Numbered from the stretch's first letter, positions 1 to 64,000 are shown. The stretch: DNA of 64,000 nucleotides from Dimorphilus gyrociliatus (GCA_904063045.1 CAJFCJ010000001.1:558001-622000), one strand, 5' to 3'. Made by a program: numbers and translations. Notes: generated from the letters alone by a model not told the origin.

Positions 1-908
1 GTTATTAAGTTATGTTTAAGAGTTCAAAGTTTATAGATAGTTAAATATATTTATAGAGAAACGGTTAAAAAAATTAATTTTCTGGCCAAAAGGTGGTGTT
101 TAGTACAAGGCTTTTTATAGGTGTATCATTTCTAATTATTTAATTGACAGCTTAAAGAATATACTTTATCAATAGAAATACGATAGTTTTAGAATATTCA
201 TGCATTTTCATGTCAATCATTTATTCTATAGTTCTGTCAATTTTTCTTATTTCTTTCATCGATTAAAACGATCATCAATTTCATTTTCTTAAAAATGTTC
301 AAACTATTCTATATAAAAACTTTACAGTATAATAAAGAAAAGATTTTAGAAATGGAAAAAGCAAAGAGGAGAGAAGAACAAAAGCAAAAACCTTTTAATT
401 TTCTTTTCTTTCTCAAAGATAATGAGTAAAGAATGATTATTCATTAGATAACAACTAAAAGAGATAGCTTTTTCTCTTTTCGCAAGTGTTATATACTGTA
501 TATATATATATATATCTTGGTTGAGAAAAAGATAACGTATAATATATAAACTATTGTGTAAAAGCTTTTAACATTTGAAACATACAAAAGATATTCATTT
601 GACCCTCTTTATGTAACATTTATCAAACTCTCATCTTACGAATTCCCTTATATTACCTTTTATACTCGAATGTAACCCATTCTTTCTTTATTAAAAGCTA
701 TAAATGATTGTGATTAACAATCTCGTTATGATTGAAGCAAATTGTAGATAATAGTATAGGAAGAAGCGAAATAGTTTATATCTTAAGGTTTATTTAAAAA
801 ATTCACTATGAACTTAATTTCGTTAGCAAACAATTTTTCTTAGGTTATAAAACACGAGAAAAAACTATTCCAACTTCCAAATACAATAATTAAAACTACT
901 TTTATTGC

Positions 909-3900
909 TCACTGGCAAATCCATGATATAAGCTGATCAGCGGCTTGATTAACTTCATTTTCCCTCCTCACTCTGTATACATGAGAACTATCTGGATCTG
1001 ATGCCATTTCGTTTGCTTCATTCATATTTGCTACAGATTGTTTTTGAGGATCATCAAGCGCAACGACAAACACTTCTATATTTCTTTGCCTCATATTTCT
1101 TGCTTCATTTCTTGTATTTCCAGCCTGGAGAGTGATAATTATTAATTTAGTTATATATAGTATATTTTAAAAATTGCCATATTCAACCCTACTCACGTTG
1201 ACGTTGGATTTGGCATCGGTAAAAATTATTGCTACATTATCCGAGCCACCTCTATCGCCTCTTCCTCCGTTAAATACATTGTTATAAGCTAAACGAATGG
1301 ATTCAGCCGCATTCGTTCTTCCTCCAGTTGTACTCCAAGCCAATGAGTATAAGGGACCAAGTTTATTATCATAAGTATTTAGATAAAAGTTGACTTCTGC
1401 TCTATCCGAATACGAAACCATTGCGAATCGGAATCTACCGTTTTGCATTGGAAGTCCATGGATAACTCTTTTAATAATATTTCTTGTAACGTTAAACAAA
1501 TTATCTACGGATCCCGACACATCAACAATGAAGGTTACGTCTTTTGATCTTGAGCATTGACGATCACATCTTTCTCCTCCCCAACTTCCTTGACATCTGC
1601 AGTTAAAACCGTACAACATATCGTCACATTGAGCATTGTTTCGGCAAGCACCATTACATTCATTTTGGTTGTTACTGAATGCAGTAAGAACAGTTGAACG
1701 ATAGTTGGAAAGTTCAGATTGACTACGAATTTGGATAATGTTGCGATCCCATGGTTCACTAGCGATTCCTCTGACTTCTACCCAGTTAACCATATTTCCG
1801 ATTGATACAACAGTTATGTGGATACCCTTTATTTTTGAATTGATAGCTTCAGGTATAGTTTGAGCGGCATTGATGTTTGAGCTTCCATCGGTAAATACTA
1901 AAGCGTAATTTGGAAATTGACTTCCCGATCTATCGCCATTACCACTTGTAAACATTGTTTGGTGCATCACTCTCAAAGCTTCGGCGGTATGTGTTCTTCC
2001 ACCAACAAACTCTACTCTTCTAATGTGTTCAAGAACATCTTGTTTCGATTTATATGTGTTCAATTGGAATTCAATTGCAGCACTGTCACTATATTTGAGT
2101 AGACCAACTCTAATTCTTTCTTGATCAATTGGTAAATCATCCAAAAAGCTAATAACCCAATCCTTAACTAGACGTAACCTTTCCCTTCTAATAGATCCTG
2201 AAACGTCTAGTACAATAACTAAATCAAACCAGTTTCCAATGTTGGTTTGACATCTCGAACCACGGAATGCTGGAGGACATAGGCACTCAAAACCACCAAC
2301 CTTATCTACACAAGTTCCACTATTTGCACAAGGATTGTTTTGGCATTCATTCGTATCTACAAGGTAAGGTGTTTTATTAAACAAGAACGTATTGAAGAAA
2401 GGCAAGGACATGTAAAGAGATGCTTACTATCGCAAACTGCATCCAAAAGTTGGTTTTTAATTTGATTAAAATTATCGAAATTTGAAACTTTGAACAGATT
2501 TCTATCGGCTGGAGCACTAACAATAGCTCTTAGTTCAGCTTCATTTGCGTTACCAATAGCAACGCCTAAAACAGTTGCCCCTTGATTATCATTTCTGAGT
2601 CTTACGGCTTCCCTAAAAGTCTGAGTAGGGTTGTTGCTTTTTCCGTCTGTAAAGAGTATGCCAACTTTTCTAACATTCGATCTTTGACCTCTTTGTAATT
2701 GGTTGCTTCTCATTTCTTGAAGAGCTAAATGAGTTTCAGTACTTGCACCATCGAAATAAAAGTTCATTGCATTTAAATATTCAGGTAGAAGAGTGAATTG
2801 ATCTAAATAGAATTTTGTAACAGTTTCGTTACTGAACTTCTGTACAGATATTCTGGAGTTTGGAACATTTACACCCATTCTGTTTAAAAAATGGATTATA
2901 TTCATTATTTATAATAAATAAGTAAATAAATGCGTTTTTATTGAATTATATAATTACATTATATCATTTGCAAAATCAATTGCTTTCCTAAAATGCATCT
3001 TTTGCATGGAACCGGATGAATCTAGGGCAATTGCAAGATCCATTGTGTCCTTTTGGCATCCTTTATAAGATTAGAAATTTTTTTACATATATAAATGTGT
3101 ATTTTAGGTATTTTCGACTTACTTCTTTCACATGTTTTACCACCAAAACCAGTATTACAATTGCAAGTGAATGATCCTGTTCCAGGAAGGCATGTGCCAC
3201 GCCCACTGCAAGATTGTCCATTGCAGGGATCATTATCTACAGAAAAGAATGTTGATATAGATATATTATTATATAAACATTTATGTATATCTGTGTTGTT
3301 ATTAGAAGATTTGTATAATTATTAATTAAGGGTACTTGCTTTGACAAATGAGATTTGTTAGTCGCTGTTTAACATTTGGCAGATTTCTATAGCTGTCTAC
3401 TAAAATAAGATTTTCTTCATGTGAATAGCTGGCTAAGCTCTGAAGTTCGTATAAATCGAGCCATGTTCCAATTCCTAAAACGATAAAGTGTAAACCACGA
3501 GTCTTAGCAATGTGGATTTCACGCATTGTTTCTTTCTTTTCGTTAGAACCACCATCAGTAAGAAGAACTGCTATATCAGCTTGATCATCTCGAGCTCCAT
3601 TGCTTGACTGGAAGATTTCGTTGTAGGCTCTAGCGATTGCTTTATCAGTTCTAGTTTTTCCTTCTTGTTGAAATTGAATTGCATCGATGGCCTTGACAAT
3701 ATCTTCTCTATTATTATACGCATTGAGCCTAAAGTTGACTGTTGCTTCTCCTGTAAATGTTACAACAGCGACTCTTGTAGATAGTGTACCGATTGTAAAA
3801 TCGATTATTATAGATTTGACGAATTCCTTTTGTCTCATAAAGTTATCGTATCCCATAGAGCCAGAAGCATCTAAAATGAAGAGAATGTCGCCTGAACGGG

Positions 3901-4678
3901 TACAAGTTCCGGGAGGTGGAAGTGTTGAAGCTCTAGGCAGTGGGGTTGGAGTTGTTGGAGGATTTGAAGGTTTAATGGTTGTGCAAGACTCCCGAATCAG
4001 AGCTTCTAGAATAGACTCCAACTGACTAAACTCTTGTACGAATAAATAGGAGTCAGCATAGGGATTTTCTGGTAGTGTGCAGTAAAAATTCCCTGGTGTA
4101 ACACTGCAATCCGGATCTCTTACAAACTCTCTCATTTGTGTTTCATTCACGGAAGCGGTTACACCAACGCCGATTAAACGGATGTTCATATCGTGAATTC
4201 TTTTGATTACTATAGGCGTTTTTTCAACATCTCTTGTTGGTTTACCATCGGTTATCAAGATAAAAATATCACGGGCGTCCGGTCGGTTACCATTTGCTTC
4301 AGTGAATTGTTCATCGAGCATAGTTAACAAACCTCCAGAAGTATTTGTATTACCACCGCTATAATTCATATCTTCGATTGCCTGCAAATAGTCACTTTCT
4401 CTGTCATATGAGTTAAGTTGAAAAACCACATTTGCTCTGTTACTAAATCTATTTGCAGCAAAATGAGTTCCAGATTCTCCAATTTCGTTGAATTTTCGGA
4501 TTATACTTTTTAAAAAGTCTTTTACAGCTAGCCAATTGTTCCAATTGCTTCGACTGGGATCAGTTATAGAACCTGAATCGTCTATTATCAATCCTATATC
4601 TGCTCGGCATACTTCTTGTTCATACGACAATCCAACAAAAGTAATAAAGAGCAATGAGAGAATGCAAAGATGCTTCAT
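909..4678 (-). CDS. Secreted VWA-EGF protein, paralog A (signal peptide-VWA-Pro/Thr linker-VWA-EGF-VWA-EGF-VWA-EGF-VWA); matrilin/collagen VI-like VWA domains
   Basis: Six coding exons: 4678-3340, 3236-3123, 3060-2958, 2879-2428, 2356-1197, 1124-909; phases are consistent if intron 1 uses a GC donor. Five DxSxS MIDAS motifs (DDSGS, DASGS, DSSGS, DVSGS, DVSGS), three 6-Cys EGF modules and a hydrophobic N-terminus. Stop TGA at 909-911, followed by AATAAA. Confidence 0.9.
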
Positions 4679-4924
4679 TTCTACAGAAAGAAACGTATGA
4701 AAAACAATACAAAGGAGCAGAATTTTTTTTTGCTAATTAAAGTAATTAATTAAATACTTCATTTAAATAAATGAATATTAATAATTAACTTAATATAAAT
4801 ATGGTTTAGTTAATTTATAACAGTTGATACTAACCGATTTAATAGTTAGTTAGCTTTTTTATAGGAATAAGAATCAAAAAATTTTTCTCTTTCGGCAGAT
4901 TTTTTGGGTTGTTCTGTCGTTGGC

Positions 4925-5095
4925 CGAGCCTAGACGACTGATCGTATTCAAATAGCTCCCTGAATACGCCATTGCCCCAAATAGAAATTCCTTTATATAC
5001 ATTTTCTTTATTCGAATTCATGGGCGAATCTTTGTCAAAAAAATATCGAAATTCCAAATGCCTAACAAACCAGTTTGGATGATTAGTCAAGGTGG
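4925..5095 (-). promoter_or_regulatory. Core promoter / non-coding first exon region of VWA-EGF paralog A
   Basis: Aligns by eye with 13410-13580 upstream of paralog B. GTATATAAAG (TATA-like) on the minus strand at 4991-5000. Candidate GTTAGT donor near 4834; TAG acceptor at 4681-4682, two bases before the ATG. Confidence 0.55.
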
Positions 5096-7069
5096 ACAAT
5101 TCAAGCGTAAATGATCAATTGGTCAAAATTAAAAGAGTAAACAAATAGACGCCTCCATATTTATACACATCCACACCCACACACACATACATATACAGTT
5201 ACAAACGCATACAGATACTATTCATTTATTATATTCATATTTATATAAAGTATTAAAGGCGGAACTCACTGTAGAAATATTTTGACAAACATTCTTTTTG
5301 CATAAGTAATAAAAGTTAAGATAACAAAAGTAATTTTCGGATACTTTTGAATAAATGAATATTCATGAAGTAATTTCGTTTGTATCAGAACGTTATGTCT
5401 TTGCTAGAAAGTACATTTAGAAGCTTCTCCCTTATTGTTTGTAGACTAACGGCATATTTTCCCGACTAATAGGCTGTTTTGTTAAAGTAAAACATTTTTT
5501 ACGTAGATTTTAAGAATCAATAGCATAGACATAGTAGGCTTGTTAGATATAATTCATATAAAATTCATATTTTTCTCTTGTGCTCTTCGGTTACATTGAC
5601 TCTAGTTTTTCATTTTGCCCCTTATATTTGACCTTTACTTTTTTTTCTGTCCGTACAGTATACCACTTGAAATATTTTCTCGCTTATTGTAGTATTAAAT
5701 GAGAAGCCTTGCCAGGGTATTCTTTAATATTGGATATGACAGATTGTCTGTTCAATATTTGGCCTTTGACGAAAATATCGAACAGAAATTAATCTGCTGT
5801 ATAGAGCTTGCAAAGGCTTATCTATCGTTAGAGTATTTAATTGTATACGTCTTCTTATTCTTTTCATTCAATAAATTACATTAAACTAAAGCAAAATCGC
5901 CTCTTTCTTAACATAAAAAACTCTTTCTTTTAAAAAAGTCTTCTTTTTATAAATGAACTTTTTGCCAGGTATTTTCCTGCATATAGTAAAGCTACTGTAT
6001 CTGTTCTTCTACATCTTATAGGCTATAATTATATATAGGTATATAATAGAATTTCTTTCAGTCCCTTTTTTAATGAATCTATTGAAACTGGTCGAAATCC
6101 CTCCTTTGAAAAAAAATAAACTCTTCTCTTCGTCCGATAAAACTAATAATTTTTTTTCTGTCAAATGACAATCTCCTACAATCTTTTATAATCCACCTAC
6201 TCAATATTTATATAACGTTTATTATTCAATCTTTAAAGAAATATTGATTTTACTTGTTATTCTCTAGATTAATTATTAAAGATTAATTAAGTAGAAAATT
6301 CCTCTACTATCTACGATAAACCGTAATTACACGATTTGTTAAATAAAAAGTGGTAAAATATTATAAATAATAGGCCTTGAATAAATACAATTTGTTCAAA
6401 TAAGTAGTACAAAAGGGGCATTATATTAAAAGACTATAATATAATGGATATAAGCATATTAAGTTTTGTAGGCTAACAAAGTTTTTTTTAATTCGATACA
6501 GAAATGAATTATTTCTTATTTAACTCTTAGAAGAAGGTCTTAGGATGAACCCAACTCTTTTTATGATAATATGTATTCTTTACATTTCATTTATATTCCC
6601 TTCCTCGGATCTTTATTTCCCTCTATAGTTTTTATGATTTCAAGCATATTTTCTTTAAAATTTTTATAATTCCACCCAAAGTAAAGATTTAAGTACGTAA
6701 ACTGTATATTTAATTTTCTCAATAACCTTGATCTATACTGGAATTATTTTCTCTCTTCTTTACAATGGTTCACTATCTTTACATATTTCTCTACTTTTCA
6801 ATATCTGTCGCACTGTCATATTTTCTTTTGATCTAGTTGCGAATCTATTAGTTTCATGATTATTAATTGGCAAAGACCAATGCAGAATAAAAACAATTTA
6901 CTAAGATTAAGAAAATAAGAGAAAAGAATATAAATTCACAAGATTTACTAGTTGCATATTAATTCTAGTCGTAGCGATATATTGTTATAATAATAGATCG
7001 ATTAAACATATATCCATTGCACCGCCCTAGTCTGATCACAATTATTATATATAAACTAATGTTTAGTGA

Positions 7070-7071
<2 letters not shown>

Positions 7072-7099
<28 letters not shown>
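7072..7099. repeat. (TA)n microsatellite
   Basis: Perfect TA run read directly. Confidence 0.95.
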
Positions 7100-7104
<5 letters not shown>

Positions 7105-9250
7105 TTAGGAATAGTAAAGAGGAGAATGAATAAAGTTCAACTTATGTAATATTTAACTTGAACTTTTATCTTAAAACTTCTATATTTTGATATTTCATAC
7201 AAAGCCAACAATGAAACTTGAATACTCTTTAAATACGATTGAAAAATATTAACCTCCCCCCACCTCCGGCCTACAAAACGGCTCTAACACTCATTTCTCC
7301 CACTCCACCCCCCACCCTTTTTCAAGTAAATATCTAACTAATTATGAAAATATCGATATCTAAGTACTTTTTATTATTATGAAAATTTAGAAAGGCTATA
7401 TCCCTAAAACTAGTTCATTTATTTGTCTATTTTAAGACTTTTAGAAATTTCTCATAAGAACTGTCGACAAGTTTTATACTAAAAATCTAATTACTTTGAT
7501 ATAAAGGGCGCATGTTTTAACCAAAAGAAAAAGTATCTTTTATAGAATTATATTTCATTTTATTTTGAATCAAAACTTTTCTTTTTCTTGTTCTTTCTTT
7601 TAGATTCCTCCTGCACCTCCTCCCCTCCCCCTCCCTATCTCTCTCTCTCTCTCTTTCATGCGCCTCTTTTATATGCCACATTTTAACCATTTTCAAAGGA
7701 TTTTATCTGTCGTTGTTATTTTACGACTTCTTTTAATAAATAAAAGTGACGAGGAGGAAAAAAAAGGTAATAAATAATAGTCTTTGTTTACTAGTAAACT
7801 TTTGATAATAGTTGTACAGGTAAATGTAGAAGTGAGAAGAGACAGAGTGAGAGAGAGAAAGAGAGAGAGAGAAGTTAATGGAAAGTCATAAAATACTAAT
7901 ATTAGTATGGGTTTTAACATTTTTTATCATTCCACCAACTTGAATAAAACGAATTACTTATACACGAAATACCACTTTTTTTATTGTCAACTAATCCGGA
8001 CACGAACTTCGTGGTTTTTTTCGTGAATAGATTGACCTTACTAGTACATTTAGTATTAATAATAAGTGGAGAGATCAAGTCTCAAAAGACGCTCTCAACC
8101 CTTTTAATACCTATTTGAGTATACATAAATTTACAAATATTAAAATAGATTCTTTGATGAAATATACAGCTTTCATCTTCCGAGTTCAAAAGATAATTTT
8201 CTTTGAAATACACACCTAGATATTTTTCTAAGCTCTAGCTCTTCTTCCTTTCAATTATAATTACTATCGAAAAGGCTATGTCCTAAGGTTATTTTCTACA
8301 ATTGAACATGCGTTATGCCATCTATAGGCTGTTTTCTTTTTTTAGTTTTTTTGAACCCTAATTCCCAAAATGAAACTACCTCACATAGAAACAAAACAAT
8401 AGAGAAAAATCATAAAATTATGAGTATTTCGAAAAATGAAAGCGATAGTCAACAACTTTGATGTTTTAAAAAATATGCCATTTCTTTTTTTATCAACAGT
8501 CAATACTCTAATAATTTAAAAATATCATTTCTTTTATGTTGAATGAAAGCAAAAAAAGAGACGAAAAAAACTATCTTTTATGTAAAAAAAATAATAAGAA
8601 GAATGTTGTGGGAGTAAAATGATACTAAAAATAGACAACTATTAGAATATTTACTGTATACAGGATTTATGTATAATATATCTGTTTAATGGATTTAATG
8701 ATTAATATCAAAATAATAAAAATAACAACAAAAACAGCAAAGTATTAACATTAAAAAACAAACAATTTAAAATTTTTCAATTCATTTTATTAATTTGTCA
8801 ATTTCTTTTTTATTCCCTTTTTTCATTCAAACAAAATGTTCAAATTACCTAAATAAAATGTTAAGTGAAGAAAAGGGAACGCTCAAACAATAAACAAGAA
8901 GAAAATGTACAAAAGGATGAATAACAATATTAATAGTAGAGAGAGGTAATAGAAGAAGAAGAAGAAGAAGAGAAAGAAAATTGTAGATGCGAAATTTTTC
9001 CTCATTTTAGAGAGAAATTAATCTGTTGTTTTTTTTTGGTGAATTTAATTTTTATTGAGTACAAAAGTTAAAGAAGAAATAAAAAAAAACATTAGAAATT
9101 TGCCTTCTAAGTTGTTGAAATTGTAAATAGTTTGAAAAGATAATATAGGCCAAAATAAAATCTGTCATAAACAAAATAATAAGTGGAAAACTTTAAAAAG
9201 TTTTCAATTTTCCGATAAAATATTTAATTTCCTTTTCTTGTCTGAAAACA

Positions 9251-12200
9251 CTACTGGCACATCCGATCTATGAGATTATCGGCTGCCGAATTAACATCGC
9301 TGTCCCTTCTTACTCTGAATACGTGAGAACTATCTGGATCTGATGCCATTTCGTTTGCTTCATTCATATTTGCTGTTGATTGCTTTCGAGGATCATCGAG
9401 CGCAACGACAAACACTTCTATATTTCTTTGCCTCATATTTCTTGCTTCATTTCTTGTACTTCCAGCCTAAATAGAGTTAAATATTAATTTGGTTATATAT
9501 ACATAGAATATATTCAAACATTTCCATATTCAACCCTACTCACGTTGACGTTGGATTTGGCATCGGTAAAAATTATTGCTACATTATCCGAGCCACCTCT
9601 ATCGCCTCTTCCTCCGTTAAATACATTGTTATAAGCTAAACGAATGGATTCAGCCGCATTCGTTCTTCCTCCAATCTTACTCCAGGCCAATGAGTATAAG
9701 GGACCAAGTTTATTATTATAAGTATTTAGATAAAAGTTGACTTCTGCTCTATCCGAATACGAAACCATTGCGAATCGGAATCTACCGTTTTGCATTGGAA
9801 GTCCATGGATAACTCTTTTAATAATATTTCTTGTAACGTTAAACAAATTATCTAAAGATCCTGACACATCAACAATGAAGGTTACGTCTTTTGATCTTGA
9901 GCATTGACGATCACATCTTTCTCCTCCCCAACTTCCTTGACATCTGCAGTTAAAACCGTACAACAAGTCGTCACATTGAGCATTGTTTCGGCAAGCACCA
10001 TTACATTCATTCTGAGCATTACTGAGAGATGATAGAACAGTTGAACGATAGTTTGAAAGCTCCCTTTGACTACGAATTTGAATAACGTTGCGATCGTATG
10101 GTTCACTAGCGATTCCTCTGACTTCATTCCAGTTAACCATAGTTCCAATTGATATAGCAATTATATGGATACCCTTTATTTTTGAATTGATAGCTTCAGG
10201 TATAGTTTGAGCGGCATTGATGTTTGAGCTTCCATCGGTAAATACTAAAGCATAATTTGGAAATTGACTTCCCGATCTATCGCCATTACCACTTGTAAAC
10301 ATTGTTTGGTGCATCACTCTCAAAGCTTCGGCGGTATGTGTTCTTCCACCAACAAACTCTACTCTTCTAATGTGTTCAAGAACATCATGTTTCGATTTAT
10401 ATGTGTTCAAATGGAATTCAACTGCAGCATTGTTACTATATCTGAGTAGACCAACTCTAATTCTTTCTTGATCAATTGGTAAATCATCCAAAAAGCTAAT
10501 TATCCATTCTTTGACTAGACGTAACCTTTCCCTTCTAATAGATCCTGAAACGTCTAGTACAATAACTAAATCAAACCAGTTTCCAATGTTGGTTTGACAT
10601 CTCGAACCACGGAATGCTGGAGGGCATTTGCACTCAAAACCACCAACCTTATCTATACAAGTTCCACTATTTGCACAAGGATTGTTTTGGCATTCATTCG
10701 TATCTACAAGGTAAAGTATTTTATTAAGCAAGAACGTATTGAAGAAAGGCAAGGACATGTAAAGAGATGCTTACTATCGCAAACTGCATCCAAAAGTTGG
10801 TTGCTAATTTGATTAAAACTATCGAAATTTGGAACTTTGAACAGATTTCTATCAGTTGGTGAATTAACAATTGCCTTCATTTCATCTTCATTTGCATTAC
10901 CAATTGCAACTCCTAGTATGGTAGCTCCATCGATTTCATTTCGCAGTTTGACTGCTTGTTCAAAAGTCTTGTCTGGTTTATTACTTTTTCCATCGGTTAA
11001 TAATACACCGACTTTTCTAACATTTGATCTTTGACCTCTTTTTAACTGATTACTTCTCATTTCTTCCAGAGCTAAATTTGTCTCCGTCTTTCCTCCGTCA
11101 AAGTAAAAGTTCATTGCATTTAAATATTCTTGTCGATCACTAAATTGATCTAAATAGAATTTCGTGTTTGTATCCGTACTAAATTTTTGAACAGAGATCC
11201 TCGAGTTTGGAACATTTACACCCAATCTGTACGAAAAATAGTGAAAGAAAAGAATTGATTTGGAGGAGATATAGGAAATATGCCATCTTTAAAAAGTAAA
11301 AGTTTAATATATATACATTATATCGTTTACAAAGTCTTGCGTTTTTCTAAAGTGCATCTTTTGCATTGAGCCAGAAGAGTCTAGAGCAATTGCCAAATCC
11401 ATTGTGTCCTTTTGACATTCTATCAAAGATAACAAACAAATTATTGATAAAATGTTATTGAACATAAAGTTTAGGGTACTTACTTCTATTACACGTTCTA
11501 CCACCGAAACCAGTATTACATTTACAAGTAAACGATCCTGCACCGCTAACACATTGACCTCGCCCACTACAAGATTGTCCTTGACAAGGGTCAATATCTG
11601 TTGAAAGGGCAATATTTAATTTAAAGAAATTTTACATAACAAGTTTACTGTTTACATACTGCGGCAAACAAGATTCCTAAGTCTTGTTCTGACACTAGGT
11701 AAGTTTCTGTAACTATCGATACGTATCAAATTTTCTTCGTGGGAATAACTAGCTAAACTCTGGAGTTCGTATATATCGAGCCATTTTCCAATTCCGAGAA
11801 CAATAAAGTGTAAACCACGAGTTTTTGCTATATGAATCTCGCGCATAGTTTCTCTTTTTGAGTTGGAACCACCATCAGTGAGGAGAACAACGATATCTGG
11901 CTGATCATCTCTAGCACCATTACCTCGTTGGAATATATCATTGTAAGCTCTAGCAATAGCTCTATCAGTTCTCGTTTGGCCGTTTCTTTTGAATTGAATA
12001 GCGTCAATAGCTTTGATAATATCTTCTCTACTGTTAAAAGCGTTAAGCCTAAAGTTGACTGTTGCGTCTCCTGTAAATGTTACAACAGCGACTCTTGTAG
12101 ATCGTGTACCTATTGTAAAATCGGTTATTATAGATTTAACGAATTCCTTTTGTCTCATAAAGTTATCGTAGCCCATGGAACCGGAAGCATCAAGCATGAA

Positions 12201-12992
12201 AAGAATATCTGCTGTTTTTAAGCAGAATCCTGGTGCGGGAAGAGTTGAAAAGCGTGGTTGTGCGGTCGCTGGTGTGGTTGGTTTCAAAGTAGCGCAAGAG
12301 CCTTCAATCAAATCATCTAAAATACCATCAAGTTGATCAAATCGTTCAACTTCAAGATAAGAATTGGCATATTCATTTGTCTCTTTAGGACAATATCGAT
12401 GATTTGGGTTGACGGTACAGTCCGGATCTCTTACAAATTCTCTCATTTGTGTTTCATTAACAAAAGCTGTTACACCAACTCCGATTAAACGGATGTTCAT
12501 ATCGTGAATTCTTTTGATTACTTGAGGTGTTTTTTCAATATCTCTTGTTGGTTTACCATCAGTTATCAAGATAAAAATATCACGGGCGTCCGGTCGGTTA
12601 CCATTTGCTTCAGTAAATTGTTCATCGAGCATAGTTAACAAACCTCCAGAAGTATTTGTATTACCACCACTATATCTCATTCTTTCAATAGCATTTTTGT
12701 AATCACTCTTACTCGTATATTGATTAAGTTGAAAAACAACATTTGCTCTGTTACTGAATCTGTTAGCTGCAAAATGAGTTCCTCTGTCTCCGGTTACCTC
12801 AAACTTATCAATTATTTTGAAAATAAAGTTTTTTACGTCTATCCAATTTTGCATGCTTGGCGGATCAGTATCCGTTATTGAACCCGAATCATCAATAATT
12901 AATCCTATATCTCCCCGACATTTTGATTGTCCATTGACGACCCAAGCTATTGTAATAAGAATATAGAGGGTAATAACCCTTGAAGCAAGCAT
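9251..12992 (-). CDS. Secreted VWA-EGF protein, paralog B (same 5 VWA + 3 EGF architecture)
   Basis: Same exon layout and phases as paralog A, with a constant 8347 bp offset over the 3' half. ATG at 12992 ([12 protein letters not shown]...); the ORF-track start at 13016 is a TTG upstream of a CAG acceptor at 12998-13000. Stop TAG at 9251-9253. Confidence 0.9.
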
Positions 12993-13382
12993 TTTTTCTG
13001 TTTGGATAAAAAACAATATAAGCTGCTTTCTGTTAATCTACAATAAAAAACCATGGGTTATCATGTTTTTTTTTTTAAGATTATTAATAATACTCTTACT
13101 GTATATATATTCAATGTATAGATACGAGAATATTAAAACTTTAAATGAAAAACTGACCCTTATAGCCTGTTTCTTCTTTTTGTTTCTTTTTATTTAAAGT
13201 CTTATTTTACTTTTGAAAAGAATAACATAAATTAAAAATTACAGTTTTCCAGTTGATGTTGAAGTTATTTATTACTTTTTTCTATTAAAATGTTTAATAA
13301 ATTAAATTCTTCATTTCATTAAAAAGTCATTCTTCACTTTTGACTAATCTTCATTGAATGCTTTATTATAAAACTTTCTTAC

Positions 13383-13580
13383 CTCTTGTTAAAATTTCAA
13401 TTGTAAACCTAAGCCCGGACGAAATATCGTGTTCAAACAGCTTCTGAATGGGCCTTCGTCTTTAAAGAAATTCTTTATATACTTTTTCTTTACTTAAAAG
13501 TCGTGGGCGCGATTTTAAAAAAAACTTGTTGAAAATTTCCTATTAGCCAAACTAACTACGATAATTTAATGAAGTAGGCG
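13383..13580 (-). promoter_or_regulatory. Core promoter / non-coding first exon of VWA-EGF paralog B
   Basis: GTATATAAAG at 13473-13482 (minus strand). GAG|GTAAG donor at 13382 pairs with the acceptor just before the ATG. Homologous to 4925-5095. Confidence 0.6.
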
Positions 13581-14329
13581 TATTAATTCGTATGACTCCC
13601 TGAAGGAAGGGGAGGGAATGTGAGTGATTAAATCTTTTAAATATTGTACACCTACTCAACAAAAGATGTATCCTAGTACGATAAAATAAACAAACATTTC
13701 ACCCCGTGAAGATATTAAAGATAACCTTTTTTATATATTATTTACATACAAATAAGCAAAATATGTTTAGAAAGGATGGCCTTCAAGTTAATTATTGTTT
13801 CTTCTATCTTCCTAGCAATATTTTAATGCATGTTTATTAATCTTCTATGGTTTTTTCTTCTACTATTCTTGATCCTATATCTACTCTTTTTATTCATTAT
13901 TAATGAGGAGATTGCAAATTTATGCAAAAATGTAAGAACAACACTCAAGAACGGTAAAGATGGGCGTGGTGTATTTTGTTATACGAACAACTTATTCTGA
14001 GAAATAAAATCTAGGAACGTAAAAATTAAGAAGAATAAATAGAACTACAATATTTTCACACAAAAAGTCAAAAGAAAAGGTTAAGGTTATGATATTATTA
14101 AATGAAAAATAAAATTTCTGAATAAAAGTCTATTTTTAGACAAAAGAAAGGGAAATATCTGAATATAAAAGATAAAGTATGTACATTTTTTCTTCTTTTC
14201 TTATCTAAAGGATTAATAGAAAAAAAGAATTTTTGAATATTAAAATTATTAAGTAAAACTTTCTAAGTGTTTAACATTATTCAAGAAGTAAAAGATAAAT
14301 ATTTAATCTCTCCCCGTGCCTTTCTTTCT

Positions 14330-14332
<3 letters not shown>

Positions 14333-14370
<38 letters not shown>
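14333..14370. repeat. (CT)n microsatellite, slightly interrupted
   Basis: Read directly. Confidence 0.9.
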
Positions 14371-15244
14371 TTCTTTTAATGTAAACCCTCTCTATCAAAC
14401 TTTACATTCTTTACTTTTGAATTTTTTTTCAGGTAGCAAGTGTAAATTTTCATAGTTTATTATTCATTAACCTTATTGGTTATTTGCTAACTGAAAGAAA
14501 GTGAAAAGAGTAGAAAAGATAGATGAAGGGGAAGTTGTGGGAGGAGTAGGAGGTGTAAGGGATTAAGAGTAAAAAAGAGAATAGAATAGAATAGAAAGAG
14601 AAGGGTGGACGATTACGCTGTTACGATAGTTTGGTTAATATTAAATTTAAATGAAAAAAAAAACTTGTGTTTGTTCTAAATAGAAAGAATTCAATCTTTT
14701 TTTTTTTTACTATAAATAAATGATTGTGAACAAACTTTTGAAATTAAATACGTTGTTTTTTAATGGCTTGTTTATCGATTTCATGTCTATATGGTTACCG
14801 CTCTACTAGGCTTAATTATTGATAAATATTTAGTGAATAGTATTCTATTACAGTGTACCCGTGGAAAAATATTTTTTCTCATTGTCTTATGAAAAACTTG
14901 TAAATTAATTTCTTTATATGTTCTTCTTTTCTTATTCGAAATATAACGATTAATTAACTATTAAAAAAAATAAAGTTTTCCCCGCCATTTTGAAAATCTT
15001 CAATTTGCTATATTCTGATTCAAAACGATATCGAAAGTACGTATGATATGTCTCTTCAGACATTTGATCTTTTTAAAAACAAATATGATTTTCGTATCCA
15101 ATAAATTCCGTTATTTTAATTAACATTTTATTTTATAATAAGTTATTATATTCATTTAGAACATTCAAAAAATGTGAGAAGGATGCATTATCAAATCGAA
15201 AGTAAAGTCTATATTTTTATTTTCGTTTCATATCTATAAGAAAT

Positions 15245-17370
<2,126 letters not shown>

Positions 17371-18672
17371 ACTAGATGTGTTTTACTTTTGTGATGTCTC
17401 TTCTTTTCTTTTTAAAAATGAATCTAAAAGTATGCCATCTATAGTTTTATATCAGAACTAATTTTCTCAAGCTTCGTCGATTCATAAAATAAACAAAATA
17501 GAGCACGTAAAATCCATACAGTAAATAATTAATAGATAATCCACTTTACTTATATCATACAGAATTAGTTTAAAAAAATAAAGTTGAACTCTGAATAATA
17601 GGCTTGCCTTATGAATTATTCCACACGTTCATATTAAGAGCGGTAGAGAGAAAGAGAGCAGAAAGGGAAAGAAAATACTGTATGATATAAAGAGACGCCG
17701 CTAATTACAGATTATCATAGATATCTTGAGAAAGAGAGAGGAGAAAGAAACTAATAAAATCAGTAATAATCTACAAGGCTTCGAGACAAATCATATTAAA
17801 CGTTTATATTAATAAAAGTAGAGATAAAGGAAATGACATAAAAATTGAATTAAGTACAGTTAAAAGTAACATAAACAATCGGTAATAATAATAGCAACAA
17901 GGATAAAAAAGAATAATTTATATATCCTTTTTACCATTTGTGTATTTTATCTATTATATTCATATTTTTGCCTTTTTCATGCTTTTATAATCGGGGGCCC
18001 CCAACCCCATTAAACTTTTTCTAACCCTGGCTAAACAAACGTAAATACATATAATCAATTAAGGCCTACAATATCTTGACTATTTGTTTTTTTTTTAAGT
18101 AATCCGACTCTTATTTACACTTTTAAAAAAGTTAAATGAGAGCTTTTACTCTTTTTCACGTTGGTAATATATTCACATTTTTCTTCATTTATTACCAAAT
18201 ACAATATTGTTGTATAAACAAAGAAACCTTGTAAAAGAAGTAGTAAATTCGTTAATAGCACGTGTTCTTAATCTATCGATTACGTGATTCCATACATTGT
18301 GGATTATTCTTTTCGTTTTTTATTGCACTATTTAACTGCCCAAGGGTGTTAAACATTCTAATACTTCAATATCATTTTAATTTGTTATCATATCAAAGAG
18401 AGTGTCAAATCCCTTATCCTTATCGCTCATTTCTTATCAAAATATACTTTTTATGTTCTGGGATTGTTATTGAATTTGACTAAATAATAGAATGGGACCC
18501 AATGACGCGGTCTGTTTTCAATCTCAGATAGTTAAATAAGGCAATTGGACTGGAACCGTACTATTTACTCTCTACCGTTCTTTGCAGTTAAAATCGAATA
18601 GCTTTGCAGTCTGGATAGACGACTATATCTTCCCTTGTTTAAACCATTAGCATTAAAGATAAAGGGAGGATC

Positions 18673-21600
18673 ATGAAGTTACATTTAGAAGAAAACCGGT
18701 AAGATATCCTTCCAGATTCTCTATCTTTCCCTCTTTTTCTCTCTCTATATGTTAAAATAAATAGGAGAAAAAAGTAATTGGGAACAGTAGAATATTATGA
18801 GTCAATATAAGAAATAAACGATACAGTATGAAAAGTAACTTCCCCGTTGGTGCCGTTAAAAAAACTGCACATTGAATCAACCTACTAGTTCGAGCACGTA
18901 GCTAATTACCTACTTATATGTATATATGATATTGTATACATATATAATTCCTCCCTTTAACAGAAAAAAGGATTATAAGTGCTAATTGCCAAAACTATGG
19001 CGACACGGACAATGAGTTGTTGTTTAGGCTTGTCCGGGAATCGAACTTTTTCAACCACCTTAAAAAAACGGTGAATAATAAGGCCTATTAGAAAACAAAG
19101 ATATAAATCGTTCGAGAATATTTTTAGTGCAATTCAATTATGAAGTAATTAAGATATTTAATATGAATTTTGGAATAAAAAAAAAGCTGTTTAACAAGTA
19201 TTATATAACAATCGTTTAATAATTTCGGCTATTAAGTATACATATACCTATATACCATATACAGGATTAGATAGGGAAAAAGCAGATTAGTGTCCACAGG
19301 TAAGTTAACCTAAAACATTGTTTTATTACTTGACACCTGCTGTGAAAACTTTTGATTTACGATCATATAGCATGCTGATTGGTTGACACGTATTTGTGAT
19401 TTAAAAAATATGTGAATATGTAATCATAGAATTTTCTCTACTTTCGTTAATAACTAAAGCGACACTGCCTTTTCTACAACGCAGAGATATAGTAGAAGAG
19501 GAAGAGATGAAGAGGAAAAGTAAAGGTGAAATTCGTCCCGATTCGTCTATCGCCGGTGAAGATCCCACAAGGTAATTATCCATTTATCTACCAAAGTAAA
19601 AGTTTAACATTTGATTTTATATTGTTTTATTTCTTTTGTTCTCGGAAAATCTTTAACAATATTCGATAGATTTATGAACACTTACATAAAGCTTCATTCA
19701 TTACTTAGTGATTAGTGAACAAATTCAAAAGAACACTTTGCAGTCTTTCAATAATATTTCAATAGTAAAACTTTCCCAGTTTTCGACCGGCTACTGCAAT
19801 ATTACAGTAGACGGAAATTAGCTTGTTTGTCTTATAAGTTGTGTTTGCCCAGGAGAAATGAGTTTGACGACTACTTTATATTATTATTAACCTTGAAATT
19901 GCCTATTTTTACCTATCGACTAGAATGTAATATATATGACGTCAGAAGACAAAACTTTTCTCTTCTTTTCTTGGATTTTTTTTAAACCTATGCAAAGACT
20001 GCAACAAACGCTTCTATTCAATTAAATAATCCTAAATATTGTTTTTTTTTCTTTCTTTCATTCCATACGATATAAGGCTCATATCAGAGCATACATTGGG
20101 AAAAAGAGGTGGATCCTTTGAACTCCCCTTTGGTGGAAAGTTGATCGTACCGTCTGGACTATTTTCGAAGAAAGAAGTAGTTACAATTTGTGCTGTTTCA
20201 CCCACTGATCGTCATAAATTCGCACCTATTATTCAATTGGGTGAATCAATTATAAGCGAAGCAAGTTTTTTTTTAATTTTTTTATTGCCAGTATTATCTT
20301 TTAAAAGCGGAATTAAATTATGTAATAATGCGTAACAGGTTTTTCTTATTGCAACCACTGCAAAGAAAATAAAACAGCCCTTGAATTTTAAATTACCTGT
20401 AGTCTTACCGAAGAGTGACTTTCTATGTGTTAAGCTGATGATGAGGCCGATGAATTCGGCCGTATGGAACAAAGTCGATTGCGTGATAGAGGTAAGTTAT
20501 GAGCTGGAGTGTCTAATTGAACGTAGTAATCAATAAGTTGTTCAATAAACGACTTTATCAGGCTCTTTAACGTTTCTAGGCTGACGATGAAGGTGACGGA
20601 AGAGTCGATTTCGAAACAGCCAACGGCGGGATTTATGTCGCTTTATCGACTCCTAAAAGCGAACATTTTCCGATACCGTCTCAAGGTTATTTACACAATG
20701 CAAAGCTATGCCATCAGATATCAATAAGAGCACCAAAAGGTGCTACACCAACCGACATTGAAGCTTTCTTATATGTTATCCCTTTAAATGTGGAAAATCT
20801 AGAAGCTGTTCGTCTTGAACATCCCAAAGAAACTGCTGATTTACTTAGTGCGTCGAACTTCTTTAACATTGAACCAAGCGACGTTCAATTTAAACGTGCT
20901 CTAACAGTCAAGTTACCGCTCCCCGGAGATATTGATGAAAATGATAAAGATGACTTGTGTATCCTACAATGGTCAGAAGATGGCGTTGAACAGGGCTGCT
21001 GGCATTGGAAATGGCATAAGACAAACTATCGTTTTTCAAGAAACACTGTCCAATTTGATACGAAACGATTGGGAATGTTTTGCATAGCAAAGTCAAAGCC
21101 TGGACGATTACAAAGGCTAAAGGAAGCCGTTCGATATATAACACCTTCGCTTAATGCTACTTATAGGGGCGACATTGTTGTTACTGTTCAACTTCGGACT
21201 AAATCTTGGTCATTGTGGGTGGATATTGCTCATCAATCAAACTTAGAAGCCGTCAGACAGTCCAGACTGTCTGTTGGCTTCTTAAACGCTATTGAAAAAG
21301 AAGATTCGGACATAGCGGAGCAAGCTCCTGTAAAGGCAACTAGTTATCGGTCACTTGGTCGTAGAAGAAAATTTCAACAAGAAGAAGAGGACACTGAACT
21401 AGAGAACCTTACTTTACAAGATGGTGTGTCATATTCTCTAAAAATCTCCGGTGATGTTCGTGTTCGGAAGGAACAGCCTTCGACAAATACAGCTATAACT
21501 GTTAACAGTATTGGTACAGCGTCAAATGACTCTGATGACTTGAATGTCTATACATATCCAAATCTAGACAGAAGTTATAGGAAAATAAGTATAGAACCGG

Positions 21601-22356
21601 ATTCTCAAATTGAAGCTGGTAAACCTGCAGCATTCACGGTTGCCTGCGTCTGCAACTCTTCCAAGGCCATTGTTCGTACGTTCAAATTTGAAATAAATTC
21701 ACAAGCTGTCGAAGATTATCTTGCACCTGAGCCAGAACCAGAGGTTGAGGAGGAGGAAGTTGAGCCTCCAAAACCAGAGACTCCCCCCCCTCCTCCACCA
21801 CCAAAGCCCCAACCGAAGGAGGATAGGAAAATTTCATCCTCGTTCGTTCGTTTGACGACTCCCAAACGAAGAGTTGAACCGATAGTTCGAGAGGCCAAAG
21901 TATTATCAGGAAAATCTCTGAGAATTTTAGCAAGAGAAATCCAAAATGGATTGACTTTAGCAATCTATTTGGACTTAAGCGATTCATCAATAACTGGAAT
22001 GGGTTTTGACGCGATTGCAACGGGAGCAACATTAAGCGACATTACTTATCGAATTTTACTAATGTGGAAAAGAGCAACTTCAACTAAAATGAAAGTAAGA
22101 TTTGTTCTCAGACGAGAAAATAGTCTATTTTATATATAAATACTTTCTTTATGAAAAAAAAACATATTTCATTAAAATGCAACTGCTGTTTGTTTTTCAG
22201 TCGCGCCAAGTAGACCTGCTATGTGCAGCTCTATCCGAAATGGGACGACCTGATCTATCAGCAGTTCTCCATGAATGTCATGAAACTAACAGCGAACTTA
22301 CAGAAGCTGCCTTCCATGTTAATGATATGAGAAACACTCCCGCCAGTTATGTTTGA
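18673..22356 (+). CDS. ZU5-ZU5-(UPA-like)-death domain protein (DTHD1/PIDD1/ankyrin-type supramodule)
   Basis: Exons 18673-18698 (less certain), 19485-19571, 20077-20260 (GC donor), 20339-20491, 20580-22094, 22201-22356. ZU5-like GKRGGSFEL..GGKLIVPSG and EPSDVQFKRALTVKLPLP, an acidic/Pro-rich linker, and a C-terminal death-domain pattern (LRILAREI...RILLMWK...LCAALSEMGRPDL). Alternative start ATG at 19507. Confidence 0.8.
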
Positions 22357-22516
22357 TGGATGTCAACTAAAACTGTACTCTTTTCCAGATGTCAACTGCA
22401 ACGTTAAAATTTTTATTTGACTGAATATTAATACTTTATTCTTTTATTACAACTTTAATATGCAAAAAGTATTCAAGGAACATGCTAAGCCATAAAAAAT
22501 GAAACACAAGTAATGC

Positions 22517-23326
22517 CTACGTACGAACGCTAAATATCATTGATAGGAATTCTTCAAAGCCAACAGTGATTTGGCCTTTTCTTTGCGAATCTTTCGATGC
22601 AAATGTAGAAGTTAACGACTGAATGAAAAAATTTTATTTATATAAATAATATAATCAATGCAAATATTTACAAGATTATTATACTCACTTGAACAGCCAC
22701 ACAGCATTGTATAAAATCGTCGAATGCCATTTTACCATTGTGACGATTGAATTTTCTCATTAATAGTCCTATAAAATCTTGACTAAATCGATAGCCTGAA
22801 TGATAAAGGCGTGAAATAAATTTTGTAAAAAAAGAAATAAAATTATTATTCATCACAATGACTAATTTTAAATTATTCAGTCTTACCGAATTGTTGAAAT
22901 GCTTGGGCTAGTTCATTTTGATCGACAAACCCAGAATTATCCCGATCAAAACCTCTAAAAGTTTGCTGCCATTGATTTATATACGCCCATAGACGTTGAA
23001 AATTTTCAAAGTTAATTTGGCCAGATCTACTGCTATCGAACATCGAAATCATAAGTTTTATAGTTTCCTCATTAAAAGGGATATGAGTTCCATTTGATAA
23101 GGCGCTTTGTAATTCCTGTGCATTGATAAATCCACTACGGTCCTTGTCAACTCTAAAATTTAAAAATTTAGGTTTTATTACATTGTGATGATTAATATCT
23201 TTCTTACGCTTGAAAAATTTGACTCAAGTTTGGTTGGTTTGGATTTGGAGGTGGGGGTCTTGCAGGAGGATTGTTATATCCTTGGGGCTGTTGATAACCC
23301 TGTCCCTGTCCGTATTGGTACGCCAT
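22517..23326 (-). CDS. PDCD6: Penta-EF-hand protein, ALG-2/PDCD6-like
   Basis: Four exons give a Gly/Gln/Pro N-terminus, then VDKDRSGFINAQELQSALSNGT.., FDRDNSGFVDQNEL, GYRFSQDF..MAFDDFIQ and GFEEFLSMIFSV, matching ALG-2. Peflin is the alternative assignment. Confidence 0.85.
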
Positions 23327-23537
23327 AAATCGCTCGGTTCTTTATTGACAAATGATACTAGTCCTCTAATGGCTGGCGGAGGAAGTCAGCTTTATACTGT
23401 TTCCGGTTATAATGCCACGTTGATTCTCGTATTATCTCTCGAGACCTAAAATGGCTACATGATAAATAAACCTCTAGTAACATTTCTAAATTGATTTTTA
23501 CATTAATTCGGCTACCTCATCAGCTTTCTTTAGTAGT

Positions 23538-26500
23538 ATGAGAATCTTACGATGGTGCATTGTCACCATTTTATTTTGTATGATATGTCGGGAATTAACA
23601 GAGGCTATGAGCAAAAATGAAAAACGTCATTGGAGGTTTGTCAAATCTCATTTAATTTTATTCTATGATCGTCTATTATATATTTTAAACGAAAAAACTA
23701 TAGGGATAAGATTATAGAAATGTTTCGACACGGATACTCAAGTTACATGGTACGTTATTAATTAATTTAAAAAAACTTTTTTCAATTCTGCCTGCTTGTA
23801 GACATATGCATATCCAGCTGATGAGTTAATGCCTCTAAGTTGTAAGGGGAGATATAGGGGATCAGAACCATCTCGGGGAGATATAGATGAATCATTAGGA
23901 AAGTATGTAGCTTTAAATATTCTTAAGGCGATTTAATTTACAAATTACCTCTTTCTACGTAGCTATTCTTTGACTTTAATTGACACGTTGGATACACTAG
24001 CAGTTCTAGGAGAAGTTAATGAATTTGAATCAGGCGTCAAAAGAGTCATTGAAAATGTTCGTTTTGACACTAACGTTGTTGTCTCAGTTTTTGAGATGAA
24101 TATTAGAGTGATCGGTGGCCTCTTAGGAGCTCATATTCTCGCGGATAACTTCAAAGAAAACGGAATCAGTATGTCTTGGTATAAAAATGAACTTCTAACA
24201 TTAGCAACAGATGCGGCTGAACGTTTACTACCTGCATTTAATACAACAACAGGAATTCCTCTTCCACGAATTAACCTAAAGCATGGAACAAAATATTTGT
24301 CAAATTTTAAGGAAACTTGTACAGCTTGCGCAGGAACAATGATCTTAGAAATGGCAGCCCTAAGTAGATTAACTGGTCAAAGGATCTTTGAAGAAAAAGC
24401 TGTCAGAGCGCTGGACGCTTTGTGGTCTTTACGACACAGAGGAACAGATTTAATGGGTACTATCCTTAACGTTCATAGCGGTGAATGGATTAGACGCGAT
24501 AGCGGTTTAGGAGCTGGTATTGACTCCTATTATGAATATTTATTAAAGGCTTATATTTTGTTGGGAGAAGATAAGTATTTACATAGGTTTTCTGTCCATT
24601 ACGCAGCTTTAAAGAAGCATGTTCACCAATCTGGTAAATCTTTACCAGTGGATGTTCATATGCATAAACCAGAAAGTAATGCAAAAGCTCACGTTGATGC
24701 CCTATTAGCATTTTGGCCAGGTTTACAAGTGCTAGCCGGAGATGTTTCATCAGCTATAGAATTACATGAACTACTTCATCAAGTAACTGAACGTCATGGT
24801 TTTTTACCGGAGGCTTTCACAACCGATTTTCGGGTTCATTGGGCTCATCACCCTTTACGACCCGAATTTATAGAATCAACTTATTTGTTGTACGAAGCAA
24901 CAAATGATCCCCATTATCTTCGAGTAGGAGCTGACATGATAAGAAAAATAGATGAGCATACAAGAGTAGATTGCGGATTTGCTGCAATAAAAAATGTCAA
25001 TACAAGAGTGCTTGATGATCAAATGGATTCATTTGTTTTAGCTGAAACATTCAAATATTTATATTTACTTTTCTCTGAGCCAGAGGATTTAATTGTTGAT
25101 CCGCATAAATTCTTGCTAACTACTGAAGCTCATTTACTACCACTTTCCACAGTCATGCAAAAATCACCAACAAATGCTACATTTAACTTGAATTATTCCC
25201 AAAGGACTTGTCCAAATAGTGCTTTTAATGTTGAAAAGCTCAGGTCTCCTTTAAGAGATATTGTTCAAGAGTCTTGTCCGAGGTCAGGGGGCGATGGAAG
25301 AAGAAGGTTAGAAGCCAGGCAATTTTCCGCAGATAATTCTAATCATTTAGAGGAATTAAGGAAAATGGGTGTCAAATTAGTTACAATGAAAGATGGTAGA
25401 GTCCAACTAGTTCACTCAATGGTAGATGCCGATTCACCTAAACAAGCTCAGGATGGTCTTTTATTTATGCAGGAAATGATAGAGATGACAAAGAATTCAC
25501 AAGATCAAGGAAATTTACAAGAGCCCCGTATTGTTCAATTTTTATCAAGTCCATTTTTAGGACACAAGGTTCTAAATGGCGGCCCTGCTCAATTCGGTAA
25601 AGATTTGAAGGAGTTAGGACAAAATGGTATAGAGGGTGAACTGGCGAAAGCGGAGCCGTACAAAGGCTGCTCATCTCTTACAAATACAAAAGAAGTGTAT
25701 AACAAAATCGTTATTGTTGAAAGAGGAGCGTGTATGTTTATTGATAAGGCTAGAAATTTACAAGCAGCTGGTGCAAGTGGAGGAATTGTTATTGATGATA
25801 CTCCTGGCAGTAGTAGAGAAACCTCAACTTTATTTGCCATGTCTGGTGATGGAAAAGATGATGTTACAATACCCTTAATTTTTCTCTACCATAAAGAAGG
25901 CGAAGAACTGACAGATATTTTGTCTAAACACTCAGAACTGAAAGTTATGATTGCTTTCACTCCAAAATCAACTGACAGTATTTTAGAAAGAGCAACAGCG
26001 GATTCGAGCCAAGATAGTGGTGTAAAATCAGTTGATGGTAAACCAACAGACGCCAGTACTGAAGTGAAACATCATCTCTCAATAGAGGAAGTTAAAGCAG
26101 AACTTCGATATTTAATAAGTGATATCAAAGATACAGAGCTACACAGCGACGATTTTGCCGTTCGATTCACGATAGACATTATTAATGGACATCAGCAAAA
26201 AGTTCCAGAATATAATAGAGATGCTATATCCAATGCAGCATCAGACAGATTGATAGAAATAATAAGTAGCAAAATTCATATTAGCCCTGGAACTGCAAAC
26301 ATACTAAGAACATTAGTTAAAGCTGTTTGTTCTGGAAGTGCTATGGAGTTGAATGCGTATGAATCAGTAGTTATTAGAGAGTTAAAAAAAATGCTAGATG
26401 TATATATTGAGGCTAGAGACGAAAGAAATAATAACCGAGGAGAGTCCCTTCCTGATCCACCAAGCAATCCGCAAGTAATTGAAAGTACAGATGAAGTCGA

Positions 26501-26663
26501 ACAAATTGATATCGTAGAAGAAATAAGCCAAAAGGAAGACGATAGTATTGTTTCTGAAGAGATGCCAAACGATAACACTGCTCAAAACGATGAGACTATG
26601 CAAGAAGAAGCTATAGAAAAATTTGATGATAGGACTAGCTCAGATAACCGTGATGAATTATAA
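23538..26663 (+). CDS. EDEM3: ER degradation-enhancing alpha-mannosidase-like protein 3 (GH47 + PA domain)
   Basis: Three small 5' exons (signal peptide, [23 protein letters not shown]) spliced to a ~2.7 kb exon. GH47 motifs ([43 protein letters not shown]), a PA domain ([10 protein letters not shown]) and a C-terminal RDEL ER-retrieval signal. Confidence 0.95.
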
Positions 26664-26951
26664 GATTTGCATGATTTTGTTAAAATAATGGAAAATGTAC
26701 AGAAAAGCAGTGTTATAAAGACTTAAATACTGTTTGTTATCTTCCACTTGAGATATCTAACTGCTTTTGTTTTGCGTGTTGTTTGAAAATGTTAATGTCT
26801 TCCGAATGTGTCAATGTCCAAATCTAAATGAACAAAAATTAGTGATTGTTCCACTCAGAATGCATATCTAAATATGCAACATATATGTATGAAACTCAAA
26901 TATCATAAAGCATAATTTTAACAAAAAATAATTCATAATATAGTGGACCAA

Positions 26952-28373
<1,422 letters not shown>

Positions 28374-28752
28374 CTTCAAAAATCGCACATGTCTTTTTCA
28401 CTAGTTATTTTCGTACAAAAACCATTTTTTTAATTTCATATCAAAGTTAGAATAAGGATTATTTATCAATTCACTTGTTTTATACAAAAATATATAAATT
28501 TAATATTTTAAAAATATTCGAAAATACTCTATCAGTTTTTATTCGCATTTCACTTGTTCAACAAAAGTGGTTTAGCAGAGCCTGATTATATAATCAGAAT
28601 ATTTCATTATCGTTTGTAATAACGGAATCGCTTCTTTTTTCACCAAAGATAATAAGCATTTTTATAAATTATTTATCTGACTCAACTCTCGTGGCATAGC
28701 AAGTCCAATTAATTCTACCCCGCCCTTTCAGCACCTGCATATTATACCTATA

Positions 28753-30753
28753 ATGTCCAGCAAAGGTAGACATACAGTAAGTATCAAACACGTTGCTATA
28801 TTTAGTAACTAGATCTGTTGTTAATATTTAAGATATGGGATACATTTCATATCATAAGTTTCGATTTTCTAAGCCTTGACTTTAAAGCTTGAGTGTTGAA
28901 TTCCTTTAATAAAACATATCTGTGTACTATATGCTGAAAATTAATATAGACATATTGAGGATTTTATTTTCGTTTCCTACTGTTTCTTAAGCATTGTTTG
29001 TATATTAACAGAATACAAGACAAGAAGAAATAGAAAGAAAAAAAGAGGAGCGAGCACTCCGTCACTCTTATCAAAAAGAGCAGAGAAGAAATGAATATCC
29101 TACATATCAATCATATTTAGCTGACGATGAAAATGTTGACTCATTTAAAGCTCAGCTAAGAAAGTTAGGGTTGGATTTAAGAGATATTCCTGCAGACGGG
29201 TAAGGCATTAAGAAATATTGCTCAAACTTGATTTGCACTTTCACTTTCATTTTCGGTGAAAATTTCCTGTATTCAACAAAAAATGCACTATTAATGATAA
29301 AAATTTTAAAAATTCGTTCTTGCAGCAACTGTCTCTTCCGTGCATTAGGAGACCAATTAACTGGATCTATCGATCATCATTACAGACATCGGATAGATGT
29401 AGTCAATTATATGAAACAGCATAGAGAGGATTTTGAACCTTTTGTTGAAGACGACATCTCGTTTGATAGACATGGTATAAAAAAATAAACTATTCTTGTA
29501 TTGATATAAAACATTTTCATTCAATTTTCTTGCAGTCTCAAATCTTAAACATTGCGGTACTTTTGCTGGTAATGACGCTATTGTCGCTTTCTCTCGTCTT
29601 CATCAAGTAAACGTTATCATACATCAATATCTACAACCTTGCATAAATGTAAGCTTTTCTATAATTCTTCTAATTCAAATTTTAACTGTAAATAATACGA
29701 TTTGTTTCATTTATGATTAGATTATTGGTTCAGATCATCCGAATGCTCGACAACTTCATATTTCATATCACAATGGAGATCATTATTCCAGTGTTAGATA
29801 CATTGGAGATAATGGTAGACAACCAGCTAATGTTTGGGTGAATGTAAGTTTTGTTTTATTAATTATTATTAATAATAATTTACTTTAGTAAAATTAGTCT
29901 TTTTCTACATTTATAATTATAAGACTATATATAAACAAATATATTCACTGTTTTCGTTATTACCTAAAATCAACTCTACTAAGCTTATTAAATGATGATG
30001 AACAGAGAATTTTTTCAGAATAATCAACAGATCATGTCAGAATTGATTTATTTTCAGAATCGGGCAACTCCTCAGAGAAATTATCCAGAGCCACAAGCCT
30101 CTGTTTTCAATGCTGCCTCTTATTCATCTTCACACGGTGCAAGCTCAGCGTCGTCTGAAGTATCATCTAACTACAATTGGAATACCGGCAGACCTGTAGA
30201 GCAAATTGAACTGCTTACGAAAGAAAGAACTACGTATGTCCCAGCTGCAAAAGAAGGTGTTGCTAGAGTAGTGAGGGATCCTAACAGCATAGTTCAAGAA
30301 GTTGTTAGGATAACTGCCTGCACTGATACTGATTTCATTCACGACTTATTACATGAATATAACTACGATGTGAACTTAACAGTATTGGCAGTACATTCAA
30401 AAATGAATAATAAAAAGAAACATGTATATGATCAAACCGATTACACAACTGCACGTAATGAATCTCCAGAAAGTTTATCATCAAATAGTTCAGATGTTTC
30501 TTCTGATTCAAAGCCTGTTTCAACTAAAAACGTTAGTATTAACTATCACACTAAAAGTCGTATAACGTGTATTTCTTAATAACTCTAGCTGTCAAGTCGT
30601 CAAAAAAAGGAAATAAAAAAGAGAGAAAGAAAAAAAAGGGCTGAGGATAATAAACGCGCTGCTGCTAAGGCTAAATTGGAACAGAATAATAATAATAATC
30701 TACAAGCTGATACATCAAATTTAGAGAGGAGAATTGAAATGGTCACTATTTAA
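28753..30753 (+). CDS. OTUD3: OTU deubiquitinase (OTUD3-like)
   Basis: Seven exons. Catalytic DIPADG|NCLFRAL and [13 protein letters not shown], a UBA-like segment and a basic C-terminal tail. Stop at 30751-30753. Confidence 0.88.
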
Positions 30754-31041
30754 ATTATACAAAAACCTTCATTTAGGCATTGTTAAAACATTGTCATGGT
30801 TTTTTTTGCTTTGTATGACTTTTCGACTTTGTCAAAAGTCAGCGAAACTATATGATAGGTCATCATATTTTTCTTTGAAATATGCCATGTATTCATTCGT
30901 CAAACGGATATCAATATATTTGGTTTTTATTTAACTTTGTTTATGAATCGTATTAAAATAAACTGTATACGATGTACACTCATAGATTCCTAACCGGTTT
31001 CATTTACCGGTTTATATGTTATTATAATCAACTTCCTCAAT

Positions 31042-31423
31042 ATGGCATCTAAAGTACAATCTCAAGCCAAAATGTCTCAAATCCAGCGACAAATCCAACA
31101 AGATTGGGCTAATAGAGAGTACATTGAGGTGATGACTTGTAATATTAAGAGAATTTCGGATTTTCTGAACGCGTTTGGTGAGTAAAGCATTACTTGGGAC
31201 TTGATGCCAAATTTCGTGCAAACCATTTATTCGTATTGTAAATAAAATTGTAGATTCTTCTTGTCGGGCAAAGCTGTCCACACTTAATGAAAGATTGACA
31301 ACTTTAGAAAGGCGGGTCGAATATATTGAAGCAAGAGTAAGTATTCGATGAGTCAACTTATAAGACAAAAATATATTATCTTTATTTCTTCTTCAGATTA
31401 GTAAAGGTGAAAATCTGTCTTAG
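31042..31423 (+). CDS. BRK1: BRICK1 subunit of the SCAR/WAVE complex
   Basis: Three exons: [28 protein letters not shown]|[28 protein letters not shown]|ISKGENLS*. Confidence 0.97.
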
Positions 31424-32148
31424 AAATTTAAAAAACACTTCATTATTAACACTTTCCCGCTTTTTTTTACAAATTCATCTTCAAGATTAATGAACCCGGG
31501 GGGTTTTGGTGCTTTTTTTAATCTTCATTGCTTTTTTTGCTTGGCTTTTATCATTCTTAGATACACTACCTCTTACTTGTTATAACACTTTTATATAGGT
31601 GGAAAAAACTTTCAAGAAACAAGTGTTGATGAAGACCCTACAGCTCCTTTTTCTCCATCATCAGCCGACTAGAATAGTTTGCTTCAAAAATTACATAAAG
31701 TATTGCCTATTTTTTTATAAAGACGTCTTTAAAACATCTTTTTTTATAGTAAACTTATTAAAAGAATATTTTTTAAAATCTTGCCTAAAAAATACAAAGG
31801 AAAAAAAATTTAACGCATTTGTAGAAATGTTTTTTTTTTTCAAAAAAAAAATATAAAAACAATAACAATCAATAGGTTAAGTTGTAGTCTATTTGTTAAA
31901 TATGCAACATGTATGAATATTTACATTTAAGTCTCCTTTTTGTAAAGAGATACAAAGAAAACTTGGCCATAAAGTATATATTAAATTACTAAACAAAATA
32001 TAAAAAACAAAACTAGCACAGCTGAATTAGAAATACTTAATATAGTTAAATACTCTAAACATAATAAATATATATTTATATATAATATAAAAACTTAAAT
32101 AGAGACTTAAATAACTTGCTAAAGAAAACGATATAAGGATTATTTTAT

Positions 32149-34954
32149 TCACTTACCAGAACTGTTAAGAGGCTTCAAGATTTTACCTAAAGGAGTATTC
32201 TTTGAGGCTTTATCATTGTCTGCCTTAAAGGATACATTTACTGTATTTATATCTTCACCATTCACTCTTGGTGGTTCCGATTGTGTTGAGTGCCTACGGC
32301 CATTGCCAGTCCATACTTCTTTTGATTTTTTGAAGACGACTAATTCTTCTTTTGTTGAAGGTGCTGACATTCTTGGTGTTGTTACTTTACTTCGACTAGT
32401 CGAATAACCTCCAGCAGGTCTTTTAAGTTTCAATAGTTCTTCTTTAGCCTCATTTAAAGCTTCAGTTAGTTCAAATCGTTCCTCGCATTCTTTTCTAACA
32501 GTTTCTTGTAGAAATTGAATTTCTGTACGACTCTTCGAAAGCTGATTAGTTTTATTTTCTAAATCCTCGCTGATCATCTTGATTTCTCTTTCTAATTTTT
32601 CGTTCTTCTCTTTAAAATCTCTCAAAACTTTATCATTAGACGCATTCGCTTGATCTGGAAAGAATATACTTTAAATTGATTATTAGACATAAGTAACAAC
32701 AACAGATACTTTGTTTACTTTCCAAAGTACGTATAATAGCTTTTAGCTGCTCTATCTCTCTACGAAAACCAGCCTCATTTTCGCAATTTTTCGCTTTAGC
32801 TTCAGCTAATTTCTTATGTAGATGATTAATCTCATCCTCAAACTTTCCCTGAGCATTTTTAAGAATCTAAAGAATTAGATTTGACATTACTATCAATCTG
32901 TTAGAAAAGTAATAAAAGCAATATCTTTACTAGGTATTCTTGTTGTCTATTCTCATTTTTGTAACTTTCCAGTAGTTTATCGTGCTTTTGACGTTGAATT
33001 TGTAATTGCTGGAATTAGTTAGACGATCTTAATAAAACATTAACGGCATTAAAAAAAACATTAAAACAAACCAAATCGTATTGTTCTTTTAGTTCATTTT
33101 CTAATTTACTTAGTGATATTGCGTGTCTACTCTTTTCAGTTTCTAATAGTTTTTCAAGCTATAAATGTTTTAATAAAACAGTTTTATTACTAATATCAAT
33201 ATAAAAAATCTTATCAATAGATATTTACTTGTTTTGGAGACTTTTCAGCTTCTGCTATTTTCTTTCTATAACTCTCTCGAAGCTCTTCCATTCGATTATG
33301 ATGAGCGGTAATCAACACTTCTCTATATTATATAATAAATAATTTAATAAAATTTATAATAAAGATAAAAGAATTATCAAACCTTTCTTGCTTTAAAGCC
33401 TCATTGTCATTCTTACAAATTTGCATTTCGCTCAATAATTCATTAACCTTGTCTAAAAATTTTAAATATTATTAAGAAATTAATGAGTTCTCATTTTAAA
33501 ATTAATTAGTTATTTCCCAAATGTACCATTGGTTAGAGATGCTTGTCGCCTAGCAGATTCTTCTTCATTCTTTCTTTCTTGTTGAATTCTTCTCAATTCT
33601 GAGCACTCTTTTATTCTTTCTTCTAAAATTTTTTCAGTTTCAGAAACTTGATTTTCTAAGCTACAAAATAAAGAGTGTAAATATTTGTTCAATATTGATA
33701 AATGCATTTAAAACTATCCACTTTCTTTAGACAAAGAAAAGTAGAACAATATACTAACAAATTGCATCTTTCTTCAACTGAAGCTTCCTTAGCTCTTCTT
33801 TGACTAATAATATTTTCTAAATCAGATATTCTAGTTCTAGATTGATGATCTCCCTGATTTTTTTCCAATTGTAGCAGTCTAATTTGGTTATTAAGATTTT
33901 CAACTGTTTCATTTAAAGCTATAAAAGAATAGAGTTAAAGTTTATTTCTATATGAAATGATGTTTTTCCGCTCTTTTTCTACCTCCAATACGTATTTCAG
34001 AATTCTGAGCTGAATTCTTCCATTTATCCAAATCTTCGCTGAGCTTTTCGTTAAATCGGCATTTTTCTATTTCTTTTTCTAACGTAGTATTTCTTAATTG
34101 AATTGATTCGACTATTTCCTGATTCGATCGATCAGCTGCCAATGATTTACGTATTTAAGCCCCCAATAAGATAATATCTTTTATTAAAGTTTTACTATTA
34201 TTCTATTAATACCATACCTTCGTTTATTTTCGAAATATAGGCTTGAACTTTGTCAAAATTATTATAAAAAGAGTCATTCGACCTTTGGCAGTCAGTTTTA
34301 AAATTATATAAATCATTTTTCAAACTAGACAGATTGTTCTGAATACCATGGAATTGTTGAATTATTTCTCTATCAATGTTTGCATTTGACTATAATCTTA
34401 AAAGTAACGATAAACGAATAATACAAACTTGTAAGTTTGAATAGTAGCATGTTGATTTTCTCTATCGATCTTTAAATTCTCTAGTTCTTCTTTTATAGGC
34501 TTCAGAGTCATTAATTGATTTTGAAGAGTTTCTATTCTACATGATATTAATCAAGAATAAAAGTACTTTACAATGCACTTAATATAGTTTTGTATAACCA
34601 ACTTGAAATCTCCTTCTTTTAATTTTGATTTAACAGCCACTAAGTTATTCTCAGCTTCTCTTGCTCTTTCCCAGGCTTCTTTCTCACGGTCTTCACACCC
34701 TTCCAGGTGCTTTAGCCTATTGTATTGAAGTTTATTAAATAATAATAGAACTCTTTTATTCAGATTAACAACCTTTCTTCCGTAAGTTTCAGTTTGTCCT
34801 CTAGAGCTTTTATTTCATTGTGTATTAAATAACTTACACCGCAAAATTTACAAACAGTCTCATCTCTTTCCATATCTTGAATTTCATCAGGCAAAGGATG
34901 TTCCGGAGCTTTATAATCTATTTTATAATTTGTTGAATTTCCTCTCTCAGTCAT
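32149..34954 (-). CDS. LEKR1: Leucine-, glutamate- and lysine-rich coiled-coil protein (LEKR1-like)
   Basis: N-terminal HPLPDEIQDMERDETVCKFCGVSYLIHNEIKALEDK matches the LEKR1 signature, followed by many short coiled-coil exons. The 3' end is uncertain because GGTAAGTGA at ~32149-32157 could be a stop or a splice donor. Confidence 0.8.
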
Positions 34955-36165
34955 TTTTATATTTTCTTTTGTTTCTCTAATTTTTTATATTGCACTCGAA
35001 AAAAAGAACAGTTTAAAAGTTTGCCATTTCAACTTTAAAAGTCAACGTAAAGAATTCTTTCAACAGCTTTAATACAAGTAAACAATTATTTAAAAAAAAT
35101 AAAACATTACGGATAGACTAAATAATCGAAACAAGATTAGATTTGATATAAAACTGCAGAAGCTCTCATTTGTTTACAAAACTTCATCATGTGTCCAAGG
35201 CTGGACTCTTTTACCCAATCGAAAGTTAGAGAAAATGCACCGCAAGTGGCGCAACTATTCGAGAAGATTTCTTGTAAAATATTATTTTTTGTCCAATGAA
35301 CGATCAGTTAACATATTTCTAACTAATTTATATTTTAACATTTAAATTCATGGTAAATTCAAAATTCTCTCAGCATCTATTTATTTTAAATGCTATGTAT
35401 ATATTAGTATATATTAAAGCTACTTTATTGACTAAGAGATTCAATATATTATATTATAAATGTTTTTATTGCAAATAAGAAAAAAGTATTTAGAGTAAGC
35501 CCCAGTAAAAAGTGAAACCAACTATTTTCTTTGACAGAGAATAATGCACAATAAAACTTTTACTTTTGATGAAATCTGCAAATATTTAGGTGAAAAAAAG
35601 GAATTACTTAAATAATACAACTTTTTGTCAAGATATTTCCTTTTTCTACCAGTTTTTTTTATATTGAAACAAACTAAATTGAATATCGTTCTAACAATAA
35701 TTGTGATGTCCCTTGAAAGGAAACATAACAGTTTATTTATCGATATCTTGGATTATTAAGAAATATATTGCTTTCCCAATATAGTTAAGGTATCTACATT
35801 CGTTATATAGGTTTTATGAAAATTTCCGCTGACAGTTAGTCCACTAGTCATTCTGGAACAATTCGTTAATAACTTATGATTTAAAATTTTTTTTAGAGGT
35901 TGCTACATCTGTATACTATTTAATCTCAAAAGTAACAGTTAATGTATAAGAGCGGTTCTTTAAAATGCAAACTCTAGATTTCTTATACATGTTTTATAGA
36001 GAAAATAGTTTAGAGTATAGTTTAATATTCCTTATTAAAAGTAGAAAAAAATTCAATTTGGTTAGTTCTCTAAAATGAATTTTTATTTGATTTTTACAAA
36101 TTTCTTTTAATCTTATCTAATTACAAATCTTATTTGTGTGGTAATAAAGGCTAATTGGATAAAAT

Positions 36166-37745
36166 ATGAATTACGGTGACTATCCACATCCAACACACCA
36201 AAATAAATTCGGTGGGAAAGTTCCACCAAATCGACATTGGAATAGACAAGATAAATCACACCAACCTTATCAAAGGAAGTCATTTGAACATAAGACTAAA
36301 TATGAAAAAGATCAATTGAAACATCCTACTGCGAACACTTTGGAAACAAATTGCAGTTTATACACATCGAGTGCTTTTCCATATTTTCGTCATCCTCGTG
36401 AAATTGGATCTTTTTCAATGGATGAGAATAGAGAATACTTAAACAATAGAAGTCAATTACGATACTACAACGAAGCACAGGCAAAGTCAGGTACTTGTTA
36501 TGACTTGAAAGAGGGCTACGATACTTTTATATCGAAAGATGAAAATTATAAAGAATATTTAGATAGCTTATTGCAATTTATTACTTTGAATGTGGAAAAA
36601 TTTAAAGCTGTCAATCCTTTGAATGATAAAAGCCAAAAAGAAACGTATGTAAAGAAGTAGCTGTGATTTATGCAGGATATTAATATTTTCTTTTATTTAT
36701 TATTCATATAGTGATATATGTACGGATTTTGTATGTTGGAGAGGACTATTAACTAAAATATTAGGAACTCCTTATTTGGATCGTCAGCAAAATTCTTGGA
36801 AGCTTGCTGTTATTAAATATAGAAACTCGTATTATATGTGTGAATACGATACTGAAGAAAGAAAGCGAGAAGCAGAGAATATGACTGAAAAGCATAAAGC
36901 GATGAGTTATTGGGGATGGAAGTTTGAAAACTGTGTGTTGAGTGACACAGAAGATGGAGTACCTAATGCGGAAGAGCCCGTAAACAATAATTTATCATTT
37001 GTTTCAGTTGTCAGATCAAGATTGGAAAATCATTCGTTAGGTACAAATTTATTGAATATTTAACAATTCTTTAATAAAGTCTTTAAAAATTATTATCTAG
37101 TATACGGAGGGGAAGTGGATGGTTATGAGAAAAAACCGGATGGTTCTTGTCAATACATTGAACTGAAAACGAATTTAGCCTTAAAAAATATTCACGTTGA
37201 AAAAGGATTTAAAAGGTTTGTACTGTAATTCGTATTCCTCAAAAATTTATTAATTACATTTATAATAGAGTTAAACAGTTAAAAAATTGGCTACAATCAT
37301 TCCTGCTGAATATTCCAAAGATTGTTGTGGGTTTTCGTGATGACAATGGTATAGTTGATAATCTTGAGAGTTTTGAGACTTCAAAAATTCCAACTATTCA
37401 CGGAAAAAACTTTTGGGACGCTTGCGTTTGTTTTAATTATCTAAAAGAGTTTTTAGATTGGGTTAAAAGTATTGTTACTCACGACGCAGACGAAATTATA
37501 AGGTTCTAGATAAATTATATAGGAATTGTAAGATAAATTCATTTTTTCTTTTTAGCATGCCATATGTCTTTGAATTTGTACCTCATACTGGTAGAACTCA
37601 TTATCGGAAATGCTCAGAAGAAGAAATGTCTCAATACTGTTTTATTCCTAAATGGTACTTTGAATTCGTTGAAAATCATTTTAAATCTGATGGAACAAAC
37701 CTATTAAAATATAGTCGAAATTATCAAGAAAACGATCAAAGTTAG
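36166..37745 (+). CDS. DXO: Decapping and exoribonuclease protein (DXO/Dom3Z/Rai1 family)
   Basis: Five exons: FPYFRHPREIGSFS, DFVCWRGLLTKI, WGWKFE, GGEVDG, YIELKT, WLQSFLLNIPKIVVGFRD. Confidence 0.93.
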
Positions 37746-40700
37746 TTTAGCCAAAAACAAAATAAAAACAATAATTTTTGATTATATAAATTATACTAAT
37801 TCTTGAGAAATTTTTGAAGAAGATGCCCCTAATCTTGAGTAAGAAGCAAATCAATTGAATCCTTATACTTCTCAAGGAAGAGATGAATTGAATGAAAACA
37901 CTTTAACAAGAATAAAAGCAGAAGATCTATTAAATATTTTTGTAAATATACTGTATATATATAAATTTATGTATACTTTTATATATATATACTAATATAT
38001 GTATATGTTGTCGTTGTATTAAAAGTTAATTCATACAAATAGATCCTATTGTTTTTTTCATAGATTCTGTTAATATATTGTAAATAAAACTTTTAGTGTT
38101 AAATAAGATAAAAAGAACATTTATTATTATATAATACATTACTGTATTGCAATAGTAATCATCAGAGTACTTGTGAAAACCTTATAAGTTTATAAATTAA
38201 ACTTGGTTTTTGTCTATTATTATACTTTAGATATTAGCTACTGATACAAGACAAGATATCGAAGGTTTACAAGTATCCTATATATATATATATATATATA
38301 CAATATAATTTTATTGAAATTTAATGACGAAGATTAGATAACGGCTTGCAGTTTTAAGATTTTAGAGGGAAAATTTATCTTTTCATTCGACTTTGTCATT
38401 TATTATCTCAATCTTTCTCTACAGTTGAACCATATATGAGGCTATAGTTATTTAAAGAATTTATATAAAAATCTTAAGTTTAAATATCAAAAATGCAGGG
38501 GAAACTTACAAGTTAAATAATAGAAAACAAAACAAAACGAATTCACGGTCAGAGCATTTTTAAAACAAGCAATAAAAAACAGGTATGGTAGACTATTAAA
38601 TTTTCCCCTTACTTCTTTAAAATACTATTGTTCTTTCAGATAAATGTCGTTGAATCTTTCAAAGAGATAAATATTCATAAAAACTGTCCAAAATTTTTCA
38701 ATTTTTTATGCATAAATCCAATTGTTGAAAAGAAAAAATCAAATGAAAAGTCATCTTAAAAGTTAACCATTTCCATAAAAAGAAACATTTGATCCATCTC
38801 TATTTAAAGGAGAGTTATTACTACGGTAAAATATGAAGATCTCTTTCGTTCTGAAGAGAGAAAAGATGTGAGGTATATTGTATATAGTTCTTATTGTTAT
38901 ATCCGATTATTTACCAATTATGCATTGAATTTATACATTATCCATAAAGAAACGGAGGCCAAACTATTTAGATTTCTTCTTTACCAGTTTACCATGACCA
39001 AAATATTTATTAAATCTGTTTGCTTTCTTCTCTAACGAGAAAAACTTGAGGGAAAAATGAATAATATGCTTAAAAAGTAGGCTAAGACTTTTAATGAGCT
39101 AGATGATAAATTGACAAAGAAAGACGACCGTAAAACGAATGAAATTGAGAAGAAATATTGTTATATTACTATTAAATCCCTATATTCTTCTTCTTCCAAA
39201 ACTAACCACAACAAATGGATATTTTCATGCATATATATCATTTTCATATATTTATTGGTGTATAGAATATTCTTTTCTTTGTCTAAAACACAACACCAAT
39301 CAAAAATTTACAACACCAAACTAATTTCTAATTAGTACTATGATACTATTACAACTTACTATTACTAATTCTACCAATAATACTAACACATACTATGAAA
39401 CACAAACAATCAAAAGGGAAAAGACAATAGGTCTAAATATTGCATATATATATATATAATATAATAATATATTCAAAAATTTTGAACTTTTTTCAAAATT
39501 AAACTATTTCTTTTTTTGCTAAAAAGTTGTCTGCTCCTCTTTTTTTTCTTTTTGAAAAAAAAATCATTTTCTCTTTATATCAACAAGAAATTTTTTGTAT
39601 TTTATGTATTTATGACGTTGATATATAATATAAAATTAATAATTCAGTTTTCTCTCTCTCACCCTCTTTCCCTATATAGATATATATATATATATTAATA
39701 TATTTGGCACATTTGAAATTCTAAAGAGTTATATACTGTATATACTGTATATATATGTATCTTTTCAAAGTTTGTTCCTTGTTTCTAAATTATCTATCTT
39801 TCTTTCCTATATTTTTCTACAACCAATTAGCTACAAAGATAGAAATAAGGATAAAATTGAATGAAATATATGAAAAATTGATTAAACTTGACTATAAAAC
39901 TGATCTATATTAATTTAATCTAAATTAAAATTAATTATTAATAATTTCTAATTAATTTCGTGTAGGAACATTTCTAAGAATTAAAATTAGTATGCTAATC
40001 TAAATTCTAATTCTAAGTTTATAATTATCACATTTTACTAGACATTGAAAATAAACAATTCTATTTGAAAGAAGAAGAAGAAAAAGAGGAAGAAAACAAA
40101 TTTCTTTGTTTTTTTTAAAAAAAAAAGCATTACTTTTTCTCTCAATTTCAAACGTTGAACGATCGTTGTTTCCTTGTCAATTTTTCATCCAAAACTAAAT
40201 TTATTTGAGTATACTATTGCTTATTTATAACATTCTCAAAGAGCTAAATATAGTTGACCAATCAGTAATTGATTATTAAAAAGTCAACTCTTCCTATAGG
40301 TTACATATATTATAACTCCTCCTACCAGAGCTTAGTGTAAATATGCGAATAAAAATTAATATAAAAATTGGTTATAGTTTATTTATAAATAGCGATATAT
40401 AAAGGAAAAGATTACACTTCAATTTCTTATAGGCCGTTATTACCCAAATAGAAAAAATAGTTTGTCAATTAGTATTAAGTATTTAATGCTAATCTGATTA
40501 ATAAACCTTAATGAAATAAAATCTATATATAAATACATGACACCTCAATTTAGGATTAACTCAATATATCTAAGTTAAACCAGTATTTCCAAACAATAGT
40601 ACAATTGATATATAGTATGAGTTAAAATTATTTGTCAACGAGTTAATTGCTTTAGTGTTTGCTTACACGTTTTCAAATCAATAAGATTTTCTCAAGTTAT

Positions 40701-41252
40701 ATAAAATTCTTTAACTTTTTATATCTTTCCCTTATCATATAATAATTAAAAAAAAACTTTAACGCTATTTCTCTTATCATTCAAGTTTTCAATTTCATCT
40801 TTTTGTAACTTTTTTTTCTTTTTCTCTCGCTTAACCTTTCCTTTTTTTTCCTTTCTTTCTATAAACAACTTACAATCTTAAATTACATGTTTGTCATTCA
40901 TTCCTTCCAAAGGCTTTCTTTGAAATTCAACTTATTTTCCTTATATCTACTTCTTTTGATACTGAGATGAAAGGAAACTATTTCGAAATACTTAAATATT
41001 TTCTCTGTTTACAACGAACAGTGTTTTGTTTGTCATTTTAAGCTTAGAATAGAAGGAAAGAAACTGATTTATATTATTCCATTAAATTGTTGTTTTTGAA
41101 ACAAACAAACAAAAAGAAAGAAAAATATCAATAAAAAAATGCAGTGTCTTATAAAGTAAAGAAAAAAAGCCTAAAACAAAAATGAAGTGCCAACAAACAA
41201 GATGGAAAAAGTAAAATAATAAATTAATAAGTCAATAGTATAATTTAACATT

Positions 41253-44200
41253 TCAATCGGAAGAAGCTTGTTTGTCTTGTTTGTGTCTATGTTGTTTTTC
41301 CCATTCTAATTGCTTCTTCTTTTCGATTTGTTTCTCTTTTTCAGCTTCTTCTTCTCTCATTTTATTAACCAAATAAGTCACCTGTTCAGCTAGACTTTCC
41401 AGACGCATTTCGTTCGAATCTTCCTCATGTCTGAGCGATAGCGATCGATTTAGAGGAAAGAAATTATACTTCTCCTTTTCCAGCTAAGGCAAAGTTTAAA
41501 AATCCGTTTAAAAAAATCTATACAAGTCGTATAAATTACAAATAAAACTTACACATCTAAATACGTGGAGCTCCAAAGCCGTATAGTCATTTGACCTAGT
41601 TTCGTCGAGATGTATAAAGAAAAACAGATAGGCCCATTGATTGTGTTCCTTTTTTATATGTTCTTCGAAGCCCTAAGAATATTTGAGGAAGAAATTTAGA
41701 TAGGATAAAACAGAGATAATAGATAAGAAAAAAAACAAACTAACCCCTCCGTGATGTTCAAAATCATAGCTAGCCTTAGAACAAATAAAGCATGCAGATC
41801 TCATATCGTTATCAACTTGCCATTTGTTATCTCGCAATTCTGAGAATGTGTCGACGATGATACCAAAGATAATGTTCAAGCCGATTGTAGTGATAATCAT
41901 CCAAAATGTCAGATCTAGTATGACTTTATATAAATAATACGTAAATGTCTTCTCCTCGGGAATTGATAAAAAGTCATATATCCCAGTGATAAAACCATGA
42001 TGAAGAACAGTAACCGCACACTCATATAGAGTTCGACAGAATAATCCATTCTTTCCCGGATATAAATCTCTAAACGCAGCGAATGATATCAGAGCGTATA
42101 TATAAATGAAGACAAGACCAAACAAGAAGACCCATAATAAAGAATAACCGTTCTGAGTTACAGCCTGAATAGCTCTCCTCAACAATTGATTAAACTGGGC
42201 AATATGGAGTAGATGGAATGCAAAGAAATAACCCCAAAACACTGTGCCAAGTATGGAAAACGTAAACAATAAAAGATACCAAACTGTAGCGAAAGAGACA
42301 AGGTTCACTTGTAGATTACTTTCGTCTTTATCTTCATCGTCTTCCTCTTTCTCCGTCTCGTCTGATTTCTTAAAAAAATTGACTACGCTGTCAAATTTTG
42401 GTAAAGCCGGAGCATTCGTTATAAAAAATGATAATATCACACAAAGAGCAACAAGATTATGCAATCCTCCGAGTACATACGTAACAATAGGTGTTGAACT
42501 ATATCGATAATCTGGCTTTATAACTGAAGTCTTTTCATTCGCCTCCCAAGTTATCATAGTTAATAAAAATAATACAAAAGACAAGAAAATCATTATCATA
42601 TTGAATTGATACCAAAATTTTACAAAGAAACGTGAAAAGGGATTGCCGAGAACTTTTCTTGTATATTTAATATCTTTTATAATATCTTTACTCCAATCCA
42701 TAAAATCTCTCAGTTTATTACTCGGTGATGAACGATCAACTTCGTATTTAAATTTTTCTTTAACATCTTCCCTAAGAACGCTTTTATCCTTAACGCGGAA
42801 GTAGACTTTTTGAAGTTCGTCACCTTAAGATAGACATTAAACATCAATAGATTAGTTTTTATATTAATTCATTGATCTAAAGTAAAAAGAGAATTCTATT
42901 TTCTTTTACATACCTTTTACTATCTCAATACTTAGAGTTGACCTATCGTAAAATTTCCAGATTAAGCTTTTCTCTCCCTTTAAAGGATAGGTGGCACCAC
43001 TTAAGTCCAATACTTTCCTTAGGAAATGAAAATATTTGAAACCTAAGGCAATCAGATCATCTTTTGGGATAACTTCCTCGATTCTTAGGACAGTCATTGA
43101 TCGATTAAAACAGTCAACACAGACTGTAAATATACTTTCATTGTCTATTGCTTCAGCAACATCGTCAGCAATTCCTTGTCCATCAGGTAAACTCTCTTCC
43201 ACTAAAGCCGTTAGTAGATTAACAATAGCCTTCTTTAATTCCATAACGATCTCTGGATCGCAAGCTTGAAATTGGGCTCCTCTTAGCATAAAATTAATAT
43301 AATCAATTATTTTATTGTCATAAACAACCAGCTGATTAGATGTATTTCCGGATGTGAATTCTACCAAAGTGTTTAATAATTCGGTTACTAGTCCTATTGT
43401 ATTTTCATCAATTGATGAATAGAGTAAACTAAGGAATCCAGCAGTTTCCGATATTAAATTCACTGATTTGATATTATCAGGTTGTTCTCTGAGATAATCT
43501 TGTAGCGTTTTATTCTGACCGTCACACATTAGACCTAACAACTTGAGAACTAGTTCGATGTAGCCGTCATCTTCGCAATCGAACTCGTCAAGATTTCCCA
43601 TTGTCTCTCGAATCATTTGTTCAATCGCTTCATCTGTTAACTCCTCTCCATTGTTCGTCGGGGCTATTTGATTTCTTTTACTAGCTATCGAGGACACTCT
43701 ACGCTTAGATTTACCAAATGTTCTGCTGCCCATCGTTCTACTACCCATCGTTCTACTACCCATCATTCTGCTACCCAACATTCTACTTCCCATCGCTCTA
43801 CTTCCCATTATCCTACTACCCAACATCATTCTGCTTCCCATTCGATTGCCGGGTAGTTTATGGGAATTAAGATTCATGGATGACACACCCATATTTAATC
43901 TCGAACCAACAGCCAATGATCCGAAATTATTTGCCGCCATAACCTCCATTTCAGCCATTTTACCATCTTTCATTGCTTTTCTTAAGGCTTTCGCCTGATC
44001 GATTTCGAGTTTAATCTTTTCCTGATGTTGTGCAACTAAAGATCGTCTTTCTTTAATTGATAGGCTAGACAACTGCATACGGGTCTTAACAGCCAAGAAG
44101 AATTTCTCCTCTCTAGTCCCTAAGAAATATAATATAAGACTATCCTGAACCTTTTCATTACCACCAAACAGCATAACCGCCTGAAAAGCTAAAACTTCTC

Positions 44201-47200
44201 GTACTATATCAGAATTATTCTTAGCCAAATGAGATAGAACTTGTAATACTGCATCATAAGAATTTAAAGCATTTTGAACTCCTTCAATCTTCTTTAATAT
44301 TTTTGAAAAAGATTTTGGATCAGTTAACCAATCACCCGGTAATTTTACAATTTCATTATGAATTAAAGCTCTCAATAATTGAAGACATTTGATATCCAAA
44401 CTCTCTTGTTCGATTCTTTCTAATTCCGATGTTGGAAGACTCGACGCGGAAATTCTATATAAAATAAAGGTACTAATATCTACTGTACATACACGCATAT
44501 TGTAATATATCGTTCATTCAAAAGTGATAAATTTGTTAATGTGAATGTGATACATTGTTTGCTAAAGCTTTAACTATTCGTACCTTGGAGATAAATCCGA
44601 TAATCTATATATATTTATATACTGTATAAGATATACCATATAAATATTTGATATGTTATAATATATAAATCTTCTAATGGACAAAGGCCATAAAATTTTG
44701 AAAGAAATACATTTTAGAGAGAATTTTTTGCTATTAGGGATAAATAGCCTCTAATATTGTTTCTCTCTGATCTATCATATATGTCAACCCTTTTCCTAAT
44801 ACTAATAAAGAAAAAGAGTGCTAAATTTTCCTTTATAGTTCACTTTCTAATTAAAAAGAGCATAGTAGTCTTTTCTGGTTTATAAATAAATAATTAATTA
44901 TTTAACTCACTCTAGCTGCTGAACGAGCTTTTTGGCTAAATCATAGCGCTTTACAGCATCCTTCTCTCTTTCGTCAATAAATATTCGCAAATGATCTTGA
45001 AATTCTTGACCGAGTGGTAATTTTTCATCACCCATTGGATCGAAGTATTCTTCGTCGATGGCATAGCCAGTTTGAGCCCTTACCGAGTTTTCTCCTCCGT
45101 ATATTACAGCAAAATTATTAGCAAATATGTTTAACAGGACGTTTATTTCCTCTTCCTTCTCGTAATCTTCGTCGTACTTCTTCCTACTATCCGATTTAAG
45201 ATCTTGAACGAGTCCTGCTCGATTGAATTTCTCTTGAAATTCTTCCATCACCTTTACTGGTAAAGTTGATTGACTAAGAACAGATGTCATACAAGAGGTG
45301 AGATTGTTCATATGCGTAGCATTTGATATCGACTCTCCAACAGCATTCGTAAATTTTGTCAATGAATTCGCCAATTCGTCCAACATATCTGCTTCGCTAG
45401 CGTAGTTTTCAGCATCAGGTTGATAATGTGTTCGAAAGAACACCTGTAAAAATGGTAGGACGGCATCAAAAGCAAAATGTAAATTTCCATGAAACGATGT
45501 CATCTTTTTTGAGTCCATACCACTACTCATAGCATCGTTTAATTCTTCGGCGTTGCCCAATGATATAATATTCGATTTTTGGGTACTAATAAGAAAATCA
45601 AATGTGATTTCAATGTATAATAAATAGATAGAGACTATATAAAAAAAAAAACTAACGTTTTACTGGGTGCTTTCTTTAACAACGATTTAGTAAGATCAGG
45701 ATTACTCTCTGCTATCTCAGCTAGAGATATAAAATTCAGGGTTAGAGTTTTAATGAATTTCCACATTGATCTAAAATGTTAATAAGATTATTAATATTAT
45801 TTAATAATAGATATTTGACCAATCATTCTTACTCGAGGTGACCAACTTCTCCAGATTGACCGTCAACCACAACTCCTCCTGCTGTATTCAAATAAACCCA
45901 TAAGAAAAATCTTAAATATGGTCTTTTCTTTATATTATCTATATCCGAACTATTCAAAATATCCATTAATTCTGAAATAGTAAAAATCGTCTGGCATTGC
46001 GATTCAATTGACTGATTTTCGCCTTCGGCACATGTAGCTAAAAGATCGACCATGGATGCAAGATATTCAACCTCCTTCCCTGAACTGGTGAGTAACTTTT
46101 TTCTATTCTCGGCTGGTTGATCAACAATATAGGCAACCTCGGATCGATATTGCATGAAATATTTCATTACATAAGATTGATTACGTTTCAAAGGCAAATT
46201 CAATTCTTCTACTTTTACAACAGCGTTTAATAGATCCAAAAATTGAGGAGAGTTCGCCTTATGTTTAGCGACAATAGACATGATCTTTTGAATTTGATAA
46301 GATAAGATTTTCATACAATTAGTCTTGTTTCCTGTAAAAACTTCAACTAATGCGTCGGCCAATTGCGGTTCTGCACCTTCAATTTCCAAGAGTTTGTCAA
46401 GACGATCGAATAGTCTTTGTTGTACTGTTGCATTTCCCCTAGCTAAGGATTTTAGGAGAACAAAACTATTCTCAAAAATCTGCTTAATTCCAGAATATTG
46501 CTCCATTAATTTTGCATCAATTTGCTGTGCAAAAATTGAAAATACGTCCGATAGAATTCCATGATTATATAATATTGTTTGATTCATCGGATGAGGTTCT
46601 TCCGGTTCGTTATCTAAAGAGCAAAATTCTATCAGCTTATTTAGAATAATATTCATTTCTGTAGTCTGTTCAACTGTCATTTTAGAAGCTGTAAGTCTTC
46701 TCATTACTGGCAATAACTGGTTGACATTTTTTAAAATTTGGCAAGAATGTTCATTGATGAGAATTTGAGCTTGAACTGCTCTTTTGAATAAATTATCATG
46801 GCCTGAGAAATATCGATTAATTAAAGACATGGAACCAACAACCATAGGGTCGTAATTGTATAAGGATAAATCTTTAAACAGTTCAATTACATCAATCCCG
46901 AGTCCTTTAAAAAAGGAAGATTCGTTGAAAAGATCTTTAAGTCGTCTCAGTGCCGAATGATTCGTTCTACAAAAAGAGAGGAAATGTTATTAATTGAAAA
47001 TTAATTACTGCTGTACTAAATCAATTAACGTACCCTGAATTCTCTAAAAAGTCATAATTTTCGTACAAAAGTTGTCCAAGTTCTGGATTAGAATCAGGCT
47101 TATTCGCTTCAGTATAAACTATTTTGAATTCTCTAACAAATCTCTGTGAAACAGTTTATAACAATTAGTTAAATATTATTGATTCAAGTACATGATTAAC

Positions 47201-50200
47201 TAACTTTAAGTCTCAAATTGAATTGATAATTAAAGAAGAGATCGAGTACTTTTATTGCTTGTACTTTAGCATCGGCAATTGCTTTAGATTCAGGACTCTG
47301 CTTATATCTTAAATCATTACGGTAACGTTTCATCACTTCATTTGGAATACTTCCTCCGGCGGGAATTTCATATGGTTTATCATTTCGTCCATCCAATAGG
47401 TTTAGGAAGGGAGTCAATAGAGCTTTGACGTCCTCTCTTTTCTTATAATATCCAAATCTAACGAGATAGTGTACCAATCTCATAACTTGTTCAATTAAGA
47501 TATTATGTCCTATCAAGGAAGCGGTCATATCTTGGTTCCTATCAAAAAACTTTGACAACCAATTGTGTAGCTGTTCAAAATGTTCAGTTCCACTTGTAGG
47601 CAGGTCTTCTTCACTCAATACGTCATCATCATCCAAATCGTCATAAACGTACGTTAAATTAATTCTATCTAGTAGAGAAACATTTTTACCAACATCGATA
47701 AATAAGGCTATAATTAAATGGCAATATTTGGCTCTTAATTGATCAGGTAATTCTTCGTTACTAAGGCAAAGATAGGCTTCTTCCCACGTTAAATAGTTTA
47801 ACTCTTCAGTAATAATTTTCATCGGAAATTCATTCCTACCGTAACATAATTTTCCGAAAAGATCTAACTGATGTTCGAGGAATAGTATATCTTCATCGTT
47901 TTTATGAATTTCAACAAATTCTACCAAAGGAGTCCAAGTTCTCTGTTTATTTGCCGATACGTAAACAACATTCGAATCCTTTCCAATCTTTTGTCCTAAA
48001 TCTGTGTAAAATACACAATTTTTATCGCCTTCCATCAACCATCTTTTAGTTATATGATTTTGATTGTCGGGAATAGAAACGCCGTCACATACGCATAAGA
48101 CACTTAGCAAATCCAAATAACGATAATTCTTATTCTTCTTTAATAAGGAAACAAATTGATCAATATGAGTAATAGTAATACGATCAACAATCTTTCTGTT
48201 ATCCTTAATCAATTCCATAACCATGTGAGCGGCATTTAATCCTAATGAAAATGATAAAGAAATAATCAATGAGAGAAGTAATTATAAAGAAATCAATTGA
48301 CTTACCAACAGGTCCTTCAAACGAAATTTGACTTTCGAAGAAAGATATATGTTTAGCTATATATAGCTCATTTTTTCTACTATTTCCCATTAAATAGGTA
48401 TACAAAAGATCGTAACATTCAACAAACACCTTAATCAAAAATCTCTGATCGCTTGATCCTCTACATGGAAGTTGTAACAAGTTGACGAGTAGTTCAACAA
48501 TTCTTAAATTTCGCATTAGCTTTTGCCTATTCTTATCAGGTTCGGAATTAACAATCATAAACTTTTTAAGCTCATCCAAAGTTGCAACCATTTCTTGACT
48601 ATCTTTCAAAGTTATATTCACTCCCGCCTTTTTCTATATTTAAATATATATATATATATATGTCTATATGCTAATAAAACCGAACATAGAAATCTTTACA
48701 TTCAATTTATTACAATAAGACCGATATATTATTACTATTTCATTATTTGTTTAATCTCATTGCCTAGAGAATTATAGTCATGAATAGCGGGTGAACTAAA
48801 AACGTGTCGTTTTAGGGATTACCCTTGTTTTGGTATGATATTTTATATTATGCGTTTGAATTTTGTTAACTAGTTAAAAAATTAAACTTTTCAATTGGTT
48901 ACTAATAAAAGATGCTTACATTTTCAATCAATTTCTGTATACAAGGCACCATTCCAGCCACAAAGTAAAAGTTATGACAGTGCTCATCTTCAACCTTTTG
49001 TAGTGTAAATGCATCATCGTACTGCATTTCGTTAATCGCTTCAATATGATTTAATTTTGCAGTTGTCCATTTTAAGCTAGCCATTGACGTTCCATCAGCA
49101 TCGCTACCAACATTCTTTTTTCTCTTATATTCATCTAAAGCAAAAAAAAATTCTTTTACTTTCTTTTTAAGTATTTTAGACAAACTTGTTAACTTTACCT
49201 TGGCCTGCGTGTAGCCAATGACCGCTTACTACGTGTTCTATTCTGCAATAAGTTTCGTATTGAATATTGTCTTGTTCCTGTTTTGAAAATATAAAATACT
49301 TGTGAAAAGTTTGTATATAAAATTAAATATTTAGTAATAAAGCTTAAGCTGAAACATAACAATGAAACAAATAGTATAGATACAACTATCATTTTTAGTT
49401 AACGTTTTGAATAATATATCTTTTAATTAATTAATATTTAGTAATAACTGAACAATAAGGGAAGAAATTAAAATATAAGCTATTATTAGTTAAGATAAAA
49501 TTAAACTTATATCTTTAACATGCAGTTTAACTACACAAAGATTTGTATAAAAGGGAGGATAGGAAACGTATAATGCTTAAATTAAATTAAGTCAGTTTTT
49601 TTTTAACCAACAAAACAAACTAAATGATACAATTTCTATTTTGCTATAAAACCTTTCAATTAACACGAATAATTACAGAAAAAAAAAGCATCAAGGATTA
49701 GAAGATCACATCAATTACCAGAACTCCGTCATCAGTTTTCTCCTGTTGGTGTAAAAGTCGTCCAATAAAAGAAAAAAAAAAAAAAAAAGAATAATATTTA
49801 AGAGAAATATTAAGAAATTATTAATGTGAATATTTAAAAAAAAAATCTATAATAGCTATATATGAATAATGAAAATGTAGATATTCTATAGCTATTATCC
49901 GTGCATAAAAAATAGTCTATTGGTAAGATTATATAGAGATATCTCTTAATTTCAGTTTGTTATAGTCACAATACATATATGTATATATATATATATATGT
50001 ATATACTGTATATATTTACATATTTTTATCAGAATGATATCTTTGAATAATTTAAAATTAATGACATTTTTAAAAAAACTAACCAACATAACTGCGTGTA
50101 GTCTAAATACTGTTTTTGGATCTTCGGAATTATTTGTTAGAGATACTTTCTTTTGATCGACTTTTAAATAAGATCTTGTACACATATGCTTTATTCGACA

Positions 50201-51201
50201 TTGTTGCTCCCATTTAATTATTGAACCATCAATACAACCGGATATCAATTCTATTTGCCAATAGTTTATTGCCGATGATGAAGGAAATAGGGTTTTTGGA
50301 TTATTCTGATCAACCGGTCTTATTCGAAGATGAACTGAAAAATAGGCCAGACAATTGCTAAGTTATATACTTAAGAATAATTCAATATTTTACCATCTTC
50401 GCTTATTTCATCATTGAAAAGTCCTTCAGCACACAGGTAAGCCTCTATTTCCTTGTGAAATAATCTAACTGGTTCTCCAGCTTTTAGATACGCTAAATCC
50501 GTATCTTTCTTACCAGGCTTATACCTTCTCAATATCCTAAATCCTGATTGTCGAACTGATAGATTTAATTCCAAACATTCCTTGTAAACCGATTTCGATG
50601 GTAATTTAGATTTGCTAACGTGAAGGAATTGACCAGGTGACTTGATTGATTCAAGGACTATTTGATCTTCAACTTGAACTATATCGCCTTCAGCTTTCAC
50701 CTTATATCTGGGCATTATTCTGAAGTGAGCATTCTTTGCATTAAATGGTGAGAGGAAAACTTGCATGCTCCCTGATTCCGTTGTTGACGTTGTCTTTGTG
50801 CTCACATGAAGATATTTTTGAGTGAACACGTGCTTCAATTGAATCATTTGACCATACAGAACTTTTCTACCAAACTGCCTTTTTTCTTCATTTGTGTTGT
50901 CCTCATTTTCAGCCTCGGCTGCCAATTGAAGTTGAGCCAATTTTGCTTTGGAATCGACATCAGAGAGACGATCATTCGCTTGCGCCGTTCTATACTTTTT
51001 GTTGAACTTATAACGATTAACTATACATAACTCGAAAGCGATGCTATTAGGGTCGGCGACCTTGGGTTTCTGCCTCGAGTCGTGGGATCTTACGCCAACA
51101 TCGGTGTGGATCGAACTCGATAAATAAGAAAAGACGTAACCAGAAGACTCTTCAGAGAAAAGGCAAACATGGTCTCCAATACAAAGAGTTTCTTGCGCCA
51201 T
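41253..51201 (-). CDS. Divergent IP3-receptor-superfamily Ca2+-release channel (roughly 2500 aa)
   Basis: About 15 exons with consistent phases. Suppressor/beta-trefoil start (LCIGDHVCLF..), MIR (KHMCTRSYL), RQKLMR, RIH and RIH-associated regions, LNTLVEF (Ca-sensor Glu), six-TM region, gate helix LNIIFGIIVDTFSELRD, Zn finger CFICS..H..KEHN. Stop TGA at 41253-41255. It is too divergent for me to call it the ITPR1 ortholog. Confidence 0.92.
43719..43845 (-). repeat. Coding 15-bp tandem repeat encoding x-M-G-S-R pentapeptides inside the IP3R-like gene
   Basis: ...RMGSRMMLGSRIMGSRAMGSRMLGSRMMGSRTMGSRTMGSRTF...; plus-strand unit approximately CTACCCATCGTTCTA. Confidence 0.95.
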
Positions 51202-51901
51202 TCCTTAAACAAAACTGGCGCAAATTGTTAAGTTTGTTGCACTATTGTTAAGCGTTGCTAAGATATTATATACAAGCGTAGAACTCTCCACTAAAGTTAT
51301 AAGCCTACAAACCACAAAGAAATCTCAGATTCTAGTCGATAATCTTTTATACTCAATAAATATTTAAAAGAAGAAAATATAAAGTGAGAAGAAATTAGAC
51401 AGACTTTCAAAAGAGTGTGAAAAATACATAAAAATTCATATTGTTCATTAAATTACTGTTTTATTCATTAATAATTCAATAAATAAATAAATAACCTATT
51501 AAATAACAAACTTTAATATTTTGTTGAAATATATCAAAAATAACGATCTCTTCTTTCTCATTCTCTCTCTCTCTCTCTCACCTTTTCTCTCACTATGTCT
51601 GTATGTGTGTATGAGTGTATGTGCGTGTTTTTTGTGAAATATCGTACTAATACTGTACCGAATGATTGGTAAAAGCTCTAGAAAACAAGATATAAACAAC
51701 TATCCCATTGCCAAGTAACCGATTTAATATAAATAATAATAAAGAAAAATAAAATTATCAATAGAAGCCGTTTCTATACGTGATTTTCTCTTTGAACTAA
51801 ATCGATATTTCTTATTTTGAAGAGATAGAAAAGTAACAAAAATAATAATTAATCATCCATCCAAAAGAGATGTTTTTTCTATTTTTATCAGTTTCCTTCG
51901 A

Positions 51902-51925
51902 TCTCTCTCTCTCTCTCTCTCTCTT
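51902..51925. repeat. (TC)n microsatellite
   Basis: Read directly. Confidence 0.9.
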
Positions 51926-53277
51926 TCCTTTTTCTTCGGCTTTATCAGACCTTGTTAAAAATTTTATGTACATTTTACTCTATCAGTGCCACTTATCTAA
52001 ATTTACATACCTATCGTTAAATACTTTAAAAATGTTTAATATTTGAAGATTCCATATACAAATAATATAAATATTATAATATACACAAAAAACTAATACT
52101 TGGAATACATTTCTTCCCTCTTTCTTCTCCTAATTATTAAAAAGAGATTAAGTAGTTTGTAGCTAAACTATTTATAAGAAAATCAGATTTAAATGTCTAC
52201 ACATTTAACATTCTATTTTCCATCTAATAGCTGAGGGGGAAGTTCTATAAAATACAGGAGACTTTACTAAAGCTGAAGAAAGAGAGGGATAGAAGAGAAT
52301 TGGAAAGTTATTCAAAGTTGGTTTGGGAATTGAATTATATTTACATCTTGCAATTGATCGAAATGATTAGAAATTACATTAACTTAAATGTTTAATATTA
52401 TAGAATTTACTATAAAATTGTTTGTAATCTTAAAGGTAAACAACTGATTTGTAATGAATAGTTTATATTCTTATTCTAAAATCTAACGCCTGCTCTCAAA
52501 GACCTTATTGAACACCGTGGTTCATTATGATTATAGCCAAATATATATAGTGTACTTAAATAGGATATTTCATAGCGTCATGGTTTTATTTTTATTATGT
52601 AATTGCCTATTTAAGCATATTGAATGTTTCTGTTAATATTTAATAATACTACTTCAGATAGATTGAATATGTCTTTAGAAGAATGCTTTTTCATTCATTT
52701 CTAAGAGGGATCGGCAGCCAAGCCTGCGCCGAAAAAAAGCATATTATAAAAATTCTAATTCACTAGATGGCGTAGGACAACCACTGCTTAACATAGATAT
52801 ACTTGTACTTTTGCAACCAAAAACTTGTACTTATACTTTCGAATTCACCAATTGTGTTCCGTTCTCTTTTAACATTTACTCTTTTCTAAATCTATATTTA
52901 AATCCCACCACAAAGAGAATAAGGACCTGCGCAAATATCTATTTGCTAATACGAAAGTATTCAAAAGAAGGTAAAATCTGTTCATCTTTCTTCTTCCTAT
53001 TTTCCTATAATAAAACTTGTAAACTTTGAAAAATTGATCTTTAAATTTATTTATACATGTTAAAAACTTTTTCTTTCATTATTTTGGTTAAAAGATCAGT
53101 TTAACAGAAATTGTGTCTTTAGGAAAGTAAATATTTGGTCTTCCTTAAACGAAAACTTAGCCAAGTTACCCTCAAGTTTATATATACAATATACCGATTT
53201 TAAGGATTTATATCAATAAAGAACTTACCTGACTGAAGAAAAGAAAAAGGATAAAATTTCTCTTTCGTCTATTAAAA

Positions 53278-55698
53278 ATGGTTTCAATTAAATATCTACT
53301 ATTCTCTCTACTTTTTTTTCAAACATATCCGGAAGTTAGAACTACTTGTACAGCCGATATTGGTTTAATAATTGATAGTTCAGGTTCAATTAAACTACCT
53401 AATTGGATAATAATTAAGAATTTTGCTAAGAATCTAATTAGGAGATTTCACGTTGAAGGAAAAGACGGAACCAAATTTGCTGCTGCTACTTTTGCTACCA
53501 AGGCACATCAAATTTTTAATTTGAATTCTTTTCAACACGAATCTGAATATATAAAGAGTATAGATGGAATGAAATATCATAAAACAAGGACAAATACTAC
53601 AGGAGGTCTGAAGTTAATGTTAAATGAACAATTTACAATTAAAAACGGAAATAGGCCGCATGTTGATGATGTATTCATTCTGATTACGGATGGTAAGCCA
53701 ACAGAAAATGAAACTCTTTTACAAGATGTAGTTGAAAAAATTCATAAAGCCGGTATACACTTCGTAGCAGTTGGCGTCACTGAAGAAATAGATGAAGAAT
53801 TATTAAGGAGAATAGTTAGGGATCCCGACTGCAAATTACATCCGAAAAACGAATATTGTTTATTACCTGAAAATCCATATAAAAATTTCTTTATTTATGT
53901 TAAAGAATTTAATCAATTAACAGGTGTTATTGATAGAATACTTAACTCTTCTTGTAAAAACGTTGAAAAAACTACTATAAGTCCTTTCATTGAGACGACA
54001 GAAACAATACTTGAAACTTTATCTACAGAACCTCAAATAACTACAATTCCATCAGGCGAGACAACAGCAGCAATGCTTGACAAACAATCAACCTTATCAA
54101 CAGAACCCCAAATAGCTACAACTCCATTAATTGAGACAACAGAAACAATGCTTGATAAACGATCAACCTTATTAACAGAACCTCAAATGACTACAGAAAG
54201 AATTAATGGTTTCGTGTGCCCTATGGATATTGGACTAATAATTGATAATTCAAATTCTATTAAACATGCCAATACATTATTAATAGACAATTGGAAGATA
54301 ATTAAGAGCTTTTTAAAGGATTTAATATATAAATTTCATGTATCTAACAAAGACAAAGACAGTGTACGCTTTGCGGCCAACAAATTTGGAAATAGCAGTC
54401 AGACCATCTTTCAGTTAAATTCCTATCAAACAAAACAGGACTATGCAAATGCAATTGATAATATAGAATTTATTGGAGGTTTTACTAATATTGCGGGAGG
54501 TCTGTCAAAAATGTTAACAGAGCAGTTTAAAGAAGATCTAGGAAATAGACGAAACGCTGATGATGTATTCATTCTTATAACTGATGGAAAACCTAATATA
54601 GATGTTAGAAAAATACCTCACGTAGTGGAAATGATACACAAAGCTAACATACGATTAATTGCTATTGGTATTTCAAAGAATGTTAATGAAACTCAACTTA
54701 GAGAATACGTTAAAGATCCTGATTGTAGCATTACAAAACATAGTAAATATTGTCCTTCTTGGAAAAATCCTTATAGGAATTCTTATTTCAAAGTAAACGA
54801 ATTTAATAAATTGTCAACAATTATTAATGAATTAATAGCTAGTGCTTGCTTTCCAAGAGCCACTTTTACACCTTCGATATTTTTTGAACTATCCTCCACC
54901 AATCTTGACACTATGACTACTGCAACGAGAGAGCCCCACCATTGGCCTTTTAAAAGTGAGTTATGCCTAGCAGATATAGGCCTTATTATAGATAATTTTC
55001 CATCTATTAATGAAGTGGAGGAACAAAAAATGAAAGAATTCTTGATCGAGTTAATAAGCAATTTCTACGTAACAGGAGATAGAGGAACTCGCTTTGCAGC
55101 CAATGGAATAGCAACTACAAATAATCAGGCGACCTTTCAGTTGAATTCTTATAAAACAATAAACGAATATAATCTAGCAATTAATCATTTAAATTTTACG
55201 AATAGTAATGAAAATTTAACAGTATTTGATAGTTTAAACATTATGTTTAATCAACAATTTACCGCAAAAAACGGCAATAGAGAGCAAGTTAAAGATGTTT
55301 ACATGATAATAACTAATGGAAATTTTATTCCTAACACTCAGATGATTCCTAACATTCTGAAAAAGATATATAACACAACTGTTCAACTAATAGGAATTGG
55401 AATTAAAGACTCTATCAAAGGTAACCTACTCAGAGAATACGTTAGGGATCCGGATTGTAATCTCTATCCAAAACACTTCTATTGTCAATCATCCAAAAAT
55501 ATTTATGAATATTCATATTTCTATGTAAATGATTTTAATCAACTCAATGGTATTATAAGGACTTTAGTAAAACGAATTTGTAAGGATATTAAAAGGGAAT
55601 CGGACATTCTAAATAGTTTGGCAATACGAAATGGAATTCATATATTAACCATCATTTGCTTAATCATACTCCAAACGACTTCATATATATTTATTTGA
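53278..55698 (+). CDS. Triple-VWA cell-surface protein, probably GPI-anchored; same family as the first VWA domain of paralogs A/B
   Basis: Intronless 806-aa ORF: signal peptide, three C.ADIGLIID-type VWA domains each with the DPDC-x7-YC insert, a Thr-rich repeat linker and a hydrophobic C-terminus (NSLAIRNGIHILTIICLIILQTTSYIFI). Confidence 0.9.
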   Translation: MVSIKYLLFSLLFFQTYPEVRTTCTADIGLIIDSSGSIKLPNWIIIKNFAKNLIRRFHVEGKDGTKFAAATFATKAHQIFNLNSFQHESEYIKSIDGMKYHKTRTNTTGGLKLMLNEQFTIKNGNRPHVDDVFILITDGKPTENETLLQDVVEKIHKAGIHFVAVGVTEEIDEELLRRIVRDPDCKLHPKNEYCLLPENPYKNFFIYVKEFNQLTGVIDRILNSSCKNVEKTTISPFIETTETILETLSTEPQITTIPSGETTAAMLDKQSTLSTEPQIATTPLIETTETMLDKRSTLLTEPQMTTERINGFVCPMDIGLIIDNSNSIKHANTLLIDNWKIIKSFLKDLIYKFHVSNKDKDSVRFAANKFGNSSQTIFQLNSYQTKQDYANAIDNIEFIGGFTNIAGGLSKMLTEQFKEDLGNRRNADDVFILITDGKPNIDVRKIPHVVEMIHKANIRLIAIGISKNVNETQLREYVKDPDCSITKHSKYCPSWKNPYRNSYFKVNEFNKLSTIINELIASACFPRATFTPSIFFELSSTNLDTMTTATREPHHWPFKSELCLADIGLIIDNFPSINEVEEQKMKEFLIELISNFYVTGDRGTRFAANGIATTNNQATFQLNSYKTINEYNLAINHLNFTNSNENLTVFDSLNIMFNQQFTAKNGNREQVKDVYMIITNGNFIPNTQMIPNILKKIYNTTVQLIGIGIKDSIKGNLLREYVRDPDCNLYPKHFYCQSSKNIYEYSYFYVNDFNQLNGIIRTLVKRICKDIKRESDILNSLAIRNGIHILTIICLIILQTTSYIFI
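53992..54198 (+). repeat. Coding tandem repeat, about 3 units of 66-75 bp (ETT..ML..STLSTEPQ.TT), mucin-like
   Basis: Units start at 53992, 54058 and 54133. Confidence 0.9.
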
Positions 55699-56106
55699 CC
55701 TATTGTCCTTCAACTATGAAATATTATAATATTATGAAATATAATCGCAATTACTCAATAAATTCCTTTCTGATAAATGTCATTAATGATAAATATTTAT
55801 AGTTGACGCTATTTCTCCTCTTCTCTTGAATAAAATTTTGCCTGTAAACGTATATTTTTTCTTTTATTTAAATTATTACATGGTTAATATGGTTGGAAAG
55901 TTAATAAATAATATATTTTGAACAAAATAAATATTTGTCTTACGCTAGTGACGTCGGAAAGATAAATTCCTTTGATTTCACACGAACTTCGCAATAACTC
56001 TTCGAGTCTTTCTCATTTTGTCACGTACGTATATATGAAGTTTATAATTTAAATTATAATTGAATATACAACTGCAAATTTCATTCAGTTGGGAATAAGC
56101 AACGAG

Positions 56107-57649
56107 ATGAGGCACGTAAGAGATCCGTTAACTGGACGATGTGTCGTTTGTGATAAAGGTGGAGCGATGCATCCCCATCATTCTTCCCCGCCTTCAAAAT
56201 GGAATCAAGTATGTATAATAAGAAGTTTTGTTCGTTTCTTATAATGAAAAGGTGATTTTAGGCTCGGAAAGTAATTTACGTCAATGGAATGAGACCAAAT
56301 ACGTCACCTAACTCTTCTCCAACGCCTTCAGTACGTTACGTTAGAGACGGGTCTCCTCGTCGAGAGCCACCACCGAAGCCAGATGTGATTTATGTGAATA
56401 GAGAATCGAGACCAAGATCAGCTCCTCGAGATGTCACAATTGTACACAAAGAACCTCGGTCTAAATCACTACCCCGAGAGACAACTTTCTACAATGATCG
56501 TCCACCTCATCAACAGAGACCTGATGTTACTTATGTCCATCGAGATAGAAGTCCATCTCCCAGATTGAGAACAATTGTGCACAGAGCTACCGATAATGCA
56601 AGCGATATAAGTGCAAGATCAAGACCTTCAGTTGTAAGAGAAACTCACATTCACGAAAGACCTAGATCTGGATCTACTGTTATTTCAAAACCTAGCTCAA
56701 CAGTAATCACTCGATCATCTTCCCCACCTCCAAGGTTTTATCCGTTTTTAATGAAATGACACTGTTTTCATCAGGGATTTTTCAAACACAGGTACTCAAA
56801 AACAATTAGGCATAGAGACGAATCTCCTGAGCCTGGATGTTGCGGGGGTAGTAGTTCAAAATCAAGGGGAAGAACCGTTGTTCACAAACATGGAAGAAGC
56901 GGAAGAAATGGAGATGTTGAACATGTTTATCATCATCGAAACGGCAAAGTAGATCCAAACTATTCACGAACAACTGAACACCACTATCGTGTAAGTTGTA
57001 AATGAACAATAAGTGAACACAATATGTTGTTCATCTTTCAGTTTTTAACTACTTTTCATTATTAAAAACAGGGAGAAAGAACTACGTCCAAATCCTACCA
57101 TAGCAGAGGTGGTGCACCCGATAGTTCATGTGGAAGACGCCAGTGTTGCGCAGTTCTTCTAACCCTCCTCTTTCTGTTGGCTCTGGCTGGTTTGGCTCTT
57201 GGATTATATTTCGGAATTAAATGTAATAAAACATCTAATTGAAATGTTTTTATTTTATAGCTAATTTGTAATCATTTTATAATAATTTAGCTGCTAAGGA
57301 TAAGGCTGAAAGAAATGATCCTGCAAACCGTTATCCCGGAGGATATTATGTTGATGGTGTTTATGTATATCCGGTTACCAGAAGACCAAGTAGACCCTAT
57401 TTCGTTCTCGGAAAGGACCAACCTTGTAATCCTTTTAATAATGGAACTGATGCTACGACTGCTGTACCAAATTGCGCAGAAACTACAACAAGAGTGGTTT
57501 TGGCCAATTTTACTTTGGAACCACTACCCAGTTTTAGACCAGTTTATCTGGCATCAGGAAACAGAATATCGCCTCTATCAGTATTATTCGTAACTAATTT
57601 TGGCCTATTTCTATTATTGGCCGTAAAATCACCTTTAAATCGCTATTAA
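56107..57649 (+). CDS. Orphan membrane protein: Arg/Ser/Pro/His-rich disordered N-terminus, TM helix, short glycosylated ectodomain, second hydrophobic C-terminal segment
   Basis: Five exons with canonical sites and consistent phases (56107-56208, 56262-56734, 56791-56991, 57072-57221, 57291-57649; inner boundaries approximate to within a few bases). TM: QCCAVLLTLLFLLALAGLALGLYFGIK. An additional upstream exon cannot be excluded. Confidence 0.75.
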
Positions 57650-57915
57650 TTGGTATTATACACAAAAAGGTGCAAATAAAAAGAATCTTCTTATCCAAAG
57701 TGTTAATCTTCTTTGTAACGAGTAATCTGGATTAATAAACAGCAGGTTGCCTAAATCTTTAACCTTAATCATGTTGTTGTTACTTAACAGAAGATATCAT
57801 TCGTCCAAATATCGAGCTAGTCCCATTTTTGCATTGTATTTTATCTTTCCTTTCAAATAATATGGATATAAATAATTATATATATGCTTCTACAGAATAT
57901 GATATATGGCTTTAA

Positions 57916-57945
57916 ATTATTATTATTATTATTATTATTATTATT
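57916..57945. repeat. (ATT)n microsatellite
   Basis: Read directly. Confidence 0.9.
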
Positions 57946-58310
57946 GTTATATTACGACTAATCTGCAAAATCAGTGTTGCCTATTTAAACGAGAATTGTA
58001 CCGAATAAACGCATTTATATTGATAATAACTATACTAATTCTTTCCTACTCGCTATGGGAGTACGACTCATGAGATAGGCTTAAATTGATAGTATTAAAA
58101 AGAAGGTATATTGTCTATTTTAATTAAAAATTCGCTAATACTAACAAGGATTAACAGTTGGCGGTACTGTCTTTCATTTATCTTAATCTTTTATTTTTTT
58201 CTTACTAAACATATATATATCATTGGTAAATATCTACCAATATCACCATTCTACATAAAATCTATTAATATATACCTAATTTCGGCAATCCTATCTCTAT
58301 AAAATGGAGA

Positions 58311-58312
<2 letters not shown>

Positions 58313-58345
<33 letters not shown>
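58313..58345. repeat. (AT)n microsatellite
   Basis: Read directly. Confidence 0.9.
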
Positions 58346-58349
<4 letters not shown>

Positions 58350-58680
58350 ATATTAGTATAAATAGAAAAACTCTGAAAATAAAAGGAGTGTGTATTTATA
58401 TTTGAAAATTGACGAGATATTAAAATTTGCATATTCAGAGATAAAAGATCTCGATAGGCCTTATTATTGATTTGATACACGTGGAACAAGTAAGGGAAAA
58501 TTTAGCATAGTCTAATAAGTAATATTTTACATAGACTAGTTATTTCGTTTAAATTATGACAATTACGATAGTACGATATAAGAACTATAGTATTACTTGG
58601 AAAACATAAAGGAGAAATGCTTCGTTTCTGGACCGCCAAGAAACCAGAATTCTTCCTGTTTAGAATGATAAGAGAAATAA

Positions 58681-59417
58681 TTAATTATGTTTTACTATGG
58701 GAATTCTGGTATAATTAATTACGTTGTTAGATGGTAAAGCTTCTTTGGGATAGCAAGAGAATCTATCGATATCGAATAATTCTTCTAGTACTTGATCTGC
58801 CTCTTGATCTAGATAGTCCAACGTTGCTCTACTCCAACCTTTAAGAAAGTAGAAATATAATGAATAGAACAAATAAAGACAATTAAAGATTATATACTAT
58901 ATTGATTATATCTATAAGTTGAGAATTCGCTTAATGGTACACAAGTCGTTGGATCAACTGTCGTTATGAAATTCCAATCTTTGTAGGTGTAATTGTAGGT
59001 TTCAGTTTGTATTCCCATAAGAGGACTTCCAATATAGTCTTTATAAAGGATGTCAGCATCATTTGGTATACAAGGCAATCGCATTGCGGAAGATAGAGCT
59101 TGAAAGTGGCATTTATGATTTCTTACGACGTATCTCTTCCTATTCTTAAAATTTTCGACCCACAACAATTCTTCATATTCACCTGTTTCCTGGATTCTTC
59201 TAAATCTGAAAGCCCACCTTCTATTCGGATAATCAAATGATAAAACCTGCTCAGTATCGGATATTCCTGGAATAGGTTCTGAAGGTTGTCCGCTATAAGA
59301 TCCAATATAAGCTGTAAATACTTCAGGAAAACAGCAGTTTTTATTACATTTTTCACTTTCGCCAGTTATTATTTGAATTAAAACTACTAAGCATAGAATT
59401 ACCAATACTTTGGCCAT
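58681..59417 (-). CDS. Ependymin-related (EPDR) secreted protein A
   Basis: ATG at 59417. Signal peptide, CCFP, SFDYPNRR, KC..., LPCIP, IG, CVP and a terminal Cys give the ependymin Cys spacing. One intron (58897-58840, approximate). Confidence 0.8.
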
Positions 59418-59569
59418 CTTTATCGAATCACTTAAACCTAACAATTGGTAGACGTATACAGTATTTCACCAACAGCTTTCATTTCTCATGATTTTGTTCT
59501 AAAGATAAGATATAAAATTTATCGTTCTCTTCTTTCCTGTAGATATTAGCACATTCTATAAAATTTGGT

Positions 59570-60712
59570 ATGGATTTGCCAAAAACCTTTAAATTAGAGA
59601 GATATTTCGCTCAATACGAATTCGACAACACAAAGAAACTTCTATGCTGTTCCGATGCCGAATCATTCGATTTGAAAACATTATTATCGCTAGGCTCGTC
59701 CGAAGATGTTGAAAAATGGAACAATTTAAAGCTATGCTACACCGATAGTCAAGGATCGCTGGAATTACGTACCGAAATTTCAAAATTGCAAGATATTAAC
59801 CCAGAAAATATACTAGTTTGCGTTCCTGCAGAAGGTATTTTTATTGCTTTGACATGTTTAGCAAAAGAATTAAAAGGCAAAAAAGCAATTGTTTGTTGGC
59901 CTTGTTATCAAAGTTTAATCGAGGTATTAGAATCCAATGGTGTTACAACTGACAAGTGGCTTGCTAGATATTCATCGGAAAAGGGGTGGTATTTTGACAT
60001 GAATGAATTAAGAGGTCTGATAAAGGACAATGTGGGCCTAGTTGTTGTCAATTTTCCACATAATCCTACATCCTTTTTACCGTCAACTGACGAATTTAAC
60101 GAGCTAATAAAACTGTGCAAAGAAAACGACATTTATTTGTTTAGCGACGAAATGTATAGGATGACTGAAAGATCTATACCCCATTTATCGTCGGCTTGTA
60201 GCGTTTATGATAAAGCGATAAGCCTATCCGGTTTATCTAAATCTTTTGGATTACCAGGTTTAAGAGTTGGGTGGCTATGTTGTCAAAATGATGAAATACT
60301 TGGAAAGTTTAAAGGCCTAAAAGATTATTTAACCATATGCTCTTCTTCTCCAACCGAAGCTTTAGGTGTGATAGCCCTGAAGAATAGGGATGCTCTAACA
60401 ACTACTATTCAATTGATAATTAAGAAGAATTTATCATTGGTATCTGCTTTGGCGGTAAAGTATCAAGAGCTAATCGAATGGCACGAGCCTAAAGCAGGAA
60501 CCACAGGCTTTATGAAATTAAGAGAAAAACTGCTAAAAGGCAGAACAGCCACCGATGTTTGCGCAGAGCTTGTCGATAAATTCAATATTGTTCTTCTACC
60601 AGCTAAAACTTATCAGTACGAAGACAAGTACGTCCGTTTCGGTTTTGCCAGAAAAGACATGGAAATTCTATTAACAGACTTCGACAATTTCCTTTCTCAA
60701 TATGCAAATTAG
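59570..60712 (+). CDS. PLP-dependent class I/II aminotransferase-fold enzyme, bacterial-type (capreomycidine synthase/VioD-like family)
   Basis: Intronless 380-aa ORF with FKLERYFAQYEF, NFPHNPT, FSDEMYR, SLSGLSKSFGLPGLRVGW (PLP lysine) and a late VRFG motif. Confidence 0.9.
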   Translation: MDLPKTFKLERYFAQYEFDNTKKLLCCSDAESFDLKTLLSLGSSEDVEKWNNLKLCYTDSQGSLELRTEISKLQDINPENILVCVPAEGIFIALTCLAKELKGKKAIVCWPCYQSLIEVLESNGVTTDKWLARYSSEKGWYFDMNELRGLIKDNVGLVVVNFPHNPTSFLPSTDEFNELIKLCKENDIYLFSDEMYRMTERSIPHLSSACSVYDKAISLSGLSKSFGLPGLRVGWLCCQNDEILGKFKGLKDYLTICSSSPTEALGVIALKNRDALTTTIQLIIKKNLSLVSALAVKYQELIEWHEPKAGTTGFMKLREKLLKGRTATDVCAELVDKFNIVLLPAKTYQYEDKYVRFGFARKDMEILLTDFDNFLSQYAN

Positions 60713-61206
60713 CTTTTGAAAAAGTTCTATTTCATTCAATATCCAAATGTATTCTAATATAATATTTAAAAATACTTTAACTTTAGAGATATTTTATTCA
60801 CTATTTTAAAATAAATTCATATATAATTAACCAGCTGATTCAATATCACGTGTTGAAAGGCCTACTTAATTGCAAATTAGTTAATTGTTTATAATTATTT
60901 AAACATTAAGCGCTTTCAATGAATAAATTCAATGGGTTTTTGACAATTTGAATTAGTTTTTTCATTAAATTTCCTTATCTACTAAATACAACTTAAAACA
61001 CTGATGCAAACAACAATTGAAGCTTTTGAATTAAGCTGTTAGATGATGCCCGCTACCGCTTAAAGTTAAAAGATACACAAATACAAGATCAAATAGATCC
61101 GCTCACCTATATTTTTTTAACACTATAAAAGAATAGTGTTTTTCTATTATGAGAAACGTAAACAATAAAGTTGTTAGTACATTCAAGACAAAAAAAAATT
61201 GACACT

Positions 61207-62211
61207 ATGTTTCTAAGAAGAGGTTTACTCTTTTTATTTATAATCTATTGTTCTGGCATTAGATTCGCCGATTCGAATAACGTTTTCAATAGTATTTGGA
61301 GATTTACAAACAACAAACTTGAAAAGAATAAACCCGATCCTAATAAATGTTGTACACCTCTTATTTGGCAAGCAGATTTTATTCAAACTGAAGGCTTGGC
61401 TATAGATTATGGAAGAACATCCTCTTCTCAGGTGAAAATAAATTTTAACACAATATATCTTATAACTGTTTCTTTGTAGGCAAACGGTATCGTTTACATG
61501 AACTCTACTCAACAAAAGTTCGCTGTTAACGCTTCGATAACATTAAACGGAGATAAAGATGGAGAAATACATTTTTTACTGTTGGATTATAAGAATGGCG
61601 TTGGTTTTTCTGTATTGAATGGAAAATGCTTTAAATTACAGATAACTGAAACATGGCCTGGAAATTGTCTACCACGTAATACAATCTAATTAAACGATTG
61701 AATAGTATCAAATTTATTCGTTTAAATAGCAACTACCAAACTTATAAAATCGACAAAAATTGGACTGGGTAAAAACCTTTTAAAAGGGCAAATTTGGAAA
61801 TCAACCGTCTCAACTTATACATCTGAGGAAAGAGTGACAATAATAACGGCCAAAGACGGTTCTAATTGCGTACCTGTATCGGTAACAATGTATGGTAGCG
61901 AACTAACTACTAAAGACGGTAGAATATTTTAATTCCCTTGATAATATCTTTTATCACATTCCTTATCTTCTCCTAGTACGATTTGTCGGCAATATAAATT
62001 ACATGAATGTTCAAACAAAAATTGATAACGTCAAGGTATTTGACCCGCCGTTCGGCTGTAAACCCATAGACGTTAGTTAATTAATATATCGTTTCGTTGA
62101 GTAATGAAACTAAAACTAAAAACTATTAATCTTAAACAGGAAAATGATTCAGATTTTAACAAAATATTTCCATACTTTCTTTTACGATTACACAATCGCC
62201 AAGAAAAATGA
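61207..62211 (+). CDS. Ependymin-related (EPDR) secreted protein B
   Basis: Exons 61207-61431, 61481-61675, 61730-61919, 61978-62071 (approximate) and probably 62140-62211. CCTP..WQA, DYKNG..F...GKC, NCLP, IG, NCVP and VFDPPFGC ependymin motifs. Confidence 0.85.
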
Positions 62212-62696
62212 AGAGTGAAAAGAGAAGCATTATTGGGATTAATTATGCAAGTAGCCGTATTTTTCTCCTTGCTTAACCATTTCTTTTTAGCTAGTAATGG
62301 CTAATTAATGACTAATTTATTAGATGAATAAAAAGTATCTTGTGGCTTGTTAATTGCGAATAATTTAATGTATTTACGCAATTATTCGGTACCTTTTTCG
62401 CAGCATGAGAATTTGGTGGAAATTTAGTGAAGTCGCCGGAATTTACGTAATCTATTATGCAACGTGGCCGTTCACACTACGCTATTGAAAGCTATTACAG
62501 ATAACAGTAAACTTAAGATAATAAAATGCGGGTAAAGAAAGACCTTAGATCGATTCTTAGATTACATAACAGACGTCGGTCTTAATCAACAATAGTCTGA
62601 TAGCGTAATTGTTTATCGGTAACCGTATCGTGTCAATTATATAATTAAGACTCCTTAAAAGGGGGAACATTACTTCTCAGCGCAACAGTCGCAGAA

Positions 62697-63134
62697 ATGG
62701 CATCGGAGAGACTATACGAAACAAAATCCGAAGTTAGCATTGAATTTGCTAAACGTAACTTGAATCGTTACGCCTTTAGTTCTCCTGAGGAAACGGAGAG
62801 TTGTAATACAACCTATTCTACACCTGAAAAGTCATTTGTAACACCTGCAGCCGCAAAAATTCACCGACGTCGACTAGCCATAAGAGATTTGTCTGCAATG
62901 AAAAATTTTAACTCGCCATGCTATTCACCGAAAACGGATGACGAACATTTTGCCAGAAAAAAGGAATTAAACAAGGATAATCTATTTAACTGCTGCGAAC
63001 CAGAACTTGGTCGTCCTCTAAAAAGCCGTTCGAGACTAAATAGAATTAACAAAAACAGCCGAGTCGTAAGACGCTTGTTTCCAGATGCAGAAGATGAAAA
63101 TAATGAGTATACCCGTTTACTTTCTATTGAATAG
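62697..63134 (+). CDS. Orphan 145-aa disordered protein with multiple S/T-P sites and RxL motifs
   Basis: ATG in AAAATGG context, coding-like composition relative to the AT-rich flanks, downstream AATAAA signals. No domain recognised. Confidence 0.65.
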   Translation: MASERLYETKSEVSIEFAKRNLNRYAFSSPEETESCNTTYSTPEKSFVTPAAAKIHRRRLAIRDLSAMKNFNSPCYSPKTDDEHFARKKELNKDNLFNCCEPELGRPLKSRSRLNRINKNSRVVRRLFPDAEDENNEYTRLLSIE

Positions 63135-63569
63135 AAAACACTTTTTAACATAAAACAAAATGTAAAAGAAAAGTACCAACAGTGTTGTTTGTAAAAGAAA
63201 AAAGAACTTTTTCCTATTTGCCTGTTGTTTTTTTATCATTTTATAAAATTTGTTCTTTTTAAATGTTAAAGTTAAAGAAAAAAGAAACAGCGTTAGATTT
63301 GGTCATTTAAAAAAAACCGCAAAATCATATCAAGACTTCAGAAATGACAAAGGAAAAAACATGTTTTTGTTCAGTATTTTTAATAAAAAAAAAACAAGGA
63401 AAAAATTGTAATTTGTTTAAATCTTACTTTTCAATAAACCATTTTAAAATAATTTCTCAAATCTGGTAATTTAATTTATTTTATCGAGATTTTTAAAGAA
63501 TTTGTTTATATCATCATACAAAAGAAATAACTATTAAATGTACCAAATTCTAGTCAGTACATTAAATAT

Positions 63570-63812
63570 TTAATTACTTCCTCCAACTAATACTCCAGTA
63601 CTTTTAGGTTTTTCTGCTGTCTTCTCTTCTTTTCCTTCATCTCTCTCATTTCTAAATTGAATATCGTACTTTTCTCTATATTCGTTAATTTCTTTGCCTT
63701 TTTGTTCTAACTGCTTTTCCAAAGATTTGATAAGCTCATTCAATTTTACACAATTGTGTGCTAAAGCTGGGATGACATCTTTGACGGTTCTTTCAACAGT
63801 TACTGTTCCAAC
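63570..63812 (-). CDS. PFDN2: Prefoldin subunit 2, last exon (gene continues beyond the window)
   Basis: TTTCAG acceptor, then VGTVTVERTVKDVIPALAHN...LEQKGKEINEYREKY...STGVLV, matching the PFDN2 C-terminus. Stop TAA at 63570-63572. Confidence 0.88.
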   Translation of the reverse strand, partial: VGTVTVERTVKDVIPALAHNCVKLNELIKSLEKQLEQKGKEINEYREKYDIQFRNERDEGKEEKTAEKPKSTGVLVGGSN

Positions 63813-64000
63813 CTGAAAGTGATTATCGGAATAATGTTAATAGAGTAAGTCATTCAGTGATGGTTAAATGAATGCTAAATAAATACGTCAGGTAGAATCT
63901 AAACATCCTGTATTTTTATATGGAATTAAAACAGTGTTTGCCATTTACTGTGTACCTGGATGTTACCTTTACATTGCTATATAAACTCACGTGTTTTCGC

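What the first reader, a model, noticed from the sequence alone, without database searches (positions are those of the whole stretch)
41960..42045. IP3R-family channel with a rewritten, two-residue-shorter selectivity filter
IP3Rs and ryanodine receptors share the filter GGG(V/I)GD (ITPR1: C..[23 protein letters not shown]). Here the pore helix aligns well (CRTLYECAVTVLHHG) but continues FITGIYDFL: two residues shorter, without the Gly triplet and with a bulky Tyr before the conserved Asp. The gate helix (LNIIFGIIVDTF), Ca-sensor Glu, C2H2 Zn site and an intact ~2500-codon frame are all preserved, so this is not decay. It predicts an intracellular release channel with different conductance or selectivity. 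A two-residue filter deletion also separates CNG from K+ channels (established precedent). It probably represents a second, non-canonical IP3R lineage.
Basis: partly seen in the sequence, partly recalled or inferred. Interest (0 to 1): 0.75.

Follow-up and report, generated by a model that had tools for sequence, protein, structure and literature searches.

The report
IP3R-B channel gene, non-canonical pore filter
This is an intact, expressed gene of the marine worm Dimorphilus gyrociliatus for a calcium-release-channel relative of the already described but barely studied IP3R-B family. Its odd pore filter is real, but every animal member of that family has it, so it is not special to this gene.

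Summary
On the minus strand, 41973-42002 encodes HHGFITGIYD where canonical IP3R and RyR channels have GGG(V/I)GD. A spliced transcript contig carries identical sequence. An environmental variant differs at 16 sites in the channel exon, all synonymous.

The "two residues shorter" claim depends on the alignment. HMMER and MAFFT open a 2-residue gap in the filter, but the loop after it is longer. The net distance from pore helix to S6 is 38 residues against the canonical 39.

The "second IP3R lineage" reading is right but not new. A tree puts the gene inside a strongly supported animal clade (placozoan, acoel, hemichordates, spiralians). That clade is separate from canonical IP3R-A and sister to choanoflagellate and Capsaspora homologues. 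This matches the IP3R-B family of Alzayady 2015 and Heath-Heckman 2021.

All 37 animal members in the tree, and 108 of 110 relatives surveyed, lack GGGxG[DE]. They share the pattern G-Φ-x-x-x-Φ-[F/Y]-[D/E] (Φ = hydrophobic residue), and S6 is almost invariant.

The genome holds at least two more such genes, DgyrCDS2578 and DgyrCDS5116. This scan already flagged IP3R-like channels without GGGVGD on other pieces of this genome (s1-081247, s1-082519, s1-083352).

Changed conductance, selectivity or ligand remains an untested inference.

The parts
41253..51201 (-). Whole IP3R-B family gene, from the start ATG at 51201 to the stop at 41253-41255
   Evidence: Pfam hits on the exons in IP3R order: Ins145_P3_rec, MIR, RIH x2, RIH_assoc, Ion_trans. 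Collinear with paralogue P0200 residues 1-2535. The public assembly annotates a 2573-aa product here.
50395..51201 (-). First coding exon: N-terminal suppressor/beta-trefoil domain
   Evidence: phmmer E = 1e-24 to ITPR1-3 N-termini against 1e-6 to RyR. Residue 7 aligns with ITPR2 residue 9.
50087..50335 (-). Exon with the remodelled IP3-site beta loop (VHLRIRPVDQNNPKTLFP)
   Evidence: It aligns to FLRTTGRQ of IP3R-A with a 5-residue insertion. The R265 equivalent is kept; T266, T267, G268 and R269 are not.
48298..48633 (-). Exon with the alpha-domain side of the ligand pocket (DKNRQKLMRN; NSRKN)
   Evidence: The R504 equivalent is Lys. K508, R511, R568 and K569 equivalents are kept. The Y567 equivalent is Ser.
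42914..44454 (-). Exon with the RIH_assoc domain, the Ca-site residues and an MGSR-type repeat linker
   Evidence: Pfam RIH_assoc, 6.7e-22. The human IP3R3 E1882 position is Asp and the E1946 position is Glu. Exon ends come from the X3 contig joints.
41745..42823 (-). Channel exon: S1-S6, pore helix, filter and first half of the Zn site
   Evidence: Exon ends come from the X3 spliced contig. AF2 mean pLDDT is 85.6. Foldseek top matches are RyR1-3 and IP3R3 transmembrane domains, TM about 0.7.
41988..42029 (-). Pore helix (exon residues 265-278)
   Evidence: DSSP helix 265-278 in the AF2 model. It aligns with the pore helix of RyR2.
41973..42002 (-). Non-canonical selectivity-filter stretch HHGFITGIYD
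   Evidence: Coordinates. Alignments. The one environmental difference inside it (41982) is synonymous.
41844..41882 (-). S6 gate motif GLNIIFGIIVDTF
   Evidence: Identical or nearly so in 110 relatives; 72 have exactly GLNIIFGIIVDTFSEL. G320 and F326 are invariant in alignment A1.
41781..41792 (-). CFIC, the first half of the C2H2 Zn site
   Evidence: C347 is invariant and C344 is at least 90% conserved in A1.
41553..41672 (-). Penultimate exon (GFEEHIKKEHNQW...) carrying the two His of the Zn site
   Evidence: Translation. Joints 41672/41745 and 41483/41553 are in the transcript contigs.
41253..41483 (-). Last exon: FFPLNRSLSL motif, charged helical tail and stop
   Evidence: Translation. 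Splice joint seen in X1 and X3 contigs.

Best explanation
The gene encodes a subunit of an IP3R-B family intracellular channel of Dimorphilus gyrociliatus. It is one of at least three such genes in that genome.

Shown:
- It has the IP3R domain order and an RyR/IP3R-type six-helix channel fold.
- It is spliced and transcribed.
- Its channel exon is under purifying selection.
- It sits in the animal IP3R-B clade, apart from canonical IP3R-A.
- Every animal member of that clade sampled lacks GGGxG[DE] and instead has G-Φ-x-x-x-Φ-[F/Y]-[D/E] (Φ = hydrophobic residue).

The filter therefore most likely changed on the stem of the animal clade, before placozoans and bilaterians split. It has been kept since, next to a nearly invariant S6 gate.

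Inferred:
- The protein forms tetrameric channels in endomembranes.
- The pore mouth is lined by bulky hydrophobic or aromatic side chains plus one acidic ring (Asp here), in place of a glycine backbone-carbonyl funnel. Conductance and Ca2+ versus monovalent selectivity should then differ from IP3R-A and RyR.
- Gating may not be by IP3 in the canonical way. The basic residues of the alpha side of the pocket are kept, but the beta-side loop is remodelled and lacks the R269 equivalent.
For: Domains: (N-terminus matches IP3R far better than RyR).

Fold.

Transcription and splicing.

Selection: 16 of 16 differences in the channel exon are synonymous, against 14 synonymous and 5 non-synonymous in the linker exon.

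Phylogeny: the IP3R-A clade has support 100/96. The 37-row animal clade containing the window has 100/98. The 42-row clade that adds choanoflagellates and Capsaspora has 96/90.

Filter state: (108 of 110 relatives lack GGGxG[DE]). The tree needs three losses, one of them on the animal stem.

S6 invariance.

Ligand pocket. Ca site.

[quoted passage not shown] Single Gly substitutions in GGGXG abolish IP3R function, and R269 is needed for IP3 binding (PMC7939385).
Against: No permeation or ligand-binding data exist for any animal IP3R-B that I could find.

From my memory of the abstract of Alzayady et al. 2015 (paper not held), the Capsaspora IP3R-B neither bound IP3 nor released Ca2+ when expressed. 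A conducting pore is therefore not guaranteed.

Equating my clade with the published 'IP3R-B' rests on shared species (Saccoglossus, Lottia, Capitella, Capsaspora), not on matched accession numbers.

The tree uses only the channel region (442 columns), and several outgroup branches are long.

The monomer AF2 model says nothing about pore radius.
Confidence: 0.85

Rival explanations
1. The protein no longer conducts ions. It would act as a regulatory, scaffolding or heteromeric partner of canonical release channels, having lost the glycine filter.
For: The GGGxG[DE] motif is absent. In canonical IP3Rs, single substitutions in that motif abolish Ca2+ release (PMC7939385). From memory of the Alzayady 2015 abstract, the Capsaspora IP3R-B gave no Ca2+ release.
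Against: The pore helix and S6 gate are the most conserved parts of the family. The channel exon shows 16 synonymous and 0 non-synonymous differences. An acidic residue is kept after the aromatic position in most members. That pattern fits a working pore. A replacement motif conserved from placozoan to annelid is not what a dead filter looks like.
Confidence: 0.12
2. The filter is not shortened. The segment keeps the canonical register with every residue substituted, so the Asp of IYD does not sit at the position of the GD Asp.
For: The span from the pore-helix Gly to S6 is 38 residues here and 39 in many relatives, against 39 in canonical channels. The 2-residue gap is always paired with a 1-2 residue insertion a few residues later.
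Against: Two independent aligners place the gap so that the acidic residue matches the canonical Asp/Glu. The Φ-[F/Y]-[D/E] triplet is the conserved core of the motif. AF2 puts I-Y-D in a short turn right after the pore helix.
Confidence: 0.3
3. The feature is a novelty of this genome: a newly arisen divergent paralogue or a previously unseen lineage.
For: The nearest database protein listed by the searches is only 76% identical in the channel exon.
Against: The same filter type occurs in molluscs, nemerteans, brachiopods, flatworms, hemichordates, an acoel and Trichoplax. Macrostomum has HRGLIAGIYD, almost the same motif. The family is published.
Confidence: 0.02
4. It is an assembly or sequencing error, a pseudogene, or there is an alternative exon that restores GGGVGD.
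For: None found.
Against: The X3 spliced transcript contig is identical over 41200-44454, and the filter and S6 lie in one uninterrupted exon. An independent environmental contig keeps the same protein sequence. No GGGxG[DE]-coding frame exists in the gene region; the only match in the window is at 7312, in a stop-filled frame. The frame is open throughout.
Confidence: 0.01

Closest known systems
IP3R-B (IP3RB) family of IP3R/RyR-superfamily channels (Alzayady et al. 2015, Mol Biol Evol 32:2236; Heath-Heckman et al. 2021, BMC Genomics 22:215)
   Same: Phylogenetic position: apart from IP3R-A, nearer to RyR, with choanoflagellate and Capsaspora homologues as sister. Taxon range: spiralians, hemichordates, amphioxus, acoel and placozoan, with no vertebrate, fly or nematode member among the hits, as the papers state. 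It has the IP3R-type domain order and is about 2500 aa long.
   Different: Nothing that sets this gene apart from the family. The held papers do not mention the pore or filter of this family: 'pore' and 'selectivity' have 0 occurrences in the leech paper. Whether Alzayady 2015 describes it I could not check.
Canonical IP3 receptors (IP3R-A: ITPR1-3, Drosophila Itp-r83A, starfish ITPR)
   Same: Domain architecture, the N-terminal domain (1e-24), the C2H2 Zn site, the FEEHIKKEHN and FFP motifs of the tail, the Phe of the S6 gate, and the K508, R511, R568 and K569 equivalents.
   Different: There is no GGG(V/I)GD. The beta-side IP3 loop carries a 5-residue insertion and lacks the R269 equivalent. 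The Y567 equivalent is Ser. The E1882 equivalent is Asp. The luminal S5-pore loop is very short, so HMMER aligns IP3Rs only from the pore helix onward.
Ryanodine receptors
   Same: The channel domain scores slightly better and over a longer stretch against RyR (residues 181-359, 78 bits) than against IP3R. The S5-pore loop is short. RyR1-3 transmembrane domains top the fold search.
   Different: No SPRY or RyR-repeat domains, half the length, an N-terminus of IP3R type, and no GGGIGD.
CNG versus K+ channels (loss of two filter residues, the YG of GYG, goes with loss of K+ selectivity; established knowledge, Heginbotham et al. 1992)
   Same: An analogy only: within one pore-loop superfamily, a short change in filter length or composition separates classes with different selectivity.
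   Different: It is a different superfamily branch. Here the net length change is one residue and the functional consequence is unmeasured.

Membership tests
IP3R-B family | Groups in a tree with IP3R-B sequences, separate from IP3R-A and from RyR | tested here: met
   the window lies inside the 37-row animal clade (100/98). The IP3R-A clade (100/96) is elsewhere. A RyR-like 4930-aa protein lies outside the holozoan B clade (100/99). The link to the published name is by species overlap, not accession numbers.
IP3R-B family | IP3R-type domain architecture without SPRY or RyR repeats, about 2500 aa | tested here: met
   Pfam on the exons. The 2573-aa annotated product has the same five families.
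IP3R-B family | Holozoan and invertebrate distribution; absent from vertebrates, Drosophila and C. elegans | tested here: met
   The named close relatives are spiralians, hemichordates, amphioxus, an acoel, Trichoplax, choanoflagellates and Capsaspora. No vertebrate or ecdysozoan is among them. Absence was not searched for exhaustively.
IP3R-B family | No IP3 binding and no IP3-evoked Ca2+ release (reported for the Capsaspora member; recalled from the Alzayady 2015 abstract) | not testable with these tools
   Sequence only. The pocket is partly kept (R265, K508, R511, R568, K569 equivalents) and partly remodelled.
Canonical IP3R (IP3R-A) | GGG(V/I)GD selectivity filter | tested here: not met
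Canonical IP3R (IP3R-A) | Complete set of IP3-coordinating residues (R265, T266, T267, G268, R269, R504, K508, R511, Y567, R568, K569) | tested here: not met
   The T266, T267, G268, R269 and Y567 equivalents are replaced, and R504 is Lys.
Canonical IP3R (IP3R-A) | Placement in the IP3R-A clade | tested here: not met
Ryanodine receptor | SPRY and RyR-repeat domains, about 5000 aa, GGGIGD filter | tested here: not met
RyR/IP3R-superfamily tetrameric pore-loop channel (works like) | Six-helix transmembrane domain with pore helix, re-entrant loop, long S6 and C-terminal Zn site | tested here: met
   AF2 helices and pLDDT. Foldseek probability 1.00 to RyR and IP3R3 transmembrane domains. Zn-site spacing C-x2-C-x16-H-x4-H. 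Tetramer formation was not tested.

The most novel reading that the evidence does not exclude
Animal IP3R-B proteins are a functionally distinct class of intracellular channel. Their filter was rewritten once, before placozoans and bilaterians split, to G-Φ-x-x-x-Φ-[F/Y]-[D/E]. The first Ca-site Glu is Asp across the animal members sampled. The beta-side ligand loop is remodelled already in the unicellular relatives (Capsaspora, choanoflagellates), so that change is older. On this reading they would conduct with a different selectivity (for example far less Ca2+-selective, or monovalent) and respond to a ligand other than IP3. That would explain why spiralians keep two to several copies beside IP3R-A and RyR.
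Probability: 0.3. Interest if true: 0.7.

Novelty: new member of a known kind. Interest (0 to 1): 0.35.

Why it matters
As a single gene it is ordinary. It is an annotated member of a family named in 2015.

The family-level pattern is the useful part. An old, widespread branch of the IP3R/RyR superfamily replaced the glycine filter, where single substitutions are lethal to function in IP3R-A. It kept the rest of the pore almost invariant.

I found no functional study of any animal member. The one expression study places a leech copy in touch neurons.

The survey gives a concrete, testable contrast for permeation in giant release channels: swap the filters and measure PCa/PK. It also flags that automatic names such as "ITPR1-like" in invertebrate genomes hide proteins that probably are not IP3-gated Ca2+ channels of the textbook kind.

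Tried and rejected
- Alzayady et al. 2015 could not be read by DOI or PMC id. What it says about the IP3R-B pore is unknown to me, and I cite it from memory and through papers that quote it.
- Literature searches for IP3R-B with 'selectivity filter', and for GGGIGD/GGGVGD, found nothing on this family's filter.
- A PDB search with the open frame 49955-50362 gave no match because it included intron sequence. I used the paralogue P0200 and exon fragments instead.
- The first word search, with the Patella protein, returned only IP3R-B members and no IP3R-A. P0082 and P0072, tried as possible canonical references, turned out not to be animal IP3R-A. A region search with P0072 then supplied true IP3R-A sequences.
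- The exact look-up of the neighbouring ORF failed, but a homology search identified it.
- I first took the gene for an orthologue from another dinophilid, because DgyrCDS2578 is only 76% identical. Searches show the window is D. gyrociliatus itself (100% identity to GCA_904063045.1 contig CAJFCJ010000001.1), so the two genes are non-syntenic paralogues.
- Exons were searched by reference, and full-length comparisons used database proteins.
An unchecked note of this scan reports a RyR gene.

Full report
WHAT IS THERE

The finding lies in a multi-exon gene on the minus strand, from the start at 51201 to the stop at 41253-41255. The exons carry the Pfam families Ins145_P3_rec, MIR, RIH (twice), RIH_assoc and Ion_trans, in the order of an IP3 receptor.

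The open frame 41673-42701 reads CRTLYECAVTVLHHG FITGIYD FL. Further on it reads GLNIIFGIIVDTF and CFIC. HHGFITGIYD is at 41973-42002.

IS IT REAL?

I laid contigs of three public runs on 41200-47100.

- Run X3 has a 3086-letter contig with no difference from the window. It is spliced at 41483/41553, 41672/41745 and 42823/42914. These are the junctions I had predicted from GT-AG sites.
- The filter, S6 and the first half of the Zn site lie in one uninterrupted exon, 41745-42823.
- A marine metatranscriptome (X2) holds a 534-letter contig over 41770-42301 with 16 differences. All 16 are synonymous.
- In the low-complexity linker of the next exon the same sample shows 14 synonymous and 5 non-synonymous differences.
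- No frame in or near the gene encodes GGGxG[DE].

Error, decay and a hidden canonical exon are therefore excluded as far as contigs can show.

HOW DIFFERENT IS THE FILTER?

HMMER aligns the channel exon to RyR2 as gfitg..iyd over gvragggigd. MAFFT places the same 2-column gap in every animal relative. Both then insert 1-2 residues a little further on.

I counted from the conserved Gly at the end of the pore helix to the S6 motif. There are 39 residues in 136 of 170 canonical sequences, 39 or 38 in most non-canonical ones, and 38 in the window.

The loss of the Gly triplet and the aromatic residue before the acidic one do not depend on any alignment. "Two residues shorter" does. The net difference is one residue, and only a structure can fix the register.

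An AF2 model of the exon has mean pLDDT 85.6. It shows a pore helix at residues 265-278, a short turn at I-Y-D (281-283) and S6 from residue 293. Its best structural matches are the transmembrane domains of RyR1-3 and IP3R3, with TM about 0.7.

WHOSE GENE IS IT?

The neighbouring ORF, 53278-55695, is 98% identical to DgyrCDS121 of Dimorphilus gyrociliatus. The assembly stretch around that gene (GCA_904063045.1, contig CAJFCJ010000001.1) is 100% identical to window 43278-64000. There it carries an annotated 2573-aa product with the same five Pfam families.

The closest other protein is DgyrCDS2578 (P0200). It is 76% identical in the channel exon and 43-85% over the other aligned segments, mostly 60-70%. 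It is collinear over its full length, lies on another contig and has unrelated flanks. It is a paralogue. A third gene, DgyrCDS5116 (P0252), belongs to a second subfamily.

THE FAMILY

An exhaustive HMMER search with the channel exon found 3144 relatives. The closest come from limpets, bivalves, an octopus, a nemertean, a flatworm, an orthonectid and an acorn worm. None of these has GGGxG[DE].

A word search with the Patella protein returned about 120 more, from molluscs, annelids, nemerteans, brachiopods, flatworms, hemichordates, amphioxus, an acoel, a sponge and Trichoplax. Of the 110 with a recognisable S6, 108 lack the motif. The two exceptions are a choanoflagellate and an unnamed contig.

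The replacement follows the pattern G-[L/F]-[I/V]-x-[G/D/S]-[M/L/P/I]-[F/Y]-[E/D/T], where Φ elsewhere in this report stands for a hydrophobic residue. The flatworm Macrostomum has HRGLIAGIYD, almost the window's motif.

S6 is GLNIIFGIIVDTFSEL in 72 of the 110 and differs by one residue in most of the others.

THE TREE

I built an IQ-TREE tree of the channel region with the LG+C20 model, 59 rows and 442 columns.

- Canonical IP3R-A forms one clade with support 100/96. It includes vertebrate ITPR1, starfish, arthropods, a tardigrade and an acoel.
- The window lies in a 37-row animal clade with support 100/98.
- The sister of that clade is choanoflagellates plus Capsaspora CAOG_04510 (42-row clade, 96/90).
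- Further out are Corallochytrium and then a RyR-like protein.
- Spiralians have two subfamilies, each with high support. The window and DgyrCDS2578 are sisters (100/100) in the HHG/HRG subfamily.
- GGGxG[DE] is lost three times on this tree: on the animal stem, in Capsaspora and in one choanoflagellate.
- The acoel Convolutriloba has both an A and a B gene.

This topology and taxon range match what the literature calls IP3R-B. According to Heath-Heckman et al., citing Alzayady et al. 2015, the bilaterian ancestor had IP3RA, IP3RB and RyR. IP3RB was lost in vertebrates, Drosophila and C. elegans and is "understudied". A leech ip3rb2 is strongly enriched in touch (T) neurons. That paper never mentions the pore or selectivity. 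I could not read Alzayady 2015.

OTHER FUNCTIONAL SITES

I mapped sites through the paralogue and exon fragments onto mouse IP3R1 numbering.

- Kept: the R265, K508, R511, R568 and K569 equivalents.
- Changed: R504 is Lys and Y567 is Ser.
- The TTGR loop is replaced by a longer loop, R-[I/V]-R-x-x-D-Q-x-x-P-K-T-L, which lacks the R269 equivalent.

This signature runs from Capsaspora to annelids, so it too is a family trait. R269 is reported as required for IP3 binding (PMC7939385).

At the activating Ca2+ site, the human IP3R3 E1946 position is Glu. The E1882 position is Asp. That Asp is a family-wide C-D-[G/N]-Q signature in animals, whereas a choanoflagellate keeps C-E-G-H-N.

The Zn site has the spacing C-x2-C-x16-H-x4-H across the confirmed splice junction.

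INTERPRETATION

This is a working member of the IP3R-B family. Its filter is the family's normal state, fixed for at least the age of the placozoan-bilaterian split.

That it forms a cation channel with different conductance or selectivity is a reasonable inference, for three reasons:

- The pore helix and gate are the most constrained parts of the family.
- An acidic residue is usually kept after the aromatic position.
- In IP3R-A even single Gly changes in GGGXG abolish function.

It is still only an inference. The Capsaspora B protein reportedly gave no IP3 binding and no Ca2+ release (recalled from the abstract). Canonical IP3 gating is therefore doubtful, and a non-conducting role cannot be excluded.

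EARLIER NOTES OF THIS SCAN

One note named the organism (s1-080756); I confirmed that. Three first-reader notes on other pieces of this genome describe IP3R-like channels without GGGVGD (s1-081247, s1-082519, s1-083352). These are presumably the paralogues. One note predicts a microexon just after such a filter (s1-082118), and one mentions a RyR gene (s1-084584).

The scan has therefore seen this feature before on other DNA of the same genome.

LIMITS

- Only contigs, not raw reads, were available.
- The presence of a canonical IP3R-A in this genome was not tested.

Noticed in passing
window 43713-43844 (minus strand): There are about eight tandem copies of a five-residue unit (MGSR plus one variable residue, for example GSRMM, GSRIM, GSRTM) in the linker upstream of RIH_assoc. 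The environmental variant's non-synonymous differences cluster here or just N-terminal of it (5 of 19, against 0 of 16 in the channel exon).
   Followed up: partly
window 50087-50335 and 48298-48633; relatives P0014, P0016, P0017 and all B rows: The ligand pocket of the whole IP3R-B family has its own conserved signature: H-L-R-[I/V]-R-x-x-D-[Q/P]-x-x-P-K-T-L with a 5-residue insertion, K-x-R-Q-K-L-[M/L]-R-N, and S-R-K-N. It is conserved, with small variations, from Capsaspora and choanoflagellates to annelids. That suggests a conserved ligand that may not be IP3.
   Followed up: partly
relatives P0213, P0214, P0235, P0212, P0193 (alignment): Several nemertean and chiton IP3R-B isoforms carry insertions of 8-20 residues immediately after the filter's acidic residue, where other members have none. 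This looks like an alternative-splicing hot spot at the pore mouth. The window gene has no intron there.
   Followed up: no
relatives P0014 (Capsaspora CAOG_04510) and P0045 (Hartaetosiga balthica): Two unicellular relatives have also lost GGGxG[DE], apparently independently of animals. Three other choanoflagellates and Corallochytrium keep GGGLGE.
   Followed up: partly
window 41200-47100, runs X1 and X2: Spliced contigs of this worm gene occur in a coral metatranscriptome (99-100% identical pieces) and in a marine metatranscriptome (about 97% identical, probably another strain or sibling species). Dimorphilus-like worms therefore turn up in such samples.
   Followed up: no
window 53278-55698 (+): A divergently oriented neighbour encodes a multi-VWA-domain protein (DgyrCDS121, 1177 aa), with paralogues DgyrCDS110 and DgyrCDS10189. 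The intergenic space to the IP3R-B start codon is about 2 kb.
   Followed up: no
(database names): Automatic annotation names IP3R-B proteins "ITPR1-like", "ITPR2-like", "type 3" and so on in many invertebrate genomes. Molluscs carry three or more such genes. The names hide that none has the canonical filter.
   Followed up: no
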